A DNA stretch of 64,000 bases from a phage: assembly GCA_023551395.1 (NCBI GenBank), contig GCA_023551395.1_3945.1; one strand, given 5' to 3'. The notes under the pieces were generated by a model. It did no database searches. It saw nothing but the letters and a program-made list of their open reading frames with translations, and was not told the origin of the DNA. Positions within the stretch are counted from its first letter, which is position 1, and every line of letters begins with the position of its first letter. The translations under genes and the position numbers were made by a program. Shown here in pieces: positions 1 through 64,000 of the stretch.

Positions 1-28
1 AAAAAAACACGGTCTGGCAATGTATTAA

Positions 29-105
29 GGTTAGGAAGCACATAAGGTATGTGCGGTCGCCTGTTAAGCGAATGGCACAGGGTTCGAATCCCTGACTAAC
101 CGCCA
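29..105 (+). tRNA. tRNA-Asn (anticodon GTT)
   Basis: Cloverleaf read by hand: T-arm CAGGG-TTCGAAT-CCCTG, anticodon loop CTGTTAA, 6/7 acceptor pairs, encoded CCA. Confidence 0.7.
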
Positions 106-113
106 AATTAAAT

Positions 114-201
114 GTGTCGTTATCCCGTAGATGGTAGCGGTGGGGACTGTAAATCCCTTGTCATTGAGACTCGGTAGGTTCGACTCCTACACGGCACACC
201 A
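114..201 (+). tRNA. tRNA-Tyr (anticodon GTA), long variable arm
   Basis: Acceptor GTGTCGT/ACGGCAC, anticodon stem GGGGA/TCCCT with loop CTGTAAA, ~15-nt variable arm, T-arm GTAGG-TTCGACT-CCTAC, CCA encoded. Confidence 0.75.
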
Positions 202-207
202 AATAAA

Positions 208-285
208 GGTTATGTAGTTTAATCTGGTTAAAATACTCCCCTGTCACGGGAGATGATGAGGGTTCAAATCCCTTCGTAACCGCCA
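208..285 (+). tRNA. tRNA-Asp (anticodon GTC)
   Basis: Acceptor GGTTATG/CGTAACC, anticodon stem CTCCC/GGGAG loop CTGTCAC, T-loop TTCAAAT, CCA encoded. Confidence 0.8.
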
Positions 286-744
286 AATTATAATAAGTAT
301 TTCAAAATGATGTTTTGAGAGGGCTATTTAGCCCCTCCCTTAAAGAGTTCTTACGAGTATTCTTTAAAGGAGCAGAAGACCAAATTCAGCAAATATGTAT
401 GATATTTTCAAGCCAATTTAATTTTGAAAAAATTTAAAACTTGGTCTGGCTCAACAAATTTACAGAAGACCGTTTACAGCAAAAACTTAAACAATCTATT
501 TCTCCGGTAAAGAAAAGGCGAAGGTTCGATTCCTTCACTCGGCAGATGTCGAGTTGGTGTAATGGTAGCACTTAAGATGATAAACAACGGTCTGGTAATT
601 ATCTTTGTAGATAAGTTATTAAGCTTACCTGTGAGTATGCGACCACAAAGGGTGAAAGGGTAAATTCTAGATTTAAACCCAACAAGGCACATCGCTACAG
701 ACCTTAAGCAAGTCTGGGTAGCTTATCTACAAAGATAATTTAAT

Positions 745-820
745 GGAAGTGTAGCAGAATGGTGATGCGGCAGACTTTTAATCTGACAGGCGATGGGTTC
801 GAATCCCTCCACTTCTACCA
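745..820 (+). tRNA. tRNA-Lys (anticodon TTT), atypical weak T-stem
   Basis: Acceptor GGAAGTG/CACTTCT, 3-bp D-stem GCA/TGC, anticodon loop CTTTTAA, T-arm ATGGG-TTCGAAT-CCCTC with only 3 clean pairs, CCA encoded. Confidence 0.6.
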
Positions 821-824
821 AAAT

Positions 825-901
825 GGTTCAGTCGCAGATAAGGTAATGCAAGGGTCTCATAAGCCCTATGAATGTGGGTTCGATTCCCATCTGAACCTCC
901 A
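825..901 (+). tRNA. tRNA-Met (anticodon CAT; could be elongator, initiator or lysidine-Ile)
   Basis: Acceptor GGTTCAG/CTGAACC, anticodon stem AGGGT/GCCCT loop CTCATAA, T-loop TTCGATT, CCA encoded. Confidence 0.7.
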
Positions 902-902
902 A

Positions 903-978
903 GCTGGTATAGTTAAGAAGGTTATAACACTCCCCTGATAAGGGAACATCGGTGGTTCGATTCCACCTACCAGTACCA
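903..978 (+). tRNA. tRNA-Ile (anticodon GAT)
   Basis: Acceptor GCTGGTA/TACCAGT, anticodon loop CTGATAA, T-arm GGTGG-TTCGATT-CCACC, CCA encoded. Confidence 0.75.
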
Positions 979-993
979 ATTTCAATAAAGTTG

Positions 994-1022
994 TTGACAT
1001 TGAGATGTGACCACTTTATAGT
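994..1022 (+). promoter_or_regulatory. sigma70-like promoter (TTGACA, 17-bp spacer, TATAGT) inside the tRNA array
   Basis: Near-consensus -35 at 994-999 and -10 at 1017-1022 with a 17-bp spacer; followed by ~200 nt of non-tRNA leader before tRNA-Arg. Confidence 0.5.
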
Positions 1023-1226
1023 AACCTTAGTTTTCGTTGCGTAGCGTCTATTTTGCAAATTTAAAATAAATGCAAACGACAATGTTTTTCTGGCAGTAGC
1101 TTGATAGGCTAAACACCAGTGAGGTCTTCCAATCCCTCATCAAAGAATTTGGCGTACTCGCCCACGGTATGATTAATAAGGTGGGCATCTTTAAGGGCTT
1201 TCTAAGAGAGTCTTTAAAGATTAATG

Positions 1227-1302
1227 CACCCTTAGTTCAATTGGATAGAGCAACGGTCTTCTAAATCGTTAGTTACAGGTTCGAATCCTGTAGGGTGTGC
1301 CA
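1227..1302 (+). tRNA. tRNA-Arg (anticodon TCT)
   Basis: Acceptor GCACCCT/AGGGTGT, D-arm GTTC-AATTGGATA-GAGC, anticodon stem ACGGT/ATCGT loop CTTCTAA, T-arm ACAGG-TTCGAAT-CCTGT, CCA encoded. Confidence 0.8.
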
Positions 1303-1444
1303 AATAGTTAGCAGATTACTTATACGACCTAAGCGGGTCTTCCTGTAGGGAGGTGGTCTGTATCTCATGTTTTCCAGAACATGTAAATAATCTGAGAAGG
1401 GGCTTTACAGTGTTGAGATAATACGGTAAGCTTCGAATTATAGT

Positions 1445-1527
1445 ATGGGACGATGTTAAGACTCTAAGGCATGAGCAACGGCCTCCAAAACCGTTTCAAA
1501 GGGGTTCAACTCCTCCGTCCCATGCCA
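1445..1527 (+). tRNA. tRNA-Trp-like (anticodon CCA) with enlarged D-region
   Basis: Perfect acceptor ATGGGAC/GTCCCAT, anticodon loop CTCCAAA as in bacterial tRNA-Trp, G discriminator, T-loop TTCAACT; 26 nt between acceptor and anticodon stem instead of ~19. Confidence 0.5.
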
Positions 1528-1540
1528 AAGTCTTATTAGG

Positions 1541-1628
1541 GGTAGGTAGCGGCTAATGGCAGCCAAACAGTCTTGAAAACTGTTGCCACTGTAGAGATAC
1601 GGTGAGGGTTCGACTCCTTTACTTACCG
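1541..1628 (+). tRNA. tRNA-Ser (anticodon TGA), long variable arm
   Basis: Acceptor GGTAGGT/ACTTACC, D-stem GGCT/AGCC, anticodon stem ACAGT/ACTGT loop CTTGAAA, ~20-nt variable arm, T-loop TTCGACT. Confidence 0.65.
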
Positions 1629-1786
1629 CCTAATAAGATTTAAAGCCAAGCTTCATTCGGATGTTGCTTTGGTATCCCTCGTGTATTGTCGTACACGCAC
1701 AGTAAAGCACCTAGTAGGTGTCACGGAGAAGAGATAATATCAAGCTCTCCAAAGGTTCTAGTCACCGGATTAAACAAGACTATGCA

Positions 1787-1809
1787 AAGACCAAATTAGG
1801 TCTTTTTAG
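1787..1809 (+). terminator. intrinsic terminator-like hairpin within tRNA array
   Basis: Stem AAGACC/GGTCTT with loop AAATTA followed by TTTTT. Confidence 0.45.
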
Positions 1810-1886
1810 AGGGCTTCTAAGGTTATTACAGCTTGTTGTGGAACCTTGTTGCTTAGGTTCTTAGAAGTTCTCTAAAAAGATTTAAT

Positions 1887-1965
1887 GGGAGATTGACGGC
1901 AACTTGGTAGACCTATCTCGCTTAGAACGAGATGCTTGAGGGTTCGAATCCCTTGTCTCCTACCA
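1887..1965 (+). tRNA. tRNA with anticodon TAG (Leu by anticodon) but short variable arm
   Basis: Acceptor GGGAGAT/GTCTCCT, perfect anticodon stem TCTCG/CGAGA with loop CTTAGAA, 5-nt variable loop, T-arm GAGGG-TTCGAAT-CCCTT, A discriminator, CCA encoded. Confidence 0.6.
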
Positions 1966-1972
1966 AATTAAT

Positions 1973-2048
1973 GCAGGTGTAGCAAAATGGTTATGCGGCT
2001 GACTCTTAATCAGTAAGACGATGGGTTCAATTCCCTCCACCTGTACCA
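1973..2048 (+). tRNA. tRNA-Lys (anticodon CTT), paralogue of 745-820
   Basis: Acceptor GCAGGTG/CACCTGT, D-stem GCA/TGC, anticodon stem GCTGA/TCAGT loop CTCTTAA, same atypical T-arm ATGGG-TTCAATT-CCCTC, CCA encoded. Confidence 0.6.
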
Positions 2049-2054
2049 AACAAT

Positions 2055-2129
2055 GGGGTCATAGTTTATATGGTTAAAATTCGAGTTTTGCAAACTTGGG
2101 AACTGAGTTCAATTCTCAGTGACTCCACC
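2055..2129 (+). tRNA. tRNA-Ala (anticodon TGC)
   Basis: Acceptor GGGGTCA/TGACTCC giving the G3:U70 alanine identity pair, anticodon loop TTTGCAA, T-arm CTGAG-TTCAATT-CTCAG, CCA encoded. Confidence 0.8.
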
Positions 2130-2136
2130 AATTAGT

Positions 2137-2211
2137 GCATCCATAGTTTAAACGGGAAAATTACAGTCTTCCAAACTGAGGTTGAGGGTTCGATTCCCTC
2201 TGGATGCTCCA
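2137..2211 (+). tRNA. tRNA-Gly (anticodon TCC)
   Basis: Perfect acceptor GCATCCA/TGGATGC, anticodon loop CTTCCAA, T-arm GAGGG-TTCGATT-CCCTC, CCA encoded. Confidence 0.75.
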
Positions 2212-2218
2212 AATTAAT

Positions 2219-2294
2219 GCTCCTATCGTATAATTGGTTATTACGGTTGCCTTGTAAGCAACTTATCAGGGTTCGAGTCCTTGTGGGAGCACCA
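2219..2294 (+). tRNA. tRNA-Thr (anticodon TGT)
   Basis: Acceptor GCTCCTA/TGGGAGC, perfect anticodon stem GTTGC/GCAAC loop CTTGTAA, T-loop TTCGAGT, CCA encoded. Confidence 0.8.
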
Positions 2295-2390
2295 ATTCAG
2301 AGGTCAAGTGAAAGACCGCTTTGAGTCAACTGAAGACCGTAACAAATTCCACGGAGTTGAGTTAGCGGCACAACTCCAGACCTCTTTCAT

Positions 2391-2465
2391 ACTCGCTTAG
2401 TTTATATGGTAAAACATCACCCTTACAAGATGAAGAAAAAGGTTCAAGTCCTTTAGTGAGTACCA
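2391..2465 (+). tRNA. tRNA-Val (anticodon TAC), A1 start
   Basis: Acceptor ACTCGCT/AGTGAGT, D-stem GTTT/AAAC, anticodon loop CTTACAA with one C-A mismatch in stem, T-arm AAAGG-TTCAAGT-CCTTT, CCA encoded. Confidence 0.6.
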
Positions 2466-2466
2466 T

Positions 2467-2544
2467 GTTCCAGTATCCCAATTGGCAGAGGATGCAAGCT
2501 CAAACCTTGTACTAGTGACGGTTCGAATCCGTCTTGGAACACCA
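2467..2544 (+). tRNA. tRNA with anticodon CAA (Leu by anticodon) but short variable arm
   Basis: Acceptor GTTCCAG/TTGGAAC, anticodon stem GCAAG/CTTGT loop CTCAAAC, 6-nt variable loop, T-arm GACGG-TTCGAAT-CCGTC, A discriminator, CCA encoded. Confidence 0.6.
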
Positions 2545-2549
2545 ATTTT

Positions 2550-2625
2550 GCAGGATTAGTTCAAATGGATAGAGCAACAGTCTACGAAGCTGTTAATAGG
2601 GGTTCGAATCCCTTATCCTGCGCCA
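2550..2625 (+). tRNA. tRNA-Arg (anticodon ACG)
   Basis: Perfect acceptor GCAGGAT/ATCCTGC, D-arm GTTC-AAATGGATA-GAGC, anticodon stem ACAGT/GCTGT loop CTACGAA, T-loop TTCGAAT, CCA encoded. Confidence 0.8.
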
Positions 2626-2643
2626 GATAAGCAAGAGGAATTT

Positions 2644-2886
2644 ATGCAAACATTAATCGTCGTTGAACATGAAAATCCCAATAGTATTGAGTTTGTAAGG
2701 GTTCCCACTATAGATACCCACATTTTCTTGAAAGTCGGATGGGAATGCGACCCAATAAAAGTAGAAAGATTTATTGGTCATTGCTTTGGTGGAAGACAAC
2801 TTAAAAGCGTCAATTTTGAGACAATGTTACCAGAAAGCTCAGAAACAAATAATAATGCTTACCTCCTTACGAGGGTTAGACAATGA
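2644..2886 (+). CDS. hypothetical small protein inside tRNA array
   Basis: 80-aa ORF with GAGGA ribosome-binding site upstream of ATG; stop overlaps start of next ORF (ATGA). Confidence 0.4.
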   Translation: MQTLIVVEHENPNSIEFVRVPTIDTHIFLKVGWECDPIKVERFIGHCFGGRQLKSVNFETMLPESSETNNNAYLLTRVRQ

Positions 2887-3440
2887 GATACTTAAAATAT
2901 GTTTCATGGATTTTCTTAGCTTTGTTAGAACCATTTGCAGCAACCCTAGCAGTCATCTTAGCACCTTTCGTAGTTCCATTCTACAGTGAGAAGAAAGGAC
3001 ATCTACCTTTTGGATTCAGATGGATGGAGACCTATGACAACCCGATTGATGGTGATGAAGGCCACGTTAAAAGATGGGCTAAGATTAGAAAGATTGGTAA
3101 GCTGGGTGTCTACATGCAGAGAGTTGGATGGCTCTGGAGAAACAAAGCTTATAACTTCTCTTACCATGTATTAGGAAGAGATGTAAAAGATGTTACTAAG
3201 TGGAAAGGTAATATCAACGTAAGTTCTGACCCTGAAGATAATCAGACTGGTTATCTCCTAATGTGGAACAGTAATGCTTGGGGATTATTCGCTTTTATCC
3301 CATCAATTAAAGTCTTTGGTAAACAGTTTTACTGGAGAATTTATATTGGATGGAAACTAAAAAGTGTTGTCCCAGAAGAAAGAGCATTCTCAAGGGAAAG
3401 AGTTATGTTGGCATTCTTTATTCATCCACTGAGAAAGTAA
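2883..3440 (+). CDS. hypothetical membrane protein (Trp-rich) inside tRNA array
   Basis: 185-aa ORF with hydrophobic N-terminal segment; translationally coupled to upstream ORF; no recognisable catalytic motif. Confidence 0.5.
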   Translation: MRYLKYVSWIFLALLEPFAATLAVILAPFVVPFYSEKKGHLPFGFRWMETYDNPIDGDEGHVKRWAKIRKIGKLGVYMQRVGWLWRNKAYNFSYHVLGRDVKDVTKWKGNINVSSDPEDNQTGYLLMWNSNAWGLFAFIPSIKVFGKQFYWRIYIGWKLKSVVPEERAFSRERVMLAFFIHPLRK

Positions 3441-3448
3441 AGATTTAA

Positions 3449-3524
3449 AGGGGATTAGTTTACAAGGTTAAAACCTCGGTCTTTGAAATCGAAGAAGTTG
3501 GTTCAATTCCAACATCCCCCGCCA
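3449..3524 (+). tRNA. tRNA-Gln (anticodon TTG)
   Basis: Acceptor AGGGGAT/ATCCCCC with 1:72 mismatch, D-stem GTTT/AAAC, anticodon stem TCGGT/ATCGA loop CTTTGAA, T-arm GTTGG-TTCAATT-CCAAC, CCA encoded. Confidence 0.7.
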
Positions 3525-3526
3525 AT

Positions 3527-3605
3527 GCTCCATTACTCCAATTGGCAGAGAGGCCAGACTTAAAATCTGTGTTATGTATCGGTTCGAATCCGATATGGAG
3601 TACCA
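3527..3605 (+). tRNA. tRNA with anticodon TAA (Leu by anticodon) but short variable arm
   Basis: Acceptor GCTCCAT/ATGGAGT, anticodon stem CAGA/TCTG loop CTTAAAA, 7-nt variable loop, perfect T-arm ATCGG-TTCGAAT-CCGAT, A discriminator, CCA encoded. Confidence 0.6.
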
Positions 3606-3610
3606 AATTT

Positions 3611-3685
3611 AGCGGTATAGCATAACTGGCAATGCAACAGTCTCTGAAGCTGTCCTATTAAGGTTCAAATCCTTATGCCGCTGCC
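3611..3685 (+). tRNA. tRNA-Gln (anticodon CTG)
   Basis: Acceptor AGCGGTA/TGCCGCT, D-stem GCAT/ATGC, anticodon stem ACAGT/GCTGT loop CTCTGAA, perfect T-arm TAAGG-TTCAAAT-CCTTA, CCA encoded. Confidence 0.65.
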
Positions 3686-3717
3686 ACTTCTAAGGGTTCT
3701 TACGAGAGTCCTTAAAT

Positions 3718-3793
3718 GTGGCCTTATCATAAATGGTAATGACCCATGCTGTGAACATGGTCTATACGGGTTCAAATCCCGTAGGTCACCCCA
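3718..3793 (+). tRNA. tRNA-His (anticodon GTG)
   Basis: Acceptor GTGGCCT/AGGTCAC, perfect D-stem TCAT/ATGA, perfect anticodon stem CCATG/CATGG loop CTGTGAA, C discriminator, CCA encoded. Confidence 0.8.
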
Positions 3794-3798
3794 ATTTA

Positions 3799-3875
3799 TA
3801 GTCCAAGTAGCTTATATGGTTAAAGCGCGTGTCTGAAAAACATGAGAAGAGGGTTCAAATCCCACTGGACTACCA
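3799..3875 (+). tRNA. tRNA-Phe (anticodon GAA), irregular acceptor/D junction
   Basis: Anticodon stem CGTGT/ACATG loop CTGAAAA, D-stem GCTT/AAGC, T-loop TTCAAAT; exact 5' end ambiguous between 3799 and 3801. Confidence 0.6.
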
Positions 3876-3891
3876 ATTTCAAAGGTGCTTA

Positions 3892-4626
3892 ATGAAAGAG
3901 ATGACAGAACAAGGTAAGGAGATTTTTAATCTCTTAAAAACCGGTAAAGGGTTCTCTAACCCACTTATTACTGGTGCAGCAGTTCTCGGTGGAACCGTAG
4001 CTGCTTCTACATCACTTGTAAGCTCTATTAGTTCTGTAACAGACCCTACAATGAAGGAGAAACTTGTTGCTGCTGGACTTACAACAGTCCTTCTAAACAG
4101 CTTTACAACAAGCCTTACAAGCACTACAGCAACTACTAAGACCCTAACAGACTACGGTCAAAAGTCTATTGATGAGTTTTCATCACGTATGCAGGTAGCA
4201 AAGGGATACTCCAATGTTATGGGTGCAGCAGGAGAACAAGTTGGTTGTACACCATTCAGTGGTATTATGGGTGTTGCTACAGAGTATGGTCAAAAAGCTA
4301 TTAACATGATTAACAGTACACTAGATAGTGTTAATGGTGTATTAAGTGACTTACAAGATGCTATTGATAAGGGTCTTGATACTGTTTCTGATTTAGCTAA
4401 CCAAGCTGTCAGTAAGATTAATGAAGGTATCTCAAAGATTACCGCTTATGCAGATGAAGTTGTGCAGATGATTGAAGAAGAAGCTTCCCTTATTGCAGAG
4501 TACCTTAAAACGAATATCAATGGGTTCTTAGCAGGTATCTTACCAGACTGGTTTGATGATGCTTGTAAAACTGGTGTGATTGACACTATTGCAACACCAG
4601 AAATGAAGAACGCATTACAGAAATAA
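3892..4626 (+). CDS. hypothetical Ser/Thr/Ala-rich protein
   Basis: ORF-track frame 3829-4626, start moved to internal ATG at 3892 (AAAGG ribosome-binding site) because upstream part overlaps tRNA-Phe. Confidence 0.5.
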   Translation: MKEMTEQGKEIFNLLKTGKGFSNPLITGAAVLGGTVAASTSLVSSISSVTDPTMKEKLVAAGLTTVLLNSFTTSLTSTTATTKTLTDYGQKSIDEFSSRMQVAKGYSNVMGAAGEQVGCTPFSGIMGVATEYGQKAINMINSTLDSVNGVLSDLQDAIDKGLDTVSDLANQAVSKINEGISKITAYADEVVQMIEEEASLIAEYLKTNINGFLAGILPDWFDDACKTGVIDTIATPEMKNALQK

Positions 4627-4627
4627 T

Positions 4628-4720
4628 GGAAGATTAACCCTAAAAGGTAAGGGAGCAGTTTGCTAAACTGCCAGTAGCTGAGAAATCGGTGTACCAGTTC
4701 AAGTCTGGTATCTTCCTCCA
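4628..4720 (+). tRNA. tRNA-Ser (anticodon GCT), long variable arm
   Basis: Perfect acceptor GGAAGAT/ATCTTCC, perfect anticodon stem GCAGT/ACTGC loop TTGCTAA, ~21-nt variable arm, T-arm ACCAG-TTCAAGT-CTGGT, CCA encoded. Confidence 0.8.
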
Positions 4721-4724
4721 ATTT

Positions 4725-4799
4725 GAATCCGTGACAGAAATGGCTATGTGCCTGTCTGCAAAACAGGTTTATAAGGGTTCGAGTCCCTTCGGATTCTCC
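4725..4799 (+). tRNA. tRNA-Cys (anticodon GCA)
   Basis: Perfect acceptor GAATCCG/CGGATTC, perfect anticodon stem CCTGT/ACAGG loop CTGCAAA, T-arm AAGGG-TTCGAGT-CCCTT, CCA encoded. Confidence 0.75.
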
Positions 4800-4837
4800 A
4801 AGTTATTTTACTCTCTCTCAATTAAAATAATAATAAT

Positions 4838-4897
4838 GCCCTGCTATAAGTATTCTTCCTTTCGCTACCGAAGAGTATTTTTAGACAGGGCTTTTTT
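4838..4897 (+). terminator. terminator closing tRNA array (nested hairpin + T6)
   Basis: Outer stem GCCCTG/CAGGGC enclosing an inner hairpin, followed by TTTTTT. Confidence 0.5.
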
Positions 4898-4962
4898 ACA
4901 GAGTTATACTTTATAAGAAGGCTTATACAGTATGTCTCTGACGTACATTGTGGTTTCTCCTT

Positions 4963-4988
4963 GACGGTCTCTGTACCGTCTTTTTTAA
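4963..4988 (+). terminator. intrinsic terminator
   Basis: Stem GACGGT/ACCGTC with loop CTCTGT followed by TTTTTT; second of two tandem terminators. Confidence 0.6.
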
Positions 4989-5022
4989 GGGGGAACATGG
5001 TTAATTATTTGGAGAAAACATA

Positions 5023-5223
5023 ATGAGCGAGACCGTTTATAAAGAACTTTATGAAGCTAACAAGAAGCTAGAATTTATGCAGAATACTATCATGGCAATT
5101 GCAGACAGATTATCTGTAGCAACAGGCATTGATATTAAAGAAGCATCTATGGATGCACTTCTTGATGCTGTTGATGCAAAGTTCGAAGTTAAGAAAGAAG
5201 AGACTGCTACAGACTCTGAATAA
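5023..5223 (+). CDS. hypothetical small acidic protein upstream of terminase
   Basis: 66-aa ORF with GGAG ribosome-binding site; position immediately before terL. Confidence 0.4.
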   Translation: MSETVYKELYEANKKLEFMQNTIMAIADRLSVATGIDIKEASMDALLDAVDAKFEVKKEETATDSE

Positions 5224-5244
5224 TTCTATTTGCGGAGGTGCTTA

Positions 5245-6846
5245 ATGGACTTAAATGCTGTTAAGCAGAAGCGAGTGGAAGATGTTAGGAAAGTCCTAGC
5301 TGGAGAGTTGGGGCTTTCTGATGAAGTAAAAGAAATTATCAAATCATTCGGTAAAGACCCCTCTAAATTCCTTCCAACTCAAATTCTGACTTTATTAAGA
5401 TACACACCAGACCAAGTTAGACTTATCTTCAAATTGATGACTGATAAGAACTATGTAGCCCCTCAGCCGGGTTCTCAAGAGGTCTTTTTAAATACTAATG
5501 CTGACTTGGTTCTTTATGGTGGTGCTGCTGGTGCTGGTAAAACTGCTGCATTGTTAATGGACTCTTTAAGATTTATTGAAGACCCTAACTATAATGCTGT
5601 ATATTTCCGTCGAAATACAACACAGTTACAAGGTGGTTTATGGCCTGCTGCAAAGAAACTATTTGGTAAGTTTGGTGGGGTTCCTCACGAGCAGAAGATG
5701 ACTATCACATTCCCTTCTGGGGCAACTATCAAGTTTACCTATCTAGAACTTGAAAAGCACGCTGAAGGTCATCAGGGTATTGAATACTCAGCTATTTACT
5801 TTGACGAAGGTACGCACTTCTCTGCTTCACAGATTTCATACCTACAGACTCGTCTACGTTCTGGGGCTGAAGGCGATTCATACATGAAGATTTCTATGAA
5901 CCCAGACAGAGACCATTTTATTTACGATTGGGTAGAACCTTTCTTAGATGAAGAAGGTTATCCAGACCCTGAAAAGTGTGGTCGTATTCGTTGGTATGTA
6001 ATGAATGATGGTGTGATGGTTTCTGATTGGGAGAGAGACAAGATTCTTGAAATGTTCCCTCTTGAGATTCCTCAAACATACACCTTTATCTCTGGTACGA
6101 TTGATGATAACCCAATCCTTGACTTCTTAGAACCTAAGTACCGTGGTAAGTTGGAAAACAACACCCCTGTAAACGTTGCAAGACTTCGTTTCGGTAACTG
6201 GAAGGCTCGTGCAGAAGGCTCAAACTACTGGCAAAGACAATGGTGTGAGATTGTTGATTCACTCCCAGAAGATGTATTTGATGTTAGAGCATGGGACTTA
6301 GCAGCAACTTTACCATCTGAGATTAACCCTAATCCAGACTGGACAGCAGGTGTTAAGATGGGTAAATCTAAAAAAGACGGTTGCTATTATATCATTGATG
6401 TAGTAAGATTTAGAGATAGACCCTCTGGAGTCGAAACACAAATTAATTTGACTGCTGAAAGTGACGGTAAGCGAACTGGTATTTTTATCCCTCAAGACCC
6501 AGGCGCTGCTGGTAAATCCTACGCAACATCCCTCATCAGGAAACTTGCCGAGAAAGGTTATCGAGCAAGAGCCAAACCAACAAATAAAGATAAAGTTACC
6601 CGCTTTGCGGGATTTTCTGCTGCTTCTGAAGCTGGACTTGTAAAAGTCTTGAGAGGTAGTTGGAACGAAGCTTATTTTCAAGAACTTGAAGGCTTTTGTG
6701 GTGACGGCAAAACTAAAGATGACCAAGTGGATGCTACCAGTGATGCTTTCAACAGTCTGAACGAAGTTAAATTATTCAAGCCACCATCAATGGGTGCTCA
6801 CACAGACTTAGTGAGAGGAAACCCATATGAGGGGCTTAGACGTTGA
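5245..6846 (+). CDS. terL: terminase large subunit
   Basis: Walker A-like VLYGGAAGAGKT near N-terminus plus acidic nuclease-type C-terminal half; start moved to ATG 5245 behind GGAGG (track start is TTG 5230). Confidence 0.9.
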   Translation: MDLNAVKQKRVEDVRKVLAGELGLSDEVKEIIKSFGKDPSKFLPTQILTLLRYTPDQVRLIFKLMTDKNYVAPQPGSQEVFLNTNADLVLYGGAAGAGKTAALLMDSLRFIEDPNYNAVYFRRNTTQLQGGLWPAAKKLFGKFGGVPHEQKMTITFPSGATIKFTYLELEKHAEGHQGIEYSAIYFDEGTHFSASQISYLQTRLRSGAEGDSYMKISMNPDRDHFIYDWVEPFLDEEGYPDPEKCGRIRWYVMNDGVMVSDWERDKILEMFPLEIPQTYTFISGTIDDNPILDFLEPKYRGKLENNTPVNVARLRFGNWKARAEGSNYWQRQWCEIVDSLPEDVFDVRAWDLAATLPSEINPNPDWTAGVKMGKSKKDGCYYIIDVVRFRDRPSGVETQINLTAESDGKRTGIFIPQDPGAAGKSYATSLIRKLAEKGYRARAKPTNKDKVTRFAGFSAASEAGLVKVLRGSWNEAYFQELEGFCGDGKTKDDQVDATSDAFNSLNEVKLFKPPSMGAHTDLVRGNPYEGLRR

Positions 6847-6862
6847 TAGCTAGGTGAGAAGA

Positions 6863-8329
6863 ATGGCAGATATTACAGAAACACAAGAAAGCTTACCACC
6901 ATTTAGAATGGGTGAAGTAGGTTCTTTGGGTCTGAAGGTTAAGAATGGAAGAATCTATGAAGAACCTCGTCAGGCACTAAGGTTCCCTGAAAGTATTAAA
7001 ACTTTCCAATTAATGATGCGTGACCCTGCTGTAGCAGCATCTGTAAATATTATTAAGATGTTTGTCAGAAAAGTCAACTGGAGATTCGTACCTCCAAAGG
7101 GAAAAGAGCAAGACCCTAAAATGCTTGAAAGAGCAGACTTCTTTAATTCTTTAATGGATGACATGGAGCATGATTGGGCAGATTTTATTAATTCTGTAAT
7201 GTCATTCTGCACTTATGGGTTCTGTGTTAACGAGAAAGTTTATAAGAAGCGACAGGGTAAAAAAGGAAAGTACCAGTCAAAATTTGATGATGGTCTAATT
7301 GGATGGGCTAAATTACCAATCAGAAACCAATCAACACTTGATAAGTGGTATTTTGACGAAGACTTTAGAAAAGTTACTGGTGTCAGACAGAATCTGAGAA
7401 ATGTTTCACATATTGCTGGAGCAATTAATCTTGGAGAAAGACCGCTAACAAGAAAACTCCCACGAGCTAAATTCATGCTGTTTAAGTATGATGATGAATA
7501 TGGAAACCCAGAAGGTCGTTCACCATTACTTAATGCCTATGTACCGTGGAAGTATAAAGTTCAGATTGAAGAGTACGAAGCTGTTGGTGTTTCAAGAGAC
7601 TTGGTAGGTATGCCAAAGATTGGTTTACCACCAGATTATCTGGATGAAAATGCAGAACCTGAAAAGAAAGCTTTCGTACAATACTGCAAAACTGTTGTTA
7701 ACGATATGATTGCTAATGATAGAGCAGGTTTAATCTGGCCTAGATATATCGACCCAGATACTAAAGAGGATATTTTCGAGTTCTCATTAGTTTCTAGACA
7801 GGGTGCTAAAGCATACGATACAGGTTCTATTATTGACAGATATTCCAAGCAGATTATGATGGCATTTATGTCAGATGTTCTTGCTATGGGTCAGTCAAAA
7901 TATGGTTCATTCTCTCTTGCAGATTCTAAGACAAGCTTACTAGCAATGTCAGTAGATATTCTGCTGAAGCAAATTAAGAACGTAATTAACCGTGATTTAG
8001 TTGCACAGACTTATGCTCTTAATATGTGGGATGATGAAGAACATGTACAAATCACATATGATGATATCGAAACTCCAGACCTTGAAGCAATTGGTTCTTA
8101 TATCCAGAAGACTGTTGCAGTAGGTGCTTTGGAAGTTGACAAAGAGCTATCTAACAAGCTTAGAGAGCATATTGGTCTTCCTCCTGCTGATGAGTCTCAA
8201 CCAGTATCTGAAAAGCTTTCTCCAAATAGCCAAAGCCGTTCAGGAGATGGTTATAAGACCGCTGGAGAAGGTACTGCAAAGACACCTTCAGCGAAAGACC
8301 CAAGCACAGCAAATAAGGCAAATAAATAA
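6863..8329 (+). CDS. portal protein
   Basis: ~490-aa ORF directly after terL, canonical gene order; start moved to ATG 6863 (track start GTG 6854); no motif-level confirmation. Confidence 0.7.
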   Translation: MADITETQESLPPFRMGEVGSLGLKVKNGRIYEEPRQALRFPESIKTFQLMMRDPAVAASVNIIKMFVRKVNWRFVPPKGKEQDPKMLERADFFNSLMDDMEHDWADFINSVMSFCTYGFCVNEKVYKKRQGKKGKYQSKFDDGLIGWAKLPIRNQSTLDKWYFDEDFRKVTGVRQNLRNVSHIAGAINLGERPLTRKLPRAKFMLFKYDDEYGNPEGRSPLLNAYVPWKYKVQIEEYEAVGVSRDLVGMPKIGLPPDYLDENAEPEKKAFVQYCKTVVNDMIANDRAGLIWPRYIDPDTKEDIFEFSLVSRQGAKAYDTGSIIDRYSKQIMMAFMSDVLAMGQSKYGSFSLADSKTSLLAMSVDILLKQIKNVINRDLVAQTYALNMWDDEEHVQITYDDIETPDLEAIGSYIQKTVAVGALEVDKELSNKLREHIGLPPADESQPVSEKLSPNSQSRSGDGYKTAGEGTAKTPSAKDPSTANKANK

Positions 8330-8829
8330 TGGCTGAAGTTATCTCTATTTCAAATGCTACACGAGTGCATTCGTATAGAGGTGTTCTTATTATCACTGAC
8401 AAATTATCTGTAGAGGCTGGCTCAAGGGTCAGCCTTTCAGGTTATGTAAGTGATGGTGGAACCTCTGACGTTTTCACTATTTGCAGGTTACTTGATGCAC
8501 CAATGAGTGGAAAACCGTTTATTTTAGGAAATTGTAGTGAAATTGTTAAAATTCCATTTGACAGTTCATGCCTTTTGGGTGTAAAGTTATATAACTGCGA
8601 GAATAAACGTATCAATGTTAATAGCATTGAAGCCGCTTTCATTACCCTCGACACTGCATTTCAATCTCCAATGACAGTTAATAAAGAAACAAACAGACTT
8701 GAGTACATTTTTTCACAAAATGATTACAAAGTACTTGTCAAAGGCAAAGTATATGATATGATTGTAAATGTGGTAGATGAATCTGGTAACCATTCAACAG
8801 TCCTTAAACAAAAAGTAAGGTTTAATTAA
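8329..8829 (+). CDS. hypothetical head-associated protein
   Basis: 166-aa ORF between portal and protease; ATGA overlap with portal stop. Confidence 0.4.
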   Translation: MAEVISISNATRVHSYRGVLIITDKLSVEAGSRVSLSGYVSDGGTSDVFTICRLLDAPMSGKPFILGNCSEIVKIPFDSSCLLGVKLYNCENKRINVNSIEAAFITLDTAFQSPMTVNKETNRLEYIFSQNDYKVLVKGKVYDMIVNVVDESGNHSTVLKQKVRFN

Positions 8830-9161
8830 TGGGAACATTAACTATTGATGGTAAGAATAAAATCCTCGCCACGCTAACCCCAACGACTATTATTTTACAC
8901 AATGTAGACCCAACGGCAGACCCTACAGCAAATAAGGTTACTCAGCCAGTGGCTATTTATTTTTCTGAACCGGATAATGGCTTAATTGCCTCAGAAGACA
9001 CAGTTAATATTACTGTCCCAGCTTCTGCAACGGTCTCACACTATAGCTTGTGGGATGCTAACGATAAATGCGTGGCAACTGGTGCTCTTAGCAAACCTCA
9101 ATTCTTCGCTGAAGAAGGTATCTATGTTATCTCTTCAGTCTCTGTAGATTTAAACAAATAG
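8829..9161 (+). CDS. hypothetical protein
   Basis: 110-aa ORF, TAATG coupling to upstream gene. Confidence 0.4.
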   Translation: MGTLTIDGKNKILATLTPTTIILHNVDPTADPTANKVTQPVAIYFSEPDNGLIASEDTVNITVPASATVSHYSLWDANDKCVATGALSKPQFFAEEGIYVISSVSVDLNK

Positions 9162-9172
9162 GGTGAGTAAAA

Positions 9173-10519
9173 ATGAGTTCGAATATCTTCAGACTTGCTG
9201 ATAGATTATTCAACCAACCTTTACTAGCCACTGAATCATTAGCTCACTCAGCAGCAACTTATGTGAATAACAGATTGCTGGGTGATGTCCAAGCAGCAGT
9301 AAACTTTGATAAACCCAAAGGTGAAGCAAGAAGTCTTTTAAAAGTAAAAGATGACATTGCTATTATTCCTATTATGGGTGGTTTAACCCATCGTATGACA
9401 TTCATTGATGCAATGTGTACAGGTGGATTAAGCTCTTATGAAGGTTTGCGTAGAGGCTTTGACGAAGCTTTAGCAGATGAGTCAATCAAGACTATTGTTC
9501 TGCACATCGATTCTGGTGGTGGTGAAGCTTCAGGTTGCTTTGAATTAGCACGTCACATTATGGCTTCAAGAGGCCAAAAGAAAATTATTGCTTATGTAGA
9601 TGAGTTCGCTTGTTCCGCTGCATACGCTCTTGCATCTTCTGCTGAAGAAATTATTGCATCACCAGATGCAGATGTTGGTTCTATTGGTGTAATTATGGTT
9701 CATCAGGAATTAACTAAGGCATTTGAAAAGAATGGCGTAACAATTAACGTCATCAAAGCTGGTGAGTTTAAAGGTATGGGTTCACCATTCCAAGCACTCT
9801 CAGAAGAAAGCAAAGAAAGACTTCAAAAGAGAATTAATGATACCTACGCAACCTTTACAGGTTTTGTAGCCGAATCTCGTAATCTCTCTGAAGAAGCTGT
9901 AAAGAATACTGAGGCGAATGTTTATTCTGCTCAGGAAGCTCTTGAACTTGGTTTAATTAACTCAATCATGTCTCAAGATGATTTCTTAAATTACTTACAA
10001 GGTTCTGAAGAGGCTCCTGTAAGTTTAAACGTTAACAATTCAGGTGAAGAAATGACTGAACAAGAAAAGCAAGAACTAGAAGCTTTGCGTCTTCAGGTTG
10101 CTCAAATGAAAGCTAAAGAACAGGAAGCTGCTTTGTCAGATTTGACTAATAAGATTTCTGCTTCTGCTGAAGCTTTTGGATTTGATGCAAAAGAAGCTGC
10201 AACGACTATTTTAGGTGCTGGTCTTGATAACCCTCTGAGTGTTCTGTTTATGAATGCTATGGAAGGTGCTAACCAGAAACTTAATGAAACTATCGCGTCC
10301 CATGCTTCTGCAATGGAAGAAAAAGAATCAGAAATTACCAAGCTGAAAGAAACTGCTGGTGCTGTTCTTGAACATTCTAATGCTATGGAAGAAATGGGTA
10401 ATGACGGCGAAGCTGATTTGGTTGAAGAAGAAAAAGAACCAGCTAAGAATGCTTCCGAAGACACCGCTGAACAACGCAAACTGGCTCTCCAGAATGCTCT
10501 AAAATCTCTTATCAAATAA
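9173..10519 (+). CDS. prohead protease fused to scaffold-like C-terminal domain
   Basis: N-terminal half resembles ClpP/S49-type serine peptidases (VLHIDSGGGEASG, IIAYVDEFACSAAYALAS); C-terminal ~150 aa acidic and Ala/Glu-rich, coiled-coil-like. Confidence 0.65.
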   Translation: MSSNIFRLADRLFNQPLLATESLAHSAATYVNNRLLGDVQAAVNFDKPKGEARSLLKVKDDIAIIPIMGGLTHRMTFIDAMCTGGLSSYEGLRRGFDEALADESIKTIVLHIDSGGGEASGCFELARHIMASRGQKKIIAYVDEFACSAAYALASSAEEIIASPDADVGSIGVIMVHQELTKAFEKNGVTINVIKAGEFKGMGSPFQALSEESKERLQKRINDTYATFTGFVAESRNLSEEAVKNTEANVYSAQEALELGLINSIMSQDDFLNYLQGSEEAPVSLNVNNSGEEMTEQEKQELEALRLQVAQMKAKEQEAALSDLTNKISASAEAFGFDAKEAATTILGAGLDNPLSVLFMNAMEGANQKLNETIASHASAMEEKESEITKLKETAGAVLEHSNAMEEMGNDGEADLVEEEKEPAKNASEDTAEQRKLALQNALKSLIK

Positions 10520-10530
10520 GGAACACAATA

Positions 10531-10908
10531 ATGGCATATCAAGGTTTTACTAAGTTAGGTAACAGAGAACCTCTGAATGATATCATTCTTTGGGAACAGA
10601 TTACCCCAACAGGCCACTCTCGTAAAGAGTACACTCCAGTTGCTTCAACAGAATACCGTGTAGGTGAAGTTCTGAAAGCAGATGGTACTAAGGTACAAGC
10701 TGGAGAAGAAGCACAAGCAGACTCTGTATGTATCGTTAATTTCTACGCAGACCTGCAACTGTCTTACCACGGTCAGTTGAAAGTTGTTGGTATTCACCGT
10801 GACGCAGAACTAAAAGACCTGCTTACTCTTGAATCAGGTGTTGATGCTGATGCAGTCAAGACAGCTCTGGCTGCTAAAGGTATTGATTTCGTACCAACTG
10901 GCCTGTAA
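10531..10908 (+). CDS. small head protein (possible decoration or scaffold-associated)
   Basis: 125-aa ORF between protease and capsid gene; assignment by position only. Confidence 0.3.
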   Translation: MAYQGFTKLGNREPLNDIILWEQITPTGHSRKEYTPVASTEYRVGEVLKADGTKVQAGEEAQADSVCIVNFYADLQLSYHGQLKVVGIHRDAELKDLLTLESGVDADAVKTALAAKGIDFVPTGL

Positions 10909-10941
10909 TAACAATAATAAGACATTCTGGAGAATTTTACA

Positions 10942-12051
10942 ATGTTGACTAATTCTGAAAAAAGCAGATTTTTCCTTGCTGACCTGACTGGTGAAGTCCA
11001 GTCTATCCCAAACACTTATGGGTATATTTCCAACTTAGGTCTATTCCGTTCAGCACCAATCACCCAAACTACTTTCCTTATGGACTTGACTGATTGGGAT
11101 GTTAGCTTGCTTGATGCGGTAGACCGTGATAGCCGTAAAGCAGAGACTAGCGCACCTGAGCGTGTTCGTCAAATCAGCTTCCCAATGATGTACTTCAAAG
11201 AAGTTGAAAGCATTACTCCTGATGAGATTCAGGGTGTACGTCAGCCAGGCACTGCAAACGAACTGACTACTGAAGCTGTAGTACGTGCCAAGAAGCTGAT
11301 GAAGATTCGTACCAAGTTCGATATTACTCGTGAGTTCCTGTTTATGCAAGCTCTGAAGGGTAAAGTTGTTGATGCTCGTGGTACTCTGTACGCTGACCTG
11401 TACAAGCAGTTTGACGTTGAGAAGAAGACTGTTTACTTCGACCTTGACAACCCTAATGCTGACATTGACGCTTCTATTGAAGAACTGCGTATGCACATGG
11501 AAGACGAAGCTAAGACTGGCACTGTAATCAACGGTGAAGAAATTCACGTAGTTGTTGACCGTGTATTCTTCAGCAAACTGGTTAAGCATCCTAAGATTCG
11601 TGACGCTTATCTTGCACAGCAGACTCCACTTGCTTGGCAACAGATTACTGGTTCTCTGAGAACTGGTGGTACTGACGGCGTTCAGGCTCATATGAACACC
11701 TTCTACTACGGTGGTGTTAAGTTTGTCCAGTACAACGGTAAGTTCAAAGACAAGCGTGGTAAAGTTCACACTCTGGTTAGCATTGATGGTGTTACTCAGG
11801 ATGGAACTGTAGGTGTAGGACATGCTTTCCCTAACGTTTCTATGCTGGGTGAAGCAAACAACATCTTCGAAGTGGCATATGGCCCATGTCCTAAGATGGG
11901 TTATGCGAATACACTTGGTCAGGAACTATACGTATTCGAATACGAAAAAGACCGTGACGAAGGTATCGACTTTGAAGCTCACTCTTACATGCTGCCATAC
12001 TGTACTCGTCCTCAGTTGCTGGTAGATGTTCGTTCTGACGCTAAAGACTAA
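10942..12051 (+). CDS. major capsid protein
   Basis: 369-aa ORF after protease/scaffold, GGAG ribosome-binding site, codon usage typical of highly expressed gene; assignment by order and size. Confidence 0.65.
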   Translation: MLTNSEKSRFFLADLTGEVQSIPNTYGYISNLGLFRSAPITQTTFLMDLTDWDVSLLDAVDRDSRKAETSAPERVRQISFPMMYFKEVESITPDEIQGVRQPGTANELTTEAVVRAKKLMKIRTKFDITREFLFMQALKGKVVDARGTLYADLYKQFDVEKKTVYFDLDNPNADIDASIEELRMHMEDEAKTGTVINGEEIHVVVDRVFFSKLVKHPKIRDAYLAQQTPLAWQQITGSLRTGGTDGVQAHMNTFYYGGVKFVQYNGKFKDKRGKVHTLVSIDGVTQDGTVGVGHAFPNVSMLGEANNIFEVAYGPCPKMGYANTLGQELYVFEYEKDRDEGIDFEAHSYMLPYCTRPQLLVDVRSDAKD

Positions 12052-12072
12052 TATTCTTAAGGAGGGTTATGA

Positions 12073-12522
12073 ATGTGTTATACAGGCGACCCAGCCAATA
12101 ACCCTCTTGATAGAGTAAGAATCCTCTGCACAGACACCAATAATGACGAAATTCTTATTGAACAGTCTGTGCTAGAGTGGTTCTACCTAGAATCTGGAAA
12201 GGATGAAAAGAAAGCAGCCATCAAAGCTCTTAAATATTTACTCTTTCAAGTAGCCAAGATGGGAGATGAGAAGGTTGGTGGTGTTTATTTACGTAACTCT
12301 TCCAGATTCAAGTCTCTGAAAGCTGTTTATGACGACCTTGTTAAAAGCTCTGTTTCAGGACTACCCTATGCAGGTGGTATTAATCAGTGTGATATTGACA
12401 TGCGTCGTCAGAATCCTTGCTCTGTCAAGAAATACACAGAATATGGTGATGCTGCCAGATACGAAGGCAGAGATTACTGCAACCGTGTTAATGGCGTATT
12501 TATTATCGAGCGAGATGAATAA
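12073..12522 (+). CDS. hypothetical head-tail joining protein
   Basis: 149-aa ORF in head-completion slot; GGAGGG ribosome-binding site. Confidence 0.4.
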   Translation: MCYTGDPANNPLDRVRILCTDTNNDEILIEQSVLEWFYLESGKDEKKAAIKALKYLLFQVAKMGDEKVGGVYLRNSSRFKSLKAVYDDLVKSSVSGLPYAGGINQCDIDMRRQNPCSVKKYTEYGDAARYEGRDYCNRVNGVFIIERDE

Positions 12523-13004
12523 TGGTTAAAAGGGTTATTCACCCCGCGAGAGCAAAATTAGTCGGGGCTATGAAGAACTTGCAAACGGCTAATGCTCAAG
12601 TTGGGTATTTTCAAGAACAAGGTCAACATAGCTCTGGTTTTTCTTATCCTGCTTTAATGTATTTACAAGAAGTTATTGGTGTTCCTTCAGCTTCTGGTAA
12701 AGTATATCGTAGGTTGTTTGAAATCACTATGATGCTAAACAAACAGACCTTGTTAGAGCAGACTAAGAAGAATCTATATAAGCAACTTAGCAGTCTCAAC
12801 ACAGACCCTTCAAATACCTTAGAAGCATTTGCAAAGAATGCTCAAAAGGCAATTAAAAGGGGTTTTGGTAATTCTGCTATCCTCCCTCCTAACGCACCTT
12901 CCACAGTCAAGAAAAAAGGCTTTAATGCACCTCTTGTTGAGACAGGTGACTTAAGAGATAACCTTGCTTATAAAATTTCTACTAAGAAGGGTATTAAGAA
13001 ATGA
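12522..13004 (+). CDS. hypothetical head-tail joining protein
   Basis: 160-aa ORF, ATGA-type overlap with neighbours. Confidence 0.4.
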   Translation: MVKRVIHPARAKLVGAMKNLQTANAQVGYFQEQGQHSSGFSYPALMYLQEVIGVPSASGKVYRRLFEITMMLNKQTLLEQTKKNLYKQLSSLNTDPSNTLEAFAKNAQKAIKRGFGNSAILPPNAPSTVKKKGFNAPLVETGDLRDNLAYKISTKKGIKK

Positions 13005-13402
13005 GACTCTTAAACAGACACAGCTTTGTAGTAAAGCGTAAAGTCTCTGAAGACGGTTATTATAATGATGATGGTGATTGGGTAGCTTCACAAGATGTTG
13101 TAGAGGTTAACTGTAAAGGTAATATCCAGCCATATATCAAAGGTTCTGTAAAGAATGGTACACAGATTGCTTTACCGGAAGGTATTAGGCTTACCGATAC
13201 AAGAATCCTGTATACCACATATAAACTTAGAACTTCAGATGATGTAGAGTGGAATGAGTCTGACATTGTTATGATTGATGGTCATGAGTATGAAGTATTT
13301 ATGACTATGGATTGGTCACAGCAATTAGCCCATACATCCCATTATGAATATATCATTATTAGAAGGGATAAAATGAATGCAGTTAGAAACAGCAGAACTT
13401 GA
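13001..13402 (+). CDS. hypothetical head-tail joining protein
   Basis: 133-aa ORF, overlapping start/stop with neighbours. Confidence 0.4.
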   Translation: MRLLNRHSFVVKRKVSEDGYYNDDGDWVASQDVVEVNCKGNIQPYIKGSVKNGTQIALPEGIRLTDTRILYTTYKLRTSDDVEWNESDIVMIDGHEYEVFMTMDWSQQLAHTSHYEYIIIRRDKMNAVRNSRT

Positions 13403-13976
13403 AAAAGGTCTAGTTAGAACCTTAGTGGATGTTATTGGTCACAGACTAGCTCGTGATAAGAATAATAGACCAAATGTAATTAGAGCTTACCCTTCTGATA
13501 ACTCAAATGACAAAGGTTTAAAACCTGACCAGCCATTTATTACCGTATATTGTCAAGATGCTGCAACACCTTATGGTTGGGTTCTTGATAAGTTTGTTGA
13601 GGATGATGTAGTTTGCTACAGAATTGCTTTTCAGATTCCTGTATTAATTACGGTGAATGGTAAAGGTGCTCACAGTATTATGCTTGAGCTTAAACAACGA
13701 TTAGAGATGAGTTCAGTCAGAGATTTAATCCTTGAAGAAACAGGAGCTACAGTACTGGACACTGGAGCTATCCCGAATGACTATACTTATCTCAATACAG
13801 ATTTCGAAAATTCTGCACCTCTTGTTGTAACTCTTGTAAAAAACTCAGTCCTGAAGGATGAACGTGGAAGTATTATTGAGCGTGTCATTGTTGATGGTGA
13901 GTTGGTTTATGAAGAAGGACAAGAGCCACCAGAATATACTATCCATCTAGATGTAGACTCCAAAGGGGTAAAATAA
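13377..13976 (+). CDS. hypothetical tail completion protein
   Basis: 199-aa ORF immediately before putative sheath gene. Confidence 0.4.
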   Translation: MQLETAELEKGLVRTLVDVIGHRLARDKNNRPNVIRAYPSDNSNDKGLKPDQPFITVYCQDAATPYGWVLDKFVEDDVVCYRIAFQIPVLITVNGKGAHSIMLELKQRLEMSSVRDLILEETGATVLDTGAIPNDYTYLNTDFENSAPLVVTLVKNSVLKDERGSIIERVIVDGELVYEEGQEPPEYTIHLDVDSKGVK

Positions 13977-15329
13977 ATGTGGAATCCAATTGTTAATGTA
14001 GATATTACATTGAACACCGCAGGAACTACAAGAGAAGGTTTTGGTTTGCCACTATTCTTAGCTTCAACAGATAATTTTGAAGAAAGAGTACGTGGTTACA
14101 CTTCCTTAACTGAAGTTGCTGAAGATTTCGATGAAAACTCTGCTGCATATAAGGCTGCTAAACAACTTTGGAGCCAGACTCCTAAAGTAACTCAGCTTTA
14201 TATTGGTAGACGTGCTATGCAGTACACTGTATCAATTCCTGATGCCGTTACCGAAAGTACAGACTACTCAATTACTGTAGCTGCTGGCGGTGGAATTTCT
14301 CAACCATACCAGTATACAGCACAAGATTCAGACACTGCTGAGGTAGTGTTGCAACAGTTTAAAACACAGATTGAAGCTGACCCAACAATCAAAGATAAGG
14401 TTTCTGTGAATGTAACTGGTAGCAATGGCTCTGCCACAATGATTATTACCAAAGCTGGTGATAATGACTTTGTGAAAGTAACAACCACAGCACAGACTGT
14501 ATACATTGCAAGTACAACTGCCGATACAGCATCAACTGCTCTGGCAGCTATCGAAGCTTATTCTACCGACTGGTATTTCATTGCAGCAGAAGACAGAACT
14601 CAACAGTTTATCTTAGCAATGGCTTCTGAGATTCAGGCTCGTAAGAAAATCTTCTTTACGGCTAACTCCGATGTAACAGCCCTACAAGGTACAGAATTAG
14701 CCAGTGCAAATGATGTTCCAGCACAGCTTGCTAAGAATATGTACACTCGTACAGTTTGCTTGTGGCATCACGCAGCAGCAGAAGATTATCCAGAGATGGC
14801 ATACATTGCTTATGGTGCTCCATATGATGCAGGCTCAATTGCTTGGGGTAATGCTCAGCTAACTGGCGTAGCAGCTTCTCTACAACCATCTAATCAGAGA
14901 CCTCTGACAAGTATTCAGAAGTCTGCTTTAGATGTACGTCACTGTAACTTTATTGACCTTGATGGTGGTGTTCCAGTGGTTCGTAGAGGGATTACTTCTG
15001 GTGGGGAATGGATTGATATCGTCCGTGGTGTTGACTGGTTAGAATCAGACCTGAAAACTTCTCTGAGAGACTTGCTAATTAACCAGAAGGGTGGTAAGAT
15101 TACTTATGATGATACTGGTATTACCCGTATTCGTCAAGTCATTGAAACCTCTCTGCAAAGAGCAGTCAACAGAAACTTCCTGTCATCTTACACAGTTAAT
15201 GTTCCTAAAGCCTCTCAAGTTGCTTTGGCAGACAAGAAAGCACGTATCCTGAAAGACGTTACCTTCGCAGGTATCTTAGCAGGGGCTATCTTGGATGTTG
15301 ACTTGAAAGGTACAGTGGCTTACGAATAA
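13977..15329 (+). CDS. tail sheath protein (putative)
   Basis: 450-aa ORF followed by a ~150-aa ORF, a strong terminator, two small ORFs and tape measure; myovirus-type order. Confidence 0.5.
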   Translation: MWNPIVNVDITLNTAGTTREGFGLPLFLASTDNFEERVRGYTSLTEVAEDFDENSAAYKAAKQLWSQTPKVTQLYIGRRAMQYTVSIPDAVTESTDYSITVAAGGGISQPYQYTAQDSDTAEVVLQQFKTQIEADPTIKDKVSVNVTGSNGSATMIITKAGDNDFVKVTTTAQTVYIASTTADTASTALAAIEAYSTDWYFIAAEDRTQQFILAMASEIQARKKIFFTANSDVTALQGTELASANDVPAQLAKNMYTRTVCLWHHAAAEDYPEMAYIAYGAPYDAGSIAWGNAQLTGVAASLQPSNQRPLTSIQKSALDVRHCNFIDLDGGVPVVRRGITSGGEWIDIVRGVDWLESDLKTSLRDLLINQKGGKITYDDTGITRIRQVIETSLQRAVNRNFLSSYTVNVPKASQVALADKKARILKDVTFAGILAGAILDVDLKGTVAYE

Positions 15330-15344
15330 TAGAGGTAAATTGGA

Positions 15345-15791
15345 ATGGCTATGTATCAGCAATATTCCCCTAAAGACGTTGTATGTAGCTGGAATGGTAT
15401 TGCCATTGAAGGCTTTGCCCCAGACTCATTCTTGCGTCTACAGAGAACATCACCACTTGTGACACCAGTTGTTGGTGCAGGTGGTCAGGTTGCTCTGACA
15501 AGAAATGCAGACAAGACAGGTACTATTGAGATTGAGTTAATGCAGACTTCTCTCTCTAACCAGATGCTTTCTGCAATTCAAGCTAAACAAGACAATATGG
15601 AACTTGAAGAAGATATCTCTTCTAACTTCGTAATCTACGACCCATCAGGCTCTGTTCTGGCAACTGGTATTAATGCTTGGTTGCAGGAATTACCACAGAT
15701 TGAACTTGGTCGTGACCAGAACTCTAAAACTTGGATTTTTGGTTGTGAGAAGCTAGACTACACTTCTACAATTCCAGCGTCAAGTGTTTAA
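15345..15791 (+). CDS. tail tube protein (putative)
   Basis: 148-aa ORF after sheath candidate and before strong terminator. Confidence 0.5.
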   Translation: MAMYQQYSPKDVVCSWNGIAIEGFAPDSFLRLQRTSPLVTPVVGAGGQVALTRNADKTGTIEIELMQTSLSNQMLSAIQAKQDNMELEEDISSNFVIYDPSGSVLATGINAWLQELPQIELGRDQNSKTWIFGCEKLDYTSTIPASSV

Positions 15792-15803
15792 TAAATCCTA
15801 TAA

Positions 15804-15838
15804 GGGGGAGACTTTAAAAGGTCTTCCCCTTTTTTGTT
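15804..15838 (+). terminator. intrinsic terminator after tube gene
   Basis: GC-rich stem GGGGAGAC/GTCTTCCCC with loop TTTAAAA followed by TTTTTT. Confidence 0.75.
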
Positions 15839-15864
15839 TCTTTTAAAAGTATTAAGGAATCACA

Positions 15865-16263
15865 ATGAAAACAGAATCTAGAGTAATTAATGGCAAGAAA
15901 GTAAATATCGTTCTGCTTGGGGCAAGAGATGGTATTAAGATGTCTATGAAGTTGGGTAAAATTGTTGTTCCAACCTTTGCACAGATGCTATCAAGTCTGA
16001 CTGACAAGGGTAAGAAGGAAGCTCCAATGGTTCCATTTAAAGAGCTTGTTGAAGCTTGTTTTGACAGAATTGAAGAAATTAACCTTGAAGAGATGGCTAC
16101 CTTATTATTTCAAGGGGCAACTGTTGACGACTTCCCACTTAATATTGATACGTACTTCCAAGCAAACTACGGTGAGTTTATTGATTACTTAGCATTTGCG
16201 CTGGAGGCAAACTTCGGAAGTTTTTTCGAAGCAAGCATTTTCAAAAGCCTAACTTCTCAGTAA
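15865..16263 (+). CDS. tail assembly chaperone (putative)
   Basis: 132-aa acidic ORF directly upstream of tape measure. Confidence 0.45.
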   Translation: MKTESRVINGKKVNIVLLGARDGIKMSMKLGKIVVPTFAQMLSSLTDKGKKEAPMVPFKELVEACFDRIEEINLEEMATLLFQGATVDDFPLNIDTYFQANYGEFIDYLAFALEANFGSFFEASIFKSLTSQ

Positions 16264-16265
16264 AC

Positions 16266-16504
16266 ATGGGTAACACTCTACAGACACCACTAACTGATGC
16301 TGCTGTAGAGGCAACCTATGAAGAAGCAGACGAGATGAAATTTGTGCTTGCTATTTATGGTATGGAAGGGTGTAAAGAAACACTTGACCAACTCTTTGCT
16401 ATGACATTCTCTGATTTATTATCATTGAGACAATTTCTTGAGATTCAGAGGTCGTATAAAGAGGAAATTGCTTACAACGAACTTAGAAGAGCAGGAAAAA
16501 TGTA

Positions 16505-16505
<1 letters not shown>
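16266..16505 (+). CDS. tail assembly chaperone, second ORF (putative)
   Basis: 79-aa ORF between chaperone candidate and tape measure; ATGTAATG overlap with TMP start. Confidence 0.4.
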
Positions 16506-24524
<8,019 letters not shown>

Positions 24525-24526
24525 TA

Positions 24527-25714
24527 ATGGCAGTAGGTGAAATTCAAATTAGTGCCTTGCCTCAAGCAGCCTTACCAATTGACCTTAGTGATATCTTCCA
24601 TCTTAAACAAGGTATTGAGGATAAGAGATGCACTCTTGAGCAATTACTTGCTCCACACTCAAGCCTAAGAAATAACCCTCATGGTGTTACTAAAACACAA
24701 ATTGGTTTAGATAACGTTATCAATGCTCTTCAGTTAGTTGCTGCAAATAACTTATCAGACGTTACTAATGTAGCTCAGGCAAGAGCAAATCTACAGATTA
24801 TGTCTTCAGAAGAGGTTAATAATCTTGTTCAACAGCATATTCAGGACAAGAGCAACCCACATAATACAACTAAGGCACAGGTAGGATTGAGTAATGTTCA
24901 GAACTGGACAACATCTAACCTTTATAACGAAGATGCAGATAAGTATGCTACAGCAAGAGCAGTAAATAACTTGTACAAGGCTGTTCAGGCTTCTTATCCA
25001 GTAGGTACTATCCATCTTTCCATGAACTCTGCAAACCCTTCTACGTATTTAATTTGTGGAGGAACTTGGGAGTTAGTTTCAAAAGGTAGAGCATTGGTTG
25101 GTTATGACTCTGACACAAGACCAGCAGGTTCTGTATTTGGTGCTTCAACTGTCACTTTGTCAGTTAATAACATGCCTCAACACTCTCACTCTGTGTCTCT
25201 TAGTGGTGGTGGTCATACTCATAATGCAACGGTGTCAATTTCAGCTTTTGACTATGGGACTAAGACTACCAACTCTTTTGACTATGGAACTAAGACCACT
25301 AACACAACTGGTAACCACAACCATGTTGGTAGTGGGTCAACAAGTTCTGCTGGTGCTCATAACCACAGATTGACCTATGAATCAGGTGGTGGTTTATCGG
25401 AAAGACCTGCAATGGTTTGGTCTTCAAGGAATGACCAATCATGGTACTCAGCAGATGCTGTCTGTGAAGTAGCTGGTGCACACACTCACTCTTTCAGTGT
25501 TACCACTAACACAACTGGTAACCACAACCATACGGTTGGTATTGGTGCTCATAGCCACACAGTTGGTATTGGTTCGCATACACATAATGGTACTGTAACA
25601 GTTTCTTCTTCTGAACATACGCATAGCGGGAACACTAATAGTGTTGGTGGTGGACAAGCTTTCAATATTGAGCAGCCATCCTTCGTACTGTATGTATGGC
25701 AGAGAACGGCTTAA
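24527..25714 (+). CDS. tail fibre protein (short) with His-rich HxH C-terminal domain
   Basis: N-terminal tail-fibre-type repeats (NPHGVTKTQIGLDNV, NPHNTTKAQVGLSNV); C-terminal repeated NHNH/HTHS/HSHT motifs; C-terminus homologous to that of 25761-28139. Confidence 0.75.
   Translation: MAVGEIQISALPQAALPIDLSDIFHLKQGIEDKRCTLEQLLAPHSSLRNNPHGVTKTQIGLDNVINALQLVAANNLSDVTNVAQARANLQIMSSEEVNNLVQQHIQDKSNPHNTTKAQVGLSNVQNWTTSNLYNEDADKYATARAVNNLYKAVQASYPVGTIHLSMNSANPSTYLICGGTWELVSKGRALVGYDSDTRPAGSVFGASTVTLSVNNMPQHSHSVSLSGGGHTHNATVSISAFDYGTKTTNSFDYGTKTTNTTGNHNHVGSGSTSSAGAHNHRLTYESGGGLSERPAMVWSSRNDQSWYSADAVCEVAGAHTHSFSVTTNTTGNHNHTVGIGAHSHTVGIGSHTHNGTVTVSSSEHTHSGNTNSVGGGQAFNIEQPSFVLYVWQRTA
25247..25306. repeat. 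30-bp in-frame tandem duplication inside tail-fibre gene
   Basis: Two adjacent 30-nt units, ~26/30 identical, encoding FDYGTKTTNS / FDYGTKTTNT. Confidence 0.8.
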
Positions 25715-25723
25715 TTTCTTTAC

Positions 25724-25745
25724 AGGGGCTTTATAGCCCCTTTTA
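25724..25745 (+). terminator. intrinsic terminator
   Basis: Stem GGGGCT/AGCCCC with loop TTAT followed by TTTT. Confidence 0.6.
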
Positions 25746-25760
25746 AGAGGAAAATTTATA

Positions 25761-28139
25761 ATGGCAGATTACAAGTTGAGTGAATTAAACTCAATCGATA
25801 CAATCCGTTCAGATGACCTTCTTCATGTCAGAGTTAAAAAGAGACCTGAAATGCTGGGTGATGAAGACCGTCGAATGACCTATCAAGACTTCTTAGCATC
25901 TTTTAAACTCGAAAGATTTGTTCAGATTGCTGGTAGCACTATGACGGGTGACTTAGGTATTGTCAAACTTCTTTATGGTGGTAAGGCAGTATTTGACCCA
26001 ACAGGCTCTTCTGAGATTAATATTGGGGACGTTTTAAAGACTTTTAAAATTAACTCAAACGGTCTTAAGCTAACTATTGCAGACGCTTCAAGGTCGGCAA
26101 CTGTTTATCACACTCTGAATAAACCAAGTCCTAATGAACTTGGAATGAGAACTAATGAAGAGAATGATGCAAGATACTCAAGATTAGCTGCAAATAACAT
26201 CTTTACCTTCCAACAGGTTATTCAAGCAAATGGCGAAGCTATTAGACTAAAAAACTCTTCTGAGAACTCCCCGTTGTATATTAGAGGTCAGGATAGCACT
26301 GGTGCTAATAGGTGGTATGTAGGTAATGGTTCAGGGAATGATGATGTTATTATCCACAACTACAAGACAGGTTGTGAAGTTAATCTGTCTAGTGTTGCTG
26401 CTATTAGCAAGACACTAAGAATCACTGGTCAAGTTCAACCATCTGACTTCTCTAACTTAGATGCTAGATATTTTACTCAGACAGTAGCTAATCAGAGATT
26501 TGCACAGTTAAATGCTAGTAATGTTCTTTATGGTGCTAATACATTTAAAAAAGATGTTGTATTTAACTCAGATATCCCTGTCATTCTTAAGAGTCTAACA
26601 GCTAACAAACCATTATATATTCTAGGTAGAGATGACCAAAACTCCAACTTGTGGTTTGTTGGTAAAGGTGGTTCGGGAACAGAGATTAAATTCTATAACT
26701 ATGTGAGTGATACGGTTTTAGAGTTGTCTGAGACGGCAAGATTTAATAAAACTTTGAAGATTACTGGTCAAGTTCAACCATCTGATTGGACTAACATTGA
26801 CTCTAGATATATTCCAGCAGCAACTTTGAGTAATCTTGCTAAGATTAATGTGGCTAACACTTTTACAAATGTGCAGACTATTGTATCTAACAATGAAGGT
26901 CTAGTATTGAGGAACTTAACACAGGGTCAGCCACAATATATCCGTGGTGTTGATACTGCGAATGTATCTAGGTGGTGGGTAGGTGTAGGTGGTACAAATT
27001 CTACTGATGTAGCCTTAAACAACAGCTCATCTGGGACTCAAATTACCCTTATGACTTCAGCGATTAAGGCTAATAAGAATCTAACCATTACTGGTCAAGT
27101 TCAACCTTCTGATTGGTCTAACTTAGATGCTAGATATTTTGTTAAAACTCAGTTATTAAACCAATCCTTAATGACTGTCTCTGTAGATAACCTTGAAAAC
27201 CCTTCAGGTTTTAATCTTGGATATTCAGGTTTTGTCAGAAACAATGCGGTTACTAGTGGACTGAAAGAATTGGCAATCCATGTTGCGCACTCTAATAAGA
27301 CTGCTGCACATGCAAGAGGAATCTCTTTTGTGTATGGCTCAAATGGACTGGCAACATTTACCTATGCCTATGACAAAAATGGTGACTATGCCGGAGAAGC
27401 ACAGATTTATACAACTGATTTTAAACCAACCCCTTCAGATATTGGTGCATACACTAAAGCTGAAACTGACCAGAAGATTGCACAAGCTGTAAGCGACTCC
27501 ACAGACCTTAACAAAATCTATCCAGTGGGTATTGTAACGTGGTTTAACAGTAATGTTGACCCTAATACGGCACTTCCTGGTCTAACTTGGACGTACCTGA
27601 ACAATGGTGTTGGTAGAACTATCAGAATTGCAGCAGCAAACGGTTCAGATGTTGCTACAACTGGTGGTTCAGATTCTGTGACGTTAGCTGTTGGTAACTT
27701 ACCATCACACACCCATAGTTTCTCTGCTACCACTTCATCTTTTGATTATGGTACGAAGAACACTAATAGCACTGGTGGTCATACTCACTCTGTAAGTGGT
27801 ACAACAAGTGCTGCTGGTAACCACGCTCACCACTTAGGTCTGCTATTGGTTAATGGTGGTGATGCTCAGTACGGATATACCACTATTGGTAACAATAAGA
27901 CAAGAACTCTTGACTGGCTTGACAGAACTGATAACAAATTCCCTAACACTAACACAACTGGTAACCATACACACACATGGTCTGGTACTACAAGTAACAC
28001 TGGTGCTCACACCCACTCTGTAGGTATCGGTGCTCACACTCATACAGTTAGTGGTAACACTGGTGGTACAGGTTCTGGTTCAGCATTTAGTGTTACTAAC
28101 CAGTTCTACAAGTTAATGGCTTGGGTAAGAACTGCTTAA
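25761..28139 (+). CDS. tail fibre protein (long) with three internal ~95-aa repeats and HxH C-terminal domain
   Basis: 792 aa; three copies of ...ITGQVQPSD(F/W)(S/T)N(L/I)D(A/S)RY...; C-terminal [27 protein letters not shown] motifs shared with 24527-25714. Confidence 0.8.
26270..27130. repeat. three tandem ~285-bp coding repeats within long tail-fibre gene
   Basis: DNA segments containing ACTGGTCAAGTTCAACC(A/T)TCTGA recur at ~26424, ~26764 and ~27091. Confidence 0.75.
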
Positions 28140-28145
28140 TCCCTT

Positions 28146-28174
28146 GTTGACTGATTGTTGAGATGGTGTTAATA
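28146..28174 (+). promoter_or_regulatory. sigma70-like promoter (TTGACT, 17 bp, TAATAT)
   Basis: -35 at 28146-28151 and -10 at 28169-28174; upstream of small membrane-protein genes. Confidence 0.5.
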
Positions 28175-28218
28175 TTCTTTATTGGTATTCTCACCATCTT
28201 GGCTGATGAGGTGATTAA

Positions 28219-28416
28219 ATGCCTACAATCCTAGCAATTCTTCTAAAAAATCTAGGTAGCTTCTTCTGGAAACTCATTTTATCCCTTCTAAGTGAATACA
28301 TGATTGAGAAAGTGTTCTTTAGGCTTGCAAGATACCTTGCGAGTAAAACAGACACACCTATTGATGATGAGTTCGTAGATAACTTAGAAAAAGCTTTTAA
28401 GGGGGAGAATAAATGA
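28219..28416 (+). CDS. hypothetical small hydrophobic protein
   Basis: 65-aa ORF with hydrophobic N-terminus downstream of promoter; overlaps start of next ORF. Confidence 0.35.
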   Translation: MPTILAILLKNLGSFFWKLILSLLSEYMIEKVFFRLARYLASKTDTPIDDEFVDNLEKAFKGENK

Positions 28417-28784
28417 AGTGGCTAGAGGAAGCTTTTAAAAATAATATTGGTGCAATTGTTGTTGGTATTTTTAGTGTTATTGGGATGTATACCACTATGC
28501 AAGTTTCAAGTGGTAAGCAAGAAGTGTCTGTCACAACAAAGTTACAGCAGCTAGATAATTATTCCAAAAGTAACTATTCAGCTATTCGTGATTTACAGTC
28601 TGACATGAGACTGATTCAGCTAGGGATGGAGAACCAGAAAGTTCAGTTAGAGAACGTTAAGGGTGAGAATGCAAAACTTACCAAAACTCTTGATAAATTC
28701 TCTGACAGTGTGAATAATCTGGCTCAATCAGTATCAGCCTTGCAAGCTATTACTGAAAAGAACACAAAGAATACTGAAAAATAA
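28413..28784 (+). CDS. membrane-anchored coiled-coil protein (possible lysis/spanin-like or fibre accessory)
   Basis: 123 aa: N-terminal transmembrane segment (IGAIVVGIFSVIGMY) then heptad-like helical region; function not assignable. Confidence 0.4.
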   Translation: MKWLEEAFKNNIGAIVVGIFSVIGMYTTMQVSSGKQEVSVTTKLQQLDNYSKSNYSAIRDLQSDMRLIQLGMENQKVQLENVKGENAKLTKTLDKFSDSVNNLAQSVSALQAITEKNTKNTEK

Positions 28785-28789
28785 AGTTT

Positions 28790-28818
28790 AAGGCTCCTTT
28801 TTACGGGAGCCTTTTTTG
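28790..28818. terminator. terminator between convergent gene blocks
   Basis: Stem AGGCTCC/GGAGCCT followed by TTTTTTGTTTT on + strand; sits between + gene ending 28784 and - gene ending 28821. Confidence 0.7.
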
Positions 28819-28820
28819 TT

Positions 28821-29720
28821 TTACTTGCCTACTGACAGAGGTGCTTCAATCTTCCCTGCATGTTGGTAGTTGTTAATTCCACCAATAAAGTCACTTGCAG
28901 TAAGATGTTTTAAGTCACTTAAAGTGTTAAGCTGTACACCAATCTCAAAAGTAGGTGCATGGAACTCTTCATTGTTCATCAGTTCATAAACCTGCTTCAT
29001 ATGGTTCTGATAAATCTGAGTATCTCCAAAGACACCTATCAAGTACCGTGGAGTGTATCCAGTCATCTTGCAAAGAACTTCCAGAATAAAACCATAAGAC
29101 GCAATATTAAATGGAAGTCCTAAAAAGGTGTCTACAGAACGTTGATACCATTGTAAGTCAACTTCACCTTCATTAGTGATATAAATCTGAAACAGAACAT
29201 GACAAGGTGCTAAAGCCATTGAGTTTGCTGCAATATCTGCTGCATTCCAAGCATTAACAAGCATGTAACGGTCTGTGATATCACCCTTCATCTTCGTTAC
29301 TAAGGCCTCTAACTGGTCTACAACACAACCATTATGACCTTCGAAGTTTCTCCACTGAACCCCGTAGATTCTCCCACCTGCATCTTCTAACCAGTCTTGC
29401 TCAGAAGAATAGTTAGAGCTTAACCAACGTTTAAAATCATCTGACCAGATGGTCCAACGTTCTCCATCATTTTCACCCCAAGTGCGATAACGGAGTTCAC
29501 CAAGTTTATTCTCACCATTCAGGAACCATAAAGCTTCCCCAATAACTTGCCGTGTAAACACCTGTTTAGATGTTAAGAGTGGGAAACCAGTACGCATATC
29601 AAAACGAAACTGTGGTGGAGCAAATGCAGAGATAACATCTCCAGTTCGTGTAGTACGCAGTTCACCAACGGATAAAACATGGTTCAGGATATTTTTGTAA
29701 CTTGAATCTGCTTGTGACAT
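28821..29720 (-). CDS. thyA: thymidylate synthase
   Basis: 299 aa with active-site region LAPCHVLFQ and other ThyA-family conserved blocks. Confidence 0.9.
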   Translation of the reverse strand: MSQADSSYKNILNHVLSVGELRTTRTGDVISAFAPPQFRFDMRTGFPLLTSKQVFTRQVIGEALWFLNGENKLGELRYRTWGENDGERWTIWSDDFKRWLSSNYSSEQDWLEDAGGRIYGVQWRNFEGHNGCVVDQLEALVTKMKGDITDRYMLVNAWNAADIAANSMALAPCHVLFQIYITNEGEVDLQWYQRSVDTFLGLPFNIASYGFILEVLCKMTGYTPRYLIGVFGDTQIYQNHMKQVYELMNNEEFHAPTFEIGVQLNTLSDLKHLTASDFIGGINNYQHAGKIEAPLSVGK

Positions 29721-29721
29721 A

Positions 29722-30267
29722 TCAAAAGTGTCCTTTTACTTGTGGAACATAAATTTCAAAAGTTGCTTTACCATCCTCTGATGGTTTTGACTGTACCTTT
29801 GTAAATACACGGTTATCATACAGCTTCTCAAAGAAGTTTTCAAAAGGTAAATGCACAGTAGCCTCTTCAGTAACTTTATGGAAGACTGTATGGAACACCA
29901 CACCAGCATACGGTAAAGCATTGACAAGGACACCTGCACCACCAATTACAAAGACATCTTCATCAATAGAGCTATCAAGATACTTCAAAAATGCTCCAAA
30001 GGATTCTTTGCTGGCCTTAGCATACATTACACCATCTTTGCCAAAATCTATACCTAAGTATGGTACAGAATTTGTTAAGATTAGGTTTGCACGTTCTGGT
30101 AGAGGTTTACTACCCAGAGTCTTAAAAGTCTCATTACCCATGACTACTAAGTTATTTTTAGTGAGTCTCTTAAACTCTTGCATGTCCTGTTTATGTCGAG
30201 GCCACGGCATACCAGTTGGAGTACCAAATTCACCGTTTTCACCACTTGCAAATATCAGCTTAATCAT
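29722..30267 (-). CDS. dihydrofolate reductase
   Basis: 181 aa; N-terminal DHFR signature MIKLIFASGENGEFGTPTGMPWP; adjacent to thyA. Confidence 0.85.
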   Translation of the reverse strand: MIKLIFASGENGEFGTPTGMPWPRHKQDMQEFKRLTKNNLVVMGNETFKTLGSKPLPERANLILTNSVPYLGIDFGKDGVMYAKASKESFGAFLKYLDSSIDEDVFVIGGAGVLVNALPYAGVVFHTVFHKVTEEATVHLPFENFFEKLYDNRVFTKVQSKPSEDGKATFEIYVPQVKGHF

Positions 30268-30524
30268 TTTGTAAACCCTTTCTTAATGAACCAGTTGATG
30301 ACACTCTTCACAACTTTACTACGATGGTAGATAAAATGTGGAGAGGGTTGGTATGAACCATAAGCCCAGAAAGCGATAATTTCATTACACCCTGTGCATC
30401 GGGTACTTTCTTCAGCAATATGACCGTTGACTATTTCACTTACCTCACCTTGTAAGTCTGTACACCCGCAATGTGGACATCGGATAGGTGTTCCATCAGA
30501 CTCATAGCAGTGTTCAATTTTCAT
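30264..30524 (-). CDS. small zinc-ribbon protein
   Basis: 86 aa with CPHCGC ... CTGCN cysteine pairs. Confidence 0.5.
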   Translation of the reverse strand: MKIEHCYESDGTPIRCPHCGCTDLQGEVSEIVNGHIAEESTRCTGCNEIIAFWAYGSYQPSPHFIYHRSKVVKSVINWFIKKGFTK

Positions 30525-31040
30525 TTATTTAACCTCAAAAACTGGTTCAAGAACCAATATAAAATCTACACAGTCATCTTCTTCATCCAGAATACCATCA
30601 AAGTTCTTAGGAACGAAGTCGAAGAGGCTCATAACAAAGCAGTCAGAAGTAACCCTGATAGTTCCTCCCATATTCTCTACAGTCAACACTGTACGACTTT
30701 CTTTTACCTCTCTCAGAAGATTACTCACAAAGTCATCTAAGAAGTACTTCATCAGTGACTTAAAGCCTTTAGGGTAATCTGTACCAGAGTATGTTTCAAT
30801 TTGAGGTACAAGCTTAACATTTATACTGGTCTTTGTTAAGAATGTGCTAGAGAACATGCTATCAGGTAACTTACAAACAGTCTTTCCAGTACCTTCATGT
30901 TCAATCTCAACAAAACCAGCTTCGTCGCCACATGTAACTATTTTAAAAGATGCTTCATTCTCATACTGTGAAGCCATAAACTTTTTAAGCATTTCCTTAA
31001 GGAAATCTGCATGAGCATCTTGTAAGTAGATATCAATCAT
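30525..31040 (-). CDS. hypothetical protein
   Basis: 171-aa ORF in same operon, no recognisable motif. Confidence 0.45.
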   Translation of the reverse strand: MIDIYLQDAHADFLKEMLKKFMASQYENEASFKIVTCGDEAGFVEIEHEGTGKTVCKLPDSMFSSTFLTKTSINVKLVPQIETYSGTDYPKGFKSLMKYFLDDFVSNLLREVKESRTVLTVENMGGTIRVTSDCFVMSLFDFVPKNFDGILDEEDDCVDFILVLEPVFEVK

Positions 31041-31053
31041 AGTTAATTACCTA

Positions 31054-31413
31054 TTATGGGAACAGACACTTGATGTCATCATTTTTGAAAACGAAACTTG
31101 TGTAGTTGTGACCGTCAACATCCAACCAAACAGCCTGAACATCTACACCATCAAGATTCTGGTAAAGCTCTTTGATGAAGTGGTCTTTCACAACCTGACT
31201 GCTAGTGGTTTCCAGCTTAATGTTTGAGATTGCTGAACCTACAGCCATATAACCCATGACACGTTTCTTCTCAGTATGCTTAATCTTACCATCTTTGTAA
31301 GCCATAATGAGATTGGAAAGAATCTTCACACCATAATATTTTTCAAGGTGAGTAGGTACACCATAAAAGCCTAATGCGAAGTTTTCAGAGTGGATAATGT
31401 TTTCACGTTTCAT
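31054..31413 (-). CDS. hypothetical protein
   Basis: 119-aa ORF, no recognisable motif. Confidence 0.45.
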   Translation of the reverse strand: MKRENIIHSENFALGFYGVPTHLEKYYGVKILSNLIMAYKDGKIKHTEKKRVMGYMAVGSAISNIKLETTSSQVVKDHFIKELYQNLDGVDVQAVWLDVDGHNYTSFVFKNDDIKCLFP

Positions 31414-31414
31414 A

Positions 31415-31714
31415 TTAATCTGCCAGCCTTAAATTAAAATTAACACCAAATTTTTCGCATACTTCCAACATATACTCAAGGGAGACATTACCAGTGAGGT
31501 GGATTATGTTGGATACACGAGCCTGAGAGATACCACAAATTTTAGCAACTTGCTCTTGAGAAAGACCTCTGGATTTAATCTCTCTCTTAAAACGATGTGC
31601 AACGAAGTCTCTCATTTCGTCTACATCCATTGGACAAATATAACTCTCCATTTCAGCCTCTCTATCAGCCTCCCAATCATCTTGTGGAGCATAAGGGTCA
31701 AAAACCTCATTCAT
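31415..31714 (-). CDS. helix-turn-helix DNA-binding protein (XRE-like)
   Basis: HTH-like segment LSQEQVAKICGISQARVSNIIH; start moved to internal ATG (MNEVFDP) to limit overlap with upstream ORF. Confidence 0.5.
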   Translation of the reverse strand: MNEVFDPYAPQDDWEADREAEMESYICPMDVDEMRDFVAHRFKREIKSRGLSQEQVAKICGISQARVSNIIHLTGNVSLEYMLEVCEKFGVNFNLRLAD

Positions 31715-31919
31715 CTTTCTTCTTCCGTTTACGTGAAGTATCAATTAATGAGTCTATGTTTGTAGCTCTGACCTTTTCACGTTCATCATTAAGATAATCG
31801 TCAAGAGCCTTTTCAATCTGTGAATCATCCTGACAGATGACTGTAAAGACTGTAAAGCCGTCTGTATCGTCAATTATCTTACCATAACCGCTTCTGGGAT
31901 GTAACTTTTTAAGAGCCAT
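31707..31919 (-). CDS. hypothetical small protein with basic C-terminus
   Basis: 70-aa ORF ending in SRKRKKKDE. Confidence 0.35.
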   Translation of the reverse strand: MALKKLHPRSGYGKIIDDTDGFTVFTVICQDDSQIEKALDDYLNDEREKVRATNIDSLIDTSRKRKKKDE

Positions 31920-31920
31920 A

Positions 31921-32304
31921 TCAAATACCTGTGCAGCTTCTGTTTTCTAAGAAATACTCAACACCATACATAGCTTTTTGCATCAAATCTTCTTTAAACT
32001 GGATACGATGATTGAGCATAGCCTGTACATCAATATCATCAGGGTGCTTCTCTTTAATATTTGCAGATTGCAGGAAATACTCTGCAAGAACACGATACTG
32101 ATAGTCAGTTACCTTATCAGTCATCTCTGTTAAAGACTCTTCAGAGATTGGTTTAAGTAGTTCACCTTTAGATAGGGCAACACCTTTAACAATCTGGCAA
32201 GTGTCTTCTGGAACACCTGATAAGTCCACATTTGGAAGTTCTGTTGCATTGACTGGTAAATTCATTGCCATAACCATTGCAGCAGCTAATAAAATCTTTT
32301 TCAT
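31921..32304 (-). CDS. secreted/periplasmic protein with cleavable signal peptide
   Basis: 127 aa; N-terminus MKKILLAAAMVMAMNLPVNA is a typical Sec signal peptide. Confidence 0.5.
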   Translation of the reverse strand: MKKILLAAAMVMAMNLPVNATELPNVDLSGVPEDTCQIVKGVALSKGELLKPISEESLTEMTDKVTDYQYRVLAEYFLQSANIKEKHPDDIDVQAMLNHRIQFKEDLMQKAMYGVEYFLENRSCTGI

Positions 32305-32348
32305 AATGACCTCAAAGTTATATTAAATTTTGTATTACATTGAGTATA

Positions 32349-32395
32349 AAAATAAGCTATAACACCTGACTTGTCAACAGATTTTATAGCTTATT
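32349..32395 (-). promoter_or_regulatory. sigma70-like promoter (TTGACA, 17 bp, TATTTT) bracketed by a 12-bp perfect inverted repeat
   Basis: Minus-strand -35 at 32372-32377; arms AATAAGCTATAA (32351-32362) and TTATAGCTTATT (32384-32395) are exact reverse complements with a 21-bp spacer. Confidence 0.5.
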
Positions 32396-32410
32396 TGGCA
32401 GATTTTTTAT

Positions 32411-32680
32411 AAGGCTACTGCCATCCTTCCATACCTTACCTTACCACACCTAACCATACCTAACCATACCTAACCAAACTACACCATACAATACCTTGTT
32501 AAAAGACCCTTTTAAAGACCTTTTAAAAAGGTAAGTCTCATTTTAATGTAGCTGAGACTAACTACCCATACCAGACCCTACCTTACCAAACCAGACCTCA
32601 CCCTACCCCACCATACCGTATACTACCTCATTAAAAGACCCTCTTAAAGACCTTTTAAAAAGGAGCCTCCGAAGAGGCTA
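32411..32680. repeat. intergenic repeat element copy A (degenerate CCNWACC-type pyrimidine tracts plus conserved hairpin core)
   Basis: GGCTACTGCCATCC, runs of CCATACC/TAACC/AGACC units, and a core TTAAAGACCTTTTAAAAAGG + hairpin AGTCTCA...TGAGACT shared with 33811-34095. Confidence 0.75.
32655..32680 (-). terminator. intrinsic terminator (minus strand)
   Basis: On minus strand: stem AGCCTC/GAGGCT with TTCG loop then TTTTT; directly downstream of gene 32691-33131. Confidence 0.6.
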
Positions 32681-32690
32681 CCTAGTCAAC

Positions 32691-33131
32691 TTAGAAAGGT
32701 TTTCTGCGTTGCTTGTTAATGTTAGCTTTCATAGCAACTAAGTGGTTTTGCTGTTCAATTAGTCGTGAACGTTCTTGGTGGCTAAGTGCCATAGTGTTCA
32801 CATTCTCAATTGCTTGAGTAGCTTGCTTTAAAGCACGACCAATTTTACCAGACATTTTACGTTTTGCAATAGTTGCTTGATGTTTAGGCTCAACCACACG
32901 ATAACCAACACCCATTGAAGCAACCAGATAAATCTTCTCTTCTTTAAGAAGCTTTTCAATAAACTTCTCAAGTCGGTTTAGTCGTGTAAGTGCATAAGCC
33001 TTCATTTCATCTTCGTACTTAACAATGTCACCTTGATAAGTTGGCTTCACAATACCTAAGAAGGTATCCATCTCAGAATGTGATACAGTGTCACCGTAAC
33101 TAAACTTTGCTGCTAATGCTTTTGTATTCAT
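32691..33131 (-). CDS. hypothetical protein (cassette gene 2)
   Basis: 146-aa ORF between the two repeat elements, no recognisable motif. Confidence 0.45.
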   Translation of the reverse strand: MNTKALAAKFSYGDTVSHSEMDTFLGIVKPTYQGDIVKYEDEMKAYALTRLNRLEKFIEKLLKEEKIYLVASMGVGYRVVEPKHQATIAKRKMSGKIGRALKQATQAIENVNTMALSHQERSRLIEQQNHLVAMKANINKQRRKPF

Positions 33132-33133
33132 AA

Positions 33134-33739
<606 letters not shown>

Positions 33740-33810
33740 TTAGTTGATTGTTAAGTTGTTTGTAAAGAACCCTCAACAGAAGACTCTTTAGAAACTTGGT
33801 AGATTTTTAA

Positions 33811-34095
33811 CGTGGCTACTACCATCCACCCATACCATACCGAACCTTACCTTACCAAACCAGACCGCGCCTTACCAAACCAGACCAAACATTACTTTAC
33901 CCTACCTCATTAAAAAACCCTCTTAAAGACCTTTTAAAAAGGTAAGTCTCATTTTAATGTAGATGAGACTAACTACCCATACTGTACCGCACCTGACCCG
34001 ACCTGACCAGACCTAGCATTACCGTGCCACACCGTACCGAACAGAACACTACCATACCTCACATCACTTAAAAACCCTCTTAGAAGACTCTTAAG
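33811..34095. repeat. intergenic repeat element copy B
   Basis: GGCTACTACCATCC, pyrimidine-rich CC(N)ACC tracts, and a ~60-bp core almost identical to copy A (one mismatch in the hairpin loop). Confidence 0.75.
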
Positions 34096-34315
34096 TGATG
34101 CTGGTGAGTACCCGTTGGTTTATGCTGCTCAGTATACTCACCAAATTTTCTATGTCAACAACTTTTTATAAAAAAGTTCTGATAGCTATATGTGTCACGA
34201 AACAAAAGATTGTAAACAAGACACCCATTGCAAAAGATGTGTCCAAAAGCTTACTTGCAACGTATGACAATACAAAGACAACCAGTATAAACAGAATGAC
34301 TGTACTGAACATAGT

Positions 34316-35416
34316 TTATTCATAATCCCTAATAACTAGCCCGACAGGGAACTGTAAAGAACCCTTACGAGTCATCTTCTGGAACTGTACCGTTAAAGGT
34401 TTCCCGATAAACTCTTCAGGATGCTCAGCAAGATACTGTTTCTTCTCATGAGTAGTCTTCCATGAGACATCTACAAAGACGTTAGGAAGAGTCTCTACAA
34501 CGAACTTACCGTGGCCACGCTTATCAGTCTTTACACCAGTCACTTTAAACTCTTCAGTGTGCATCTTCTTGTGCTTAATCAAGAAGTATGAACGGTGACA
34601 ACACTCATAGAATGAGTCTTCAGAGATTGAACGGTACATTGCACCTTCAAACTTAGCCTCAACCCACTTATCATGAGCTTCATCAAATTCTTCCCAAGAG
34701 TTCACACGGATAGTCTGTACAGGAACCACTCTACAGGTATCACCAAGCTCAACAATGGGTGAATTATCAATAACTTCACGACGCTCAGGCCAAGATTTTG
34801 AATTGTCACAGATATCATACCAGTAGAATTTAAGAAGGTGGCGGTCTGGATTGTCAGCATTCTTAATCATAGAGACAATATCTTCTAAGTCCCAACCATG
34901 AGCATAAATCTCACCATCAAAGTCTTCAACTTGTGGATGTAATTTAAGCAACAAAAGCAAATCTGGAATTAGTTCTGCTGGAACGTTGTAAACAGTATTC
35001 TCACGAGAATAAGCCGTGAAGTTAACTAAATCAGCATCTCTTGAAATTCTACAACGGACACCATCAAGTTTTGGTTGAGCATCAGCAGGGAACTTCAGAT
35101 ACTTTGCATGACTAACCTTTGCAGCATCATGAGCAAGCTGTACACCTACCTTCTCAGTATTCTGTGCAGATTCTTTTGTGTAAGCATAACCTTTACGGTC
35201 AACTTGCTTTTTATACTTAGCAGCAACTTCAAAGAGAGCTTGCTGTTCAGCATTACGCTCATTCTTTTTACCGATGTTCTTAGGCTCTGCTGTGTACTCT
35301 TCAAACATCATCTTGCCATTTTCTTTGCCATAGGTTGTAATAACTTTGTCACCTACAGCGACACATGACCAGACGTTAAAAGAGCCATCTTTATTTTGTT
35401 TGTATAGAATTGTCAT
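34316..35416 (-). CDS. ATP-dependent DNA ligase
   Basis: 366 aa with adenylation motif I PKLDGVRC (KxDG) and downstream nucleotidyltransferase-like blocks (FDGEIYAHG, EGAMYRS). Confidence 0.7.
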   Translation of the reverse strand: MTILYKQNKDGSFNVWSCVAVGDKVITTYGKENGKMMFEEYTAEPKNIGKKNERNAEQQALFEVAAKYKKQVDRKGYAYTKESAQNTEKVGVQLAHDAAKVSHAKYLKFPADAQPKLDGVRCRISRDADLVNFTAYSRENTVYNVPAELIPDLLLLLKLHPQVEDFDGEIYAHGWDLEDIVSMIKNADNPDRHLLKFYWYDICDNSKSWPERREVIDNSPIVELGDTCRVVPVQTIRVNSWEEFDEAHDKWVEAKFEGAMYRSISEDSFYECCHRSYFLIKHKKMHTEEFKVTGVKTDKRGHGKFVVETLPNVFVDVSWKTTHEKKQYLAEHPEEFIGKPLTVQFQKMTRKGSLQFPVGLVIRDYE

Positions 35417-35421
35417 TCAAA

Positions 35422-35979
35422 TTACCTTAGCATGTGTGATTTTACTGGAATAAAGATACCAAATTGTGAGACTGCTAAATCAGATAGTGACATACACTGT
35501 TCAGGTAAGTACACAAAAACCCCTGTGTAGAAGTCTATAAAAGAACCATCATCTTGTTTGCAGGCTAGTTTTCCATAACCATAGTTGTACAACTTTAATG
35601 AACCATCATCATACTTTAAGTAGTTCTTGAACTGAACATTAAAAGCATATTCAGAGAACCTTGTGTACAGGTCATAAAGCAATCCAATACTGTCGTCGAC
35701 TATTGCTACACCAAACTTTTTACAAACATCTACATAGTTTTTGTATAATTTATTATGATTTTCAGGTGTTGCAAAGTTTGTATACCAATGTTCTAAGATA
35801 GATAACTTAATTGGCTGATTTTTAGAATATTCTAATACCTTCATGTCATACCAAGATTTCCTAAGTCTGACATCATCTAGCCTTAAATTTTGAGACACTT
35901 CGCGGAAGTTTTTGATGATTATATTTCTGCGCCTATTGTCAATCATAATCAATCCTCTGAGTGATACCAAGTATTGCAA
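35422..35979 (-). CDS. hypothetical protein
   Basis: 185-aa ORF, no recognisable motif. Confidence 0.4.
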   Translation of the reverse strand: MQYLVSLRGLIMIDNRRRNIIIKNFREVSQNLRLDDVRLRKSWYDMKVLEYSKNQPIKLSILEHWYTNFATPENHNKLYKNYVDVCKKFGVAIVDDSIGLLYDLYTRFSEYAFNVQFKNYLKYDDGSLKLYNYGYGKLACKQDDGSFIDFYTGVFVYLPEQCMSLSDLAVSQFGIFIPVKSHMLR

Positions 35980-36140
35980 GCATTACATGCGTAAAGCTCT
36001 AAGTCATTTTTATCTGGTTTATGAAAACAGTTTGCTCCGCAGTGGCAACGAAACGGCTTTCCACCAACTGTCAGGATGAAGGATTGAACCTTTCCATCAG
36101 GAGTCCGTACAGCATTTTTATGCTTATCTTCTTTGTTCAT
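35949..36140 (-). CDS. small Cys/His-rich zinc-binding protein
   Basis: 63 aa with CHCGANCFHK ... CNACN. Confidence 0.4.
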   Translation of the reverse strand: MNKEDKHKNAVRTPDGKVQSFILTVGGKPFRCHCGANCFHKPDKNDLELYACNACNTWYHSED

Positions 36141-36442
36141 TTTCTCTTACCACCAATCTCTACGTCAATAACTTGAACATCACCAGCAACATCAAACTTA
36201 TGAATGATGTTTTCCACAGTGTAAGTCCAACCCTCAATGCGAACCAATTCACCTTCTCGCGGTACGATTGGGTTACGTTGGGCCACGGTTGCAGTGGAAT
36301 AAACAACATCGTAGCAGTAGATATAGTGTACTAAAACTTGCATATTAGTCTCATCCATCAATAACAGTAGTGTGTGATTGACCATTTTTGCCATATCTAT
36401 AAGATGTTGTTGTTTGAGAGTTTGGGCATCTGACAACAACAA
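36137..36442 (-). CDS. hypothetical protein (start uncertain)
   Basis: 101-aa ORF; 5' part overlaps the lipoprotein ORF in another frame, so true start is probably internal. Confidence 0.3.
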   Translation of the reverse strand: MLLSDAQTLKQQHLIDMAKMVNHTLLLLMDETNMQVLVHYIYCYDVVYSTATVAQRNPIVPREGELVRIEGWTYTVENIIHKFDVAGDVQVIDVEIGGKRK

Positions 36443-36611
36443 TATCCCTGCTTATAGCATCCCCATTGAGTTTGTAGATTTTGCAGTCTTGCATCTCTGG
36501 AGGGAGGCTGTAAGAGGCATCTTTGTTTTCATAAGATGGGTTACAGCCAGCCAGAAAAATTACTACAAGTGCAACCATTGCTTTCACACAACTCTTAACC
36601 TTATTGTTCAC
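36351..36611 (-). CDS. small lipoprotein
   Basis: 86 aa; signal peptide followed by lipobox LAGC (MVALVVIFLAGCNP); four further cysteines. Confidence 0.5.
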   Translation of the reverse strand: MNNKVKSCVKAMVALVVIFLAGCNPSYENKDASYSLPPEMQDCKIYKLNGDAISRDIVVVRCPNSQTTTSYRYGKNGQSHTTVIDG

Positions 36612-36743
36612 GATAATCTACCTCTCTGTATGTTTTTAAATAGTGAGTGATGAGTTCTGGTAATTCACTACGTTTAACGTTTGAACGAAGAAGTGTCCAG
36701 TCAAAACCTTTACCAACCCTCCCCCAGAGACTGTACATTTTCT

Positions 36744-36977
36744 TCATAGCAACTCCAGAATATCAATACGTTCACCTTTGAGTACTCCAGTACGGTCTTT
36801 TGCAATCTTACCTTCAACAATAAGAATGTGTGCAGACCTTAAAGTGTCACTGTTAAAGGTTTTTACGAACCTACTAGGCATGACTACAATGCACATCTCC
36901 TGAATCAGCTCTGGAGTATAGCAGTTATCATGAAGTTGCTGAATAACGTCTGCAAGTGTCATTTTTGATGTCTCCAA
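36744..36977 (-). CDS. hypothetical protein
   Basis: 77-aa ORF upstream of the polymerase operon. Confidence 0.35.
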   Translation of the reverse strand: METSKMTLADVIQQLHDNCYTPELIQEMCIVVMPSRFVKTFNSDTLRSAHILIVEGKIAKDRTGVLKGERIDILELL

Positions 36978-37168
36978 TATTCAATGTCTATAAGCTCTTG
37001 TGCAATGCTTTTCAGATTACCTTTCAAGAAAACCTTCTCAGAACCTGAAAGAGATGAATTGTCAATTAACCTGTTCATTCTCTCAAACAACTTCTGCTTA
37101 CGATTTTTGATAGTTTCCTTTGAAGCACCTTTCATCATCGCTGCATGGGTTCTTCCACGATGGCTCAT
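36959..37168 (-). CDS. hypothetical basic protein
   Basis: 69-aa ORF, Lys/Arg-rich. Confidence 0.35.
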   Translation of the reverse strand: MSHRGRTHAAMMKGASKETIKNRKQKLFERMNRLIDNSSLSGSEKVFLKGNLKSIAQELIDIEYWRHQK

Positions 37169-37229
37169 AAGCCCTCCTATATAAGATATAGTATAAGGTA
37201 CTCTTCCATGAGCACCTTGTCAACACTAA

Positions 37230-39929
37230 TTAGTGAACCTCAAGCCAGCTTTTACCAACCTTACCAGTACCTGTAACAAGCGTTTCTTTCTTAAGACCTA
37301 AGTTCTTAGAAGCTTGTCCATAATACCAGTCAGTAACTGCTTTCACTTCTGCCGTCATACTTTCTGGACATTCCCAACTCGTCTCGTCGTGATATGCGCA
37401 GAGTAAACGAGCACCAATAGCTGGTTTACGCCCATTTAACTTCATTAAGCCTTCGTCAATCATACGACGGCAAGCAAGGTTAATTGCCTCATTTTGAATC
37501 TGAGCCTCTGAACCCATGAGCAAATAATTCAATAGCTTATGCGGAGATTTACACCACAACCAAGCTCCAGCAACCTTTACAAAACCCCCTTTAGAGATTG
37601 CAGCAGTCTTACCAAACACCTCTTCAAGTGCCTTTTTAGTTGCTTTGTAGTCAGCTTCCAAGTCATCTAACAGCTTCTTAATTTTAGGCAAACGTATAAA
37701 GTAAGTCTGTTTAGTCAGCGCACCTTCCTGAGTAGTCGCAGCTTTAATCGTCTTAGCAAACTTCTCATCACCTGCACCGAACAGCAGTGCATAGATACCA
37801 TTCTTAGCTTTCTTACGACCTTTGCTAATCTCATGAAGAAGATTCTCATCCTGAGTAGCTCGACAAGTCAAGATGTCCTGCTCATCATTCAAGCTAAAGT
37901 AAATACTGTTCAGTGTATGTGCATCAGTCCCTGAATAGACAACGTACAGGTCATTCTCAGAGTCATAGCGAAGGTACTTATCAATCTCTGGGTTGAGGTA
38001 CTCATCAAAGTGTTTGCAGTAATAGCGTCCATCTTCTTGACGAATGAACTCAATTTCTTCTTTACCTTGCGTTACCGCTTTGGTGAAGTCTTTATCACCC
38101 ATAAAGTTACAAAGTAGAACTAGCTGGGCTGAGTTCATATCTACAGAGACAACGTTAGTACCTTCCTCACAAATCCACACTGCCCTCATTGGTTCCCCAT
38201 AGACAGCAGCACCAGACGGTACGTTTACAATACCATATTGTGTCATACGTCCAGTTGAAGTACCAAACACCATTGCACCAGCACTAAGGCGACCATCAGG
38301 ACGAATCTGGTTCAACCAACCTTTTTCATCATCCTTTGAGTTCTCAATAGTTCTGCGTCGGTGCATCAAAGTATAGTACTTAGCAATCTTCTGTCCAAGC
38401 TCACCTTCAATCGTATCATAAGATGATTCAGTAAGTTTTGGTGAAGTACGGATTAAGCAAGGCTCAAGCAAATCTGTGTACTTCTTCACAGACCAGTTAT
38501 GCTCAATGTACTGTACACCTTCATGTTCAACATAGCTCAAACCACACCGCTCAACCATTTCCTGCCACTTAGGATGTTTTGTAATCATCTTTTTATTGTC
38601 TTTGAAACGACAAACTTTGACAGGGCGACCGTCTGAGTCTTTCTTGTAGTTCCAGTCATCTGGAATCCAACCAACTGATTTCAAGTAGTCTTTTACAACT
38701 GCTACCTGAGTCATACGAGAAACTTCAAACTCAATTGGTGTATATGGTGCATCAATCAATCCTGTGTAGCGACTTGACTCAAGTTCAAAGTGGTTAACAA
38801 CGTGGCTGTTATAGTACTTCACAGTTTTGACTGTTTTTACTGGCTTCCAGTCTTTGCATTTCTTACCAATCTTTGCATTCAACTCATTGCAAATTGCACG
38901 AGCATCCTTCATTGCTACAAAGCCTTCCTTGTACTCTTCACCAGTTACAGAGTTGGTTGGTGTATAGCAATTTCTCTTTTCAATGTTAAAAATCTTTGTA
39001 GTTGGCTTACCAAATGGTTTGATTTCATAAGTCTGCATCTCACCATTACGCACCTGCTGACGATACTTCGTCTTAGGGTACTTGGTAATTCTTTTCAGTC
39101 CATCTGCATGACCAAATGCTTCAACATACTCATTCCAAGCTTTTGCAAACTCTTCTCCAGTGACTTTACCTTTGGTCTTAATAGTTGGAGGTAGATGTGG
39201 TTCAACCTCTGAAGCAAGCTCATTAGTCAACTTGTCAAGTTCCTTTACATGGAACTCCATAAGCTCTTTATCAGCTTTCCAACCATTGATAGCTTGCTGG
39301 CTCATCCAGAAAGATGTTTCTTTAGCTCGCATGTAGGTTTCATAAGTATCTATGCCACACTTCTTAAGCTTGAGATACTCATTATCAAGTGCCCGTTTAG
39401 TTTTGGCGTTAATACGGATATCTTCTACAACACGAGTGAAGATTTCTGCATTCCACACACCCCAATGTTCAATCTCTGGTTTACGAACACCAACACGAGC
39501 ACCCCATGCAGCCAAACCATGAGCACCTTTATAGCCCTTTGGAGTTGGTCTATCCATCCACTGAACACGAGACTGGATAAGAGAATCCTGAAAGAAATTA
39601 CTCCACGGTTTACACTTTGGATTATCAAAGTTCCATAAATCAGGTGCAATGTGATTGAAAACCCACCAGTCATAACCGAGACCATTATGGATGCAAAGAC
39701 GTTTTGCCTTTAACGCAAACTCAATACCTTCACGTAAACCACCCTTAATGTACTTGGTATACTTGTGACCGAGGATAGGTTCATCTGTAAAGACCCATAC
39801 AGGTGGCTCTTCATCGTCAGATTTATAGTCTGCGAAAGCCATTACGTGCACTTTAGTGAACTCAAGGAGTAAACCATCAGTTTCTGTATCACCAACTAAA
39901 TGTAAGTTTTTAAAATCTACGTTTTCCAT
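37230..39929 (-). CDS. DNA polymerase, family A (Pol I/T7-like) with 3'-5' exonuclease domain
   Basis: Exo I motif DTETDG near N-terminus, motif B region KNGIYALLFGAGDEKFA, motif C LLCAYHDE; start set to internal ATG (MENVDF) preceded by GAGGGAG. Confidence 0.9.
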   Translation of the reverse strand: MENVDFKNLHLVGDTETDGLLLEFTKVHVMAFADYKSDDEEPPVWVFTDEPILGHKYTKYIKGGLREGIEFALKAKRLCIHNGLGYDWWVFNHIAPDLWNFDNPKCKPWSNFFQDSLIQSRVQWMDRPTPKGYKGAHGLAAWGARVGVRKPEIEHWGVWNAEIFTRVVEDIRINAKTKRALDNEYLKLKKCGIDTYETYMRAKETSFWMSQQAINGWKADKELMEFHVKELDKLTNELASEVEPHLPPTIKTKGKVTGEEFAKAWNEYVEAFGHADGLKRITKYPKTKYRQQVRNGEMQTYEIKPFGKPTTKIFNIEKRNCYTPTNSVTGEEYKEGFVAMKDARAICNELNAKIGKKCKDWKPVKTVKTVKYYNSHVVNHFELESSRYTGLIDAPYTPIEFEVSRMTQVAVVKDYLKSVGWIPDDWNYKKDSDGRPVKVCRFKDNKKMITKHPKWQEMVERCGLSYVEHEGVQYIEHNWSVKKYTDLLEPCLIRTSPKLTESSYDTIEGELGQKIAKYYTLMHRRRTIENSKDDEKGWLNQIRPDGRLSAGAMVFGTSTGRMTQYGIVNVPSGAAVYGEPMRAVWICEEGTNVVSVDMNSAQLVLLCNFMGDKDFTKAVTQGKEEIEFIRQEDGRYYCKHFDEYLNPEIDKYLRYDSENDLYVVYSGTDAHTLNSIYFSLNDEQDILTCRATQDENLLHEISKGRKKAKNGIYALLFGAGDEKFAKTIKAATTQEGALTKQTYFIRLPKIKKLLDDLEADYKATKKALEEVFGKTAAISKGGFVKVAGAWLWCKSPHKLLNYLLMGSEAQIQNEAINLACRRMIDEGLMKLNGRKPAIGARLLCAYHDETSWECPESMTAEVKAVTDWYYGQASKNLGLKKETLVTGTGKVGKSWLEVH

Positions 39930-39989
39930 TTTTACTCCCTCTAAAATCATTAACCTCATACATTACTGCAAAAAATTATAAAAAGCAAG

Positions 39990-40019
39990 TTGACAATGCA
40001 CTTGACAAGGTGTTAATCT
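39990..40019 (+). promoter_or_regulatory. sigma70-like promoter in divergent intergenic region
   Basis: TTGACA at 39990-39995, 18-bp spacer, TGT-TAATCT extended -10; lies between the divergent polymerase and 40188 operons. Confidence 0.4.
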
Positions 40020-40187
40020 TTGCGAAGTGGGTTTTTTACTTAAAAGGTTACTTAACAGTTTAACTATACAGATACTTTAAAACTCTTAAAAGATTATTTA
40101 ATAGCTTTTAAAAAGCTTTAAAGTATAACGTATAGAATACGTTAAGATAAAAGATTAAAACTTAATAGTTACTTAAAAGAGGCTTAC

Positions 40188-40610
40188 ATGCAGAAAATGT
40201 TTGTTCACCCAGACATAGCTGACTTTGTTAGAGCTTTGCAGAAGTTGGAAGAACTTGACATTGCTGCTCAACGGGAATATGCTCACCATCACAGGAGGAT
40301 GGTTGATATACAACATGAAATAGAGTTGTCTGAAAACTATGAAGATGACTTAAAATGCTCTGTATTTGAGCATATGAAAGATGTTGCTACAGCGAGACGT
40401 AAAGCTAAAGACACAGTTGCTTTACTAGATTCTCTTAAAAAGAGGTTGCAAAGTGGTACAGACCTGTGTAATCTAGCGTCACTGATTAACGATGTTGAAA
40501 CTTCTTGGGATAGGCACTATTATCCACGTTCTGAAAAGACACTTGACTTTTCTTCATCCGAAAACTTAAAATGTTCTAGAAAGAAACTTAACCAACTGAG
40601 AGAGAAATAA
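40188..40610 (+). CDS. hypothetical protein (first gene of + strand operon)
   Basis: 140-aa ORF with His- and charge-rich N-terminus. Confidence 0.4.
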   Translation: MQKMFVHPDIADFVRALQKLEELDIAAQREYAHHHRRMVDIQHEIELSENYEDDLKCSVFEHMKDVATARRKAKDTVALLDSLKKRLQSGTDLCNLASLINDVETSWDRHYYPRSEKTLDFSSSENLKCSRKKLNQLREK

Positions 40611-40611
40611 T

Positions 40612-41412
40612 ATGAATATCAATGTAGAAAAGATGCTTGAAGAGAAAGGTGTTGATGAAGCATTCTTAATCAATGCCGTAGAAAGCATGGCTATGATTCT
40701 TCGTGGTAATAACTACACAGAACAGTTTATGCCTGCAAGCTATAACTTGCCTGAAGACAAGTCTGATAACGGTGCTTTTGCAGAACAGGTTAATATGATG
40801 TTGACAGACACTACACTTGCTCTGGCATCTATTGCGGTTGGTGTTGATGCACTTGCTGAGTTCATTTTTTATGAAATGCAAAAGAATGACTATATCAGGA
40901 TGTCAGACGAAGATAAGGAACTGTTGCTGACTAAGGACACTGATTTCATTATTGATACGCTTATCTCATCAACGAGTGCTGTTATGGCTGTTCTTGAGAA
41001 GCGTATGGAAGAGAAACTTTCACGATATGAAAAACTTGATTGGGGCGTAGAAGAATTAAACCCACGAATCAAAGAGATTATACAGCAAACTAAAGAGTCT
41101 TTGGAAGAAGCTGTTGAAAATGACTCTGTAGCTGATATAGAACCACTTCAGGTGAAAGTTGCACTGATGATTCCAGCTATCTCCACGATGATGAATATCG
41201 TTGCACTAATCCAACTTTCACAGATGATGGGTGTGAGTATTGAGTTCATTGAGGAGATGACTGGTGGCGTTAGTATGCAAGCAATCAATGATGTTTTGGT
41301 GAACATTGGTGCTTCAATCATTGAAGAGAAACTACGCATTAACTTCGGTGATGATTTTGTGAAGCAAATCTCAGCTATGGCTGAAAAAGAGTCTGCTGAG
41401 CAAATGCACTAA
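40612..41412 (+). CDS. hypothetical acidic protein
   Basis: 266-aa ORF, strongly Glu/Asp-rich, translationally coupled to upstream gene. Confidence 0.4.
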   Translation: MNINVEKMLEEKGVDEAFLINAVESMAMILRGNNYTEQFMPASYNLPEDKSDNGAFAEQVNMMLTDTTLALASIAVGVDALAEFIFYEMQKNDYIRMSDEDKELLLTKDTDFIIDTLISSTSAVMAVLEKRMEEKLSRYEKLDWGVEELNPRIKEIIQQTKESLEEAVENDSVADIEPLQVKVALMIPAISTMMNIVALIQLSQMMGVSIEFIEEMTGGVSMQAINDVLVNIGASIIEEKLRINFGDDFVKQISAMAEKESAEQMH

Positions 41413-41429
41413 GTCTTTATAAATCTTAC

Positions 41430-41455
41430 AAGCCTCCTTAGTTGGGGGCTTTTTA
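41430..41455 (+). terminator. terminator-like hairpin
   Basis: Stem AGCCTCC/GGGGGCT (one mismatch) followed by TTTT. Confidence 0.4.
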
Positions 41456-41473
41456 GTAATTAAGGGAGATAAA

Positions 41474-42217
41474 ATGAGTAATATTATCGCATTTACTGGA
41501 AAGGCACGTTCTGGAAAAGACACCTCATGTTCTATTGTGAAGAACATCTTAGAGGATGAGTATGGCTACAATGTTGCTGTAATGGCCTTTGCAGACAACC
41601 TTAAACTGTCTGCATCAAAGATATTTGACCTGACTTGGAATGACCTGTATGGTGAAACTAAAGAGACTCCACAGGTTTTTGACTTATCATATCCTGAACT
41701 GATGTTTAAAGTTACGGAAGCTATGGAGTTCACCTTCAGAGATGAACGTTACCATATGGACTTCAAGCTTATATCAGAGTTAACCGGACGATTAATCATG
41801 GAGCTTAAGAATGTTGCTAAACCGACTCTATTGACACGTCTGGGGTTTAGTAAAAAGTATAAATTCTCATCAAGACAAATTCAACAGATTTGGGGTACTG
41901 AAGTTGTCCGTAAAGTAATGGGCGACAAGTTCTGGTCTAAAGACCTTGAAAAAAGAATGGTTAGATTCCATGAAATGTGCTCACTTAGAAACCAATATGG
42001 TTTTGTCTTAATCAGTGATTTAAGATTTGACTCTGAAGCTGAATGGCTGAGTAGATTTGCACACCAAACTATTGAAGTAAAAAGAGACAATGTGGACAAA
42101 GTTTCATCACATGTTTCAGAAAATGGGATTTCTACAAAATATGAGCGTGACATTATTCATAATAATGGTACTCTTGCAGACCTTGAGAACAAGCTAAGAG
42201 CCATCATTAAAGTTTAA
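41474..42217 (+). CDS. deoxynucleoside monophosphate kinase (T4 gp1-like)
   Basis: N-terminal P-loop IIAFTGKARSGKDT resembles the T4 dNMP kinase N-terminus (recalled). Confidence 0.55.
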   Translation: MSNIIAFTGKARSGKDTSCSIVKNILEDEYGYNVAVMAFADNLKLSASKIFDLTWNDLYGETKETPQVFDLSYPELMFKVTEAMEFTFRDERYHMDFKLISELTGRLIMELKNVAKPTLLTRLGFSKKYKFSSRQIQQIWGTEVVRKVMGDKFWSKDLEKRMVRFHEMCSLRNQYGFVLISDLRFDSEAEWLSRFAHQTIEVKRDNVDKVSSHVSENGISTKYERDIIHNNGTLADLENKLRAIIKV

Positions 42218-42225
42218 AAGAGAGA

Positions 42226-42426
42226 ATGAAGATGAGAGTAAAAGACAATTTTAAAGTTATTGACCACCGTTTAGTGGAACTCTCATCTCTTTCCAATGAG
42301 GTAATGATTGAACGTCTTAAGAGAGTTGAATCACGAAGGAAAGAGATTGCAGATGAAATTCATGAACTGGACAAGATTGAAAATGGATTGAAGGAAGAAC
42401 TACAACGAAGAGGTGCTAATGTCTAA
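42226..42426 (+). CDS. hypothetical small coiled-coil protein
   Basis: 66-aa charged helical ORF; overlaps primase start. Confidence 0.3.
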   Translation: MKMRVKDNFKVIDHRLVELSSLSNEVMIERLKRVESRRKEIADEIHELDKIENGLKEELQRRGANV

Positions 42427-44404
42427 AGGTCGTAAATTGAAAGAGGCTGGTCAGTTTGTTGGTCATTGCGCATGTCCACGTTGTGGTTCATCAGATGCTG
42501 GTTCAATCTATCATCATGACGATGGTTCTTATTCAATGACTTGCTTTAGTTGTAACAAAGGTTTCCCAGAGTGGGATTTTGATAAAGGACAAATCGTGAG
42601 CACTTATTCTACTGGTTCAGACAATAAAAACCGTACTTTCCGTGGAATGGATTTAGACGATGTGAAAGAAAACCTTGAAGCGATGGACTTGAAAGACAGG
42701 AAGATTCCTGCAAAAGTTCTTGAGCGTTTGGGTATCAAGGTTGACATTGACAGTGATGGTGAAATTGACGCGCATTTCTACCCAACTTACAAACGCAATG
42801 AAGATGGCAAGCTAGAGCATGTTGGATACCGTGTTCGTCACCGTTACCCAGAAGACCATCCAAAAGAGCACCTACGAGGTAAGTTAAAAGACTTTTCTGG
42901 TGGTGTTGGAGACATTAAAGGTGAACTGGCAATGTTCGGTTCATGGATTGCTCCAGAAGGTGGTAACCGTCTATTCATCTGGGAAGGTGAGATGGAATGT
43001 GCGACAGCAATCTATATGACTTCTCTTGCGATTAAGGACAAGTCTCGTCGTAAGAATTACTGTCACGTATCTGTTCCATCAGGTGCAAACATTAAGTCTA
43101 TCAAAGACAACTATCAGTACATCACATCATTTGATGAGATTTACTTGTGCTTTGATAACGATGAAGCAGGTGCTAAAGCTACCAAAGAGGCTGCTGGTAT
43201 CCTACCTATTGAGAAGGTTCGCTTATTCCAGTATCCAGAAGGTGTAAAAGACCTTAACGAGTGGTGGACAAAGTTCTATAAAGAGAAAGATACAGTTCTG
43301 GAAGGATTTAAGCAGCGTATCTACAATGCACCTCGTTACTGTCCTGCTGGTATCAAGAACTTCGCAGATGGTTTTGAGGCAATGAAGAATCGTGGTCAGA
43401 TTCCATTGATTCCTTTCCCAGAATCTTTCGGAGATTTGAACAGACTGACTTATGGTGGTTACGGTTTAGGTGAGATTACAACTCTGGCAGCACCATCTTC
43501 AGTGGGTAAATCTGCATACACTCGTGAAATGATTTATACTGCTTGGAAAGATACCGATTACAATATTGGTGTAATTCCTGTAGAAGATACCTATGAAGAG
43601 TTGATGGAGATGCTCTGTGCAATCCACCTCAGCAAGCAGATTTCTGAGATTCCTTATGACGAACGTGATTGGGATGAATTGAAGGAAGCACACGCAGAAC
43701 TATCTAAAGGTCGTCGTATCCACATCGTAGACCATCAAGGGGCAATTGACCAAGATAACTTGCTGGAGTTTGTTGATTATCTTGTTAATAGCTTAGACTG
43801 TAAGATTATTATTCTTGACCCTATTACATTGGCTCTGTCACGTTCCGATACGGATGAAGAAGAAGTCTTGTCTGAGTTATTGCGTCGTTGCAAGCGCTAC
43901 CAGTATGCACAGGTGAACGTCTGTCACGTTCGTAAGAGCGCAGGGGGTCAGAAAGCCAACTCTGAAGGTGGAGATATCTCTGAAGAGGATATCAAAGGCT
44001 CTGGTGCGTATTTCCAGATTTCTATGAACAACATTCTGTTAATGCGTAACAAGGTTGACCCAGACCCTGTTAAGAAAAACTTGACAAAAATCAAGTTAAC
44101 TAAGTGCCGTCGGCATGGTAAGTCAACTGGTATTGCTGGTCATACTTGGTACAATCCAGATACAGGACGTCTCATCAAAGCATCTGGTTGTGGAGTTGAC
44201 ATTGATGGTGCAGCAGAAAACATTCGCCAGCAGTTTGGTATTGGTGAAGCTGAAGACCATTACGATGACTCTTTGCCACATTATGAGGATGAAGTGTTTG
44301 ACCGTGAGACTGGTGAAGTCTATACTGAAGAGCAGCGTCAAAGCTCAACGATTCCCCCTGTATTAAGTGAGGATGTAGATGACTGCCCGTTCGAAACTGA
44401 GTGA
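42413..44404 (+). CDS. DNA primase-helicase (T7 gp4-like)
   Basis: N-terminal zinc ribbon CPRCGSSD...CFSC, TOPRIM-like LCFDNDEAG, Walker A APSSVGKSAY and helicase-type C-terminal domain. Confidence 0.85.
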   Translation: MLMSKGRKLKEAGQFVGHCACPRCGSSDAGSIYHHDDGSYSMTCFSCNKGFPEWDFDKGQIVSTYSTGSDNKNRTFRGMDLDDVKENLEAMDLKDRKIPAKVLERLGIKVDIDSDGEIDAHFYPTYKRNEDGKLEHVGYRVRHRYPEDHPKEHLRGKLKDFSGGVGDIKGELAMFGSWIAPEGGNRLFIWEGEMECATAIYMTSLAIKDKSRRKNYCHVSVPSGANIKSIKDNYQYITSFDEIYLCFDNDEAGAKATKEAAGILPIEKVRLFQYPEGVKDLNEWWTKFYKEKDTVLEGFKQRIYNAPRYCPAGIKNFADGFEAMKNRGQIPLIPFPESFGDLNRLTYGGYGLGEITTLAAPSSVGKSAYTREMIYTAWKDTDYNIGVIPVEDTYEELMEMLCAIHLSKQISEIPYDERDWDELKEAHAELSKGRRIHIVDHQGAIDQDNLLEFVDYLVNSLDCKIIILDPITLALSRSDTDEEEVLSELLRRCKRYQYAQVNVCHVRKSAGGQKANSEGGDISEEDIKGSGAYFQISMNNILLMRNKVDPDPVKKNLTKIKLTKCRRHGKSTGIAGHTWYNPDTGRLIKASGCGVDIDGAAENIRQQFGIGEAEDHYDDSLPHYEDEVFDRETGEVYTEEQRQSSTIPPVLSEDVDDCPFETE

Positions 44405-44814
44405 TAGCTATAAAAGAGAGGGGTTCATACCCTTCTTTGAAGAAAAAAGTTTAAATAAATTTCAGGAAGAGTGTTTGACAAAGATTGATAGGTTCTATAG
44501 AATGCTCTACATGAAATGTGATGGAGGCGTTGAGGTAGAAGAAAACTTCCATCACAGTATTATTACAGTCACTATTACTATACCTCAGCATAATATTGGT
44601 TGGCTGTTTATAATGAAAGAAAATGTGTTTGAATATCAAGTATATCGGAGAATATCATGAAACACTCTAAAGCATTTGAAAAAATTTTTGGGGATTCCTT
44701 AAAAGCCACTGCTGGAAAACCAGCAAAATACTATGAAGAAAAACGTGTAAGAACTGGAAAAACTGCACGTAAAGCAGCTTCTAAAGATAAGCACAACTTC
44801 CAGTAATTAGTATT

Positions 44815-44843
44815 TGACAATAGAGTATCAACAAACTAGAATT
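44815..44843 (+). promoter_or_regulatory. sigma70-like promoter (TTGACA, 17 bp, TAGAAT)
   Basis: -35 at 44815-44820 and -10 at 44838-44843; upstream of 44879 gene. Confidence 0.5.
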
Positions 44844-44878
44844 GGTACTCTTCATAAATTGAGATAGAGGTTTAAATA

Positions 44879-45736
44879 ATGTCTAAAGTTGTTAAAATGA
44901 AAGCTCCGGTAGAGAAGTACAACGGTACTGAACGCCAAACTCTGCGTTACCTGCTGAAAGATGTCTGGTTTTATTACCTGAACACTTCACCACGTCCGGG
45001 AAAAGGTAAGTCTATTGATAAGAAATTCCCAGGCAAAGACTGTAACTACAGCGTATCAATTCTGGCAGAAGACGGTAACAAACTGTTTAAAGAGTTTACT
45101 AAGTCTAAGAAGAACCCAGAAGGTTGGGATAAAGTTACTACTGAAGCAGTTGATGCAGATGACTTCGAAGAGAAGTTTGGTTGCAAACCACCATTTGAAG
45201 CAGACACTTACTACATCTTGAAAGTAAGTCGTGCAGCAGCTTATAAAGATGGTGCTGTGTGGACAGCTAAACAGTCATTCCCTGTAATGCTGATTGAAGA
45301 AGTAAATGGTAAGCGTGTAGCTGTTAAGCAGCCGATGAAGAAAATCAAAGCTCAAGCATCTGATAAACATGAAGATGACAAGAACTATGACGTAATTCAT
45401 CCAGATATCGCAGTTGGTAACGGTTCTTTTGGTAGTGTGATTCTTTCTACTCACTTCTACACTTTTGAGAACAATGTTCTGACAAAACCTATTCAGGAAC
45501 AGTTTATCATTGATACTCTTGTACCTTACACTGGTGGTAACGGTGCTAATGGTGAACCTGAACTGGATGAAGATGAACTGGCTATGCTTGGTCTTGATGG
45601 TGTTGAAGATAACGGTGAAATCACTGAAGAAGACGCAACAGACCATAAACCTTCGAATGATTCTGATGATGGTGATGATGAAGACTTGCCAGACCCAGAT
45701 GACGAAGAAGATGAAGACTTCGATACAGAAGATTAA
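44879..45736 (+). CDS. putative single-stranded DNA-binding protein with acidic C-terminal tail
   Basis: 285 aa ending DDGDDEDLPDPDDEEDEDFDTED, as in T7 gp2.5/T4 gp32-type SSBs; sits among replication genes. Confidence 0.45.
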   Translation: MSKVVKMKAPVEKYNGTERQTLRYLLKDVWFYYLNTSPRPGKGKSIDKKFPGKDCNYSVSILAEDGNKLFKEFTKSKKNPEGWDKVTTEAVDADDFEEKFGCKPPFEADTYYILKVSRAAAYKDGAVWTAKQSFPVMLIEEVNGKRVAVKQPMKKIKAQASDKHEDDKNYDVIHPDIAVGNGSFGSVILSTHFYTFENNVLTKPIQEQFIIDTLVPYTGGNGANGEPELDEDELAMLGLDGVEDNGEITEEDATDHKPSNDSDDGDDEDLPDPDDEEDEDFDTED

Positions 45737-45753
45737 TCTCTAAAAGTTACTTT

Positions 45754-45783
45754 AAAGCCCTGTACTTAGTATGGGGCTTTTTC
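45754..45783 (+). terminator. intrinsic terminator
   Basis: Stem AAAGCCC/GGGCTTT with 13-nt loop followed by TTTTT. Confidence 0.5.
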
Positions 45784-45798
45784 ATATGGAGAGCCATA

Positions 45799-46839
45799 AT
45801 GGAGAAGTACACATTAACAAAACTTCCCGATTCAGTTACACATGTTTTTATTGACTCTGACAGTATTGCCTATAAAGGTGCTTGTGTAGTTGAGAAAGCA
45901 AAATATAAATACATCAATAAACTCACAGCAGAAGAATCTGAGCCATTTGATAATGCGAAAGATGCTGCAAGATGGTTAGCAGACCAGAGAATCCTTGTGG
46001 AAGAGCTTGGCCTGACATTTGATGAAGATGAATGGGAAAGACAGACTTGGAAAGAAGCTAAGAGTGAAAAAGAAGCTATCATGGCTACTCAACAGGTGCT
46101 TCAGGAATGGCTTAAGATTGTTGGTAAAGAGAGAACTTGGGTAGGTTATTTAACAGAGAAAGGTGTACATAAACATAAAGACATTAAAGGTCTTGAGCAC
46201 CAATATCAAGGTAACCGTAAAGATGCTGTCACACCAACACACTTAGTTGCTTGTCGTGAGTATCTTCTGTCAAGACCAGAGTTCAAACTCTTAAAGGGTG
46301 GCTTCGAAGCCGATTCAATCGTAATTGCTAAAGCTGAAAAGATGGGTAAGAAAGCTGCTCTTATGAGTATTGACAAAGACCTTCGACAAGCTGAAGGAAC
46401 TTATTGTATTGATATGACCTATGAAAAATCACCACTAATTTTTATTGCTGATAATAATGTTGGTGATATCTGGGATTGTCCTATCAAATCAAAACCAAAA
46501 GCTTCAAAAACAGTTGGTGTAGGTTTTAAATTCTTGTGTTATCAGGCTGTTGCTGGAGATAATGCAGACAACTACTTTGGCCTTAAAGGTGCTGGTAAAG
46601 TAGCTGTGATGAATGCTTTAGACGGTAAAGAGACCTACAAAGAGTGTCTTGATGCTATCTATGAACTTTATGCTAAAAAAGACTCTTATACCTATGTGTC
46701 ATGGGATGGACAGACTGTTACAAAGACACCGTTAGAGTTAATGGAACAGCATTTCTGGATAGCATATCAAGAGAGAAATCCAAAAGACAATTTCTCTTTC
46801 AAGAAATATAATTGGGAGCCGTGTATGAATGAAGATTAA
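45799..46839 (+). CDS. putative 5'-3' exonuclease / flap endonuclease
   Basis: N-terminal VFIDSDSIAYKGA and later LMSIDKDLRQ resemble the acidic-cluster motifs of FEN/Pol I 5'-nuclease domains. Confidence 0.5.
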   Translation: MEKYTLTKLPDSVTHVFIDSDSIAYKGACVVEKAKYKYINKLTAEESEPFDNAKDAARWLADQRILVEELGLTFDEDEWERQTWKEAKSEKEAIMATQQVLQEWLKIVGKERTWVGYLTEKGVHKHKDIKGLEHQYQGNRKDAVTPTHLVACREYLLSRPEFKLLKGGFEADSIVIAKAEKMGKKAALMSIDKDLRQAEGTYCIDMTYEKSPLIFIADNNVGDIWDCPIKSKPKASKTVGVGFKFLCYQAVAGDNADNYFGLKGAGKVAVMNALDGKETYKECLDAIYELYAKKDSYTYVSWDGQTVTKTPLELMEQHFWIAYQERNPKDNFSFKKYNWEPCMNED

Positions 46840-47326
46840 AGGATTTGGCAATTGCCCCACCTATGGTCATTGGGTATCTTTATGTGGGGAAGTTGACCCC
46901 ACTAAACATTTTGGCTTTGTCTATTTAGTACACTGTAAGAAGACTGGACAATATTATATCGGAAAGAAACAGCTTAATAGTGTGACTAAAAGAAAAGTTG
47001 CTGGCAAGACTCGGAAGAAGGTAGTCACTAAGGAGAGTGATTGGATGACTTATGAGACTTCTTCTGAGTATATTAAAAAAGATATTGAGAGCTTTGGAAA
47101 AGAATTTTTTGACTTTTACATTATTCAGACCTACTACACAAAAGGTGGCCTAGTCTATGGTGAAGCAAACCTTCAACATAAATTCGATGTAATGACAAAA
47201 AGGATTGACTCGAAGCTCAGACTCTTCTACAATGCCAATATTGCAGCAATTAAGTTTATTACTAAAGAAACTTATGAAGATGCTGAAAAAAGAATCCATA
47301 AGGTAATGAAAGCAAATTGTGCTTGA
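46829..47326 (+). CDS. GIY-YIG-like domain protein (possible freestanding endonuclease)
   Basis: FGFVYLVHCKKTGQYYIGKK fits the GIY-x10-YIG pattern. Confidence 0.4.
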   Translation: MKIKGFGNCPTYGHWVSLCGEVDPTKHFGFVYLVHCKKTGQYYIGKKQLNSVTKRKVAGKTRKKVVTKESDWMTYETSSEYIKKDIESFGKEFFDFYIIQTYYTKGGLVYGEANLQHKFDVMTKRIDSKLRLFYNANIAAIKFITKETYEDAEKRIHKVMKANCA

Positions 47327-47347
47327 TAACTATTGAGAGAGAATAAA

Positions 47348-47596
47348 ATGTTTAACAAAAGCAAAGCTGTGAGTCATGTAGCAAAAGTTGACAGCAAGAT
47401 TGAAGAACTTGAGCGCATCCTTGCAAATGCTAGAGAGTCAATAATCAAAGAAGTTGAAGCTGTTGAATCTCAAATGCAGCACCTAATGCTTAAACGTCAA
47501 GAGCTACGTGAGCATCTAGAATATATTGAAACACGAGAGCTAAAAGTTAACAGATATTTTAAGGAGTCCGAATGTTTAACTCAAGAGAATCAGTAA
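47348..47596 (+). CDS. hypothetical small coiled-coil protein
   Basis: 82 aa from ATG 47348 (track start is TTG 47333); charged helical sequence. Confidence 0.3.
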   Translation: MFNKSKAVSHVAKVDSKIEELERILANARESIIKEVEAVESQMQHLMLKRQELREHLEYIETRELKVNRYFKESECLTQENQ

Positions 47597-48327
47597 AAAA
47601 CTGGAACCTTCGTTGTGGAAACACTCAAAAGCAACCTTACAGTAATGAGTATTGGGAATCTTTAAAATCTCAATCTCTGTGTATGCTTGAAGAAGCAAAA
47701 GAGCTTGTAAAAGCAATTGAAGAGAAAGACCCCATTGAGACACTGGATGCTCAGGCAGATTTACAATATGTTCTTGACGGTTTGATTTACCTGTCACAAC
47801 ATGACCATAACGGTGCTATGGAAGCTGTTTGCCATAATAATGACCTGAAGTACACAGATGACTATGAAGAAGCTTTAAAACGTCTTGCAGACATTGAAAA
47901 GCGTACTGGTCAAGAGTGTATTATTCGAATGTCAGTGGTTGATGGTAAAGAGTGGTATGCGATTGTCCGTGCAGCCGATGGGAAGATTATGAAGCAATCA
48001 AATCTCCCTAAAGTACAGCTTGGTGAATACATTGTAGAGCTTGAAAGCCAAGAACTTTTTGTGGTAGTATCTGAGACATGCGTTATCTGCAAAGGTATTG
48101 TAGGTAGCTTAAAGGATTTGGGTGTAGATGGTTTTGTAGAAGTTAATCCAATTACCTCTAAAGCAGATAAAGACTTCTGTAAAGAGAATGGACTATGGAT
48201 TGCAGATATTGTCTACTATGATGGTGAGCAGTTCCATGTAACCTCATACCCGAAACTGAATTATGATGCTAATAACCTGAAGTGCTGGTTAAAAGGGGTT
48301 GGTTATAATGGATTCACAGAACATTAA
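47572..48327 (+). CDS. MazG-like nucleotide pyrophosphohydrolase domain protein
   Basis: N-terminal region LCMLEEAKELVKAIEEKDPIETLDAQADLQYVLDG matches the MazG EExxE...D pattern. Confidence 0.45.
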   Translation: MFNSRESVKNWNLRCGNTQKQPYSNEYWESLKSQSLCMLEEAKELVKAIEEKDPIETLDAQADLQYVLDGLIYLSQHDHNGAMEAVCHNNDLKYTDDYEEALKRLADIEKRTGQECIIRMSVVDGKEWYAIVRAADGKIMKQSNLPKVQLGEYIVELESQELFVVVSETCVICKGIVGSLKDLGVDGFVEVNPITSKADKDFCKENGLWIADIVYYDGEQFHVTSYPKLNYDANNLKCWLKGVGYNGFTEH

Positions 48328-48631
48328 TAAAGAGGGTGTGGCTCAGAAGAGCCACTTCTCAAACTACAATATTTCTATGACGGTGTTTATGAATGACCCG
48401 TTACTTGAAAAGTATGGTGAGACTCCAGATACACTTCTGGATAATGAACAAGTTTTAAAAGCAGTCCTGTACAAATACGGGATTGACATTGAGAAAGAGT
48501 ATTCTTTTGAAATCTGCCAACACAGGAATACTTTTGGTAAAGTTGTGATGGCTCCACTTTTTATGGGTGTAGAAAGGACTGACTACGGTTGGTTATATCT
48601 AAAAAGAAACTTGGAGAAATACCGTGTTTAA
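48299..48631 (+). CDS. hypothetical protein
   Basis: 110-aa ORF. Confidence 0.35.
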   Translation: MVIMDSQNINKEGVAQKSHFSNYNISMTVFMNDPLLEKYGETPDTLLDNEQVLKAVLYKYGIDIEKEYSFEICQHRNTFGKVVMAPLFMGVERTDYGWLYLKRNLEKYRV

Positions 48632-48959
48632 AGCAAAGAAGTTAGATTACGATGCCATTATCTCTGGTGCTAAATTAGGTGTTGACAGTCTCGGACGGGA
48701 CGTTAAACACGGAGACACAGTTATGTACTGTGATGACCGAAGAGGAAGAAGTGCAATCTTGTTTGGAAAAGTTGTATGTAAAATACGCGGTAATTATGTT
48801 GTTTCAGATATGGATGGCAACGTCGCACAAAAGCTCAAAATAATCATGGATAGCAAGACTCCATCATGGCTCTTAAATTGTATGCACGCTTCGTCTATCA
48901 CAAAAGTAAGTGATAAGTTTTACGATATGTGGCAGAATGAGCAAATTTTCAAGATTTAA
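48624..48959 (+). CDS. hypothetical protein
   Basis: 111-aa ORF ending just before terminator. Confidence 0.35.
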   Translation: MFKAKKLDYDAIISGAKLGVDSLGRDVKHGDTVMYCDDRRGRSAILFGKVVCKIRGNYVVSDMDGNVAQKLKIIMDSKTPSWLLNCMHASSITKVSDKFYDMWQNEQIFKI

Positions 48960-48965
48960 ACTAGG

Positions 48966-48989
48966 GAGCCTCTTCGGAGGCTCTTTTCA
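48966..48989 (+). terminator. intrinsic terminator (TTCG tetraloop)
   Basis: Stem GGAGCCTC/GAGGCTC with TTCG loop followed by TTTTC. Confidence 0.65.
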
Positions 48990-49005
48990 TCTGTAGGATT
49001 CGAAA

Positions 49006-51240
49006 ATGATTAAGACAATTAAAAAATCAAATGGTACAGTAGTAAGCTTTGACCCAGAAAGACTGAATAAGTGGGCATCATGGGCAGATAAACGTGGAAT
49101 TATCTGGTCAGAAGTCACTATGGAAGCTATGAAACGTGTCTATGAGGGTTGCACTACAAAAGAGATGCACCAAGCCATGATTGATGTTTGTGTTGATAAA
49201 CAAACTCAAGAGTACTCAGATATGGCTGGACGACTGCTTTTGGGTATTATCTACAAAGAAGCCTTTGGAGGCTTTACTAAGGTTCCTACGCTGATTACCT
49301 TCGTTAAAAATATGGAGAGAGCAGGACTTTGGGAGAAGATGGATTATTCACAGGAAGAGCTTGAATACCTGCAAGGTTACATCGTGCACTCAAAAGATAT
49401 CTCTTACGGTTATGCAGTCTTGAAACAGTTCAGAGACAAGTATGGTATCCGTGATATTAAAACGGGGAGACTGTTTGAGTCACCACAATTTATGTTTATG
49501 GGTATGGCTATGAAAGCCTTTGAGAAGCAACCAAAGCACCGTAGGCTGCAAGATGTTATCAAGCTGTACACTTATCTATCTGACCTGAAGATTAACGCTC
49601 CTACGCCTTATTTAAATGGTTTAAGAGCAACTAAATCCGGTTATGCGTCATGCTGTTTGATTAAGGCAAATGATACTGCTGAGTCTCTCGGTATTGCTGC
49701 AAAGGTTGCTTATGATATGACCACAAAGCAAGCTGGTATTGGTATGCTGATGGAGACACGTACTATTGGTGATGGTATCCGTCAAAATACGATTGAGCAC
49801 ATGGGTAAACTACCTTATTACAAGCTTGTACGTTCATCTGTAGAGGCAAACAAACAGAAGAGCCGTGGTGGTTCAGCTAACAACTTCTACACTGCTCTAG
49901 ACCCACAGATTGAGGACTTACTGCGTTTGAAGCACCCTACAACGGTTCCTTCTAAACGTATTAATGAGATGGACTACTCATTCGGCACAAACGATTATTT
50001 CTGGCAGTGTGTTCAGTATGATACGGATTGGTTGCTATTCTCTTACAAAGATGCACCAAAACTCTATGACATGTTCTACACAGCATCTGCTGATGAGTTT
50101 GCTATGGCAGTTGGTCACGCAGTACATTCAGGAGTTAAGCACAGACGAGTAAAGGCTCGTGAAATTGCCAAGCTGTTTATTCAACAGCGTTATGCTACAG
50201 GTCGTGTGTATCCATTCTTCACTAACAATGCGAACACACATACACCATTTAAAGAACCATTGAAGATGTCAAATCTTTGTATGGAAATTGTGTTGCCAGT
50301 GTATGGTTTTGAGAAAGAGACAGACCTTTACAGAGACGATGCTGTGAAAGAGGATGGTGAGGTGGCTCTTTGCTTCCTAGCTAGTTTGGTTGCAGGGAGA
50401 ATTTCAGAAGATGAATACGCTGACGTTGCTTATTATGCTCTTGCAATGGTTGACTCCGTTATTGACCTTATGGATTATCCGTATCCGTCGATGCGTAACC
50501 ATGTTCAGAAGCGTCGTTCTGTTGGGATTGGCCTTACAAATGTGGCTCATTACCTTGCGAAGAACTACGTGAACTACTCTTCACGAGCAGGTAAAACGAA
50601 ACTTCATGAACTTGCAGAGATGCACTCTTACTATCTGCATGAAGCCTCGCTGAGACTTGCTAAAGAGCGTGGCGTTCCAGAATACATGAAGTTCACTAAG
50701 TATCCCGAAGGCTGGGTTCCTCCAAAGACAGCTAACAAGAAGATTGATGAAAAGCATGATGCAAAACTACGATATGATTGGGATGACTTAGCACAACGTA
50801 TCAAAGAAAATGGTGGAATCCGAAACTCTGTATTAGAAGCTTACATGCCTAATGAGAGTTCTTCACTGGCAACCAATACGACAAATGGCTTGTATCCAAT
50901 TCGTGACTTTATTTTAACTAAAAAGTCTGCAACTGGTAACGTACTGTTTATTGTTCCAGATTATGAAGAGTTGAAGTATGTATATGAAATTGCTTGGGGT
51001 ATTGACACCTTTGACCTGATTGATTGTTATGCAATTGTTCAAAAGTTCACTGGTCAAGCTATCTCTTCAGATTTCTATGTTGACTACGCAAAAGCTAAGA
51101 AGGTATCATTGGCTCAAGCTTTGAAGTACATGATTTATGCCAACTCGGTAGGTATGAAAACCATGTACTACCTTAACAGTCGCATTGGTGTAGGTAAATC
51201 TGCACTGCAAGATGCTTATTGCGAGGGTTGTGGTGTTTAG
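49006..51240 (+). CDS. nrdA: ribonucleotide reductase class I, large subunit
   Basis: 744 aa; ATP-cone-like N-terminus, active-site block NLCMEIVLP, C-terminal cysteine pair CEGCGV. Confidence 0.9.
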   Translation: MIKTIKKSNGTVVSFDPERLNKWASWADKRGIIWSEVTMEAMKRVYEGCTTKEMHQAMIDVCVDKQTQEYSDMAGRLLLGIIYKEAFGGFTKVPTLITFVKNMERAGLWEKMDYSQEELEYLQGYIVHSKDISYGYAVLKQFRDKYGIRDIKTGRLFESPQFMFMGMAMKAFEKQPKHRRLQDVIKLYTYLSDLKINAPTPYLNGLRATKSGYASCCLIKANDTAESLGIAAKVAYDMTTKQAGIGMLMETRTIGDGIRQNTIEHMGKLPYYKLVRSSVEANKQKSRGGSANNFYTALDPQIEDLLRLKHPTTVPSKRINEMDYSFGTNDYFWQCVQYDTDWLLFSYKDAPKLYDMFYTASADEFAMAVGHAVHSGVKHRRVKAREIAKLFIQQRYATGRVYPFFTNNANTHTPFKEPLKMSNLCMEIVLPVYGFEKETDLYRDDAVKEDGEVALCFLASLVAGRISEDEYADVAYYALAMVDSVIDLMDYPYPSMRNHVQKRRSVGIGLTNVAHYLAKNYVNYSSRAGKTKLHELAEMHSYYLHEASLRLAKERGVPEYMKFTKYPEGWVPPKTANKKIDEKHDAKLRYDWDDLAQRIKENGGIRNSVLEAYMPNESSSLATNTTNGLYPIRDFILTKKSATGNVLFIVPDYEELKYVYEIAWGIDTFDLIDCYAIVQKFTGQAISSDFYVDYAKAKKVSLAQALKYMIYANSVGMKTMYYLNSRIGVGKSALQDAYCEGCGV

Positions 51241-51295
51241 TTTTAACAATTATGAGGGTCGTAAAAGACCCTCTAAAAATAACTTTGGAGAGACC

Positions 51296-51553
51296 ATGAA
51301 AGATTTAATAGAAAAACATGAGCGACCAATATACTTGCTCTACAAACCCCGCAAAACATTGTACTATGTGAGCAGCACAGGTATCATGATAAAGCAGAAT
51401 GATGACTTATGGGTCACTGGAGCCTCTTATATCTCTACAGCAGATGGTAAAATTTACGCAAGACCTTATGAGATGTTTAACAAAGAAAATTGGGAAGTTT
51501 TAGACAGAAAACAAGCCTTAGAAATGATAAAGAAAGGAGAAATCACGCTATGA
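51296..51553 (+). CDS. hypothetical small protein between nrdA and nrdB
   Basis: 85 aa from ATG 51296 behind GGAG (track ORF 51212-51553 overlaps nrdA 3' end). Confidence 0.35.
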   Translation: MKDLIEKHERPIYLLYKPRKTLYYVSSTGIMIKQNDDLWVTGASYISTADGKIYARPYEMFNKENWEVLDRKQALEMIKKGEITL

Positions 51554-52623
51554 TTAACCAGCACCCAATCTTTTTAGGTGGTGAGAGAAAAACTTTTGAC
51601 TCACTTAATAAGCACTACCCAAAAATCTTTGAACTTTATAAACAACAAAAAGCACAAGACTGGTCAGAAGATGAGTTCCCTTTTGAACAATCACGTCTTG
51701 ATTTTGAGAGTGTTCCAGCATCAATGTCAGGTGTAATGCTTGAGATTCTTAAGTGGCAATGGGAAGCAGACACTCAAGTTGCTAAGAGCTTGGCATTTGC
51801 CTTTGCACCCTTTATCTCTGATGACATCTATGCAACTGCAATTATGAAGCAGTCTGAGATTGAAAACCTACATGCTCTTACTTACTCAGAGATTGTAAGA
51901 CAATGTATTAAAAACCCTGAAACAATCTTAGATGAGATTAACCAGAATGTTGCTGTGCAAGACCGATTAAAAACTGTGAATCGTGTTCTTGAAGAATTAC
52001 TGGATGAAGGTATAAACTATCGCCTGAGTTATGTGCGTGATTCGCTTCTGGACAAAGACCCTTTACACTTCCATAAAGTGATTCTAAAAGGTCTATTTGC
52101 AGTGACTGCACTGGAAGGTATATCTTTTATGGCATCCTTTGCATGTACTTTTGCACTTGATGCTCAAGATAAATTTCAGGGTATTGCTCAAGCTGTGCAG
52201 AAGATTATGCTTGATGAAATCCTTCACACTAAAATTGATATTGAAGTTTTAAAAGAAACTTTAAGAGATGATGAGTGGCAGAAAGCTTTTCAACAAATTC
52301 TTCCAGAGATTAAAGTAATCTTAGATGAAGTAGTTGAAAGTGAAGAGAAATGGTCGTATTATATCTTCTCCGAAGGACGTGCTGTAGTTGGCTTAAATAC
52401 AAAGCTTCTTCATGAGTGGGTTTACTATAATGCTGCCCCACTGTATGATATGTTTGGCATTCCCAGAGATTTTGTAGCTCCTAAAGAACCACCTTTGAAG
52501 TATATGATTAAGAAGATGGAAATTGATAAAGAGCAGAATGCTAATCAGGAGCAACAGAACGGTGCGTACCTGTTGAATACTATTGTAGATGATTTGAATA
52601 GTGGATTTTTAGAGGTTCCTTAA
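51550..52623 (+). CDS. nrdB: ribonucleotide reductase class I, small subunit
   Basis: Ferritin-like helical protein with Glu/His-rich blocks; start moved to ATG 51550 (MINQHPIF) behind AAAGGAGA. Confidence 0.8.
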   Translation: MINQHPIFLGGERKTFDSLNKHYPKIFELYKQQKAQDWSEDEFPFEQSRLDFESVPASMSGVMLEILKWQWEADTQVAKSLAFAFAPFISDDIYATAIMKQSEIENLHALTYSEIVRQCIKNPETILDEINQNVAVQDRLKTVNRVLEELLDEGINYRLSYVRDSLLDKDPLHFHKVILKGLFAVTALEGISFMASFACTFALDAQDKFQGIAQAVQKIMLDEILHTKIDIEVLKETLRDDEWQKAFQQILPEIKVILDEVVESEEKWSYYIFSEGRAVVGLNTKLLHEWVYYNAAPLYDMFGIPRDFVAPKEPPLKYMIKKMEIDKEQNANQEQQNGAYLLNTIVDDLNSGFLEVP

Positions 52624-52865
52624 TGACTTATGTGATTTACTCCAAAACTGGATGCCCTCAGTGTGAGACTGCAAAGAATTTTGCAAAAGCTCGTGGTATT
52701 GACCATGTTGTGAGAATGTTAGGGCAGGATTATGAACTGTCAGACCTGATGGATATTGCACAGATGCCAGTTCGTCAGATGCCGTTCATCATGAAAACTG
52801 ATGGACAAAACCTAAAACCTGTTGGAACGCTACAGAATTTTATGGCAGAGGTGAATAATGCTTAA
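52623..52865 (+). CDS. glutaredoxin/NrdH-like redoxin
   Basis: 80 aa with CPQC active-site motif near N-terminus; translationally coupled to nrdB. Confidence 0.6.
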   Translation: MTYVIYSKTGCPQCETAKNFAKARGIDHVVRMLGQDYELSDLMDIAQMPVRQMPFIMKTDGQNLKPVGTLQNFMAEVNNA

Positions 52866-53067
52866 ACGCCTTTGGGAAGGTTTGGTTGTTGATGCACCAG
52901 CTATTGTGATTGGTATGCTTATTGTTAACCTATTTACTGACTTTGAACAAGGTTCATTGTTTGGAGCCATGTTACTATGGGTTATCTTCGAAATATTAGA
53001 GATACAGCTAGGCATCACTGAAAAACTGAGAAAACTCGTTTCTAAGTTTTCTAAAAAGATTTAAAAT

Positions 53068-53090
53068 GAAAGGGTCTCTTCGGAGACCTT
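53068..53090 (+). terminator. intrinsic terminator (TTCG tetraloop)
   Basis: Stem GGTCTC/GAGACC with TTCG loop followed by TTTTT. Confidence 0.65.
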
Positions 53091-53112
53091 TTTAGCATGT
53101 AAAGGGGCAATA

Positions 53113-55257
53113 ATGAACAAAGTACAGATTATTAAAAAGAACGGCTCACTTGAAGAACCCGATATCAAAAAAGTTTTAGCAGCAGTAGCTAAGTCAGCTA
53201 ACAGGGTTGGATATAAAGAACTTCCACCAGATGTTACCCAAGCTCTTGAGTCAGCATTCATGAGGATTTTGGTAAAGTCCACTAAGCAGAATAATTTGCT
53301 TATCTCGGTAAATGATATTCACAGTATTGTTGAAGGTGCTTTGGCAGAGGTCAATCACGAGATTTATGAGTCTTACTCAACATACAGAAATTACCGTAAA
53401 GAGGTTGCTCAAAATTGGGACGAACTCTACCAGAAGACTAAAGATACACTCTTCTTAGGTGACCGTGAAAATGCTAACTTTGACAGCAGTTTAATTTCTA
53501 CGAAAGGTTCAATTATCCGTGGTTACCTGACTAAAGAAATATTTAAACAGTATCATCTAACACCAGAGGAACTTGAAGCCATTGAGAAAGGCTTTATCTA
53601 TATCCACGATTTGAGAGACCTGATTTTTGGTGGTATTAACTGTTGCCTGTTTGACATTGGTAAAGTACTAAAAGGTGGCTTTGAAATGTCCGGCATTGAG
53701 TACTGTGAACCTAAATCTGTACTGTCAGCGTTGCAGGTTATTGGTGACGTAGTACTTTCAGCAACTGCACAGCAATTTGGTGGTTTTACTTTAGCAGAGA
53801 TTGATAAGGTACTTGTACCGTATGCTAAGAAGTCTCTACGCTATCATGCTGAGAAAGCATCATCTTATGGTATTCCTAAAGAGCATTACCACAATTATGT
53901 AATGGAGCAGCTACAGATTGAACTAACTCAAGGTTTCCAGTCACTTGAAATGAAACTAAATACCGTACCTTGTAGCCGTGGGGATTTTGCATTTACAACT
54001 TTGACATTCGGGTTACTTGACTCAGATATGTCTAATGAAGATAACCGACTGCAATATATGATTGCAAGTACTCTCCTAGATGTTCGTATGAATGGACAAG
54101 GTAAGAGCAAGAAACCTGTTGTATTCCCTAAACTGGTTTATATTTATGACCAGAAGAGACACGATGAGAATATCTGTCAAGGCCAACTGTACAGCAAAGC
54201 TATTGAGTGTTGCTCTAAAGCGATGTATCCAGATTTCTTAAGTGTATCTGGTCATGGTGCTGTAGCAGAAGCTTTTGAGCGTTCTGGCAAGGTAATTTCA
54301 CCGATGGGTTGCAGAGCTTTCTTATCCCCATATCTTAACGAGAATGGAGAAGAGTTCTACGTTGGTCGTGCTAATATTGGTGCTGCATCTTTGAACTTAC
54401 CAATGATTTACCAGTATTCTAAAGAGAATGGTTTAGATTTCTGGAAAGAGCTTGATAAGTACCTAGAAATGATTCGCAGCTTCCATAAGAAACGTTACGA
54501 AATGATTGCCAATATGCCAGCAAGTTCTAACCCTCTTGCATTCACACAAGGTGGTCTGTATAAAGGGACTAAGAAGCCTACTGACAAGGTTGGTTGGGAT
54601 ATTGTGAAATCCTTCACAGCTTCTTTTGGGGTTACTGCTCTTGATGAGTTATCTGTTCTTGCTGAAGGTAAACGACTTCATGAAGTTGGAAGTTCTAGTT
54701 TTGCATACGATGTTCTGGCATACATTAACATGAAAACTGAAGAGTTTAAGAATGAAGATGGCTTCCTGTATGCAGTATATGGCACTCCAGCAGAGTCATT
54801 GTGTGGAACTCAGCTAAAACAGTTCAGAGATATGTTTGGTGTTATTAAAGGCGTTTCTGACAAGGAATACTTTACAAACAGTTTCCATATGAATGTTGCA
54901 GCAAACATCTCACCATTTGAGAAGCAGGACTTAGAAGAGCCATTCTTCCATATCTGTAGAGGTGGCAGAATCCAGTATGTAAGGGTAGCTAACCCAGAAA
55001 ACTTACCAGCACTTAAAAGTTGTATTACCAGAGGGATGTTGAAGGGTTTTTATCAGGGACTTAACTTTGACTTAGCAATCTGTGAACATTGTGGTAACAG
55101 ACCAAAGGCTGATGTTGAAGAATGTGAGGTTTGCCATTCACATGATATCTCTGTGATTAACAGGGTGTGCGGATATCTGGGATGGACTAAGATTAAAGGT
55201 GAATCCCGAATGAACGATGCAAAAATCGCTGAGATTCGTGACAGGATTTCTATGTAA
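53113..55257 (+). CDS. nrdD: anaerobic ribonucleoside-triphosphate reductase (class III)
   Basis: 714 aa; ATP-cone N-terminus, C-terminal zinc ribbon CEHCGN...CEVCHS and glycyl-radical motif RVCGYLG. Confidence 0.85.
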   Translation: MNKVQIIKKNGSLEEPDIKKVLAAVAKSANRVGYKELPPDVTQALESAFMRILVKSTKQNNLLISVNDIHSIVEGALAEVNHEIYESYSTYRNYRKEVAQNWDELYQKTKDTLFLGDRENANFDSSLISTKGSIIRGYLTKEIFKQYHLTPEELEAIEKGFIYIHDLRDLIFGGINCCLFDIGKVLKGGFEMSGIEYCEPKSVLSALQVIGDVVLSATAQQFGGFTLAEIDKVLVPYAKKSLRYHAEKASSYGIPKEHYHNYVMEQLQIELTQGFQSLEMKLNTVPCSRGDFAFTTLTFGLLDSDMSNEDNRLQYMIASTLLDVRMNGQGKSKKPVVFPKLVYIYDQKRHDENICQGQLYSKAIECCSKAMYPDFLSVSGHGAVAEAFERSGKVISPMGCRAFLSPYLNENGEEFYVGRANIGAASLNLPMIYQYSKENGLDFWKELDKYLEMIRSFHKKRYEMIANMPASSNPLAFTQGGLYKGTKKPTDKVGWDIVKSFTASFGVTALDELSVLAEGKRLHEVGSSSFAYDVLAYINMKTEEFKNEDGFLYAVYGTPAESLCGTQLKQFRDMFGVIKGVSDKEYFTNSFHMNVAANISPFEKQDLEEPFFHICRGGRIQYVRVANPENLPALKSCITRGMLKGFYQGLNFDLAICEHCGNRPKADVEECEVCHSHDISVINRVCGYLGWTKIKGESRMNDAKIAEIRDRISM

Positions 55258-55410
55258 AACTTGACAAGGTGGTGTGGGTCTTGATAGGCTTGCATCACCT
55301 TTTTATTGGATGTTAGATATGGCAGAGAGTATTATTGGGTTGTTCATAGGTTCTGTCTTACTAGGGTTCTTTTTAGGACTCTCTTATTGTGAATTGAGAG
55401 ATAAGTTAAA

Positions 55411-55611
55411 ATGTTTAAGATATCAAAAACGATGATATACATACTCCACATTCTAATCTTCTTCTTTGGGGTTAGTGTTATGGTATGGGGTTTTTCAGAC
55501 CCACAATGGGGTTTCTCATATCATGGTCAGATGGATTTATGGTCATGCTTCAAACCATTTTTAGGGTTAGCTATAGCATTCAGTGCATTACCAACTAAGG
55601 TGAAATTATGA
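55411..55611 (+). CDS. hypothetical small membrane protein
   Basis: 66-aa ORF, mostly hydrophobic. Confidence 0.3.
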   Translation: MFKISKTMIYILHILIFFFGVSVMVWGFSDPQWGFSYHGQMDLWSCFKPFLGLAIAFSALPTKVKL

Positions 55612-56003
55612 TTAAGTTAAACCAAAAACAGTTAGAGTGGCTTAAAGATTACGCCTCAGAGTGTGGCTCTTGCGAAAAGAATCACGTAAAATACTCAACA
55701 TTCCATACGACATTCACATTGTATATCAGCGACAACGTTCTAAGCGATTCCGTAGAAGATGGTGTAGCATTGCCTAATGAATTGCTTGATAAATTAGCTG
55801 TAGTCACTGGAACGTGGAGTGAAGAAGATGGTCACGAGCTATCTGACGATGTTGTCTTCTACAGTCTTGAAAATATTATGAATCCAGAGTACATTATGCT
55901 AATGACTTGTGCACAAGACTGTGTGCCACTACAAAACTTCATTAAAGAGCACTGTGAAGAGTTTATTACTAAACAGGTTCCTTGTCAGGTGGTGTTTGAA
56001 TGA
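55608..56003 (+). CDS. hypothetical Cys-containing protein
   Basis: 131-aa ORF between nrdD and nrdG. Confidence 0.35.
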   Translation: MIKLNQKQLEWLKDYASECGSCEKNHVKYSTFHTTFTLYISDNVLSDSVEDGVALPNELLDKLAVVTGTWSEEDGHELSDDVVFYSLENIMNPEYIMLMTCAQDCVPLQNFIKEHCEEFITKQVPCQVVFE

Positions 56004-56062
56004 GCAAAACAATTCGAAGAAAAGGTTTAAAGAACGCTTATATGTATTGGTGAGGTAACTAG

Positions 56063-56548
56063 ATGAATTACATGGAGATTAGACCATTTGACACAGCTAA
56101 TGGTGAAGGGGTTCGTGTAAGCCTCTTCGTAGCTGGTTGTAAGCATCACTGTGAAGGCTGCTTTAACAGGGAGTCTTGGAAGTTTAATGCTGGTAAAGCA
56201 TTTACTTATGCAAACCTCTACGGCATCATTAAGTTAATGGATGATGAGGCCATCAGTGGGTTGTCAATACTTGGTGGAGAACCTCTGGATGATAGAAATA
56301 TTCAAGAGGTTACCAACATATGCAAACGTATTAAAACTGTTTACCCAGAGAAGTCTATCTGGCTATGGACAGGTTTTCAGTTACACGAAAAAATTCACCT
56401 AGATGTAATGAAATATGTTGACGTGGTGATTGATGGTAAGTATGATTCATCTAAACCAACAGTTAAACCATATCGTGGTTCTGATAACCAAAACCTCTGG
56501 AGAAAAGAGTATGGGTGGCAAGGCGATTGTCAATGGAGAGCCGAGTAA
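56063..56548 (+). CDS. nrdG: anaerobic RNR activating enzyme (radical SAM)
   Basis: 161 aa with CKHHCEGC (CxxxCxxC) near N-terminus; GAGG ribosome-binding site. Confidence 0.8.
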   Translation: MNYMEIRPFDTANGEGVRVSLFVAGCKHHCEGCFNRESWKFNAGKAFTYANLYGIIKLMDDEAISGLSILGGEPLDDRNIQEVTNICKRIKTVYPEKSIWLWTGFQLHEKIHLDVMKYVDVVIDGKYDSSKPTVKPYRGSDNQNLWRKEYGWQGDCQWRAE

Positions 56549-56672
56549 GTCTCGTCGTAAAGTAGGTTATCGGTAAAGGGCACTTTACAATGTTCTACAG
56601 AACAAACTTAACCGTTTGTGTCACTGAAAAAGAACTTAAAACATTTTGTGAAAAGATTGAGAGAGATATGAA

Positions 56673-56930
56673 ATGGGACTCTGGAATAGTTTTAAATCAA
56701 AAGTAAAAGCAGCACTAGCTTCATTAGGCATGCTCACTGGTGTTGATGTGACTCATCTTATGCAGAACTTTAAGATGGATGAGAAGCTGGCTAATGAGAT
56801 TATGAAAAGTATCTATGTAGGCCGTGGCAAAGGTGGTAAGAAACAAGCCCACCGTCCGTCTGGTGCAGCAGCTATTAAACGAGCAGCTAAGAAAGCTCGT
56901 AACCGTAAACGTAATAAGAAGGCTAAATAA
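56673..56930 (+). CDS. hypothetical protein with highly basic C-terminus
   Basis: 85 aa ending KRAAKKARNRKRNKKAK. Confidence 0.35.
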   Translation: MGLWNSFKSKVKAALASLGMLTGVDVTHLMQNFKMDEKLANEIMKSIYVGRGKGGKKQAHRPSGAAAIKRAAKKARNRKRNKKAK

Positions 56931-56932
56931 TC

Positions 56933-57253
56933 ATGAGCAAAGTTTATAACACTCGTAAATTACAGATTTTCGTACTGTGCCAGTTTATGGCTAAAGAATA
57001 TAACTTCTACTATTGTGGCACAGGATTCATTAGTGACGATGATGGCTCGTATCTACCATTCAAAGAGGCTGTAAAACTCTTCAATGAAGAGAAAAGCTCT
57101 AAGAAAGATATTGAAAAGGTTAAGCTAACCTACAGCAAGAAAGATAAGAAGATTATCTGCCTAGATAACTTTGTAAAAGTTACTGGAGAAGCAAAAGAGT
57201 TTATGGATGAGAGTGAGATTTCATTCACAAGCATCTTGAAAGTAGCTCAGTAA
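56933..57253 (+). CDS. hypothetical protein
   Basis: 106-aa ORF. Confidence 0.35.
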   Translation: MSKVYNTRKLQIFVLCQFMAKEYNFYYCGTGFISDDDGSYLPFKEAVKLFNEEKSSKKDIEKVKLTYSKKDKKIICLDNFVKVTGEAKEFMDESEISFTSILKVAQ

Positions 57254-57265
57254 ATAGATACTATA

Positions 57266-57295
57266 AGGGAACTGTAAAGGTTCCCTTTTTATTTT
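57266..57295 (+). terminator. intrinsic terminator
   Basis: Stem AGGGAAC/GTTCCCT followed by TTTTTATTTT. Confidence 0.6.
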
Positions 57296-57304
57296 GGAGA
57301 TGAT

Positions 57305-57820
57305 ATGTATCTGTCAAACCTAAAACGTTCTGCTGCAATGTCAGTGTTAAGACTCAGCTTTGAGGAACGTCAAGAGTTCATTGACTCCCACCAATACGAC
57401 CCCTCAAACTCCAATCACATGATTCTCTGGAATCGTGAGAGTACTCGTGAAAGAGCATTATTCCGATATTACCCACACTACACCATAGATAACCTGTATG
57501 AATGTTTTGTTGTGAAGAACACCATTACAGTGCTCAATAAACTCTGTAGATACACAGGCAGTCAATCCTTCACATTAGGCCATCACAAACCTGTTACAAA
57601 GGGTGGTGAGCATCACTGTGCAAACTGGTTTATTCAGACTAAACTTGATAACCAGAAGCAAGGGGATAACCTTCTAAGCACCCCTAAGATGACCTACGAA
57701 GAGCAAGAGAAATATATCAAAAATAATATGCCAGATGTGCTTGACAACAACTATACAGATTTGGCAATATCTCTCCTGTTGAAGTTCGAGACAGTTTATA
57801 GGGCAACTTACAATGGCTAA
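57305..57820 (+). CDS. HNH endonuclease (freestanding, homing-endonuclease-like)
   Basis: HNH-type motif LGHHKPVTKGGEHHCANWFIQTKLDN. Confidence 0.55.
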   Translation: MYLSNLKRSAAMSVLRLSFEERQEFIDSHQYDPSNSNHMILWNRESTRERALFRYYPHYTIDNLYECFVVKNTITVLNKLCRYTGSQSFTLGHHKPVTKGGEHHCANWFIQTKLDNQKQGDNLLSTPKMTYEEQEKYIKNNMPDVLDNNYTDLAISLLLKFETVYRATYNG

Positions 57821-58091
57821 AGAAAAGTGGGAGATTTTACCATTAGTCAGTGAAGGTGGTAATGGTTGTGAGATGTACATGATACGTGGTCATGTTCCAG
57901 AACCAATTGCGCTTGAGATGGTAAACAACTTTACAGATGGTTCTTACAAAGACTTAGGAGAGCCAACTATAAAGCATCAATGGGTAAAACCTGTACCAGA
58001 CAGCACAGGTAACTGTAGTGTACTTTACCACGTTGTAGACCCTGTAAAATGCAAATCTGCAATGGCAGTAACAAACGTAACCTTTGATTGA
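57813..58091 (+). CDS. hypothetical protein
   Basis: 92-aa ORF overlapping neighbours at both ends. Confidence 0.3.
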   Translation: MAKEKWEILPLVSEGGNGCEMYMIRGHVPEPIALEMVNNFTDGSYKDLGEPTIKHQWVKPVPDSTGNCSVLYHVVDPVKCKSAMAVTNVTFD

Positions 58092-58984
58092 GAGACAAAA
58101 CTATGAAAACTGTTATTGAAGCCGTCGTCACCGCACAAGAGAAATTCTTCCACACAGAAAAATTTAATATCATTCAATTCCCATCTGGAGAAATTGGTGG
58201 AAACTTCTCTGAAGATTTTGTTAAGTTTACTGAGCGTAATGCTGGTAAGATTGATAATGTTATACTTACTGTACAGGGATATGACAAAGATACACTGTTT
58301 GCATTGGCTTTGGCTAAGGATGCCGTTGACAGTCTTGTTCCCCAGAAATCAGCGATGAAAACCGTTGTTTTCGGGTTCTTACCAAATGCTCGATATGACC
58401 GCCACATGTTCAAAGGTGATGCAGCAGCACTGAAAGTCTTTGCCAACCTAGTTAATGCAATGGGCTTTGATGCAGTATGTGCTCTTGACCCTCACAGCAA
58501 TGTTGCAGAAAACCTATTTAAGTGCTTTCAGAGCATGAAGCAAAAAGATGTGGCAGTACACTTTGCAAGTGACCCACGCATTGATTTCTTGGTAGCCCCA
58601 GATGCAGGTGCAGCTAAGAAGACTGAAGATGCCGCTAAAGAGGTGGATAAACCATATATCACAATGACTAAGGTGCGAAACCTTAAGACTGGAGAAATCA
58701 CTGGTATGCGAATCCTTGACGATGTTGATTTAACCGATAAAACCGTCATGATTCTTGATGATATCTGTGATGGTGGTCGAACTTTCGTAGAGGCAGCTAA
58801 ACACCTACGTGAAGCAGGTGCAAAACGTGTGGAACTCTATGTAACTCATGGTATTTTCTCTAAAGGTGTTGAAAACTTACTTGACAATGGTATTGACCAT
58901 ATCTACACTACAAACACTTTAGGTGAAGCTAAAGACCGTGGCTTAACACATTATAGTCAAGTTACTGTAGCAACCATTGATTGA
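58088..58984 (+). CDS. ribose-phosphate pyrophosphokinase (PRPP synthetase) family protein; candidate ADPR-pyrophosphate synthetase
   Basis: PRPP-synthetase-family blocks FGFLPNARYDRH, VAPDAGAAKK and PRPP-binding loop VMILDDICDGGRTF...GAKRV...THGIFS, aligning with E. coli Prs from memory. Confidence 0.8.
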   Translation: MRDKTMKTVIEAVVTAQEKFFHTEKFNIIQFPSGEIGGNFSEDFVKFTERNAGKIDNVILTVQGYDKDTLFALALAKDAVDSLVPQKSAMKTVVFGFLPNARYDRHMFKGDAAALKVFANLVNAMGFDAVCALDPHSNVAENLFKCFQSMKQKDVAVHFASDPRIDFLVAPDAGAAKKTEDAAKEVDKPYITMTKVRNLKTGEITGMRILDDVDLTDKTVMILDDICDGGRTFVEAAKHLREAGAKRVELYVTHGIFSKGVENLLDNGIDHIYTTNTLGEAKDRGLTHYSQVTVATID

Positions 58985-59031
58985 AACTTTATAGGGGCTT
59001 GAAAGACCCATTTTGAGAGAGAGATTAAAAG

Positions 59032-60813
59032 ATGACTAAATCACTTTATGCAGTACCAGCAGGTTTAAACGCGGATGCTTACAAATCTGGCCATGTTTAC
59101 CAGTACCCTAGTGCAACAGAATACTTGATGTTCAACCTGACACCACGTAGTGACAAATGGTTTAACAGCCCCTTAGCAATTGATGGTGTAGTAGCTTTTG
59201 GTATTCAACGTTTCGTTAAAGATTACTTGATAGACCACTGGAACGCCACTTTCTTTGAACGTGATAAAAAAGAAGCCATTGATGAAATCTTAGAAGTCAT
59301 GAATGGTGTTCTGGGTAAAGATGCTATCGGTCGAGAGCATTGGGAAGCACTTCACGACTTAGGCTATCTACCAGTTGAAGTATACGCTGTAGAAGAAGGT
59401 ACAGTTGTTCCTATGCGTGTCCCAATGATTGTCTTCCAGAATACTGTTTCAGGCTTCCATTGGGTAGCGGGATATCTGGAAGATGCTTTCTCTGCTGAGA
59501 TTTGGAAGGCTTGTACCATTGCAACTATTGCATTGCATTATAAACGCATCTGTAAGAAGTGGGCTGACCTTACTTGTGACAATGACTTGCATTTACCTTA
59601 CCAGTGCCATGACTTTGCTATGCGCGGTATGTCCGGCTTTACTGATGACGCATTTAACGCTGTAGGTCACTTAACCAGCTTTAAAGGAACTGATAGTTTC
59701 CCTGCTGTTTATACAGCTAAACGTATCTATGGACAGTCCTACCCAATCTCTGATATTGGTAGCTCTGTACCAGCCACTGAACACTCTGTAATGTGTGCAA
59801 ACATTGCTTGGGAAGGCGGTAATGAATTGATTGAAGAAGAAAGACGCTTTAAAGGTGAGTTACAAACCTTCCGCCGTTTCTTAACAGAAACTTACCCAAC
59901 TGGTATTGCAAGCATTGTTTCAGATACTTATAACTTCTGGAGAACTGTGTCAGAAATCTTACCAGCACTCCGCAAAGAAATTATGGAACGTGACGGCAAA
60001 CTGGTAATTCGTCCTGACTCTGGAGACCCTGTACATATTGTCACAGGTTATAAAGCAATCCACTTAGAGTGTGCTAAGAAGGCTTATTACGAACACCTAA
60101 GCAAGCTGGAAGCCAGCGACACAATGTTGAATGCTGTCCTGAACATGAAGCTTGAGAACATCAACTATGGTATTGCTGGATGGCTACTGTCAGAAGGCTA
60201 CGAAATGGTTGTTGACAGAGAAGATTTTGAAGCTGCTGATACGGTGCTATTGAAGAATACTTATATGGTTGGCTCTGCAAACGTTGTAACACGTCCTGTA
60301 GCGGAGATTGATGGAGCTATTAAGACACTGTATAACATCTTTGGAGGAACTATTAACTCTAAGGGTTTTAAGGTACTGGATGAACACATTGGCCTTATTT
60401 ATGGTGACTCTATCACACTGGAACGTGCAAACGAAATCCTGAAGCGTCTGTATGAAATGGGTTTTGCAAGCTCTAACGTAGTGTTTGGCGTAGGCTCTTA
60501 CACTTACCAGTACATGACTCGTGACACCTTTGCATTTGCTGTTAAAGCAACTCTTGCAAGCATTGGTGGTAAAGAGATTATGCTTGCAAAAGACCCTAAA
60601 ACAGATAGTGGTGTTAAGAAGTCTGCTTTTGGTGGTGTAGCACCTATGTGGGATGGTGATAAGTTGAAAGCTGTAGATGGCTATGGATTCCAGAGCTTTG
60701 CAGATGTACTTGAACATCCAGCTTGTGCTCTACGTTTAGTCTTTAGTGACTCTGAGCAGTACGGTTACACATCTCTTGGTGATATTCGAAATAATATTGA
60801 CAAGCAGCTTTAA
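59032..60813 (+). CDS. nadV: nicotinamide phosphoribosyltransferase-family protein (NadV/Namat-like)
   Basis: NAMPT-family blocks CHDFAMRGMSGF...HLTSFKGTDSF, SVPATEHS and IRPDSGDP, aligning with human NAMPT from memory. Confidence 0.85.
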   Translation: MTKSLYAVPAGLNADAYKSGHVYQYPSATEYLMFNLTPRSDKWFNSPLAIDGVVAFGIQRFVKDYLIDHWNATFFERDKKEAIDEILEVMNGVLGKDAIGREHWEALHDLGYLPVEVYAVEEGTVVPMRVPMIVFQNTVSGFHWVAGYLEDAFSAEIWKACTIATIALHYKRICKKWADLTCDNDLHLPYQCHDFAMRGMSGFTDDAFNAVGHLTSFKGTDSFPAVYTAKRIYGQSYPISDIGSSVPATEHSVMCANIAWEGGNELIEEERRFKGELQTFRRFLTETYPTGIASIVSDTYNFWRTVSEILPALRKEIMERDGKLVIRPDSGDPVHIVTGYKAIHLECAKKAYYEHLSKLEASDTMLNAVLNMKLENINYGIAGWLLSEGYEMVVDREDFEAADTVLLKNTYMVGSANVVTRPVAEIDGAIKTLYNIFGGTINSKGFKVLDEHIGLIYGDSITLERANEILKRLYEMGFASSNVVFGVGSYTYQYMTRDTFAFAVKATLASIGGKEIMLAKDPKTDSGVKKSAFGGVAPMWDGDKLKAVDGYGFQSFADVLEHPACALRLVFSDSEQYGYTSLGDIRNNIDKQL

Positions 60814-60823
60814 AAGTATATGA

Positions 60824-60848
60824 TAAGAGGCTCCTACGGGAGCCTTTT
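60824..60848 (+). terminator. intrinsic terminator
   Basis: Stem GAGGCTCC/GGAGCCT with TACG loop followed by TTTTT. Confidence 0.65.
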
Positions 60849-60866
60849 TAATTTCTGGAGAAGACT

Positions 60867-61202
60867 ATGAAAATCAAAGAAATGAACATCAACATTGTCT
60901 TAGAAGAACGTTGGGAGAACATCAAGAAGCCTGAAGATGGCCATAAGTTTCTTAACAAAATTTTAGTAGCAGCTAAAGAAGAACTAACTGGCAAGGTCGC
61001 AGCAGCAATTACAATAAAGGTCTGTGTAAAAGGTCTTCCAGATAATCACCAATTTGCACTTGACGAGTTTAAAGAAAGCTTCTACAATCCAAACAAACAG
61101 ATGCTTGAAAGTAACTTTGCAGTGTCTACAAGTATCGTCCATGACAGAAGCTTTATCCTTTACAAGAATATGAGAGGTGAGTCATGCAAGCATATTGGAT
61201 AG
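60867..61202 (+). CDS. hypothetical protein
   Basis: 111-aa ORF after terminator. Confidence 0.35.
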   Translation: MKIKEMNINIVLEERWENIKKPEDGHKFLNKILVAAKEELTGKVAAAITIKVCVKGLPDNHQFALDEFKESFYNPNKQMLESNFAVSTSIVHDRSFILYKNMRGESCKHIG

Positions 61203-61360
61203 AAATTTTACTGTCACTTGGTAGTGTAGCAGTATTTGTCTACCTCCTTTGTAAGTACTTTGCAGAGCACAAAAAATGTGACTACTGTAATGGAGAGGGG
61301 TACATAAGGGCAGGTTGTTGCCCTATGTGTGGTGGTTCTGGTAAAATGTTTAATAAGTAA
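61184..61360 (+). CDS. small membrane-anchored protein with double CxxC zinc-finger
   Basis: 58-aa ORF not in the ORF track (below size cut-off): hydrophobic N-terminus then CDYCNGEG...CCPMCGGSG; GAGAGG ribosome-binding site. Confidence 0.35.
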   Translation: MQAYWIEILLSLGSVAVFVYLLCKYFAEHKKCDYCNGEGYIRAGCCPMCGGSGKMFNK

Positions 61361-61388
61361 TTTAACAGTAAACTAAGAGGAAAGTATT

Positions 61389-63755
61389 ATGCGCATGGTA
61401 AACGACCACGCAGAAGTGATTAAGAGTTCAACTTCTTTAGAGACGTCTCAAGCACAGATTACAATGACACCTGAAATGTTCAGCCTTTTGAGTTCCGGTG
61501 TATACACATTTAAAGAAAGGGCAGTGATTCGTGAACTGTCATGTAACGCAGTAGATGCTCAAAAAGAATCTGGAAAAGAGAACATCCCGTTCCATGTGCA
61601 TTTACCTACTCGATTTGAGCCTTACTTTGAAGTCCGTGACTTTGGAACTGGTTTAACCCATGACAAAGTAATGAGTTTGTATCTGAACTATGGGGCTTCT
61701 ACGAAGAATGACTCTAATGACTACATTGGTGCAATGGGTATCGGCTCAAAGTCACCGTTTGCGATTGCTCAGTCATTCACAGTGTCTAGTTATGTTGATG
61801 GTGTTGTTAATAAGTACTCTGTTTACCTTGAGAATGGTATTCCTCAAGTAACTAAGCTTACTACTAACCAAACAAATGAACCTAATGGTTTAGCTGTACG
61901 TGTGGCAGTTGCTGACCACCGTATTTCAAAGTTCTTTGAAGAGGCTGGTAATGTATACTCATACTTTGCTGTAAAACCAGAGAGTAATGTGGAGTATAAT
62001 GATATATTAGCAGATATGGATGTGATTGCTCGTGAAGAAGGTGTCTATGATGCCATGACTCATAAGCATAGCTGGCGTTCAAGCAGCAATAGAACAGAGT
62101 TTAACGTGGTTATGGGTAATATTGCCTACCCAGTTAATATGGAGGCATTACTTGGTGATGATTTCTTCAAAGTATTACCAGAATTTTTCCGCAGGAGCAT
62201 AGACCTTGTAAACATCTACATGCCTATTGGTTCAGTTGCTATTGCAGCTTCTCGTGAAGCATTGCAGATGAATGACACGACAAAAAATGTTATCATCGAG
62301 GCTACTAAAAAGATAACTGAAGCAATTACAAAGGATGTTATCAAGAAAGTTAATAGTCAACCTACACTCATGGATGCTGCACAGGCTTATGCTGAGTTAC
62401 GCTTGAACTCACGAGAGATGTTTAATGCTGTGTGTCCAAAGCTAGAGTGGGGAGGCGTTAAGCTTGATTCTCTGGAAGAAGAATTGTTAAACATTCGTCG
62501 TGGAATTATCTACGCAGAAGACGGCTCAGTCATTTATGAACGTGACGGTAAAGGCAATATTAAGGTTGATAGGAACGGGAACAATATCCCTAAAGTAGAT
62601 TATCTTTATGACCCAGTTGCTTATGTCAAGTTCAACTCTTTAGAGAGTAAGATTCGTGCAACAGCACTTTCCTACACTCAAGAGGCAAGCATGTTCAATA
62701 TCTTTGGTGCAATGCGTAAAAGCCAAATTGAACAGTTTTTGTTCGTGATTAATGACCGTCGCAATAAAAACGGTACTGAGAAGACTGTAGGACGCAATCA
62801 AATTTTGCGTGGTGCATGTCGAGACTACGCCAGTGAGTCAAATCTGTTTCACAGATACAATGGTATTGTCTTTGTATTCTCTACAGAGAAAGAGCTAGAT
62901 GACTTAATCAATCTGCACAAACTTGATAAAAGCTTGTTAAAGATTGTGAAAATGTCTGATAAGGAACACCATTACCAACGTAAAGAAGCTGTAAGAGGTG
63001 TTGTAAAACTCTGGAAAGCTGTTCCAGCAGAAGGTGTAGCCTCCTACAAAGAGGTGTCAGAGGACTTAGACACAATTGAAGAACCTCAGCTTTACATTAA
63101 GGCAATTGGTGACACAGTTGATGGTGAATGTTTTTGCTCATCTCCAGAAGATGTAGCTAAGTCAGTTGCTAATGTTACAGGTAAGACAGTCTATGTTTTC
63201 CGAAAAGCAAATTGGAAAAAGATACCAGAAGATTGGATTGAAGTAGATGAGAAACTCTTGAACGACAGCTTAACTGATGTTCACTGGATTAACCATAACA
63301 GATATATGACGCGTATCTATATGAATGGTGTCCTTGACCTTACAAGCAGTTGGATTATTGCCAGAAACTTTACGTTTAATAACAGGAAGATTTCTCGCGG
63401 GTATTGTTATTCAAGGGATACAAACAAAACTATCTTCCTAGAAGGAAATGAAGAGGCTGTAGAGGCAATGTTCGGTAAAATCCAATACGTTGCTGCACCA
63501 TTTGCATACACTTATACCATTAGTGTATTGAAAACTTTGAAAGACTGTCTTGACAACGATACAAAGCTTTACAAGAAAATTAAGAAAGCTGGTGACCGTA
63601 TGGTTATTAAGGTGACAAACTATCTTTCAAAAAGAAAACAAGAAAACTTCTTGCTTTCTCATTTGGATTGGAATAAAGTGTCACCCATCGAAGTGAGTAA
63701 GTTCTTAGGCTTTGATGTAAAATGTGTTCCAGAAGGGACTACAATTTACGATTAA
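61389..63755 (+). CDS. rIIA: rIIA-like protein with GHKL-type ATPase N-terminal domain
   Basis: 788 aa; N-terminus has GHKL-like boxes (ELSCNAVDA, RDFGTGL, GAMGIGSKS); size and next gene consistent with an rIIA/rIIB pair. Confidence 0.5.
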   Translation: MRMVNDHAEVIKSSTSLETSQAQITMTPEMFSLLSSGVYTFKERAVIRELSCNAVDAQKESGKENIPFHVHLPTRFEPYFEVRDFGTGLTHDKVMSLYLNYGASTKNDSNDYIGAMGIGSKSPFAIAQSFTVSSYVDGVVNKYSVYLENGIPQVTKLTTNQTNEPNGLAVRVAVADHRISKFFEEAGNVYSYFAVKPESNVEYNDILADMDVIAREEGVYDAMTHKHSWRSSSNRTEFNVVMGNIAYPVNMEALLGDDFFKVLPEFFRRSIDLVNIYMPIGSVAIAASREALQMNDTTKNVIIEATKKITEAITKDVIKKVNSQPTLMDAAQAYAELRLNSREMFNAVCPKLEWGGVKLDSLEEELLNIRRGIIYAEDGSVIYERDGKGNIKVDRNGNNIPKVDYLYDPVAYVKFNSLESKIRATALSYTQEASMFNIFGAMRKSQIEQFLFVINDRRNKNGTEKTVGRNQILRGACRDYASESNLFHRYNGIVFVFSTEKELDDLINLHKLDKSLLKIVKMSDKEHHYQRKEAVRGVVKLWKAVPAEGVASYKEVSEDLDTIEEPQLYIKAIGDTVDGECFCSSPEDVAKSVANVTGKTVYVFRKANWKKIPEDWIEVDEKLLNDSLTDVHWINHNRYMTRIYMNGVLDLTSSWIIARNFTFNNRKISRGYCYSRDTNKTIFLEGNEEAVEAMFGKIQYVAAPFAYTYTISVLKTLKDCLDNDTKLYKKIKKAGDRMVIKVTNYLSKRKQENFLLSHLDWNKVSPIEVSKFLGFDVKCVPEGTTIYD

Positions 63756-63760
63756 AGTGT

Positions 63761-63790
63761 TTGACAAGGGGCTTCAAAGCCCCTTAAAAT
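63761..63790 (+). promoter_or_regulatory. sigma70-like promoter whose spacer is a GC hairpin
   Basis: TTGACA at 63761-63766, 17-18-bp spacer containing GGGGCT/AGCCCC hairpin, then TAAAAT; upstream of 63836 gene. Confidence 0.4.
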
Positions 63791-63835
63791 GGCATCACAA
63801 AATGATTTATTAACTAACAAGAGAGAGTAATAAGA

Positions 63836-64000
63836 TGACTACTAAAACTAAAGCACAGATTGACGCAGAAATTTACAAACTGGTTAAAGAGGGCAAGCTG
63901 ACTAAAACCGCTATTGCACAGAAATTTAACACCTCAACCCGTTCAGTCGGTCGTGCTGTAGAGCGTCATGAAGCAACCTTAAAAGGGAATAAGAAGGTGA
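63836..64000 (+). CDS. rIIB-like protein, N-terminal fragment (runs off window)
   Basis: ORF opening MTTKTKAQIDAEIYKL with HTH-like TAIAQKFNTSTRSVGRAVE, following rIIA-like gene; partial. Confidence 0.35.

What the first reader, a model, noticed from the sequence alone, without database searches (positions are those of the whole stretch)
500..572. Orphan T-arm/acceptor 3' module followed by a 5'-half-like module with no complete tRNA
Positions ~520-544 form a perfect T-arm (GAAGG-TTCGATT-CCTTC) followed by an acceptor 3' strand ACTCGGC and discriminator A, but no matching 5' acceptor strand or D/anticodon arms lie upstream. Immediately downstream (548-571) is GTCGAGT-TG-GTG-TAATGGTAG-CAC, which looks like an acceptor 5' strand plus D-arm and is nearly complementary to the preceding ACTCGGC. 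This could be a degenerate tRNA remnant, a tRNA-like minihelix, or a split or permuted tRNA.
Basis: seen in the sequence. Interest (0 to 1): 0.45.

Follow-up and report, generated by a model that had tools for sequence, protein, structure and literature searches.

The report
Phage Y-RNA-like permuted tRNA mimic
The two "orphan tRNA halves" are one folded RNA: a circularly permuted tRNA look-alike of the Y-RNA (YrlA) kind. It is conserved in Felix O1-like phages and other tRNA-rich phages beside a very divergent Ro60-like protein gene, so it is a concrete candidate RNA partner for a phage protein recently reported to counter a bacterial defence.

Summary
Window 520-571 holds a perfect T arm, a 7-bp acceptor-like helix closed by a 4-nt loop, and a perfect D arm. 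An anticodon-arm-like hairpin lies just upstream (499-515). A covarying stem (460-474 with 586-598) closes the whole element.

The window is a Felixounavirus tRNA cluster. Across Ounavirinae genera the acceptor helix changes completely but always stays paired.

The arm order (V, T, closed acceptor, D) is that of bacterial YrlA Y RNAs. In near-identical relatives a 471-aa gene ends about 1 kb upstream on the same strand. Pfam sees only DUF2828 and DUF7788 in it, but its predicted structure matches only Ro60 structures over its full length.

I found the same RNA architecture near this gene in 12 of 74 distant phage contigs, always on the gene's strand. A model built from three of those contigs picks window 516-573 as the top hit in the window (E 9e-7). 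Rfam's YrlA model scores several distant copies (E down to 1e-5, below its cut-off) but misses the window copy. The canonical Ro60-binding motif is replaced by a stem followed by UUCAGCAA.

Verdict: a new variant of a known kind. It is not a pseudogene, a decoding tRNA or a tmRNA. Expression and protein binding are untested.

The parts
460..598 (+). The whole proposed RNA (about 139 nt): a closing stem enclosing a permuted tRNA-like domain
   Evidence: The MFE fold of 460-602 gives exactly this structure. The RNAalifold consensus of 10 Ounavirinae copies agrees. 246 of 253 matching phage records cover at least 80% of 430-612.
460..474 (+). 5' strand of the closing stem: outer UUAC (460-463), unpaired AGA (464-466), inner AGACCGUU (467-474)
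   Evidence: It pairs with 586-598. The outer 4 bp covary among paralogous and orthologous modules: UUAC/GUAA, GAGC/GCUC, UGAC/GUCA, UUGC/GCAA. The inner helix covaries among distant phages.
475..482 (+). Conserved single-stranded motif UACAGCAA (family consensus roughly UUCAGCAA), directly 3' of the stem's 5' strand
   Evidence: It is present at this position in all 21 elements examined, including 13 metagenomic ones. The motif was not part of the search criterion.
499..515 (+). Hairpin UUUCU-CCGGUAA-AGAAA: it resembles an anticodon arm and sits where YrlA has its 'V' arm. It is followed by AGGC (516-519).
   Evidence: Rfam's tRNA model aligns it as anticodon arm plus variable loop. It is paired in 8 of 10 Ounavirinae copies, and the loop sequence is not conserved.
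520..536 (+). T arm GAAGG-UUCGAUU-CCUUC (G53, U54, U55, C56, A58 and C61 all present)
   Evidence: 100% paired in 10 genomes. GGTTC, A and CC are invariant across 19 elements.
537..554 (+). Closed acceptor-like stem: ACUCGGC, loop AGAU, GUCGAGU (7 bp)
   Evidence: Three fully compensated versions occur in Ounavirinae: ACTCGGC/GTCGAGT, ACACGT/GCGTGT and ACCCTTC/GAAGGGT.
555..571 (+). U8-G9 linker and D arm GUGU-AAUGGUA-GCAC (A14, G18, G19 and A21 present)
   Evidence: 100% paired and invariant in Ounavirinae. Matched by the metagenome-derived model R1.
586..598 (+). 3' strand of the closing stem: AACGGUCU (586-593), unpaired G594, GUAA (595-598)
   Evidence: In distant copies the 3' strand ends in CU and is followed by GAUAA-like sequence.
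370..452 (+). Paralogous smaller stem module with no tRNA-like insert: GAGC/GCUC, AGA/G loop, AGACCAA/UUGGUCU, AUUCAGCAA
   Evidence: It has the same stem architecture with compensated outer and inner pairs. It is conserved in relatives.
9..20 (+). 3' strand (ACGGUCU-G-GCAA) of a further module. Its 5' half lies upstream of the window.
   Evidence: Phage LTH02, 99% identical over window 286-745, has UUGC-AGA-AGACCGU...ACGGUCU-G-GCAA. Felix O1 has UUAC.../...GUAA.
597..741 (+). Adjacent second structured RNA domain: a closing stem of about 23 bp and an inner hairpin with a UUAAGCAA loop
   Evidence: RNAalifold on 6 genomes gives 30 pairs, 11 of them with compensatory changes.

Best explanation
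Window 460-598 encodes a small non-coding RNA of the YrlA (Y RNA-like) type.

Shown by sequence, folding and comparison:
- A long-range stem joins its two ends.
- Inside the stem, the arms of a tRNA occur in circularly permuted order: an anticodon-/variable-arm-like hairpin, a T arm, an acceptor stem closed by a loop, and a D arm.
- The T- and D-loop nucleotides needed for the tRNA elbow are present.

Inferred:
- It is made as part of the phage tRNA operon transcript and released when the flanking tRNAs are processed.
- The stem, its AGA/G internal loop and the adjoining UACAGCAA motif bind the phage's Ro60-like ring protein. This is the DUF2828/DUF7788 protein, the homologue of Felix O1 ORF42 and Bas63 gp130. 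In relatives its gene ends about 1 kb upstream on the same strand.
- The tRNA-like domain acts as a handle or decoy for tRNA-recognising host factors, such as RNase P, modification enzymes, exonucleases or tRNA-directed defence nucleases. In this way it would tether or gate the Ro60-like protein during infection.
- The smaller stem modules nearby (370-452; 9-20 and its upstream half) and the 597-741 domain are probably further RNA ligands of the same protein.
For: Fold:
- The MFE and RNAalifold structures agree.
- The acceptor helix has three fully compensated versions across Felixounavirus, Suspvirus and Mooglevirus.

YrlA architecture:
- Chen et al. 2014 describe the order V, T, 'acceptor' stem-loop, D, flanked by a Ro60-binding stem and encoded within 4 kb of Ro60 on the same strand (PMC4201824).

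Partner gene:
- Felix O1 ORF42 has only DUF2828 and DUF7788 in Pfam.
- Its AlphaFold model (pLDDT 89, pTM 0.88) has Ro60 structures as its 11 best PDB matches, aligned over the full length (E 3e-8 to 1e-6, TM up to 0.66).
- A DxSxS motif is invariant in the C-terminal half, the part that also matches vWA domains in the fold search.
- In LTH02, 99% identical to the window over 286-745, the gene ends 546 nt before the position of window base 1.

Co-occurrence:
- 74 distant contigs (38-47% protein identity) were searched within +/-5 kb of the gene. 12 carry orphan T-acceptor-D modules, as does one further 143-kb contig (L013, about 51% protein identity), all on the gene's strand and mostly within 1.5 kb.
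- All 16 representative elements tested (3 Ounavirinae, 13 distant) have a closing helix of at least 7 bp ending just before a CAGCAA-type motif. Such a helix occurs in 19% of shuffles.
- 12 of 13 distant copies keep a G15:C48 or A15:U48 Levitt pair. This was not a search criterion.

Links between families:
- Rfam's YrlA model scores distant copies at 25-41 bits, E down to 1.4e-5.
- Model R1, built from three distant copies, finds window 516-573 as its best hit.

Literature:
- Bas63 gp130 is 98% identical to the modelled protein. A preprint reports it as Ro60-like and as a counter to the Ppl defence, and guesses that some neighbouring 'tRNAs' may be Y RNAs (PMC11482910).
Against: - There are no expression, end-mapping or binding data.
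- Rfam's YrlA model does not hit the window copy even at E <= 10. All related hits are below the gathering score of 69 bits.
- The canonical Ro60-binding motif GNCGAAN0-1G is absent.
- The partner protein has no sequence-level match to Ro60, either as a single sequence or as a profile.
- The Levitt pair is non-canonical in the window (A15/C48) and varies among Ounavirinae.
- Only about one in six distant loci shows the tRNA-like module. One closer relative (L011, 62% protein identity) keeps the small module and the 597-741 domain but lacks the tRNA-like domain.
- gp130 alone, expressed from a plasmid or from T7, counters Ppl. That phenotype therefore does not need this RNA.
- The partner gene is outside the window.
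- I did not test whether such modules are absent from phages that lack the protein.
Confidence: 0.72

Rival explanations
1. It is a tRNA-like processing or decoy element that works without the Ro60-like protein. For example, it could be an RNase P or RNase punctuation signal in the tRNA operon transcript, or a decoy that soaks up host tRNA-directed nucleases or modification enzymes.
For: A 7-bp acceptor helix stacked on a T arm is the minimal RNase P substrate; M. smegmatis YrlA with a 7-bp stem is cleaved by RNase P (PMC4201824). The element sits inside a tRNA operon with no promoter or terminator of its own. gp130 counters Ppl without phage RNAs.
Against: This does not explain the conserved closing stem and UUCAGCAA motif. 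It does not explain the repeated stem-only modules. It does not explain the recurrent position beside the Ro60-like gene in unrelated phages. In Suspvirus the acceptor helix is a closed 6-bp stem with a UACG tetraloop, which is a poor processing site.
Confidence: 0.13
2. It is a genuine permuted or two-piece tRNA. RNase P would cut at the acceptor 5' strand and the 3' strand would be trimmed or extended to CCA. The resulting two-piece, tRNA-shaped molecule would then be aminoacylated and used, in translation or as a charged decoy.
For: All four arms are present in Ounavirinae. Suspvirus has a canonical anticodon loop, CUGGUAA (Thr GGU). In 4 of 16 independent lineages, N73 followed by CCA sits directly after a 7-bp acceptor 3' strand: Michonne/HP1 GCCA, L057b GCCA, L087a ACCA, L087c CCCA. 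The chance expectation is about 0.25 lineages. M. smegmatis YrlA is cleaved by RNase P and receives CCA in vivo.
Against: The window copy has no CCA (ACTCGGC-A-GAT). The anticodon-like loop is not conserved, and it has only 6 nt in Felix O1. Many distant copies have no anticodon-like arm at all. Closed tetraloops (UACG, GAAA, GUAA) in several lineages argue against obligatory cleavage. The open junction at position 26/27 carries a long stem.
Confidence: 0.07
3. It is a functionless scar: the 3' part of one decayed tRNA gene followed by the 5' part of the next.
For: It lies in a dense tRNA array, where tandem tRNA junctions give a similar T-arm/D-arm signal. Model R1 also hits 16 such junctions in the window, at lower scores. 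It may well have originated this way.
Against: The two 'unrelated' acceptor strands pair perfectly and co-vary through three versions. The element is conserved in 246 of 253 related records. The same architecture, with closing stem, motif and Levitt covariation, recurs in unrelated phages.
Confidence: 0.04
4. It is a permuted (two-piece) tmRNA gene.
For: The gene order is the same: T arm and acceptor 3' strand first, then acceptor 5' strand. Rfam gives weak tmRNA-type hits elsewhere in the cluster (920-1104 and 1036-1225).
Against: There is no G3:U70 pair (the pairs are G1-C72, U2-G71, C3-G70). There is a full D arm. ARAGORN finds no tag reading frame and calls no tmRNA. No Rfam tmRNA hit overlaps 460-600.
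Confidence: 0.01

Closest known systems
YrlA, the bacterial and phage Y RNA-like tRNA mimic (Rfam RF02553; Chen et al. 2014, PMC4201824; S. Typhimurium, M. smegmatis, mycobacteriophages, CcrColossus, Bacillus phage G)
   Same: - The arm order is the same: V, T arm, closed 'acceptor' stem-loop, D arm, enclosed by a stem formed by the two ends.
- T- and D-loop nucleotides are conserved.
- Relatives show G15:C48 / A15:U48 covariation.
- It is encoded on the same strand close to a Ro60-type gene.
- There are several Y-like RNAs per locus.
- Some lineages have a 7-bp acceptor stem plus CCA, like M. smegmatis YrlA.
- The Rfam model gives significant sub-threshold scores to family members in other phages.
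   Different: - The window copy is not detected by the Rfam model.
- The GNCGAAN0-1G Ro60-binding motif is replaced by a stem with an AGA/G internal loop followed by UUCAGCAA.
- Long A-rich linkers (24 and 14 nt) separate the stem from the tRNA-like core.
- The hairpin before the T arm looks like a complete anticodon arm.
- The partner protein belongs to DUF2828/DUF7788 and is recognisable as Ro60 only by structure.
- The RNAs are interleaved with real tRNA genes.
Yrl1 and Yrl2 of Thermus phage phiLo with phage Ro60 (PMC12135203; PDB 9KOP, 9L5Y)
   Same: It is a phage-encoded Ro60-fold protein with adjacent phage-encoded Y-like RNAs. 9KOP is the best structural match of the Felix O1-type protein model.
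   Different: The phiLo RNAs are described as stem-bulge-stem RNAs with a CGAA motif, with no tRNA-like domain mentioned. They lie upstream of the gene. The phiLo protein is a recognisable TROVE-domain protein.
Circularly permuted tRNA genes of Cyanidioschyzon merolae and other algae and archaea (own knowledge: Soma et al. 2007)
   Same: The 3' portion of the tRNA is encoded upstream of the 5' portion, joined through the acceptor ends.
   Different: Those genes mature, through a bulge-helix-bulge splicing step and a circular intermediate, into normal decoding tRNAs. Here the ends form an ordinary long stem, the bacterial host has no such endonuclease, and the anticodon loop is not conserved.
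Two-piece tmRNA from permuted ssrA genes (own knowledge: Keiler et al. 2000)
   Same: The gene order is permuted in the same way, with the acceptor 3' strand (plus CCA in some relatives) preceding the acceptor 5' strand. Maturation into two base-paired pieces is possible.
   Different: There is no G3:U70 pair, no tag reading frame and no pseudoknots, and a true D arm is present.

Membership tests
YrlA / bacterial Y RNA | A tRNA-like domain in the order (V)-T arm-'acceptor' stem-loop-D arm | tested here: met
   Window 499-571 has this order. It is supported by folding and covariation. The definition is from PMC4201824.
YrlA / bacterial Y RNA | Conserved T- and D-loop nucleotides that allow tRNA tertiary contacts, including a covarying 15:48 Levitt pair | tested here: inconclusive
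   U8, A14, G18, G19, A21, G53, U54, U55, C56, A58 and C61 are present. The Levitt pair is A15/C48 in the window and varies among Ounavirinae. It is G:C or A:U in 12 of 13 distant copies.
YrlA / bacterial Y RNA | The 5' and 3' ends form a helix that carries the Ro60-binding site | tested here: met
   460-474 pairs with 586-598. The helix covaries among modules and phages. The control gives 19% of shuffles against 16 of 16 observed.
YrlA / bacterial Y RNA | GNCGAAN0-1G motif near the 5' end | tested here: not met
   It is absent from 455-500. The conserved elements there are CAGAAGACC and UACAGCAA.
YrlA / bacterial Y RNA | Encoded within about 4 kb of a Ro60 orthologue, on the same strand | tested here: inconclusive
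   This holds in relatives: the gene ends about 1 kb upstream in LTH02, and the arrangement is the same in Felix O1 and Bas63. However, the gene lies outside the window; tblastn finds no copy inside it. The protein is Ro60-like by structure only.
YrlA / bacterial Y RNA | Score at or above the Rfam RF02553 gathering threshold (69 bits) | tested here: not met
   There is no hit at E <= 10 on the window element. Distant family members score 24.7-40.9 bits.
YrlA / bacterial Y RNA | Physical association with the Ro60 protein, and tRNA-type modifications (psi55, D) | not testable with these tools
   This needs co-immunoprecipitation, gel shifts and modification mapping.
Circularly permuted tRNA gene | The 3' portion lies upstream of the 5' portion, with the acceptor strands complementary | tested here: met
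   537-543 pairs with 548-554. Three compensated versions exist.
Circularly permuted tRNA gene | A bulge-helix-bulge junction at the outer ends for endonuclease and ligase maturation | tested here: not met
   The ends form 4 bp, then a 3x1 internal loop, then 8 bp. This is not a 3-4-3 bulge-helix-bulge.
Circularly permuted tRNA gene | A conserved, functional 7-nt anticodon loop and an encoded or addable CCA end | tested here: not met
   The loop varies and has 6 nt in Felix O1. There is no CCA in the window. CCA is present in Mooglevirus and three metagenomic lineages only.
Permuted (two-piece) tmRNA | G3:U70 alanine identity pair and a tag reading frame | tested here: not met
   The pairs are G1-C72, U2-G71, C3-G70. 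ARAGORN's tmRNA search is negative. There is no Rfam tmRNA hit at 460-600.
Ro60 / TROVE protein (the neighbouring gene in relatives) | A HEAT-repeat ring plus a C-terminal vWA domain with a MIDAS motif | tested here: met
   The 11 best PDB matches of the AlphaFold model are all Ro60, aligned over the full length. The DxSxS motif is invariant.
Ro60 / TROVE protein (the neighbouring gene in relatives) | Sequence match to the TROVE domain or to Ro60 | tested here: not met
   Pfam gives only DUF2828 and DUF7788. There are no PDB sequence hits by phmmer or by profile.

The most novel reading that the evidence does not exclude
In at least some lineages the RNA is not just a mimic. Mooglevirus and three metagenomic phages encode N73-CCA directly after a 7-bp acceptor strand. 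In these, RNase P cleavage and 3' trimming could give a two-piece, CCA-ended, circularly permuted tRNA held on a Ro60-like ring. It could then be aminoacylated and act as a charged decoy or as a specialised translation or defence-evasion factor. The Felixounavirus copy in this window would be a closed-loop derivative of that molecule.
Probability: 0.07. Interest if true: 0.9.

Novelty: new variant of a known kind. Interest (0 to 1): 0.55.

Why it matters
**New reach for a known class.** Y RNAs that mimic tRNA are known from bacteria and a few phages, but their function is still unclear. These results suggest that a large, unrecognised branch of Ro60-like proteins (DUF2828/DUF7788) travels with tRNA clusters. 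More than 2,500 homologues were found, many on phage contigs. In a subset of these phages the protein also travels with its own YrlA-like RNAs, which use a different stem motif.

**A testable system.** A preprint reports that the Felixounavirus protein (Bas63 gp130) counters the Ppl defence system, and its authors only guessed that Y RNAs might hide among the tRNAs. Fixing the RNA to exact coordinates turns that guess into direct experiments in a genetically tractable E. coli phage.

**Annotation.** It also corrects database annotations. The element is annotated as a 131-nt tRNA-Thr in REP6, and minus-strand ORFs are drawn over it in Bas63.

Tried and rejected
- **Group I intron or permuted intron-exon arrangement** around the halves. 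No Rfam intron hit in 1-5200.
- **tmRNA.** Rejected; see the rival explanations.
- **tRNA with an intron**, as annotated in REP6. ARAGORN -i calls nothing in the window.
- **Coding ORFs over the element** (434-571 minus strand, 441-575 plus strand, 474-692 minus strand; Bas63 0137/0138). Rejected because relatives differ by 1-, 2- and 4-nt indels and by compensatory stem changes.
- **Own promoter or terminator.** None on the + strand.
- **Full-length covariance model.** MAFFT alignments of full-length distant elements were too poorly registered to use. I used only a gapless 3-sequence core alignment.
- **Loose scans.** Scans for 'stem plus CAGCAA' and for the 8-mer T[TA]CAGCAA are only modestly strand-enriched (137 vs 44 and 133 vs 75). 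They are too noisy to count modules.
- **Neighbouring genes.** Pfam on neighbouring window ORFs found no RNA-repair genes.
- **Literature.** Searches found no expression data for Felix O1-like phages and no prior description of this RNA.

Full report
**What is in the sequence.** The window opens inside a phage tRNA cluster: ARAGORN finds 23 tRNAs between 29 and 4800, and none between 286 and 744.

The finding's features are all present:
- T arm GAAGG-TTCGATT-CCTTC (520-536)
- ACTCGGC (537-543)
- loop AGAT (544-547)
- GTCGAGT (548-554), fully complementary to ACTCGGC
- TG (555-556)
- D arm GTGT-AATGGTA-GCAC (557-571)

Rfam's tRNA model aligns 487-537 as anticodon arm, variable loop and T arm, at 22 bits, below its threshold.

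A long-range stem encloses everything: UUAC (460-463) with GUAA (595-598), an AGA/G internal loop, and AGACCGUU (467-474) with AACGGUCU (586-593). The minimum-free-energy fold of 460-602 gives exactly this five-helix structure. The z-score of that fold is modest (-1.57), so the case rests on comparison with other genomes, not on folding energy.

**Where it comes from and how it varies.** Window 286-745 matches 252 phage records, mostly at 95-99% identity. Nearly all are Ounavirinae (Felixounavirus, Suspvirus, Mooglevirus). 246 of 253 records cover at least 80% of 430-612.

The acceptor-like helix exists in three fully compensated forms:
- ACTCGGC/GTCGAGT with loop AGAT (Felixounavirus)
- ACACGT/GCGTGT with a UACG tetraloop (Suspvirus, Sf14, ESh19, pEC-M719)
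- ACCCTTC/GAAGGGT with loop GCCAAACA (Michonne, HP1)

On a 10-genome alignment this helix, the T arm and the D arm are 100% paired, and three acceptor pairs changed on both sides. The covariation score is 0.121 against 0.052 +/- 0.010 in shuffles (0 of 500 reach it), and at most 0.079 when the partners are slid. RNAalifold predicts the same structure without guidance.

Indels of 1, 2 and 4 nt and the stem-wise substitutions rule out the small ORFs that overlap the element.

**What it resembles.** The arm order is V hairpin, T arm, closed 'acceptor' stem-loop, D arm, inside a stem made by the two ends. This is how Chen et al. 2014 describe YrlA, the tRNA-mimicking Y RNA of bacteria and some phages. 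YrlA is encoded within about 4 kb of Ro60 on the same strand. In M. smegmatis, YrlA has a 7-bp acceptor stem, is cleaved by RNase P and receives CCA (PMC4201824).

**The neighbouring gene.** In Felix O1, Bas63, LTH02 and other relatives a 471-aa gene sits directly upstream of the tRNA cluster on the same strand.

In LTH02, which is 99% identical to the window over 286-745, the gene ends 546 nt before the position of window base 1. That is about 1 kb before the element. The window itself holds no copy (tblastn).

Sequence methods do not identify the protein. Pfam sees only DUF7788 and DUF2828. PHROGs calls it 'RNA-binding protein'. Neither the sequence nor a 53-sequence profile matches any PDB chain.

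Structure does identify it. An AlphaFold model (pLDDT 89, pTM 0.88) has eleven Ro60 structures as its eleven best PDB matches, aligned over the full length. They include Thermus phage phiLo, Xenopus, human and Deinococcus Ro60 (E 3e-8 to 1e-6, TM up to 0.66). Isolated vWA domains follow far behind. The family keeps an invariant DxSxS motif in its C-terminal half, the part matched by those vWA domains.

A preprint independently calls Bas63 gp130 Ro60-like; that protein is 98% identical to the one I modelled. The preprint shows that gp130 counters the Ppl defence and speculates that some neighbouring 'tRNA genes' may be Y RNAs, without naming any (PMC11482910).

**Test in unrelated phages.** I searched for relatives of the protein in IMG/VR. 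The search found 589, and 80 loci with +/-5 kb flanks were kept. Of these, 75 are divergent (38-47% identity), counting as 74 contigs because two carry identical elements.

I scanned them for a T arm followed directly by a perfect hairpin and then a D arm, and checked the hits against ARAGORN. The scan and the R1 search described below together found orphan modules, not part of any tRNA, in 12 contigs. Together with a 143-kb contig fetched earlier, these are L013 (two), L022, L027, L029, L032, L038, L039, L057 (two), L079, L087 (three) and L092/L093. Every one is on the gene's strand, and most lie within 1.5 kb of the gene.

Three features that were not part of the scan recur in them:
- All 16 representative elements tested (3 Ounavirinae, 13 distant) have a closing helix of at least 7 bp. 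Such a helix appears in 19% of shuffled controls.
- That helix ends 0-4 nt before a (U)UYCAGCAA motif and is followed by GAUAA-like sequence.
- 12 of 13 distant copies have a G15:C48 or A15:U48 Levitt pair.

Rfam's YrlA model scores six of these copies over its full or core length: 40.9, 39.2, 38.9, 36.7, 28.7 and 24.7 bits, with E down to 1.4e-5. All are below the 69-bit gathering score.

A covariance model built from three of them, with no Ounavirinae sequence, returns window 516-573 as the best hit in the 64-kb window on both strands. The score is 32.2 bits, E 8.6e-7, with all 16 pairs canonical. The remaining hits are junctions between adjacent tRNAs and score lower.

**More than one module.** The same stem recurs in the tRNA spacers without a tRNA-like insert. 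Its pattern is an outer 4 bp, an AGA/G loop, AGACCNN/NNGGUCU, and then UUACAGCAA or AUUCAGCAA. It occurs at window 370-452, and between tRNA-Glu and tRNA-Met and between tRNA-Met and tRNA-Asn in relatives. Window 9-20 is the 3' strand of the last of these.

The outer pairs covary: GAGC/GCUC, UGAC/GUCA, UUAC/GUAA in Felix O1 against UUGC/GCAA in LTH02 and the window. The two pairs next to AGACC also covary: AA/UU against GU/AC.

Directly downstream, 597-741 forms a further domain with a stem of about 23 bp and 11 compensated pairs.

There is no promoter or terminator signal inside the region on the + strand. These RNAs are therefore probably cut from the tRNA operon transcript when the flanking tRNAs are processed. 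This step is inferred.

**Interpretation.** The best reading is a YrlA-type Y RNA whose stem and motif dock on the phage's Ro60-like ring, and whose tRNA-shaped domain engages tRNA-recognising host factors.

The structure and its evolutionary conservation are shown. Binding, processing and function are inferred from context and from the YrlA precedent.

Several points weigh against a simple assignment to YrlA:
- The Rfam model misses the window copy.
- The GNCGAA motif is absent.
- The Levitt pair is not kept in Ounavirinae.
- Only about one in six distant loci shows the tRNA-like module, and L011 lacks it.
- gp130 counters Ppl on its own.

For these reasons I file it as a new variant of the Y-RNA/YrlA kind, not as a member of RF02553.

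**Alternatives.**
- A dead tandem-tRNA scar is excluded by the covariation.
- A tmRNA is excluded by the missing G3:U70 pair and tag frame.
- A decoding permuted tRNA is unlikely because the anticodon-like loop drifts and the window copy lacks CCA.
- One observation keeps a cleaved, CCA-ended two-piece form alive for some lineages. Four of 16 independent lineages encode N73-CCA exactly after a 7-bp acceptor strand, where about 0.25 would be expected by chance.

**Limits.**
- No expression or binding data exist in the searched literature.
- I did not test whether such modules are absent from phages that lack the protein.
- MAFFT could not align full-length distant elements well enough for a full-length model.

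Noticed in passing
window 597-741: A second structured RNA domain lies directly after the tRNA-like element. It has a closing stem of about 23 bp with 11 compensated pairs across 6 genomes. Its inner hairpin (about 704-722) has a conserved UUAAGCAA/UUUAGCAA loop, which echoes the UUCAGCAA motif.
   Followed up: partly
window 370-452 and 9-20: Stem-only modules with the same AGA/G-loop stem and CAGCAA motif lie in the tRNA spacers. There are four such modules per Felix O1-type genome, counting the tRNA-like element as one. The one at 9-20 is cut by the start of the window.
   Followed up: partly
window 313-372: Two conserved hairpins (GAGAGGGC...GCCCCTCCC and CCTTAAAGA...TCTTTAAAGG) lie between tRNA-Asp and the first stem module. 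The whole 286-745 spacer folds with z = -4.2.
   Followed up: no
window 920-1225: Rfam gives sub-threshold hits to tmRNA_permuted (920-1104, 29.6 bits) and tmRNA (1036-1225, 15.9 bits) in the tRNA-free gap after tRNA-Ile. A near-consensus sigma-70 promoter lies at 994-1022.
   Followed up: no
L001 700-830 (REP6) and L095 2949-3223 (Bas63): Public records annotate the element as a 131-nt tRNA-Thr(GGT) (REP6) or cover it with two small minus-strand hypothetical ORFs (bas63_0137 and bas63_0138). Both are probably mis-annotations.
   Followed up: partly
L012 about 9003-9150 (Yersinia phage vB_YenM_P778); L013 8213-8288: L012 has a tRNA-like sequence with a G3:U70 acceptor stem (GCGGGUG/CACCUGC) and a long internal insert. 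L012 8795-8885 is a stem module that holds only a T arm. L013 8213-8288 scores as the tRNA-like part of tmRNA (31.6 bits), although ARAGORN calls nothing there.
   Followed up: no
L011-L014 and L027-L092: The DUF2828/DUF7788 Ro60-like gene lies next to a tRNA cluster in very different phages, including a KVP40-like Vibrio phage and contigs of 140-250 kb. It is often preceded by a DUF5681 gene in Ounavirinae-like genomes.
   Followed up: partly
L038 10696-10922: A group I intron (Rfam 71.5 bits, above its threshold) lies about 4.3 kb downstream of the Ro60-like gene in a metagenomic phage contig.
   Followed up: no

Follow-up and report, generated by a model that had tools for sequence, protein, structure and literature searches.

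Two paralogous lysine tRNA genes with a bulged T-stem in a Felix O1-type phage

The lysine tRNA genes and their array

The window, which here means the whole stretch of 64,000 nucleotides that was analyzed (contig GCA_023551395.1_3945.1), belongs to a Felix O1-type phage, a myovirus of the genus Felixounavirus. Near its start lies an array of tRNA genes that includes two genes for lysine tRNAs, one with the anticodon UUU and one with CUU. The features that concern us are the following.

29-4800, plus strand: tRNA array with both lysine genes; 23 tRNAs called by ARAGORN and Rfam
29-105, plus strand: tRNA-Asn(GUU), the phage version of a main PARIS AriB target, with G39 where the host has U39
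745-820, plus strand: tRNA-Lys(UUU) gene, called by ARAGORN, with an encoded CCA
745-751 and 810-816, plus strand: acceptor stem of tRNA-Lys(UUU)
754-768, plus strand: D-arm of tRNA-Lys(UUU)
770-786, plus strand: anticodon arm of tRNA-Lys(UUU), with the anticodon TTT at 777-779
787-791, plus strand: variable loop of tRNA-Lys(UUU)
817, plus strand: discriminator A of tRNA-Lys(UUU)
994-1022, plus strand: sigma-70-type promoter-like site between the lysine genes (TTGACA, 17-nt spacer, TATAGT; 11 of 12 consensus matches)
1973-2048, plus strand: tRNA-Lys(CUU) gene, called by ARAGORN, with an encoded CCA and the same layout as the UUU gene
2005-2007, plus strand: anticodon CTT of tRNA-Lys(CUU)
2045, plus strand: discriminator A of tRNA-Lys(CUU)
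2219-2294, plus strand: tRNA-Thr(UGU), the phage version of a main PARIS AriB target, with G39 where the host has U39

Both lysine tRNAs had been proposed from the sequence, and ARAGORN and the Rfam model RF00005 agree with that assignment. The Rfam scores are 54.4 bits for Lys(UUU) and 56.9 bits for Lys(CUU) (gathering score 29), and each alignment is a full-length cloverleaf covering model positions 1-71. The acceptor stem has seven of seven pairs in both. The anticodon loops CTTTTAA (UUU copy) and CTCTTAA (CUU copy) read as originally described, each with seven nucleotides, U33 and a purine at position 37, and the three Watson-Crick D-stem pairs GCA/TGC are indeed common to the two genes. 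Position 13:22 of the D-stem is non-Watson-Crick in both (G13.A22 in the UUU copy, A13.A22 in the CUU copy); Infernal gives it no negative-score flag in either tRNA, and the standard pair is also absent in 10 of 33 aligned relatives. The UUU copy has in addition a G27.A43 mismatch in its anticodon stem. The T-loop consensus (G53 T54 T55 C56 A58 C61) is present in both, as UUCGAAU in the UUU copy and UUCAAUU in the CUU copy, and U8, A14, G18, G19 and U33, the other universal tRNA positions, are likewise intact. The identity elements of the E. coli lysyl-tRNA synthetase (LysRS) are U35 and U36, together with U34 or C34, and the discriminator A73. U35, U36 and A73 are present in both phage tRNAs, and from these established rules we infer that LysRS would charge them.

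The two genes had also been called paralogues, and their similarity is well above chance. They are identical at 62 of 76 positions (81.6%), which places them first among the 253 pairs that can be formed from the 23 tRNAs of the array (mean 60.3%, sd 5.1%), and some of the differences between them, at 2:71, 4:69 and 29:41, are compensatory. Presumably one gene was duplicated inside the phage lineage and a U34/C34 change of anticodon followed.

Short ORFs and non-tRNA RNA-like segments lie between the tRNAs of the array. An Rfam search of 280-760 found no described Y RNA family, only one partial tRNA match. The promoter-like site lies between the lysine genes, and therefore Lys(CUU) may not depend on the transcript start of Lys(UUU); the site is only a lead, because the region as a whole has no more sites of this kind than shuffled sequence would be expected to give. 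Both lysine genes would be expressed as part of the array and processed to CCA-ending tRNAs.

The genes themselves are already known. They are annotated in Felix O1 and hundreds of its relatives, and the CUU isoacceptor was discussed in 2025 for the Shigella phage Sf14 (genus Mooglevirus). In Felix O1 both are annotated in the same array order (Felix01t007 and Felix01t010): Lys(UUU) is 100% identical to an annotated tRNA-Lys (NC_005282, 24856-24931), and the gene equivalent in position to Lys(CUU) is Felix01t010, annotated as tRNA-Lys. The Sf14 Lys(UUU) is 98.7% identical. The tRNA-Lys(UUU) of E. coli (lysT family) is more distant, 72% identical to the UUU copy and 67% to the CUU copy. It has in common with the phage tRNAs U33, A37, A73, the CCA end and a 5-nt variable loop with G46 and C48, and its T-loop UUCGAAU is that of the UUU copy, but it has a 4-pair D-stem, an 8-nt D-loop with UU at positions 16-17 and an uninterrupted T-stem, GCAGG/CCUGC.

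A bulged base in the T-stem

The T-arms of the two tRNAs are arranged as follows.

792-809, plus strand: T-arm of tRNA-Lys(UUU); G792-A793 pair with T808-C809, and GGG 795-797 with CCC 805-807
794, plus strand: bulged T of tRNA-Lys(UUU)
798-804, plus strand: T-loop of tRNA-Lys(UUU), TTCGAAT
2020-2037, plus strand: T-arm of tRNA-Lys(CUU); G2020-A2021 pair with T2036-C2037, and GGG 2023-2025 with CCC 2033-2035
2022, plus strand: bulged T of tRNA-Lys(CUU)
2026-2032, plus strand: T-loop of tRNA-Lys(CUU), TTCAATT

The original prediction gave the T-arm as ATGGG, a loop of TTCGAAT or TTCAATT, and CCCTC, with only three Watson-Crick pairs. The shared sequence is as stated, but the count of pairs comes from a register error. 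That register requires the mismatches A49.C65 and U50.U64 and a 6-nt variable loop, and in the relatives 24 of 33 and 32 of 33 of the corresponding cells are unpaired. Infernal aligns both tRNAs as G49:C65, A50:U64, an inserted U, and G51-53 with C61-63, that is, with five standard T-stem pairs, one bulged U and a 5-nt variable loop, and it raises no non-canonical flag in the T-stem of Lys(UUU). The stem is thus interrupted, with the bulged U between 50:64 and 51:63. No other tRNA among the 23 of the window has such a bulge, and the remaining 21 T-stems are regular; the apparent irregularity of the T-stem of the array's tRNA-Phe is a parsing artefact.

The predicted energies favor the same register less clearly. 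ViennaRNA chooses it for the Lys(CUU) tRNA and for both isolated T-arms, and the minimum free energy (MFE) structure of the whole Lys(CUU) tRNA is a cloverleaf with the bulged T-stem. The Lys(UUU) cloverleaf is 0.5 kcal/mol above the MFE structure, which folds the T-region differently. Thermodynamics is not decisive as an arbiter here, because the bulge register of Lys(UUU) is better than a three-pair stem by only 0.6 kcal/mol and the folding z-scores of both tRNAs are not significant. The predicted stabilities, calculated for unmodified transcripts, are -15.5 kcal/mol for Lys(UUU) and -18.4 kcal/mol for Lys(CUU), versus -28.6 kcal/mol for the E. coli tRNA-Lys. Low predicted stability is general among the tRNAs of this phage, and the tRNAs of Sf14 are also less stable than those of its host (PMC12482277).

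The relatives are more informative. A test on independent phage tRNA-Lys genes used those in which G51 is preceded by one extra base and position 64 is not T: 24 of them are irregular in the standard register, and 21 of these 24 form every pair once the bulge register is applied (binomial p about 2e-15). In an alignment of 33 sequences, position 50:64 is AU in 16, GC in 10 and UA in seven, and 49:65 is GC in 31, AU in one and CG in one. The percentage paired in this alignment, 100% in the bulge register, is circular, because the sequences were picked for pairing in that register, and the independent support consists of the variety of pair types and the test on the 24 genes.

Another fold with a bulged T-stem has been described. 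The (8/4) tRNA-Sec and the selC* tRNA-Cys, some of which are encoded in phage tRNA clusters, also have a T-stem whose 5' strand contains one bulged nucleotide (PMC5389517), and there the bulge is dispensable for function (Mukai et al., PMC5389517). However, those tRNAs have an acceptor stem of eight pairs, a T-stem of four and the bulge at 51a, whereas the lysine tRNAs have a canonical 7/5 configuration, which fits 33 of 33 aligned relatives, and a bulge between 50 and 51. Neither the 8- or 9-pair acceptor stem nor the shortened T-stem of the (8/4) and (9/3) types is found in the window's lysine tRNAs, and an 8/4 fold is ruled out because T8 faces a C (C809 or C2037) and no eighth acceptor pair can form. 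The reading that fits the T-arm best is a stem of five pairs in which a single pyrimidine bulges out after the second, a conserved architectural variant and not a product of decay.

Distribution of the bulged T-arm

Matches to the Lys(UUU) gene occur in 255 phage records, and 194 of these records are at least 99% identical to it; the identical or nearly identical sequence is found in more than 240 records from phages of Escherichia, Salmonella, Shigella and Citrobacter. Across hundreds of genomes the T-arm is invariant except for the bulged base, a pyrimidine (U or C) in every case even between distinct groups of phages; the position of the bulge is fixed and the pairs that flank it covary. 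In Suspvirus orthologues the acceptor stem has undergone more changes of the compensatory kind. A natural Felixounavirus exists in which both lysine slots are occupied by CUU-type bodies and the UUU gene is missing, and therefore the UUU copy is dispensable in at least that phage.

A blastn search of 5,426 complete E. coli genomes gave no match to the Lys(CUU) gene, which argues against a host origin or homologue. A pattern for the bulged lysine T-arm matches at least 120 viral contigs and has six matches in 185,579 cellular species genomes. All of the cellular loci but one are dense arrays of seven to 23 tRNAs, like those of phages, and some of the neighboring ORFs match PHROG families; at the exception (locus L132) ARAGORN calls no tRNA. 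The six matches were therefore rejected as a bacterial source of the motif.

The bulge is also enriched in one isotype. Among viral loci taken without any constraint on the T-arm, three of 121 lysine tRNAs and one of 633 other tRNAs are bulged (Fisher p = 0.014), an enrichment that comes from small numbers and related sequences. The same motif appears sporadically in phage tRNAs for Leu, Glu, His, Arg and other amino acids. In summary, the bulged T-arm recurs, with covariation, among lysine tRNAs of phages that are not related to one another, and cellular genomes hardly ever have it. Neither the bulge nor its distribution in phages is mentioned in the Felix O1 annotation or in the Sf14 paper (PMC12482277), which compared anticodon loops and not stems or D-loops.

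Lysine decoding and tRNA-cleaving nucleases

Lysine accounts for 7.4% of the codons in the 51 long ORFs of the window (the genome is 39% GC); AAG makes up 43.6% of the lysine codons and AAA 56%. The host has no tRNA-Lys(CUU), and AAG is used more in the related phage Sf14, although AAG usage in Sf14 does not track its tRNA adaptation index (PMC12482277). Once charged, Lys(UUU) would decode AAA and AAG, and Lys(CUU) would read AAG by direct Watson-Crick pairing, a reader that E. coli, Salmonella and Shigella do not have. Since the phage genes are rich in lysine and AAG is a much more frequent codon in them than in the host, the pair would mainly raise and secure lysine decoding capacity during infection. 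We consider it probable that the two genes encode functional lysine-accepting elongator tRNAs that serve mainly in lysine decoding and in which the bulged T-stem is a conserved variant. On laboratory strains, most of the tRNAs of the Felixounavirus Bas63 are not essential (PMC11482910), which fits an accessory or conditional role. A second benefit, as insurance if the host tRNA-Lys is depleted or cleaved, is possible but unproven.

That last idea could be extended, so that both tRNAs would mainly replace host tRNA-Lys cleaved by defence nucleases, with the altered stems, the short D-loop and the bulge making them poor substrates. It is an already established idea that phage tRNAs can replace cleaved host tRNAs, and the background given with the original prediction agrees with the literature: tRNA-Lys(UUU) is a prime target of PrrC and of the PARIS nuclease AriB, and phage T5's tRNA-Lys is not cleaved and rescues infection. 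Against PrrC170, T1 and T7 can be rescued with tRNA-Lys genes taken from phages of several genera, but only poorly with extra E. coli tRNA-Lys. AriB recognizes U36AAUC/A41, the slash marking the cut (PMC12409363); cleavage is abolished by U39A, inhibited by A41C and impaired by U16C, and AriB also needs contacts beyond the anticodon stem-loop that are still unmapped. The cues reported for PrrC are the sequence, modifications and base-pairing of the anticodon stem-loop (PMC1950546). For neither enzyme has the T-arm been reported as a determinant.

How the phage tRNAs compare with the host at these determinants, a comparison that the original prediction had called for, gives a mixed answer. Lys(CUU) has UAAUC/A, identical to E. 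coli at six of six positions of the AriB site (36-41), whereas Lys(UUU) has UAAUC/U and differs only at position 41, which adjoins the scissile bond, with a U unlike the A41C change that was studied. Both keep U39, C40 and U16, so that neither has a T5-type substitution at position 39. Both also have a 7-nt D-loop, one base shorter than in the host, with a single U before GG and no U17. The anticodon loop of Lys(UUU), CUUUUAA, is that of the host, and three of its five anticodon-stem pairs differ, including G27.A43; the loop of Lys(CUU) differs only as that of another isoacceptor, and its C34 removes the modified wobble U beside which PrrC cuts. Counting Thr(UGU) and Asn(GUU) with their G39, each of the three main AriB targets has a variant form in this phage.

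The conceptual model for such a role is the T5 tRNA-Lys(UUU), which neutralizes PARIS and whose gene likewise lies in a virulent coliphage's large array of tRNA genes (PMC11464382, PMC12409363). It is 62-64% identical to the lysine tRNAs of the window and has a host-like CUUUUAA loop, but it has A39 and C41 (UAAACC) and C16, a 4-pair D-stem where the window's tRNAs have three Watson-Crick pairs, and a regular T-stem (ACAGG/CCUGU), on account of which it was set aside as a relative that shares the bulge. No Lys(CUU) gene is present in the stretch of T5 that was examined. Because the sole proven resistant case, the T5 tRNA, has this regular T-stem, the bulge is not needed for resistance. In addition, Lys(CUU) cannot decode AAA, the more frequent lysine codon, and nuclease escape was disfavored, from anticodon loops only, for the nearly identical tRNA set of Sf14 (PMC12482277). 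The virus-enriched distribution of the bulge would agree with a defence role, but on balance we regard replacement of cleaved host tRNA as possible yet rather unlikely to be the main role. In the literature we found no experiment in which a Felixounavirus tRNA-Lys was tried against PrrC or PARIS. In the parts of the Felix O1 record that were examined for a T4-style tRNA repair system, a polynucleotide kinase is annotated and an RNA ligase was not found.

Two other explanations concern the stems alone. The original prediction allowed that the divergent stems simply reflect relaxed constraint, in which case the genes would be decaying or marginally functional copies that accumulate damage. The low folding stability with its non-significant z-scores, the G27.A43 and 13:22 irregularities, the tRNAscan isotype models that score the Lys-CTT of Sf14 highest as Cys (PMC12482277) and the non-essential tRNAs of Bas63 might all be taken that way. 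However, low stability is common to the tRNAs of this phage, the universal positions are intact, and the changes that separate the paralogues, like those that separate orthologues, compensate one another in pairs. We reject relaxed constraint as the source of the divergent stems, because the stems show covariation and hundreds of genomes have one and the same T-arm but for the bulged base; decay is very improbable.

The bulge could also tune how the translation or maturation machinery handles the phage tRNA-Lys, with no role in defence. Its fixed position, the covarying flanks and the constant pyrimidine across distinct phage groups indicate selection for the architecture itself. The affinity of EF-Tu for a tRNA depends on the T-stem pairs 49-51:63-65, among which the bulge lies, and the enrichment in lysine tRNAs would suit such a function. 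The sporadic occurrence of the motif in other phage tRNAs and the few, related sequences behind the enrichment speak against it, and we think this explanation improbable. It is a similarly long shot that the bulge is a selected, virus-specific hallmark of a widespread class of phage lysine tRNAs, UUU and CUU alike, and enables them to evade some host factor whose recognition of tRNA-Lys involves the T-arm or elbow. That factor may be AriB, through its distal contacts, or another nuclease directed at tRNA-Lys, and LysRS, EF-Tu and the ribosome would still be able to use the tRNAs.

In conclusion, what is new at this locus is a structural detail of genes that were already annotated. The T-stem has five pairs and one bulged base and is not a degenerate three-pair stem, and in lysine tRNAs this form belongs to viruses far more than to cells. 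Should the bulge influence how tRNA-targeting defence nucleases recognize these tRNAs, the arms race between phages and their hosts over tRNA would gain a determinant beyond the anticodon arm.

The T-stem of the two lysine tRNAs

Two lysine tRNA genes, both already annotated in the Felix O1 RefSeq record (Felix01t007 and Felix01t010), were called by ARAGORN exactly where the original prediction had placed them.

745-820 (+): tRNA-Lys(TTT), referred to here as Lys(UUU); 54.4 bits
1973-2048 (+): tRNA-Lys(CTT), referred to here as Lys(CUU); 56.9 bits

These scores (Rfam tRNA model, threshold 29) are mid-range within the array. Both genes encode CCA and have discriminator A, and the predicted anticodon loops, GCA/TGC D-stem (with 13:22 non-Watson-Crick) and common T-arm string are all present. 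The paralogy is also solid: the two are identical at 62 of 76 bases (81.6%), and none of the other 253 pairings that the 23 window tRNAs allow, this one included in the count, is as close (mean 60.3%, sd 5.1%). The stems differ by compensatory changes, Lys(UUU) having G2:C71, A4:U69 and A29:U41 and Lys(CUU) having C2:G71, G4:C69 and U29:A41. Relaxed constraint, which had been suggested as an alternative explanation of the unusual stems, is rejected because of these compensatory changes and because the genes are nearly identical in over 240 records that span four host genera.

A related Felixounavirus (IMGVR_UViG_3300045988_004180; scanned loci L013 7722-7797 and L015 256-331) has a lysine chimera in the slot of the UUU gene. 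Its acceptor stem and the start of its D-arm are UUU-type, and the body is CUU-type with anticodon CUU. The ordinary CUU gene is kept as well, and so this virus is without any Lys(UUU) gene. The chimera appears to have arisen by gene conversion from one paralogue to the other.

The claim that only three T-stem pairs are Watson-Crick turned out to be a mis-reading. Folding both tRNAs with a covariance model (Infernal) gives a T-stem that is not degenerate: G49:C65, A50:U64, one inserted U and GGG:CCC in both genes, with a 5-nt variable loop and no non-canonical flags, as opposed to the 6-nt variable loop of the standard register. In ViennaRNA, each isolated T-arm and the complete CUU tRNA have the bulged hairpin in their minimum free energy (MFE) structure. 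In the UUU tRNA, a cloverleaf with the bulge (-15.0 kcal/mol) is only slightly more stable than one with a 3-pair T-stem (-14.4 kcal/mol); this gap is slight and therefore energy alone is weak evidence for the bulge register.

We consider the comparative sequence data to be decisive for the bulge register. Viral contigs were scanned for tRNA-Lys(UUU) genes in which the stretch from the anticodon loop to G51 is one base longer, with the requirement that N64 was not T, which left out the query motif. This gave 80 unique sequences; in 56 of them the stem is regular and the variable loop is 6 nt long. The other 24 are irregular in the standard register, and in 21 of them both positions pair in the bulge register (combinations G-G/C-C, G-U/A-C, C-G/C-G and A-G/C-U), against a chance expectation of about 14% (binomial p about 2e-15, with independence overstated since the sequences are related). 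An alignment of 33 bulge-type tRNA-Lys sequences has AU 16, GC 10 and UA 7 at pair 50:64 and GC 31, AU 1 and CG 1 at pair 49:65; it was selected for this register, and so its evidence is the diversity of pair types only, not the percentage paired. In the standard register, the corresponding cells are unpaired in 24/33 and 32/33 sequences. The bulged base is U or C and is nearly the sole variable T-arm position within the Felixounaviruses.

Distribution of the bulged T-stem

Within the window, the bulged T-stem is limited to the two lysine tRNAs out of 23. Its T-arm motif GAYGGGTTCRANTCCCTCCA is present in many unrelated viral contigs, and 107 of 133 tRNAs with it are lysine tRNAs, in a sample dominated by two phage groups. 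A lysine-specific pattern (CTYTTAA, 10 N, GAYGGGTTCRANTCCCTC) has at least 120 matches in the viral collection and only six places among 185,579 bacterial and archaeal species (one genome per species). All six come from metagenome-assembled genomes; five lie in dense arrays of 7-23 tRNAs each, and ARAGORN called no tRNA at the sixth (L132). These cellular loci are probably phage DNA too, since some of the neighboring ORFs match PHROG families.

In viral loci sampled by the GACTTTTAATC anticodon arm only, 5/119 tRNA-Lys(UUU) genes are bulged; when all tRNAs of these loci are counted, the figures are 3/121 for lysine versus 1/633 for the others (Fisher p = 0.014). Several other phages have bulged UUU and CUU copies adjacent to each other. 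Our limited literature search found no description of a bulged T-stem of this kind or of its restriction to viruses, and the sole related precedent found is a bulge at 51a in 8/4 tRNAs (PMC5389517).

Among a group of viral contigs of 80-186 kb with bulged-T-stem tRNA-Lys(UUU), three (loci L044, L059 and L114) contain a near-identical tRNA body with the anticodon loop TTAAAAA, to which ARAGORN assigns the very unusual anticodon AAA (Phe).

The tRNA array and a YrlA-like element

The first 5 kb of the window matched 406 phage records, with a query coverage of 80% or more in 221 and an identity of 95-98% in the best matches. The matching phages are Felix O1-like myoviruses (genus Felixounavirus, genomes of ~87 kb) of Escherichia, Salmonella and Shigella. 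All 23 tRNA genes called by ARAGORN (29-4800) are on the + strand, and 22 exceed the Rfam gathering score.

HNH homing-endonuclease genes are variably present between the window and Felix O1 (825-901 against 25030-25515 of the Felix O1 region, L365). For example, an HNH ORF separates Lys(UUU) from Ile in Felix O1, where the window has tRNA-Met(CAT); other Felix O1 HNH genes lie in the Ile-Leu interval and behind Gly. The 247 nt that separate tRNA-Ile from tRNA-Arg contain a near-consensus sigma-70 promoter-like site (994-1022, +; TTGACA, 17-nt spacer, TATAGT, 11/12 matches) and sub-threshold tmRNA-model hits. An unannotated tRNA-like sequence (1447-1521, +) combines the anticodon-type loop CUCCAAA, whose anticodon is CCA (Trp), with a GGGG-TTCAACT-CCTC T-arm and an unusually long D region. 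It received no ARAGORN call, and its sole model match is to tRNA-Sec, where its 23 bits fall below the gathering score of 47 (E = 0.017 for a search of 246 nt). The sequence may represent an aberrant tRNA-Trp or some other RNA resembling a tRNA.

A conserved RNA-like element at about 467-596 (+) inside the array has the layout described for bacterial YrlA-type Y RNAs (PMC4201824).

Parts of the YrlA-like element in its MFE fold
467-474 with 586-593 (+): closing stem, AGACCGTT with AACGGTCT
499-515 (+): hairpin, TTTCT-CCGGTAA-AGAAA
520-536 (+): T-arm, GAAGG-TTCGATT-CCTTC
537-554 (+): acceptor-like hairpin, ACTCGGC/GTCGAGT
557-571 (+): D-arm, GTGT-AATGGTA-GCAC

The four parts enclosed by the closing stem stand in circularly permuted tRNA order, and the MFE fold has exactly this layout. 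The acceptor-like hairpin has two different self-complementary replacements in Suspvirus and Mooglevirus-type relatives; across these Ounavirinae, three pairs have both sides changed and 98.6% of cells are paired. Neither ARAGORN nor Rfam called the element, Rfam giving just a partial tRNA hit (22 bits). In Felix O1, ORF42, which lies upstream of the array, carries the annotation 'RNA-binding protein' (Pfam DUF2828 and DUF7788); its homologue in Felixounavirus Bas63 was termed Ro60-like, with the presence of Y RNAs guessed as possible (PMC11482910, preprint).

The same stem motif occurs at 374-450 (+), where CAGAAGACCAA (374-384) and TTGGTCTGG (441-449) can form a stem that encloses a short AT-rich insert. 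At 1-20 (+), ACGGTCTGG (9-17) resembles the 3' strand of one more element of this type; its 5' part would lie before the start of the window. The 5' segment CAAATTTACAGAAGACCGTTTACAGCAA occurs a second time in related loci, in Felix O1 between tRNA-Met and tRNA-Asn.

Nuclease determinants and lysine decoding

Nuclease-resistant phage tRNAs are an established concept, and the original prediction was that the divergent lysine tRNAs could be such substitutes. AriB, the PARIS nuclease, cuts at C40|A41 inside U36AAUC|A41 (PMC12409363). Cleavage of E. coli tRNA-Lys (reference sequence from PMC11464382) is abolished with U39A, inhibited with A41C and impaired with U16C. At this site, Lys(CUU) has exactly the host sequence, UAAUC|A, and Lys(UUU) has UAAUC|U; U16 is present in both, in a 7-nt D-loop without U17. 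PrrC recognizes features of the anticodon stem-loop, namely anticodon sequence, modifications and base pairing (PMC1950546); there, the Lys(UUU) loop is that of the host and Lys(CUU) has C34. Hence, resistance is disfavored for Lys(CUU) at the AriB site and for Lys(UUU) at the PrrC loop, both being host-identical there, and it may hold through position 41 of Lys(UUU) and the D-loop, where the phage tRNAs differ. Further, unmapped AriB contacts exist, since T5 tRNA-Lys, which neutralizes PARIS, is still not cleaved when the E. coli site is put back. T5 tRNA-Lys has a regular T-stem, unlike the two lysine tRNAs of the window. The phage counterparts of the other two main AriB targets, Thr(UGU) (2219-2294, +) and Asn(GUU) (29-105, +), read UAAGCA and UAAGCG with G39 in each, whereas the E. 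coli Asn and Thr targets read UAAUCC and UAAUCA with U39. Rescue of phages from a PrrC homologue has been reported for phage-encoded tRNA-Lys genes from several genera; we found no literature data on Felixounaviruses with PARIS or PrrC.

Lysine decoding fits the pair better. Lysine accounts for 7.4% of the 16,573 codons in 51 long ORFs of the window, and 43.6% of these lysine codons are AAG, despite a GC content of 39%. E. coli uses about three AAA per AAG and tRNA-Lys(UUU) is its only lysine tRNA. A blastn search of 5,426 complete E. coli genomes with the Lys(CUU) gene gave no match. The study on Shigella phage Sf14 (PMC12482277) has already discussed Lys-CTT together with AAG usage, and also that the phage tRNAs have low stability; the host of Sf14 is without a Lys-CTT gene, and median AAG RSCU is 0.778 in the phage versus 0.462 in the host. 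The Bas63 tRNAs are mostly non-essential in four laboratory strains (PMC11482910), which fits a conditional function. Given lysine-rich ORFs, a high AAG share, a host without Lys-CTT and no E. coli match, the best-supported role of the two genes, as judged from sequence, would be to supply lysine decoding, including a Watson-Crick reader of AAG; replacement of depleted or cleaved host tRNA-Lys would be a plausible added bonus.

Follow-up and report, generated by a model that had tools for sequence, protein, structure and literature searches.

Short-armed leucine tRNA genes within a Felix O1-like phage's tRNA array

The tRNA array and its three leucine genes

The window, by which we mean the whole 64-kb stretch of DNA analysed here, belongs to a Felixounavirus (Felix O1-like; Salmonella/E. 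coli phage) and is 94–98% identical to many database records. It opens within a tRNA array, in which three ORFs are interspersed that belong to families without known function (phrog_14202, DUF7338 and DUF7217). The array also carries tRNA-like elements that are not canonical tRNAs. A sequence-only reading of this DNA had noted that tRNA-Pro and tRNA-Glu are missing, and neither is indeed found in the window. However, the 5′-end of the array is cut off by the window start, which lies at the tRNA-Asn gene, and the absence is an edge artefact, because relatives carry both genes just upstream of Asn (in UAB_Phi87 and Mordin, as a Pro, Glu and Met group). The features considered here are the following.

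29..4800, plus strand: tRNA array; 23 tRNAs (ARAGORN), all on the plus strand, mostly 2–10 nt apart
114..201, plus strand: tRNA-Tyr(GUA); 88 nt, long variable arm; internal comparator
1541..1630, plus strand: tRNA-Ser(UGA); 90 nt, long variable arm; internal comparator
1887..1965, plus strand: tRNA-Leu(UAG), type I; 79 nt including the encoded CCA (ARAGORN; Rfam tRNA model, 30.5 bits; covariation)
2467..2544, plus strand: tRNA-Leu(CAA), type I; 78 nt including the encoded CCA (ARAGORN; Rfam, 43.6 bits; E. coli comparison; covariation)
3527..3605, plus strand: tRNA-Leu(UAA), type I; 79 nt including the encoded CCA (ARAGORN; Rfam, 47.5 bits; covariation)
4628..4720, plus strand: tRNA-Ser(GCU); 93 nt, long variable arm; internal comparator

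For the three leucine genes, the coordinates, the lengths of 78–79 nt, the anticodon loops CTTAGAA, CTCAAAC and CTTAAAA and the anticodons UAG, CAA and UAA given in the sequence-only reading are the same in ARAGORN, and ARAGORN and the Rfam tRNA model agree with each other on coordinates, register and anticodons. All three genes score above the Rfam gathering score of 29 bits. Two further structural claims of that reading also held: an A discriminator is present in each (A73, before the encoded CCA), and the variable loops are short and without a helix, at 5 nt in the UAG tRNA, 5–6 nt in the CAA tRNA and 7 nt in the UAA tRNA. The long class II variable arm is therefore absent from all three, and each joins its leucine anticodon to a class I cloverleaf with few unpaired variable nucleotides. 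Nor is a long-armed counterpart present elsewhere, as ARAGORN calls no other tRNA-Leu within the 64-kb window. ARAGORN names the isotype from the anticodon alone, so its “Leu” label is not independent evidence of what these tRNAs carry.

The CAA tRNA has a G1–C72 pair, the variable loop ACTAGT and the D arm UCC-CAAUUGGCAGA-GGA, with the spacing found in E. coli tRNALeu. The UAA tRNA has a G1·U72 pair, the variable loop GTTATGT and the D arm CUC-CAAUUGGCAGA-GAG, with a C27·U43 mismatch atop the anticodon stem. The UAG tRNA is the weak point of the set, since its D arm is irregular and its score barely passes the Rfam threshold. It has a G1·U72 pair, the variable loop TGCTT and the anticodon loop CUUAGAA, in which position 37 is A and not G. 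Its D arm (GACGG...CCT) forms 2–3 bp with one or two extra nucleotides, and its D loop, CAACUUGG, runs 1–2 nucleotides beyond the tRNALeu spacing, the placement of G18G19 being less clear there. The D stem pairs as A–U, C·C and G–C in the standard register and as two G–C pairs in the ARAGORN register; the five family members offer no substitution by which the two could be told apart. Single-sequence minimum free energy folding brings only the UAG tRNA near the cloverleaf, while the CAA and UAA tRNAs favour other folds by 3–4 kcal/mol. Folding of this kind was judged to be uninformative for short AT-rich tRNAs, and covariation was used instead.

Conservation and covariation

These genes are already annotated as tRNA-Leu in hundreds of genomes. 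The UAG gene is labelled tRNA-Leu in most of 176 phage records, where it occurs as three alleles with 80–100% identity, and its anticodon stem is compensatory between alleles (TCTCG/CGAGA versus CCATC/GTTGG). The CAA gene is at least 95% identical in 248 of 292 phage records, and for the UAA gene 216 of 264 records reach 99% identity or more. Where relatives differ in these tRNAs, the differences fall at loop positions or are compensatory.

Comparison with the tRNAs of other phages supports the cloverleaf. Alignment A1 brings together 20 type I tRNALeu taken from 12 phages, the UAG, CAA and UAA genes among them; 97.5% of its 400 stem cells are paired, against 35–48% in slid controls. Changes on both sides of a pair (compensatory) are seen in 18 of the 20 pairs and in all four stems. 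Positions U8, A14, A15, G18, G19, A20a, A22, U33, A35, A37 and U48 are invariant, as are G53, U54, C56, A58, C61 and A73 in the 3′ part (20 of 20 for A73), and U55 is nearly so. Phages of Proteobacteria, Firmicutes and Actinobacteria all retain the short-armed architecture.

The loss of the arm might alternatively mean that the genes are decaying, non-functional relics of tRNAs. In some GenBank records they appear as tRNA-OTHER, Undet or Pseudo, the UAG gene has a low Rfam score, and there are mismatches in the stems. Yet the genes are near-identical in hundreds of genomes in which the surrounding 5 kb is 80–98% identical, each of the four stems shows compensatory changes among the 12 phages, tertiary and identity positions do not vary, CCA is encoded, and the architecture is shared by phages of three bacterial phyla. 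Broken stems, lost universal nucleotides and an absence of purifying selection, the hallmarks of pseudogenes, are not seen. We consider decay very unlikely.

Leucine identity, charging and codon use

The sequence-only reading had offered, among other possibilities, that these could be unusual phage leucine tRNAs, and the leucine identity is supported: bacterial tRNALeu has the same D arm, U48, T loop and A73, and the cloverleaf covaries. U8, A14 and A15 are present in all three, and the variable region of each ends in U (U48); these were checked as individual nucleotides rather than as tertiary pairs. All three have the T loop TTCGAAT (U54, U55, C56 and A58). The CAA and UAA tRNAs read A14-A15-U-U-G18-G19-C-A20a-G-A22 with the spacing of E. 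coli leuV, and their D arm, N3-CAAUUGGCAGA-N3, is a position-for-position match to those of leuV, leuW, leuX and leuZ (G/A-AAUYGGUAGA-C). Their D stem has 3 bp with a 13–22 mismatch, again as in E. coli tRNALeu. The invariant positions of alignment A1 correspond to the E. coli leucine identity set (summarised in PMC9976931). According to the same source, the long class II arm is a structural hallmark and not an E. coli identity element, and E. coli tRNALeu variants without it remain active.

A second suggestion of that reading was that the tRNAs carry a different amino acid, which would imply recoding or deliberate mistranslation of UUR and CUA codons. Their class I architecture is that of all bacterial tRNAs other than Leu, Ser and Tyr, and a yeast mitochondrial tRNA with a UAG anticodon is charged with Thr or Ala (PMC7609411). 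Against this, none of the three has G3:U70 or G73, and their anticodons lie outside the identity sets of the anticodon-reading synthetases (rules in PMC9976931). The tRNALeu-specific D arm speaks against it as well, and a non-leucine tRNA would face competition from host tRNALeu at the same codons. The codons themselves also behave as leucine codons in distant homologues: in those from phiEa104, Wc4 and Rocket, 65% of TTA, 52% of TTG and 64% of CTA codons align with Leu, compared with 62% of CTT, 46% of CTC and 65% of CTG, on only 13–72 codons per class. The non-Leu residues at TTA, TTG and CTA positions are Met, Ile or Val, as with other Leu codons. Charging with a different amino acid is accordingly given hardly any weight.

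The phage has a GC content of 39%, and TTA, TTG and CTA account for 27%, 14% and 12% of the Leu codons in 59 ORFs of the window. The host serves UUA, UUG and CUA by minor tRNAs and uses these codons far less than the phage does. Leu[TTA] is listed in the Felix O1 genome paper among the codons aided by phage tRNA (PMC3185647). A non-translational role, for instance in titrating host factors that bind tRNA (as decoys or sponges) or in guiding the processing of the polycistronic array transcript, could be entertained on the grounds that non-canonical tRNA-like elements occur in the array and that T5 records list “tRNA-like stable RNAs” in the T5 array. Such a role appears most improbable, given that the anticodon loops are intact, that U33, A35 and A37 are invariant with the three anticodons maintained across genera, and that the phage over-uses the matching codons; the full leucyl-tRNA synthetase (LeuRS) identity set and the encoded CCA would, moreover, be unnecessary for a decoy.

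Taken as leucine tRNAs, the three would be co-transcribed with the rest of the phage array and matured with their encoded CCA, and the host LeuRS, not needing the long arm, would then add leucine. The UAA tRNA would decode UUA and UUG, the CAA tRNA UUG, and the UAG tRNA CUA and perhaps other CUN codons, thereby supplying UUA, UUG and CUA decoding for an AT-rich phage. The three genes are probably functional type I leucine isoacceptors that are charged by the host LeuRS and decode UUA, UUG and CUA.

Pfam searches of the eight largest ORFs in the window (64 kb of a genome of ~87 kb) identified a DNA polymerase A, a tail fibre, a ribonucleotide reductase (RNR) large subunit, NrdD, a tape measure protein, a primase-helicase and an NAPRTase, and left one ORF unmatched. 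No synthetase gene was among these eight ORFs, and a phage-encoded LeuRS was rejected on this basis; charging would therefore fall to the host enzyme. In vitro, E. coli LeuRS (EcLeuRS) failed to leucylate the Streptomyces coelicolor type I tRNALeu(CAA), and the authors of that study concluded that EcLeuRS charges type II tRNALeu only (PMC6614811). Unlike the S. coelicolor enzyme (ScoLeuRS), EcLeuRS depends on A73 (PMC6614811). The literature yielded no aminoacylation or expression data for the phage tRNAs themselves.

The missing arm and comparison with known systems

The word “unusual” in the sequence-only reading has to be tempered. Two small IMG/VR samples were anchored on patterns for tRNA-Met and tRNA-Arg, independently of Leu; of the 66 tRNA-Leu in them, 24 (36%) are short-armed, while Ser and Tyr tRNAs stay long. 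A73 is present in 23 of these 24. Viral variable regions in the Met-anchored sample include intermediates, with lengths of 4–8 and 10–17 nt. The trio of CAA, UAA and UAG short-armed genes recurs in unrelated contigs, and, among the matches listed, short-armed Leu loci hold a mean of 11 tRNAs compared with 5.5 at loci with the long-arm pattern. Single chromosomal short-armed tRNA-Leu genes are found mostly in Actinomycetota. The phage CCCAAUUGGCAGAGG lineage also seems to be linked to Actinomycetota. An origin by recent capture from the host was rejected, as blastn found no counterpart of the CAA gene among 5,426 E. coli genomes. Our literature searches found no paper on short-armed tRNALeu in phages; the closest is a passing remark that a tRNA cluster in Mycobacterium encodes a short-loop tRNALeu(TAG) (PMC6582537).

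Why the arm was lost could be explained by relaxed constraint, with or without a selective benefit. The long arm would have been lost only in the isotype whose synthetase can do without it, the Ser and Tyr tRNAs of the array keeping theirs. Alternatively, arm loss may be an anti-defence adaptation rather than neutral streamlining, an addition to the explanation preferred here under which the tRNAs are still leucine tRNAs. The long variable arm would have been shed because it offers a handle or a cut site. The attacker could be either a host tRNA nuclease or a phage nuclease that destroys the type II tRNALeu of the host while the phage copies survive. This has a precedent in Septu and retron-Eco7, which cleave tRNATyr of E. 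coli at its variable loop, and from which the tRNATyr of T5 escapes by its different loop (PMC13096335; PMC11555353). The concentration of short-armed Leu genes in large viral arrays and the recurrence of the same trio in unrelated contigs point in the same direction. Core-sequence comparison further suggests that at least two lineages of short-armed Leu genes have reached this one phage.

Several observations count against the anti-defence explanation. The known variable-loop cutters act on tRNATyr only (PMC13096335), no nuclease that cuts the tRNALeu variable arm was found in the literature, and Retron-Kva2, the subject of a recent report of tRNALeu-cleaving defence, cuts at U33 in the anticodon loop. 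The retention of Ser and Tyr arms in the same arrays is equally explained by synthetase constraint, many Actinomycetota carry the same short-armed form as a normal single gene on the chromosome, without any anti-phage logic, and the intermediate lengths of viral variable regions look like relaxed constraint. Recurrent, selected counter-defence, in which phages of many hosts would exchange class II tRNALeu for arm-less copies that stay chargeable by the host LeuRS yet hidden from an undescribed host- or phage-encoded nuclease or modifier recognising the tRNALeu variable arm, would parallel the action of Septu and retron-Eco7 on tRNATyr. It is a speculative and rather unlikely account of the loss.

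For this window, the outcome is mostly reassuring, in that the three genes had been annotated before and are unremarkable within the tRNA set of Felix O1. The wider interest lies in a short-armed form of tRNALeu that is common in phage tRNA clusters and hardly discussed. Streptomyces is the only bacterial exception to have been studied, and was presented as a LeuRS peculiarity (PMC6614811). Arm-less Leu tRNAs are found in phages whose hosts, E. coli and Salmonella, have only long-armed tRNALeu. If the host enzyme charges them, as their conservation implies, E. coli LeuRS would naturally serve both types of tRNA, and phages would provide a ready series of natural minimal tRNALeu substrates. Were the counter-defence explanation true, enterobacterial LeuRS would have to charge natural type I tRNALeu in vivo, against the published type-II-only statement. 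For work on phage tRNAs and tRNA-cleaving defences, the question raised is whether the arm is useless or a liability.

The nearest reference set is that of the host. E. coli leuW (UAG), leuX (CAA) and leuZ (UAA) have the same anticodons as the phage trio, and the E. coli and phage tRNALeu share A73, U8, A14, A15, G18G19, A20a, A22, U48, U54, U55, C56 and A58. The G1·U72 pair of leuZ is also present in two of the three phage tRNAs (UAG and UAA). The stems have diverged, with a core identity of only 0.55–0.64. The six E. coli K-12 tRNALeu genes compared (leuW, leuZ, leuX, leuV, leuP and leuQ) are 85–87 nt long, and where leuW, leuX and leuZ have a 13–16-nt stem-loop as variable arm, the phage tRNAs have 5–7 unpaired nucleotides. 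Type I phage tRNALeu would therefore coexist in the infected cell with host type II tRNALeu and a single LeuRS. Relative to host tRNALeu, the arm is missing and anticodon-loop positions 32, 37 and 38 differ: the phage UAG tRNA has C32, A37 and A38 where leuW has U32, G37 and U38, leaving no G37 for m1G in the phage tRNA. The third suggestion of the sequence-only reading was that the tRNAs may have evolved to escape host anticodon nucleases; what distinguishes the trio is the variable arm and not the anticodon loop.

A comparable coexistence is known from Streptomyces coelicolor, in which a type I tRNALeu(CAA) with a short loop accompanies type II tRNALeu and a single LeuRS (PMC6614811), and it extends to the chromosomal short-armed genes, mostly of Actinomycetota. 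Here, in contrast, the host is an enterobacterium with exclusively type II tRNALeu of its own, and the genes are phage-borne, arrayed and CCA-encoding. Outside the phage family, the CAA and UAA genes have their closest relatives among actinobacterial short-armed tRNALeu (0.74 core identity). The actinobacterial D arm, UAGCCC-AAUUGGCAGA-GGC, closely resembles those of the window’s CAA and UAA genes, and the actinobacterial NCAGU variable loop resembles the short-armed tRNALeu of phiEa104 and LpeD. Animal mitochondrial tRNALeu also lack a long arm and draw their identity from A73 and A14 (PMC9976931). Mitochondrial tRNAs are, however, reduced and AT-rich, often with non-canonical D and T loops and served by a dedicated LeuRS, whereas the phage tRNAs have a fully canonical elbow.

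Among phage array genes, the tRNALeu(UAG) of T5 (85 nt) and the tRNALeu(UAA) of Wc4 (87 nt) share the anticodons, A73 and the Leu-type D loop with the window’s genes, but these type II tRNALeu keep a variable arm of 13–14 nt, which the window’s genes do not. The same Ala-Leu(UAG) slot holds a type I gene of 77 nt in TrudiRoth and a type II gene of 85 nt in the related T5, and the closest outside relative of the window’s UAG gene is a type II gene from IMG/VR (0.80 core identity). The T5 record notes that its tRNALeu becomes an amber suppressor once the anticodon is replaced. Like the genes described here, the tRNATyr of T5 is the phage version of a class II tRNA and departs from the host version in the variable region (PMC13096335). 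In the case of T5 tRNATyr, the nuclease has been identified, rescue was demonstrated by experiment and the arm is altered; in the window’s tRNALeu, the arm is deleted.

Three leucine genes in the tRNA array

Between positions 29 and 4800 of the window, ARAGORN predicts 23 tRNA genes, every one on the plus strand. Three of these are leucine tRNA genes with a short variable region, and all three exceed the gathering score of 29 of the general Rfam tRNA model:

1887–1965, plus strand: tRNA-Leu(tag); Rfam 30.5 bits; anticodon loop CTTAGAA; variable region of 5 nt
2467–2544, plus strand: tRNA-Leu(caa); Rfam 43.6 bits; anticodon loop CTCAAAC; variable region of 5–6 nt
3527–3605, plus strand: tRNA-Leu(taa); Rfam 47.5 bits; anticodon loop CTTAAAA; variable region of 7 nt

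The coordinates and anticodon registers are the same as those of the sequence-only reading, which had also described the short variable loops and the A discriminators. In the ARAGORN cloverleaves the variable regions are unpaired, the acceptor stems have 7 bp, the anticodon stems have 4–6 bp and the T loop is TTCGAAT. All three genes have a discriminator A and an encoded CCA. As that reading had also held, the array has no long-arm tRNA-Leu, since ARAGORN calls no other tRNA-Leu across the 64 kb. Long arms of the ordinary kind are present in the Tyr gene (88 nt) and the two Ser genes (90 and 93 nt) of the array. The reported lack of Pro and Glu tRNAs is true of the window and is an effect of its edge: in UAB_Phi87 and Mordin, Pro, Glu and Met precede Asn, the gene at which the window opens. 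The tRNA-Ser(UGA) gene (1541–1630, plus strand) ends in GCC followed by T, with its CCA incompletely encoded, unlike the other tRNAs whose 3′-end was read. Position 73 of tRNA-Ser(GCU) (4628–4720) is U; a review lists G73 as a SerRS recognition element (PMC7609411).

The first 5 kb of the window match 406 records and are 94–98% identical to many Felixounavirus genomes, among them Salmonella phage UAB_69, KhF1 and the E. coli O157 typing phages. Each leucine gene is found in 176–292 phage records, mostly annotated as tRNA-Leu and sometimes as tRNA-OTHER. The three genes are members of the already annotated Felix O1 tRNA set, and the 2010 genome paper lists them, their shape passing without comment (PMC3185647). 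One match (H21; GenBank GU169904, ‘Staphylococcus phage SA1’, 147 kb) holds Felix O1-like DNA that is 96.5% identical to the tRNA region of the window. This record is probably chimeric or contaminated.

Conservation, codon meaning and leucine identity

Across records, the 5 kb around the leucine genes varies from 80% to 98% identity. Of 264 records with the UAA gene, 216 have it at 99% identity or more, and 248 of 292 records have the CAA gene at 95% or more; among the fetched relatives, their differences are single loop substitutions. The UAG gene has three alleles, two of which differ by a largely compensatory swap of the anticodon stem (TCTCG/CGAGA versus CCATC/GTTGG, the latter with one U.U mismatch). 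For a covariance comparison, 20 distinct short-arm leucine tRNAs were aligned from 12 phages (Felixounavirus, Suspvirus, Kolesnikvirus, Wc4, Acinetobacter phage Rocket, the T5-like TrudiRoth, Aeromonas Akh-2, Lactobacillus LpeD and a Mycobacterium prophage). Standard pairs occupy 97.5% of 400 cloverleaf cells and 18 of 20 pairs have changed on both sides; pairing is 35–48% in controls with the 3′ partners slid by 1–3 columns. Invariant positions are U8, A14, A15, G18, G19, A20a, A22, U33, A35, A37, U48, G53, U54, C56, A58, C61 and A73. At the level of sequence, such pairing and two-sided change is the signature of working tRNAs.

In 59 ORFs of the window (39% GC), leucine is encoded by TTA (27%), CTT (27%), CTG (15%), TTG (14%), CTA (12%) and CTC (6%). 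In E. coli, CUG makes up about half of leucine codons and CUA about 4%, and the three phage anticodons therefore serve codons that the phage over-uses. Codon meaning was assessed by aligning window proteins to homologues from phiEa104, Wc4 and Rocket (29–70% identity). Although counts are small, leucine stands opposite TTA, TTG and CTA in 65%, 52% and 64% of cases, versus 62%, 46% and 65% for CTT, CTC and CTG, the other partners being mostly Met, Ile and Val. These alignments, small counts included, give no hint that TTA, TTG or CTA is recoded.

The ARAGORN isotype label reflects the anticodon only, and independent leucine marks were therefore sought by setting the phage genes beside E. coli K-12 leuW, leuZ, leuX and leuV. 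The D arm of the CAA and UAA tRNAs reads N3-C-A14-A15-U-U-G18-G19-C-A20a-G-A22-N3, with the spacing of the host G-A-A-U-U-G-G-U-A-G-A, and, as in E. coli tRNALeu, the D stem is unusual in having 3 bp and a 13.22 mismatch. In this comparison the phage tRNAs end their variable region with U, which partners A15, and have A73 and a T loop with U54, U55, C56 and A58; G1.U72 is common to leuZ and two of the three. The UAG tRNA is the least regular, as its D arm (GACGG-CAACUUGGUAGA-CCU) has 1–2 extra nt and 2–3 pairs, and either register fits. Leucine identity in E. coli consists of A73, A15-U48, G18G19, A20a and D/T-loop tertiary contacts; it is independent of the anticodon and the long arm, and arm-less tRNALeu variants stay active (2023 review; PMC9976931). 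Charging with another amino acid, which the sequence-only reading had left as an option, is contradicted: G3:U70 and G73 occur in none of the tRNAs, no anticodon of theirs serves another synthetase as an identity element, and their codons align with leucine in homologues. Conservation, covariation, codon meaning and an apparently intact identity set contradict the readings of the genes as pseudogenes, as recoded tRNAs and as decoys.

The best-supported interpretation is that the three genes are working leucine tRNAs, which we infer to be charged by the host LeuRS. No synthetase is found among the eight largest ORFs of the window, and any charging therefore falls to the host enzyme, which would act through A73 and the elbow. 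At UUA, UUG and CUA, for which host tRNAs are scarce, the phage tRNAs would add to the supply. The arm would be lost only where the synthetase makes no use of it. Bacterial TyrRS contacts the variable arm. SerRS requires the arm (PMC7609411). The failure of E. coli LeuRS to charge a Streptomyces type I (short-arm) tRNA (PMC6614811) is real evidence against charging of the phage tRNAs. However, E. coli LeuRS depends on A73 and the Streptomyces enzyme does not (PMC6614811), and the phage tRNAs retain A73 and apparently the other elements of E. coli leucine identity.

All 20 aligned tRNAs have A at position 37, those with UAG or AAG anticodons among them, whereas E. coli leuW (UAG) and leuV (CAG) have G37, which TrmD methylates to m1G37. 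In the CAA tRNA, C38 interrupts the A36-A37-A38 motif used by MiaA. The phage tRNAs may bypass host anticodon-loop modifications.

Other elements of the array

1445–1527, plus strand: tRNA-Trp-like gene; A1-U72, G73, encoded CCA; anticodon loop CUCCAAA
487–590, plus strand: tRNA 3′ half (T arm and acceptor 3′ strand); Rfam tRNA 22 bits at 487–537
597–741, between tRNA-Asp and tRNA-Lys: long near-perfect hairpin; fold of 540–745, -57 kcal/mol
920–1104, plus strand: permuted tmRNA match; Rfam 29.6 bits, below threshold
1036–1225, plus strand: tmRNA match; Rfam 15.9 bits, below threshold
2644–2886, plus strand: ORF, uncharacterised family phrog_14202
2883–3440, plus strand: ORF, uncharacterised family DUF7338/phrog_2143
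3892–4626, plus strand: ORF, uncharacterised family DUF7217/phrog_2114

The Trp-like gene is missed by default ARAGORN. Its anticodon loop is closed by a C31.A39 mismatch, or has 9 nt on a 5-bp stem; the T stem has 4 bp and the acceptor possibly 8 bp. The D hairpin CTC-TAAGGCAT-GAG follows a connector of about 9–10 nt (GATGTTAAGA), where 2 nt is usual. The gene is kept in UAB_Phi87, SUSP2, Mordin and Wc4, with fully compensatory changes in the anticodon stem (AACGG/CCGTT, GTAAG/CTTAC, GTAGG/CCTAC) and D stem (CTC/GAG, CAC/GTG, ACA/TGT). No other tRNA-Trp is found in the Felix O1-like arrays examined, and it may therefore be a Trp tRNA of aberrant build.

In the element at 487–590, which is 100% conserved in UAB_Phi87, the 3′ half is directly followed by a 5′-half-like segment (GTCGAGTTGGTGTAATGGTAGCAC), whose initial 7 nt can pair with the ACTCGGC before it; the element may be a permuted tRNA or a remnant left by disruption. 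The hairpin is identical in UAB_Phi87 and partial in Mordin and SUSP2; in the matching part of the T5 array, records annotate ‘stable RNAs of unknown function’. Both tmRNA matches fall in the 245-nt spacer separating tRNA-Ile and tRNA-Arg. This spacer is conserved to Erwinia phage phiEa104 (80% over 135 nt), unusually good conservation for a non-coding spacer. The DUF7217 protein also lies between tRNA blocks in phiEa104 (45% identity) and Wc4 (39%).

The short-arm form in phages and bacteria

ARAGORN finds leucine tRNAs of 74–79 nt in phiEa104 (CAA, AAG, UAA), TrudiRoth (UAA, UAG), Akh-2 (UAG, CAA, UAA), Rocket (UAG), LpeD (UAG, UAA, CAA) and prophiGD54-2 (UAG, CAA), and in Wc4 a short UAG gene beside an 87-nt UAA gene. 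Ser and Tyr tRNAs are long in all of them. The Ala-Leu slot is filled by an 85-nt Leu(UAG) gene in T5 and by a 77-nt gene in the related TrudiRoth; both forms evidently function in phages of E. coli.

Pattern scans of IMG/VR gave at least 120 short-arm and at least 120 long-arm matches, the short-arm loci having twice as many tRNAs per locus among the matches listed. For an estimate independent of the arm pattern, IMG/VR loci were sampled through tRNA-Met and tRNA-Arg(UCU) patterns, newly fetched loci were counted, and a variable region of up to 8 nt was taken as short. Short arms occur in 24 of 66 leucine tRNAs (36%). All 22 Ser and 8 Tyr tRNAs of the Arg-anchored sample are long, and only one Ser and one Tyr are below 80 nt in the Met-anchored sample. 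The 24 short-arm genes have U8 (23/24), A73 (23/24), U48 (22/24) and the AA..GG.A D loop (22/24) at the rates of the 42 long-arm genes, and the CAA/UAA/UAG trio recurs in unrelated contigs. Of the earlier description as unusual phage leucine tRNAs, the leucine identity is borne out by identity nucleotides and covariation, but at 24 of 66 the form is not unusual among phages.

Searched with the short-arm pattern, bacterial genomes gave at least 120 loci in one scan. Of 80 titles counted by hand, about 60 are Actinomycetota among the matches listed (Nocardia, Gordonia, Mycobacterium, Rhodococcus, Corynebacterium, Arthrobacter, Bifidobacterium and others). Among the 120 loci listed (L364–L483), 88 have the leucine gene as the sole tRNA within 8 kb, where it is therefore an ordinary chromosomal gene; anticodons among these matches are UAA (66), CAA (33) and UAG (23). 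Judged by these loci, the one case described in the literature, from Streptomyces, gives far too narrow a picture of how widespread short-arm tRNALeu is in bacteria. The bacterial D arm (UAGCCC-AAUUGGCAGA-GGC) and NCAGU variable loop resemble their counterparts in phage short-arm tRNALeu. Outside the phage family and among the matches listed, the closest genes to the CAA and UAA genes are bacterial short-arm genes (core identity 0.74), and the closest to the UAG gene is an IMG/VR long-arm gene (0.80). This suggests two lineages of short-arm leucine tRNA in one array, the phylogenetic signal of such short sequences being small.

Arm loss may also have been selected, the variable arm being a possible nuclease target, which would add to the leucine-tRNA account. 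Septu and retron-Eco7 cut tRNATyr in the variable loop, and a different loop lets T5 tRNATyr escape (PMC13096335). Selection of this kind is nevertheless improbable for tRNALeu, as no variable-arm nuclease activity on it was found in the literature searched, and relaxed constraint fits the intermediate arm lengths of viral genes and the chromosomal actinobacterial copies at least as well.

Type I tRNALeu is textbook knowledge for animal mitochondria. In S. coelicolor, a type I tRNALeu(CAA) was described in 2019, and its LeuRS was termed the only prokaryotic one charging both tRNA types (PMC6614811). A comparative-genomics paper mentions in passing that a Mycobacterium tRNA cluster encodes a tRNALeu(TAG) with a short loop (PMC6582537), and nothing on short-arm tRNALeu in phages was found in the literature searched. 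The short-arm form itself is thus of a known kind, and what is new is the recognition that phage arrays commonly have it, also in phages of hosts with long-armed tRNALeu only. This commonness conflicts with general statements in recent literature, such as the 2023 review that places long-arm tRNALeu everywhere but in animal mitochondria (PMC9976931).

Follow-up and report, generated by a model that had tools for sequence, protein, structure and literature searches.

Tail fibres of a Felixounavirus combine T4 gp37-type tips with a three-repeat shaft and appear to change by cassette replacement

Two adjacent phage genes coding for tail fibres with similar histidine-rich C-termini, the longer one with tandem repeats, raise two questions: which part of these proteins meets the host, and how do such genes diversify? 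We analyzed this locus within a window of 64,000 nucleotides of phage DNA. Both ORFs lie on the plus strand exactly where a preliminary description had placed them (Table 1); they are termed below the short (STF) and long (LTF) tail fibres. Megablast comparison of the window with phage records gave 243 related records, the closest genome being that of the Felixounavirus LF82P5, with 96.6% nucleotide identity over the fibre region. The gene order is that of Felix O1 ORF73-77, namely a baseplate J-like wedge, a second wedge, a 100-aa protein and the two fibres. STF is a homologue of Felix O1 ORF76, VpaE1 gp74 and Bas63 gp26 and is 97-99% identical to the proteins of the IMG/VR relatives L001, L008 and L012. 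LTF is a homologue of Felix O1 ORF77, VpaE1 gp75, Bas63 gp27 and Sf14 gp53, and its phrog_4277 match spans the whole protein (1-792 to 1-780 of 780). This full-length homology, together with the synteny 3' of the baseplate wedge genes, identifies the ORFs as the STF and LTF pair of Felix O1-type baseplate fibres, and the source of the window as a Felixounavirus, that is, a Felix O1-like coliphage with a myovirus tail. Altogether, we consider it highly probable that this Felixounavirus fibre pair carries T4 gp37-type tips and a pyramid-like shaft, and that it evolves by swapping cassettes and not by changing their copy number.

Table 1. Features of the fibre locus (positions in the window; aa, amino acids of the protein concerned).
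Feature	Position	Strand	Basis or remark
STF gene, 395 aa	24527..25714	+	ORF; phrog_2097 tail fibre, E=8.6e-137
STF N-terminal part, aa 1-150, putative baseplate binding and shaft	24527..24976	+	genus-wide conservation
STF collar, aa ~151-215, YPVGTIH...	24977..25171	+	Pfam PF21939 Gp10_C, E=1.4e-18
STF needle, outgoing strand, aa ~216-282	25172..25372	+	HxH at 219, 230, 264, 278
STF head cassette, aa ~283-316, TYESGGGLSERPAMVWSSRNDQSWYSADAVCEV	25373..25474	+	presumed receptor-contacting tip
STF needle, returning strand and C-terminal end, aa 317-395	25475..25711	+	ends ...YVWQRTA
LTF gene, 792 aa	25761..28139	+	ORF; phrog_4277, E=0
LTF N-terminal conserved part, aa 1-139, putative baseplate/platform attachment and first shaft segment	25761..26177	+	
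LTF repeat 1, aa 140-237, T7 gp17 pyramid-like cassette	26178..26471	+	
Conserved linker 1, copy of the 66-nt intragenic direct repeat	26409..26474	+	putative recombination junction
LTF repeat 2, aa 238-350	26472..26810	+	core 26511-26762, a rare allele
Conserved linker 2, copy 2 of the 66-nt repeat	26748..26813	+	
LTF repeat 3, aa 351-459	26811..27137	+	
Conserved linker 3, copy 3 of the 66-nt repeat	27075..27140	+	
LTF variable post-repeat shaft segment, aa 460-580	27138..27500	+	weak gp37_C match
LTF collar, aa ~581-645	27501..27695	+	BLASTP alignment to STF collar
LTF needle, outgoing strand, aa ~646-692	27696..27836	+	HxH 650, 674, 688 (HAHH); one FDYGTK
Needle and head tract shared with Tequatrovirus gp37 (long-fibre distal subunit)	27733..28048	+	
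LTF head cassette, aa ~693-733	27837..27959	+	
LTF needle, returning strand and C-terminal end, aa 734-792	27960..28136	+	HxH 736, 750, 759; ends ...MAWVRTA
Bidirectional terminator-like hairpin, end of the plus-strand structural block	28790..28813	.	

The N-terminal parts of both fibres are well conserved. STF residues 1-150 are 72-100% identical to those of 28 relatives (50-aa blocks) and, by analogy with the cryo-EM structure of Bas63 (PMC12609058), would serve as baseplate-binding part and shaft; LTF residues 1-139 are 93-100% identical among close relatives and show no relation to the repeats by hhalign. Downstream of LTF, two small ORFs (28219-28416 and 28413-28784; unknown function) precede the hairpin, at which the sign of the GC skew flips. 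Folding of T4 gp37 requires the chaperones gp38 and gp57A. No gene for a chaperone of either type was recognized adjoining the fibres; for the two downstream ORFs, all PHROG matches were of unknown function.

The two C-termini are homologous, as the preliminary description had proposed: in a pairwise BLASTP alignment, STF 136-346 and LTF 560-763 share 35% identity over 233 aa (E=3e-22). The motifs it had quoted were also all recovered, with NHNH, HTHS and HSHT in STF, and FDYGTK twice in STF and once in LTF. In phmmer searches of the PDB, STF 146-367 matches residues 18-228 of the T4 gp37 tip (2XGF; E=2.3e-26) and LTF 645-771 matches residues 94-218 (E=1.3e-20). The STF collar aligns with that of 2XGF and with T4 gp10, its Gp10_C match being above the cut-off; the LTF collar, 93-100% conserved in close relatives, gives a Gp10_C match below it (E=0.0056). 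Each of the seven T4 HxH motifs has a counterpart in STF, which adds two of its own (H219 and H364), and six of the seven have one in LTF. In both fibres the HxH series run on two strands, in register with those of T4, around a His-poor head; the returning strand of STF contributes positions 319, 333, 342, 351 and 364. Compared with composition-preserving shuffles, HxH motifs are enriched about 4.6-4.8-fold: nine against 1.95 expected in STF residues 216-370 (maximum 8 in 5000 shuffles) and six against 1.26 expected in LTF residues 646-765. Histidine makes up about 11% of these segments and 0.9-2.5% of the rest of each protein. Both VpaE1 fibres have been reported as homologous to the T4 gp37 adhesin (PMC4690856), and cryo-EM of Bas63 displayed a collar, a needle and a head with HxH motifs on both fibres, the tips and repeat domains being variable (PMC12609058). 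On this basis, both fibres can be assigned a receptor-binding tip of the T4 gp37 type, with a gp10/gp12-like collar, needle and head, and the earlier proposal that the His-rich ends are metal-binding tip domains is supported by homology, the HxH motifs being aligned with those of 2XGF.

By analogy with T4 gp37, an arrangement for this tip can be proposed. STF and LTF would be homotrimers, like their homologues, in which the chain runs out and back through a long interwoven needle, contact with the receptor being made by a small distal head. The HxH motifs would lie on the outgoing and returning strands, the three chains giving six histidines for each Fe2+ site, and a stack of such putative sites would rivet the needle together. 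We infer the trimeric needle with octahedral Fe2+ from homology and from the cryo-EM and AlphaFold3 models of Bas63 (PMC12609058). One could also imagine that the His-rich region itself forms the receptor-binding surface, for instance through metal-mediated contacts with LPS phosphates, since it is C-terminal, the tip is known to determine specificity and the wording of the preliminary description implied a receptor role. We regard this as very unlikely, because the HxH positions belong to the conserved part of the tip (60-100% identity) whereas the hypervariable stretch is the His-poor loop that separates the two HxH blocks, and because in T4 gp37 (2XGF) the motifs aligned with them point to the inside and coordinate Fe while receptor contact is made by the head (PMC12609058, PMC10844046). 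The HxH motifs are thus best placed in the needle that bears the tip and not in the receptor-contacting head, the variable receptor-contacting part being most simply the His-poor head between the two HxH blocks.

Some features nevertheless distinguish these fibres from that of T4. Homology extends over collar, needle and head, the C-terminal ends are of the same kind (...VRLA in T4, ...W.RTA in the window), and both have a variable head between conserved His boxes. However, the T4 tip terminates a four-protein, 1026-aa distal fibre, whereas in the window each tip belongs to a one-protein fibre (395 or 792 aa) that joins a simple, Mu-like baseplate directly, with two paralogous tips per virion.

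Concerning the shaft of LTF, three repeats are indeed present, ITGQVQPSD beginning at nucleotides 26421, 26760 and 27087, at most 4 nt from the positions noted before. Their count was thus correct, but not their period of about 95 aa, which corresponds to the Pfam core; the actual one is 98-113 aa (339 and 327 nt). The three repeats share 40-44% identity pairwise, with alignment scores 33-41 SD over shuffles, and three stretches of LTF match Pfam PF20744 gp37_trimer (E=2.6e-71; 236.1 bits for a gathering cut-off of 21.7). A profile of 25 repeat alleles, searched against PDB chains, matches residues 367-441 of T7 gp17 (4A0U, 4A0T and 7BOZ; E=1.6e-7 to 3.2e-7), which identifies the repeats as relatives of the T7 gp17 pyramid domain. 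T7 gp17 (4A0T/4A0U, 7BOZ) has one pyramid domain followed by a tip domain, whereas LTF has three such pyramid-like copies chained by conserved linkers and a different tip. T7 gp17-like and Mu gp49-like domains, with a T4 gp37-like tip, have been described in Sf14 gp53 (PMC11821841). On the other hand, five beta-helix domains were counted in the Bas63 fibre and likened to T4 gp34, a similarity that is structural (PMC12609058). Neither phmmer nor the repeat-profile search of the PDB recovered any chain of T4 gp34, whose rod is PDB 5NXH, and only three repeats are detectable by sequence in LTF, the flanking segments having no profile similarity to them (hhalign). The repeats had also been said to be visible in the DNA. 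This is true of the 66-nt linker block, the sole part recognizable as repeated at this level (76-86% identity), but not of the rest of the unit, and Tandem Repeats Finder did not detect the large LTF repeats.

Do these repeats adjust the length of the shaft? This modular variation had been suggested by the architecture, and direct-repeat linkers of such identity could in principle allow unequal crossing-over; moreover LTF length is not uniform, ranging from 777 to 849 aa. However, all 29 LTFs analyzed have three repeats whatever their length, the differences in length being confined to residues 460-580 and to the head. A tblastn search with the linker peptide gave 840 places in 334 records, and among the matches listed every Ounavirinae record has three linker sites, except REP7, which has four. 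Variable repeat number was not found in the Bas63 study either, and docking of the retracted fibre along the sheath would set limits to its length (PMC12609058). Gain or loss of repeats as the source of shaft variation is thus contradicted by the constant count of three in about 250 relatives, and we give next to no credence to a length-adjusting module. As three repeats have been kept despite linkers that invite unequal crossing-over, the data suggest that fibre length is under constraint, probably because the fibre docks on the tail sheath. The proposed comparison across relatives gave a constant repeat number together with variable tip sequences.

What varies is the content of the repeats. 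In close relatives, the N-terminus and collar of LTF are at least 93% identical, whereas the repeat cores are either about 45% or at least 86% identical, in discordant combinations. DNA identity profiles form sharp blocks bordered by the linkers; in the 90-nt bin of linker 1 identity is 82-100% in all relatives and falls to about 50% in the flanks. The window resembles LF82P5 except for the core of repeat 2, which has only about 50% nucleotide identity to LF82P5 and is 100% identical to LF82P2. Among 234 phage records, this allele reaches at least 95% identity in one (LF82P2) and 80-90% in five, and stays below 60% in 228. The allele of repeat 1 is also found in L012 (100%) and L024 (86%), as well as at position 3 in L022/EC6 (78%); cassettes moved between repeat positions reach up to 78% and 90% amino acid identity. 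Repeat 3 is 95-96% identical in L006 and L012, 64-78% in a third group (L002, L009-L011, L015 and L019-L021) and 39-54% in most other relatives. The 29 phages carry at least 25 repeat alleles below 65% identity; alleles are shared by phages of E. coli and of Salmonella, and they assort independently. Further along, the post-repeat segment (residues 460-580) is 4-93% identical, with alternative versions in relatives, some of them about 60 aa longer.

The heads behave in a similar manner. Of 28 relatives, 23 have an STF head with 0-14% identity to that of the window and the other five (including L001, L008, L012 and L026) one with 94-100%; the allele of the window is present in 32 phage records, all of Felixounavirus. 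The LTF head has 7-12% identity to most relatives and 90-95% in L001, L012 and L026; its allele occurs in 38 phage records, T-even gp37 genes among them. The shared tract of Table 1 has 84.2% nucleotide identity to gp37 of Shigella phage SHBML-50-1 over 316 nt without gaps (88% over 107 aa), and is thus evidence of cassette transfer between phage families.

These mosaic patterns suggest that both genes change through cassette replacement and not through copy number. The shaft linkers and the FDYGTK/HxH stretches of the needle, or His boxes, would serve as homology anchors, between which repeat cores of about 250 nt, or a head with the inner needle (about 100-300 nt), would be swapped. The partners would be Felixounaviruses and, occasionally, other repeat positions, the sister fibre gene or T-even gp37 genes. 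Alternatively, the cores and heads could have diverged rapidly in place by point mutation, under drift or diversifying selection; mutational tolerance is one of the explanations offered for Bas63 (PMC12609058), and point mutations appear in fibres within short challenge experiments (PMC6669636). Several observations make this improbable. Identities between repeats at the same position cluster at 30-60% and again at 70-100%, whereas the corresponding N-termini keep 70-100% identity. Near-identical cassettes lie within otherwise divergent fibres and vice versa, the breakpoints are sharp, within a few tens of nucleotides and at linkers, and one cassette can be found at different repeat positions, in the other fibre gene and in T-even phages.

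Exchange of tips between the two fibres, also proposed before, is borne out in relatives but not in the window. Felix O1 and UAB_Phi87-type phages have the same head on STF and LTF, and in L003 the shared head is a 200-nt tract with 91% identity. The Felix O1-type shared head is found at 131 places in 78 records, so that at least about 53 phages must have it on both fibres; about 50 Salmonella phages, plus Felix O1, have the same head on both. In the window, the heads of STF and LTF are unrelated, and DNA similarity between the two genes never exceeds 75% over 116 nt. As its two heads differ, this phage probably presents two different specificities. LPS-core structures would most likely be the receptor of both heads, because Felixounaviruses rely on LPS and the outer core of LPS is required by one T-even phage whose head is 85% identical (for the dependence of phage AV122 on this outer core, see PMC10844046).

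One would also wonder whether the shaft cassettes themselves are specificity modules, offering lateral glycan-binding sites or targets of host defences, with their diversity kept by selection. The number of repeat alleles and their spread over phages of E. coli and Salmonella speak for it, and host recognition and escape from defence were named as possibilities for Bas63 (PMC12609058). The constant number and size of the repeats would also fit a purely structural spacer with a freely varying surface, and we hold a role in specificity to be doubtful, if worth considering. A very tentative extension, to which we would give about one chance in four, is a combinatorial system of five slots, three for pyramid-domain cassettes of the shaft and two for the STF and LTF heads, drawing on shared and ancient pools of alleles, with the shaft cassettes selected for specificity or evasion of defence. 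Alleles would travel among phages of different hosts, among shaft slots, between both fibres, and to and from T-even gp37. If true, this would explain the shaft variability called unexpected in the Bas63 paper (PMC12609058), and the 66-nt linkers and His boxes would become defined crossover points for engineering.

The architecture itself has already been published, for VpaE1 in 2015 and for Sf14 and Bas63 by cryo-EM in 2025. The observation of His-rich T4-like tips and of a three-domain shaft is thus correct but ordinary; the annotation is that of well-characterized tail fibre genes and needs no re-interpretation. Bas63 (Escherichia phage JohannRWettstein; gp26/gp27) and Sf14 (gp52/gp53) belong to the same subfamily and have the same gene order; their fibres are about 390 and 790 aa long. 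Like the window, they display a T4 gp37-like collar, needle and head with HxH on both fibres, six HxH on LTF including an extra adjacent His, and repeated beta domains with helical linkers in LTF; tips and domains vary while repeat number is constant. The window differs from Bas63 by its alleles, by nine HxH in STF (a motif count) where seven were reported, and by three sequence-detectable repeats where five structural domains were reported. In PMC12609058 and PMC11821841 we found no description of a mosaic at cassette level, of heads shared by STF and LTF or of cassettes moving between repeat positions. The practical value of the present analysis is a fine map of exchange points. Felix O1-type phages are in use for Salmonella diagnostics and biocontrol. 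As the 66-nt linkers and FDYGTK/HxH boxes border cassettes that are swapped naturally, they would be natural splice sites for retargeting.

VpaE1 gp74 and gp75 are orthologues of STF and LTF; their C-termini were both reported as homologous to the T4 adhesin, the N-terminus as conserved and the middle region as highly variable (PMC4690856). The LTF head of VpaE1 is a T4-type allele (HSHYIEAWNGTG...), whereas that of the window is a different one. Finally, two short tandem duplications are visible in the STF needle: a 30-nt one at 25245-25303, which accounts for the two FDYGTKTTN units of the outgoing strand, and a 27-nt unit (HxHTVGIGA) at 25516-25580 in the returning strand.

The 3.6-kb fibre region of the window is 96.6% identical to that of LF82P5, a Felixounavirus, and 243 phage records match it, almost all from the Felix O1-like group infecting E. 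coli, Salmonella or Shigella. Ahead of the two fibre ORFs come two wedge proteins, the first of the Baseplate_J type, and a protein of 100 aa, in the same gene order as Felix O1 ORF73-77. The two ORFs are therefore the short tail fibre (STF) and the long tail fibre (LTF) known from this genus. Both genes are ordinary. Felixounavirus fibre sequences also turn up in GU169904, labelled Staphylococcus phage SA1, and in MG065664, labelled Campylobacter phage A132; chimerism or contamination of these assemblies is a more probable cause than a true change of host.

Features of the fibre region and its 3' side (nucleotides in the window, residues in the respective fibre)
Feature	Nucleotides	Residues	Remark
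STF ORF	24527..25714 (+)	395 aa	
STF needle tandem duplication, outgoing strand	25245-25303		30 nt, in frame, FDYGTKTTN twice
STF needle tandem duplication, returning strand	25516-25580		27 nt, in frame, HxHTVGIGA twice
STF putative receptor-binding loop		about 283-316	His-poor
LTF ORF	25761..28139 (+)	792 aa	
LTF repeats 1, 2 and 3		140-237, 238-350, 351-459	
LTF linkers 1, 2 and 3	26409, 26748, 27075		66 nt each
LTF repeat 2 core	26511-26762		
LTF tract shared with a Tequatrovirus gp37	27733-28048		316 nt
LTF putative receptor-binding loop		about 693-733	His-poor
Small ORFs 3' of LTF	28219-28416, 28413-28784		
Hairpin	28790-28813		bidirectional, terminator-like

The preliminary description had proposed that both fibres end with a common His-rich module, and this is borne out by a BLASTP alignment of the two C-termini (35% identity over 233 aa, E=3e-22). 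The HxH and FDYGTK motifs that it quoted are all found in the two proteins, and HxH is enriched: STF residues 216-370 contain 9 copies, versus 1.95 in same-composition shuffles, and LTF residues 646-765 contain 6, versus 1.26. Both regions align with 2XGF, a crystal structure of the receptor-binding tip of T4 gp37, STF 146-367 with residues 18-228 (E=2.3e-26) and LTF 645-771 with residues 94-218 (E=1.3e-20), and Pfam identifies the collar of the STF as Gp10_C (E=1.4e-18). The seven HxH motifs of T4 pair with STF H230, H264, H278, H319, H333, H342 and H351, to which STF adds H219 and H364. The LTF possesses six (650, 674, 688, 736, 750 and 759) and lacks the seventh of T4. According to two reports, T4 gp37 has an interwoven needle whose HxH motifs bind iron along its length, and the receptor is contacted by a small head lying between two HxH blocks (PMC12609058, PMC10844046). 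The analogy with metal-binding tips drawn in the preliminary description is sound. The His-rich stretch of both fibres would be a structural needle, and the receptor-binding part would by the same homology be the His-poor loop between its outgoing and returning strands.

Tandem Repeats Finder picks up only the short 27-30-nt duplications of the STF needle. In the relatives, the outgoing strand carries 1-4 FDYG.K units and the returning strand 3-5 matching 9-aa HxH..IGA units. Since the number of units differs among relatives, needle length, unlike shaft length, varies by repeat number.

The heads of both fibres are hypervariable, with 0-14% identity to most relatives, and are flanked by conserved needle sequences. 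The suggestion that tips are exchanged between the two fibres holds for some relatives and is not evident in the window. In the UAB_Phi87-type locus, STF and LTF have an identical head of about 40 aa, part of a tract of 200 nt over which the two genes are 91% identical, and Felix O1 (NC_005282; STF 3158-4324, LTF 4375-6723) likewise has one head common to both fibres. This allele, 'GG(H/R)YGGDSIGGKQRVQ', was located 131 times across 78 records (72 from Salmonella phages), which means that both fibres bear it in at least about 53 phages. In the window, an E. coli-type phage, the STF and LTF heads differ and are unrelated. Recent gene conversion between the two genes of the window was rejected, the best DNA matches reaching 69-75% over 53-116 nt. 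A 21-nt exact motif coding for TNTTGNH is common to the two.

The STF head allele of the window is found in 32 records of Felixounavirus; that of the LTF appears in 38, several of which belong to T4-like phages. Over a gapless 316-nt tract spanning its needle and head, the LTF gene is 84.2% identical to gp37 of Tequatrovirus SHBML-50-1; at the protein level its head is found at 85% in AV122, BYEP01 and sutha, all T4-like, and in a 79%-identical version in N2. These matches point to the transfer of a cassette between phage families. AV122 requires the LPS outer core (PMC10844046) and the genus is LPS-dependent (PMC8594841), which suggests, by analogy, that the LTF of the window could recognize the LPS core.

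The three LTF repeats are real. Pfam matches PF20744 (gp37_trimer) three times in the protein (E=2.6e-71), and in unit-by-unit alignment the repeats show 40-44% pairwise identity, with scores 33-41 SD over shuffles. Their period is about 110 aa instead of the approximately 95 aa first proposed, and their visibility in the DNA is limited to the 66-nt linker at the junctions, the rest of the repeat having no such signal. Tandem Repeats Finder missed these units of about 330 nt, and self-BLASTP of the LTF returned the trivial match alone; apart from the linker, the large repeats exist at the level of the protein. A fourth or fifth cryptic repeat was not detected, either by local alignment of residues 51-139 with the units (z<1) or by hhalign of an 80-unit profile against residues 45-139 and 460-585 (probabilities of 1-2%), and the segments flanking the repeats thus appear unrelated to them in sequence. 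A profile built from 25 divergent alleles of the repeat matched the pyramid region of T7 gp17 (residues 367-441, E=1.6e-7) and, marginally, the Mu fibre 5YVQ (E=0.08), and in the same search matched none of the T4 gp34 chains. In P2-like phages the gpH tail fibre also has one copy of the linker motif (e.g. gene H of L-413C, NC_004745), at about 64% identity; the pyramid-domain-plus-linker module is therefore shared with peduoviruses.

The proposal that shaft length varies through repeat number is refuted. We extracted both fibres from 28 IMG/VR Felixounavirus-type loci and, with the window included, all 29 LTFs have three repeats. A tblastn search with the linker peptide gave 840 sites in 334 records, the totals expected if about 253 genomes have three sites each; among the records listed, Ounavirinae have three sites each and P2-like gpH fibres one. 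The exception is Escherichia phage REP7 (OQ174506), with four. The site with the top score falls at nt 708-776 in that record, which makes an assembly or terminal-repeat effect likely. LTF lengths span 777-849 aa, and it is residues 460-580 and the head that account for this. In an EC6-type locus (L022, 8382-10007) and a Si3-type one (L028, 8380-9741), the LTF ORF is cut off before the collar and tip (541 and 453 aa), which may reflect a sequencing frameshift or a genuine pseudogene; the EC6 and Si3 fibres have been flagged as probably incomplete (PMC12609058). A 'cos site' annotated within the LTF gene of KhF2 was disregarded, being the annotation of a 10-nt motif.

What varies in the shaft is the sequence of each repeat. 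LTFs of close relatives are at least 93% identical to that of the window in N-terminus and collar, and each repeat is either at about 45% or near-identical, the three varying independently. Repeats 1, 2 and 3 of one relative (L012) are at 100, 44 and 96%; another (L006) has repeat 3 at 95%, and a third (L024), whose fibre is distant elsewhere, has repeat 1 at 86%. When repeats at the same position are compared, identities group at 30-60% and, secondarily, at 70-100%; N-termini are all at 70-100%. In DNA identity profiles, blocks of about 250 nt near 50% are edged by linkers at 82-100%. The window LTF is LF82P5-like throughout except in the core of repeat 2, which is identical to LF82P2, a phage whose repeat 3 core differs from that of the window; by this pattern it looks like an LF82P5/LF82P2-type recombinant. 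The names of these two phages suggest isolation on E. coli LF82, and their records give no host. This repeat 2 allele is rare, being at least 95% identical in one of 234 records, at 80-90% in five (among them SP4 SHa-2019, a Salmonella phage) and below 60% in 228. At 65% identity, 87 repeat units fall into 25 clusters, most of them limited to one position. Two movements between positions are clear: repeat 1 of the window resembles repeat 3 of EC6 (78%), and repeat 1 of one relative (L004) resembles repeat 3 of another (L005; 90%).

Part of this picture has been drawn before. A T4-adhesin-like region at the end of both fibres was reported for VpaE1 in 2015 (PMC4690856), and the same two fibres were described in 2025, with cryo-EM and AlphaFold3 models, for Sf14, of the same subfamily (PMC11821841), and Bas63, of the same genus (PMC12609058). 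The Bas63 tips comprise collar, needle and head, and their di-histidine motifs number seven in the STF and six in the LTF, which has one further His; the LTF also has repeated beta domains. Tips were found to be variable, the repeat domains unexpectedly so, and the repeat number invariant (PMC12609058). The architecture given in the preliminary description is therefore already published. In the literature examined we did not find a cassette-level map with linkers and His boxes as junctions, shuffling between positions, fibres and families, and the window as an LF82P5/LF82P2-type recombinant. Such a map is one instance of the well-known principle of fibre mosaicism.

Directly 3' of the LTF lie two small ORFs. 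One encodes a 65-aa hydrophobic product. The other product, of 123 aa, is hydrophobic at its N-terminal end and continues in an extended polar stretch rich in Q, K and E. Apart from a faint resemblance to Rz-like spanins, their matches are confined to two PHROGs with no assigned function (phrog_402, phrog_4038), and no gp38-like chaperone is recognisable; they are candidates for roles in lysis or fibre assembly. A promoter and terminator scan gave nothing beyond shuffle expectation except the hairpin that follows them. This hairpin marks the boundary between the structural genes of the + strand and genes of the - strand (thymidylate synthase, dihydrofolate reductase-like), and the sign of the GC skew flips there.
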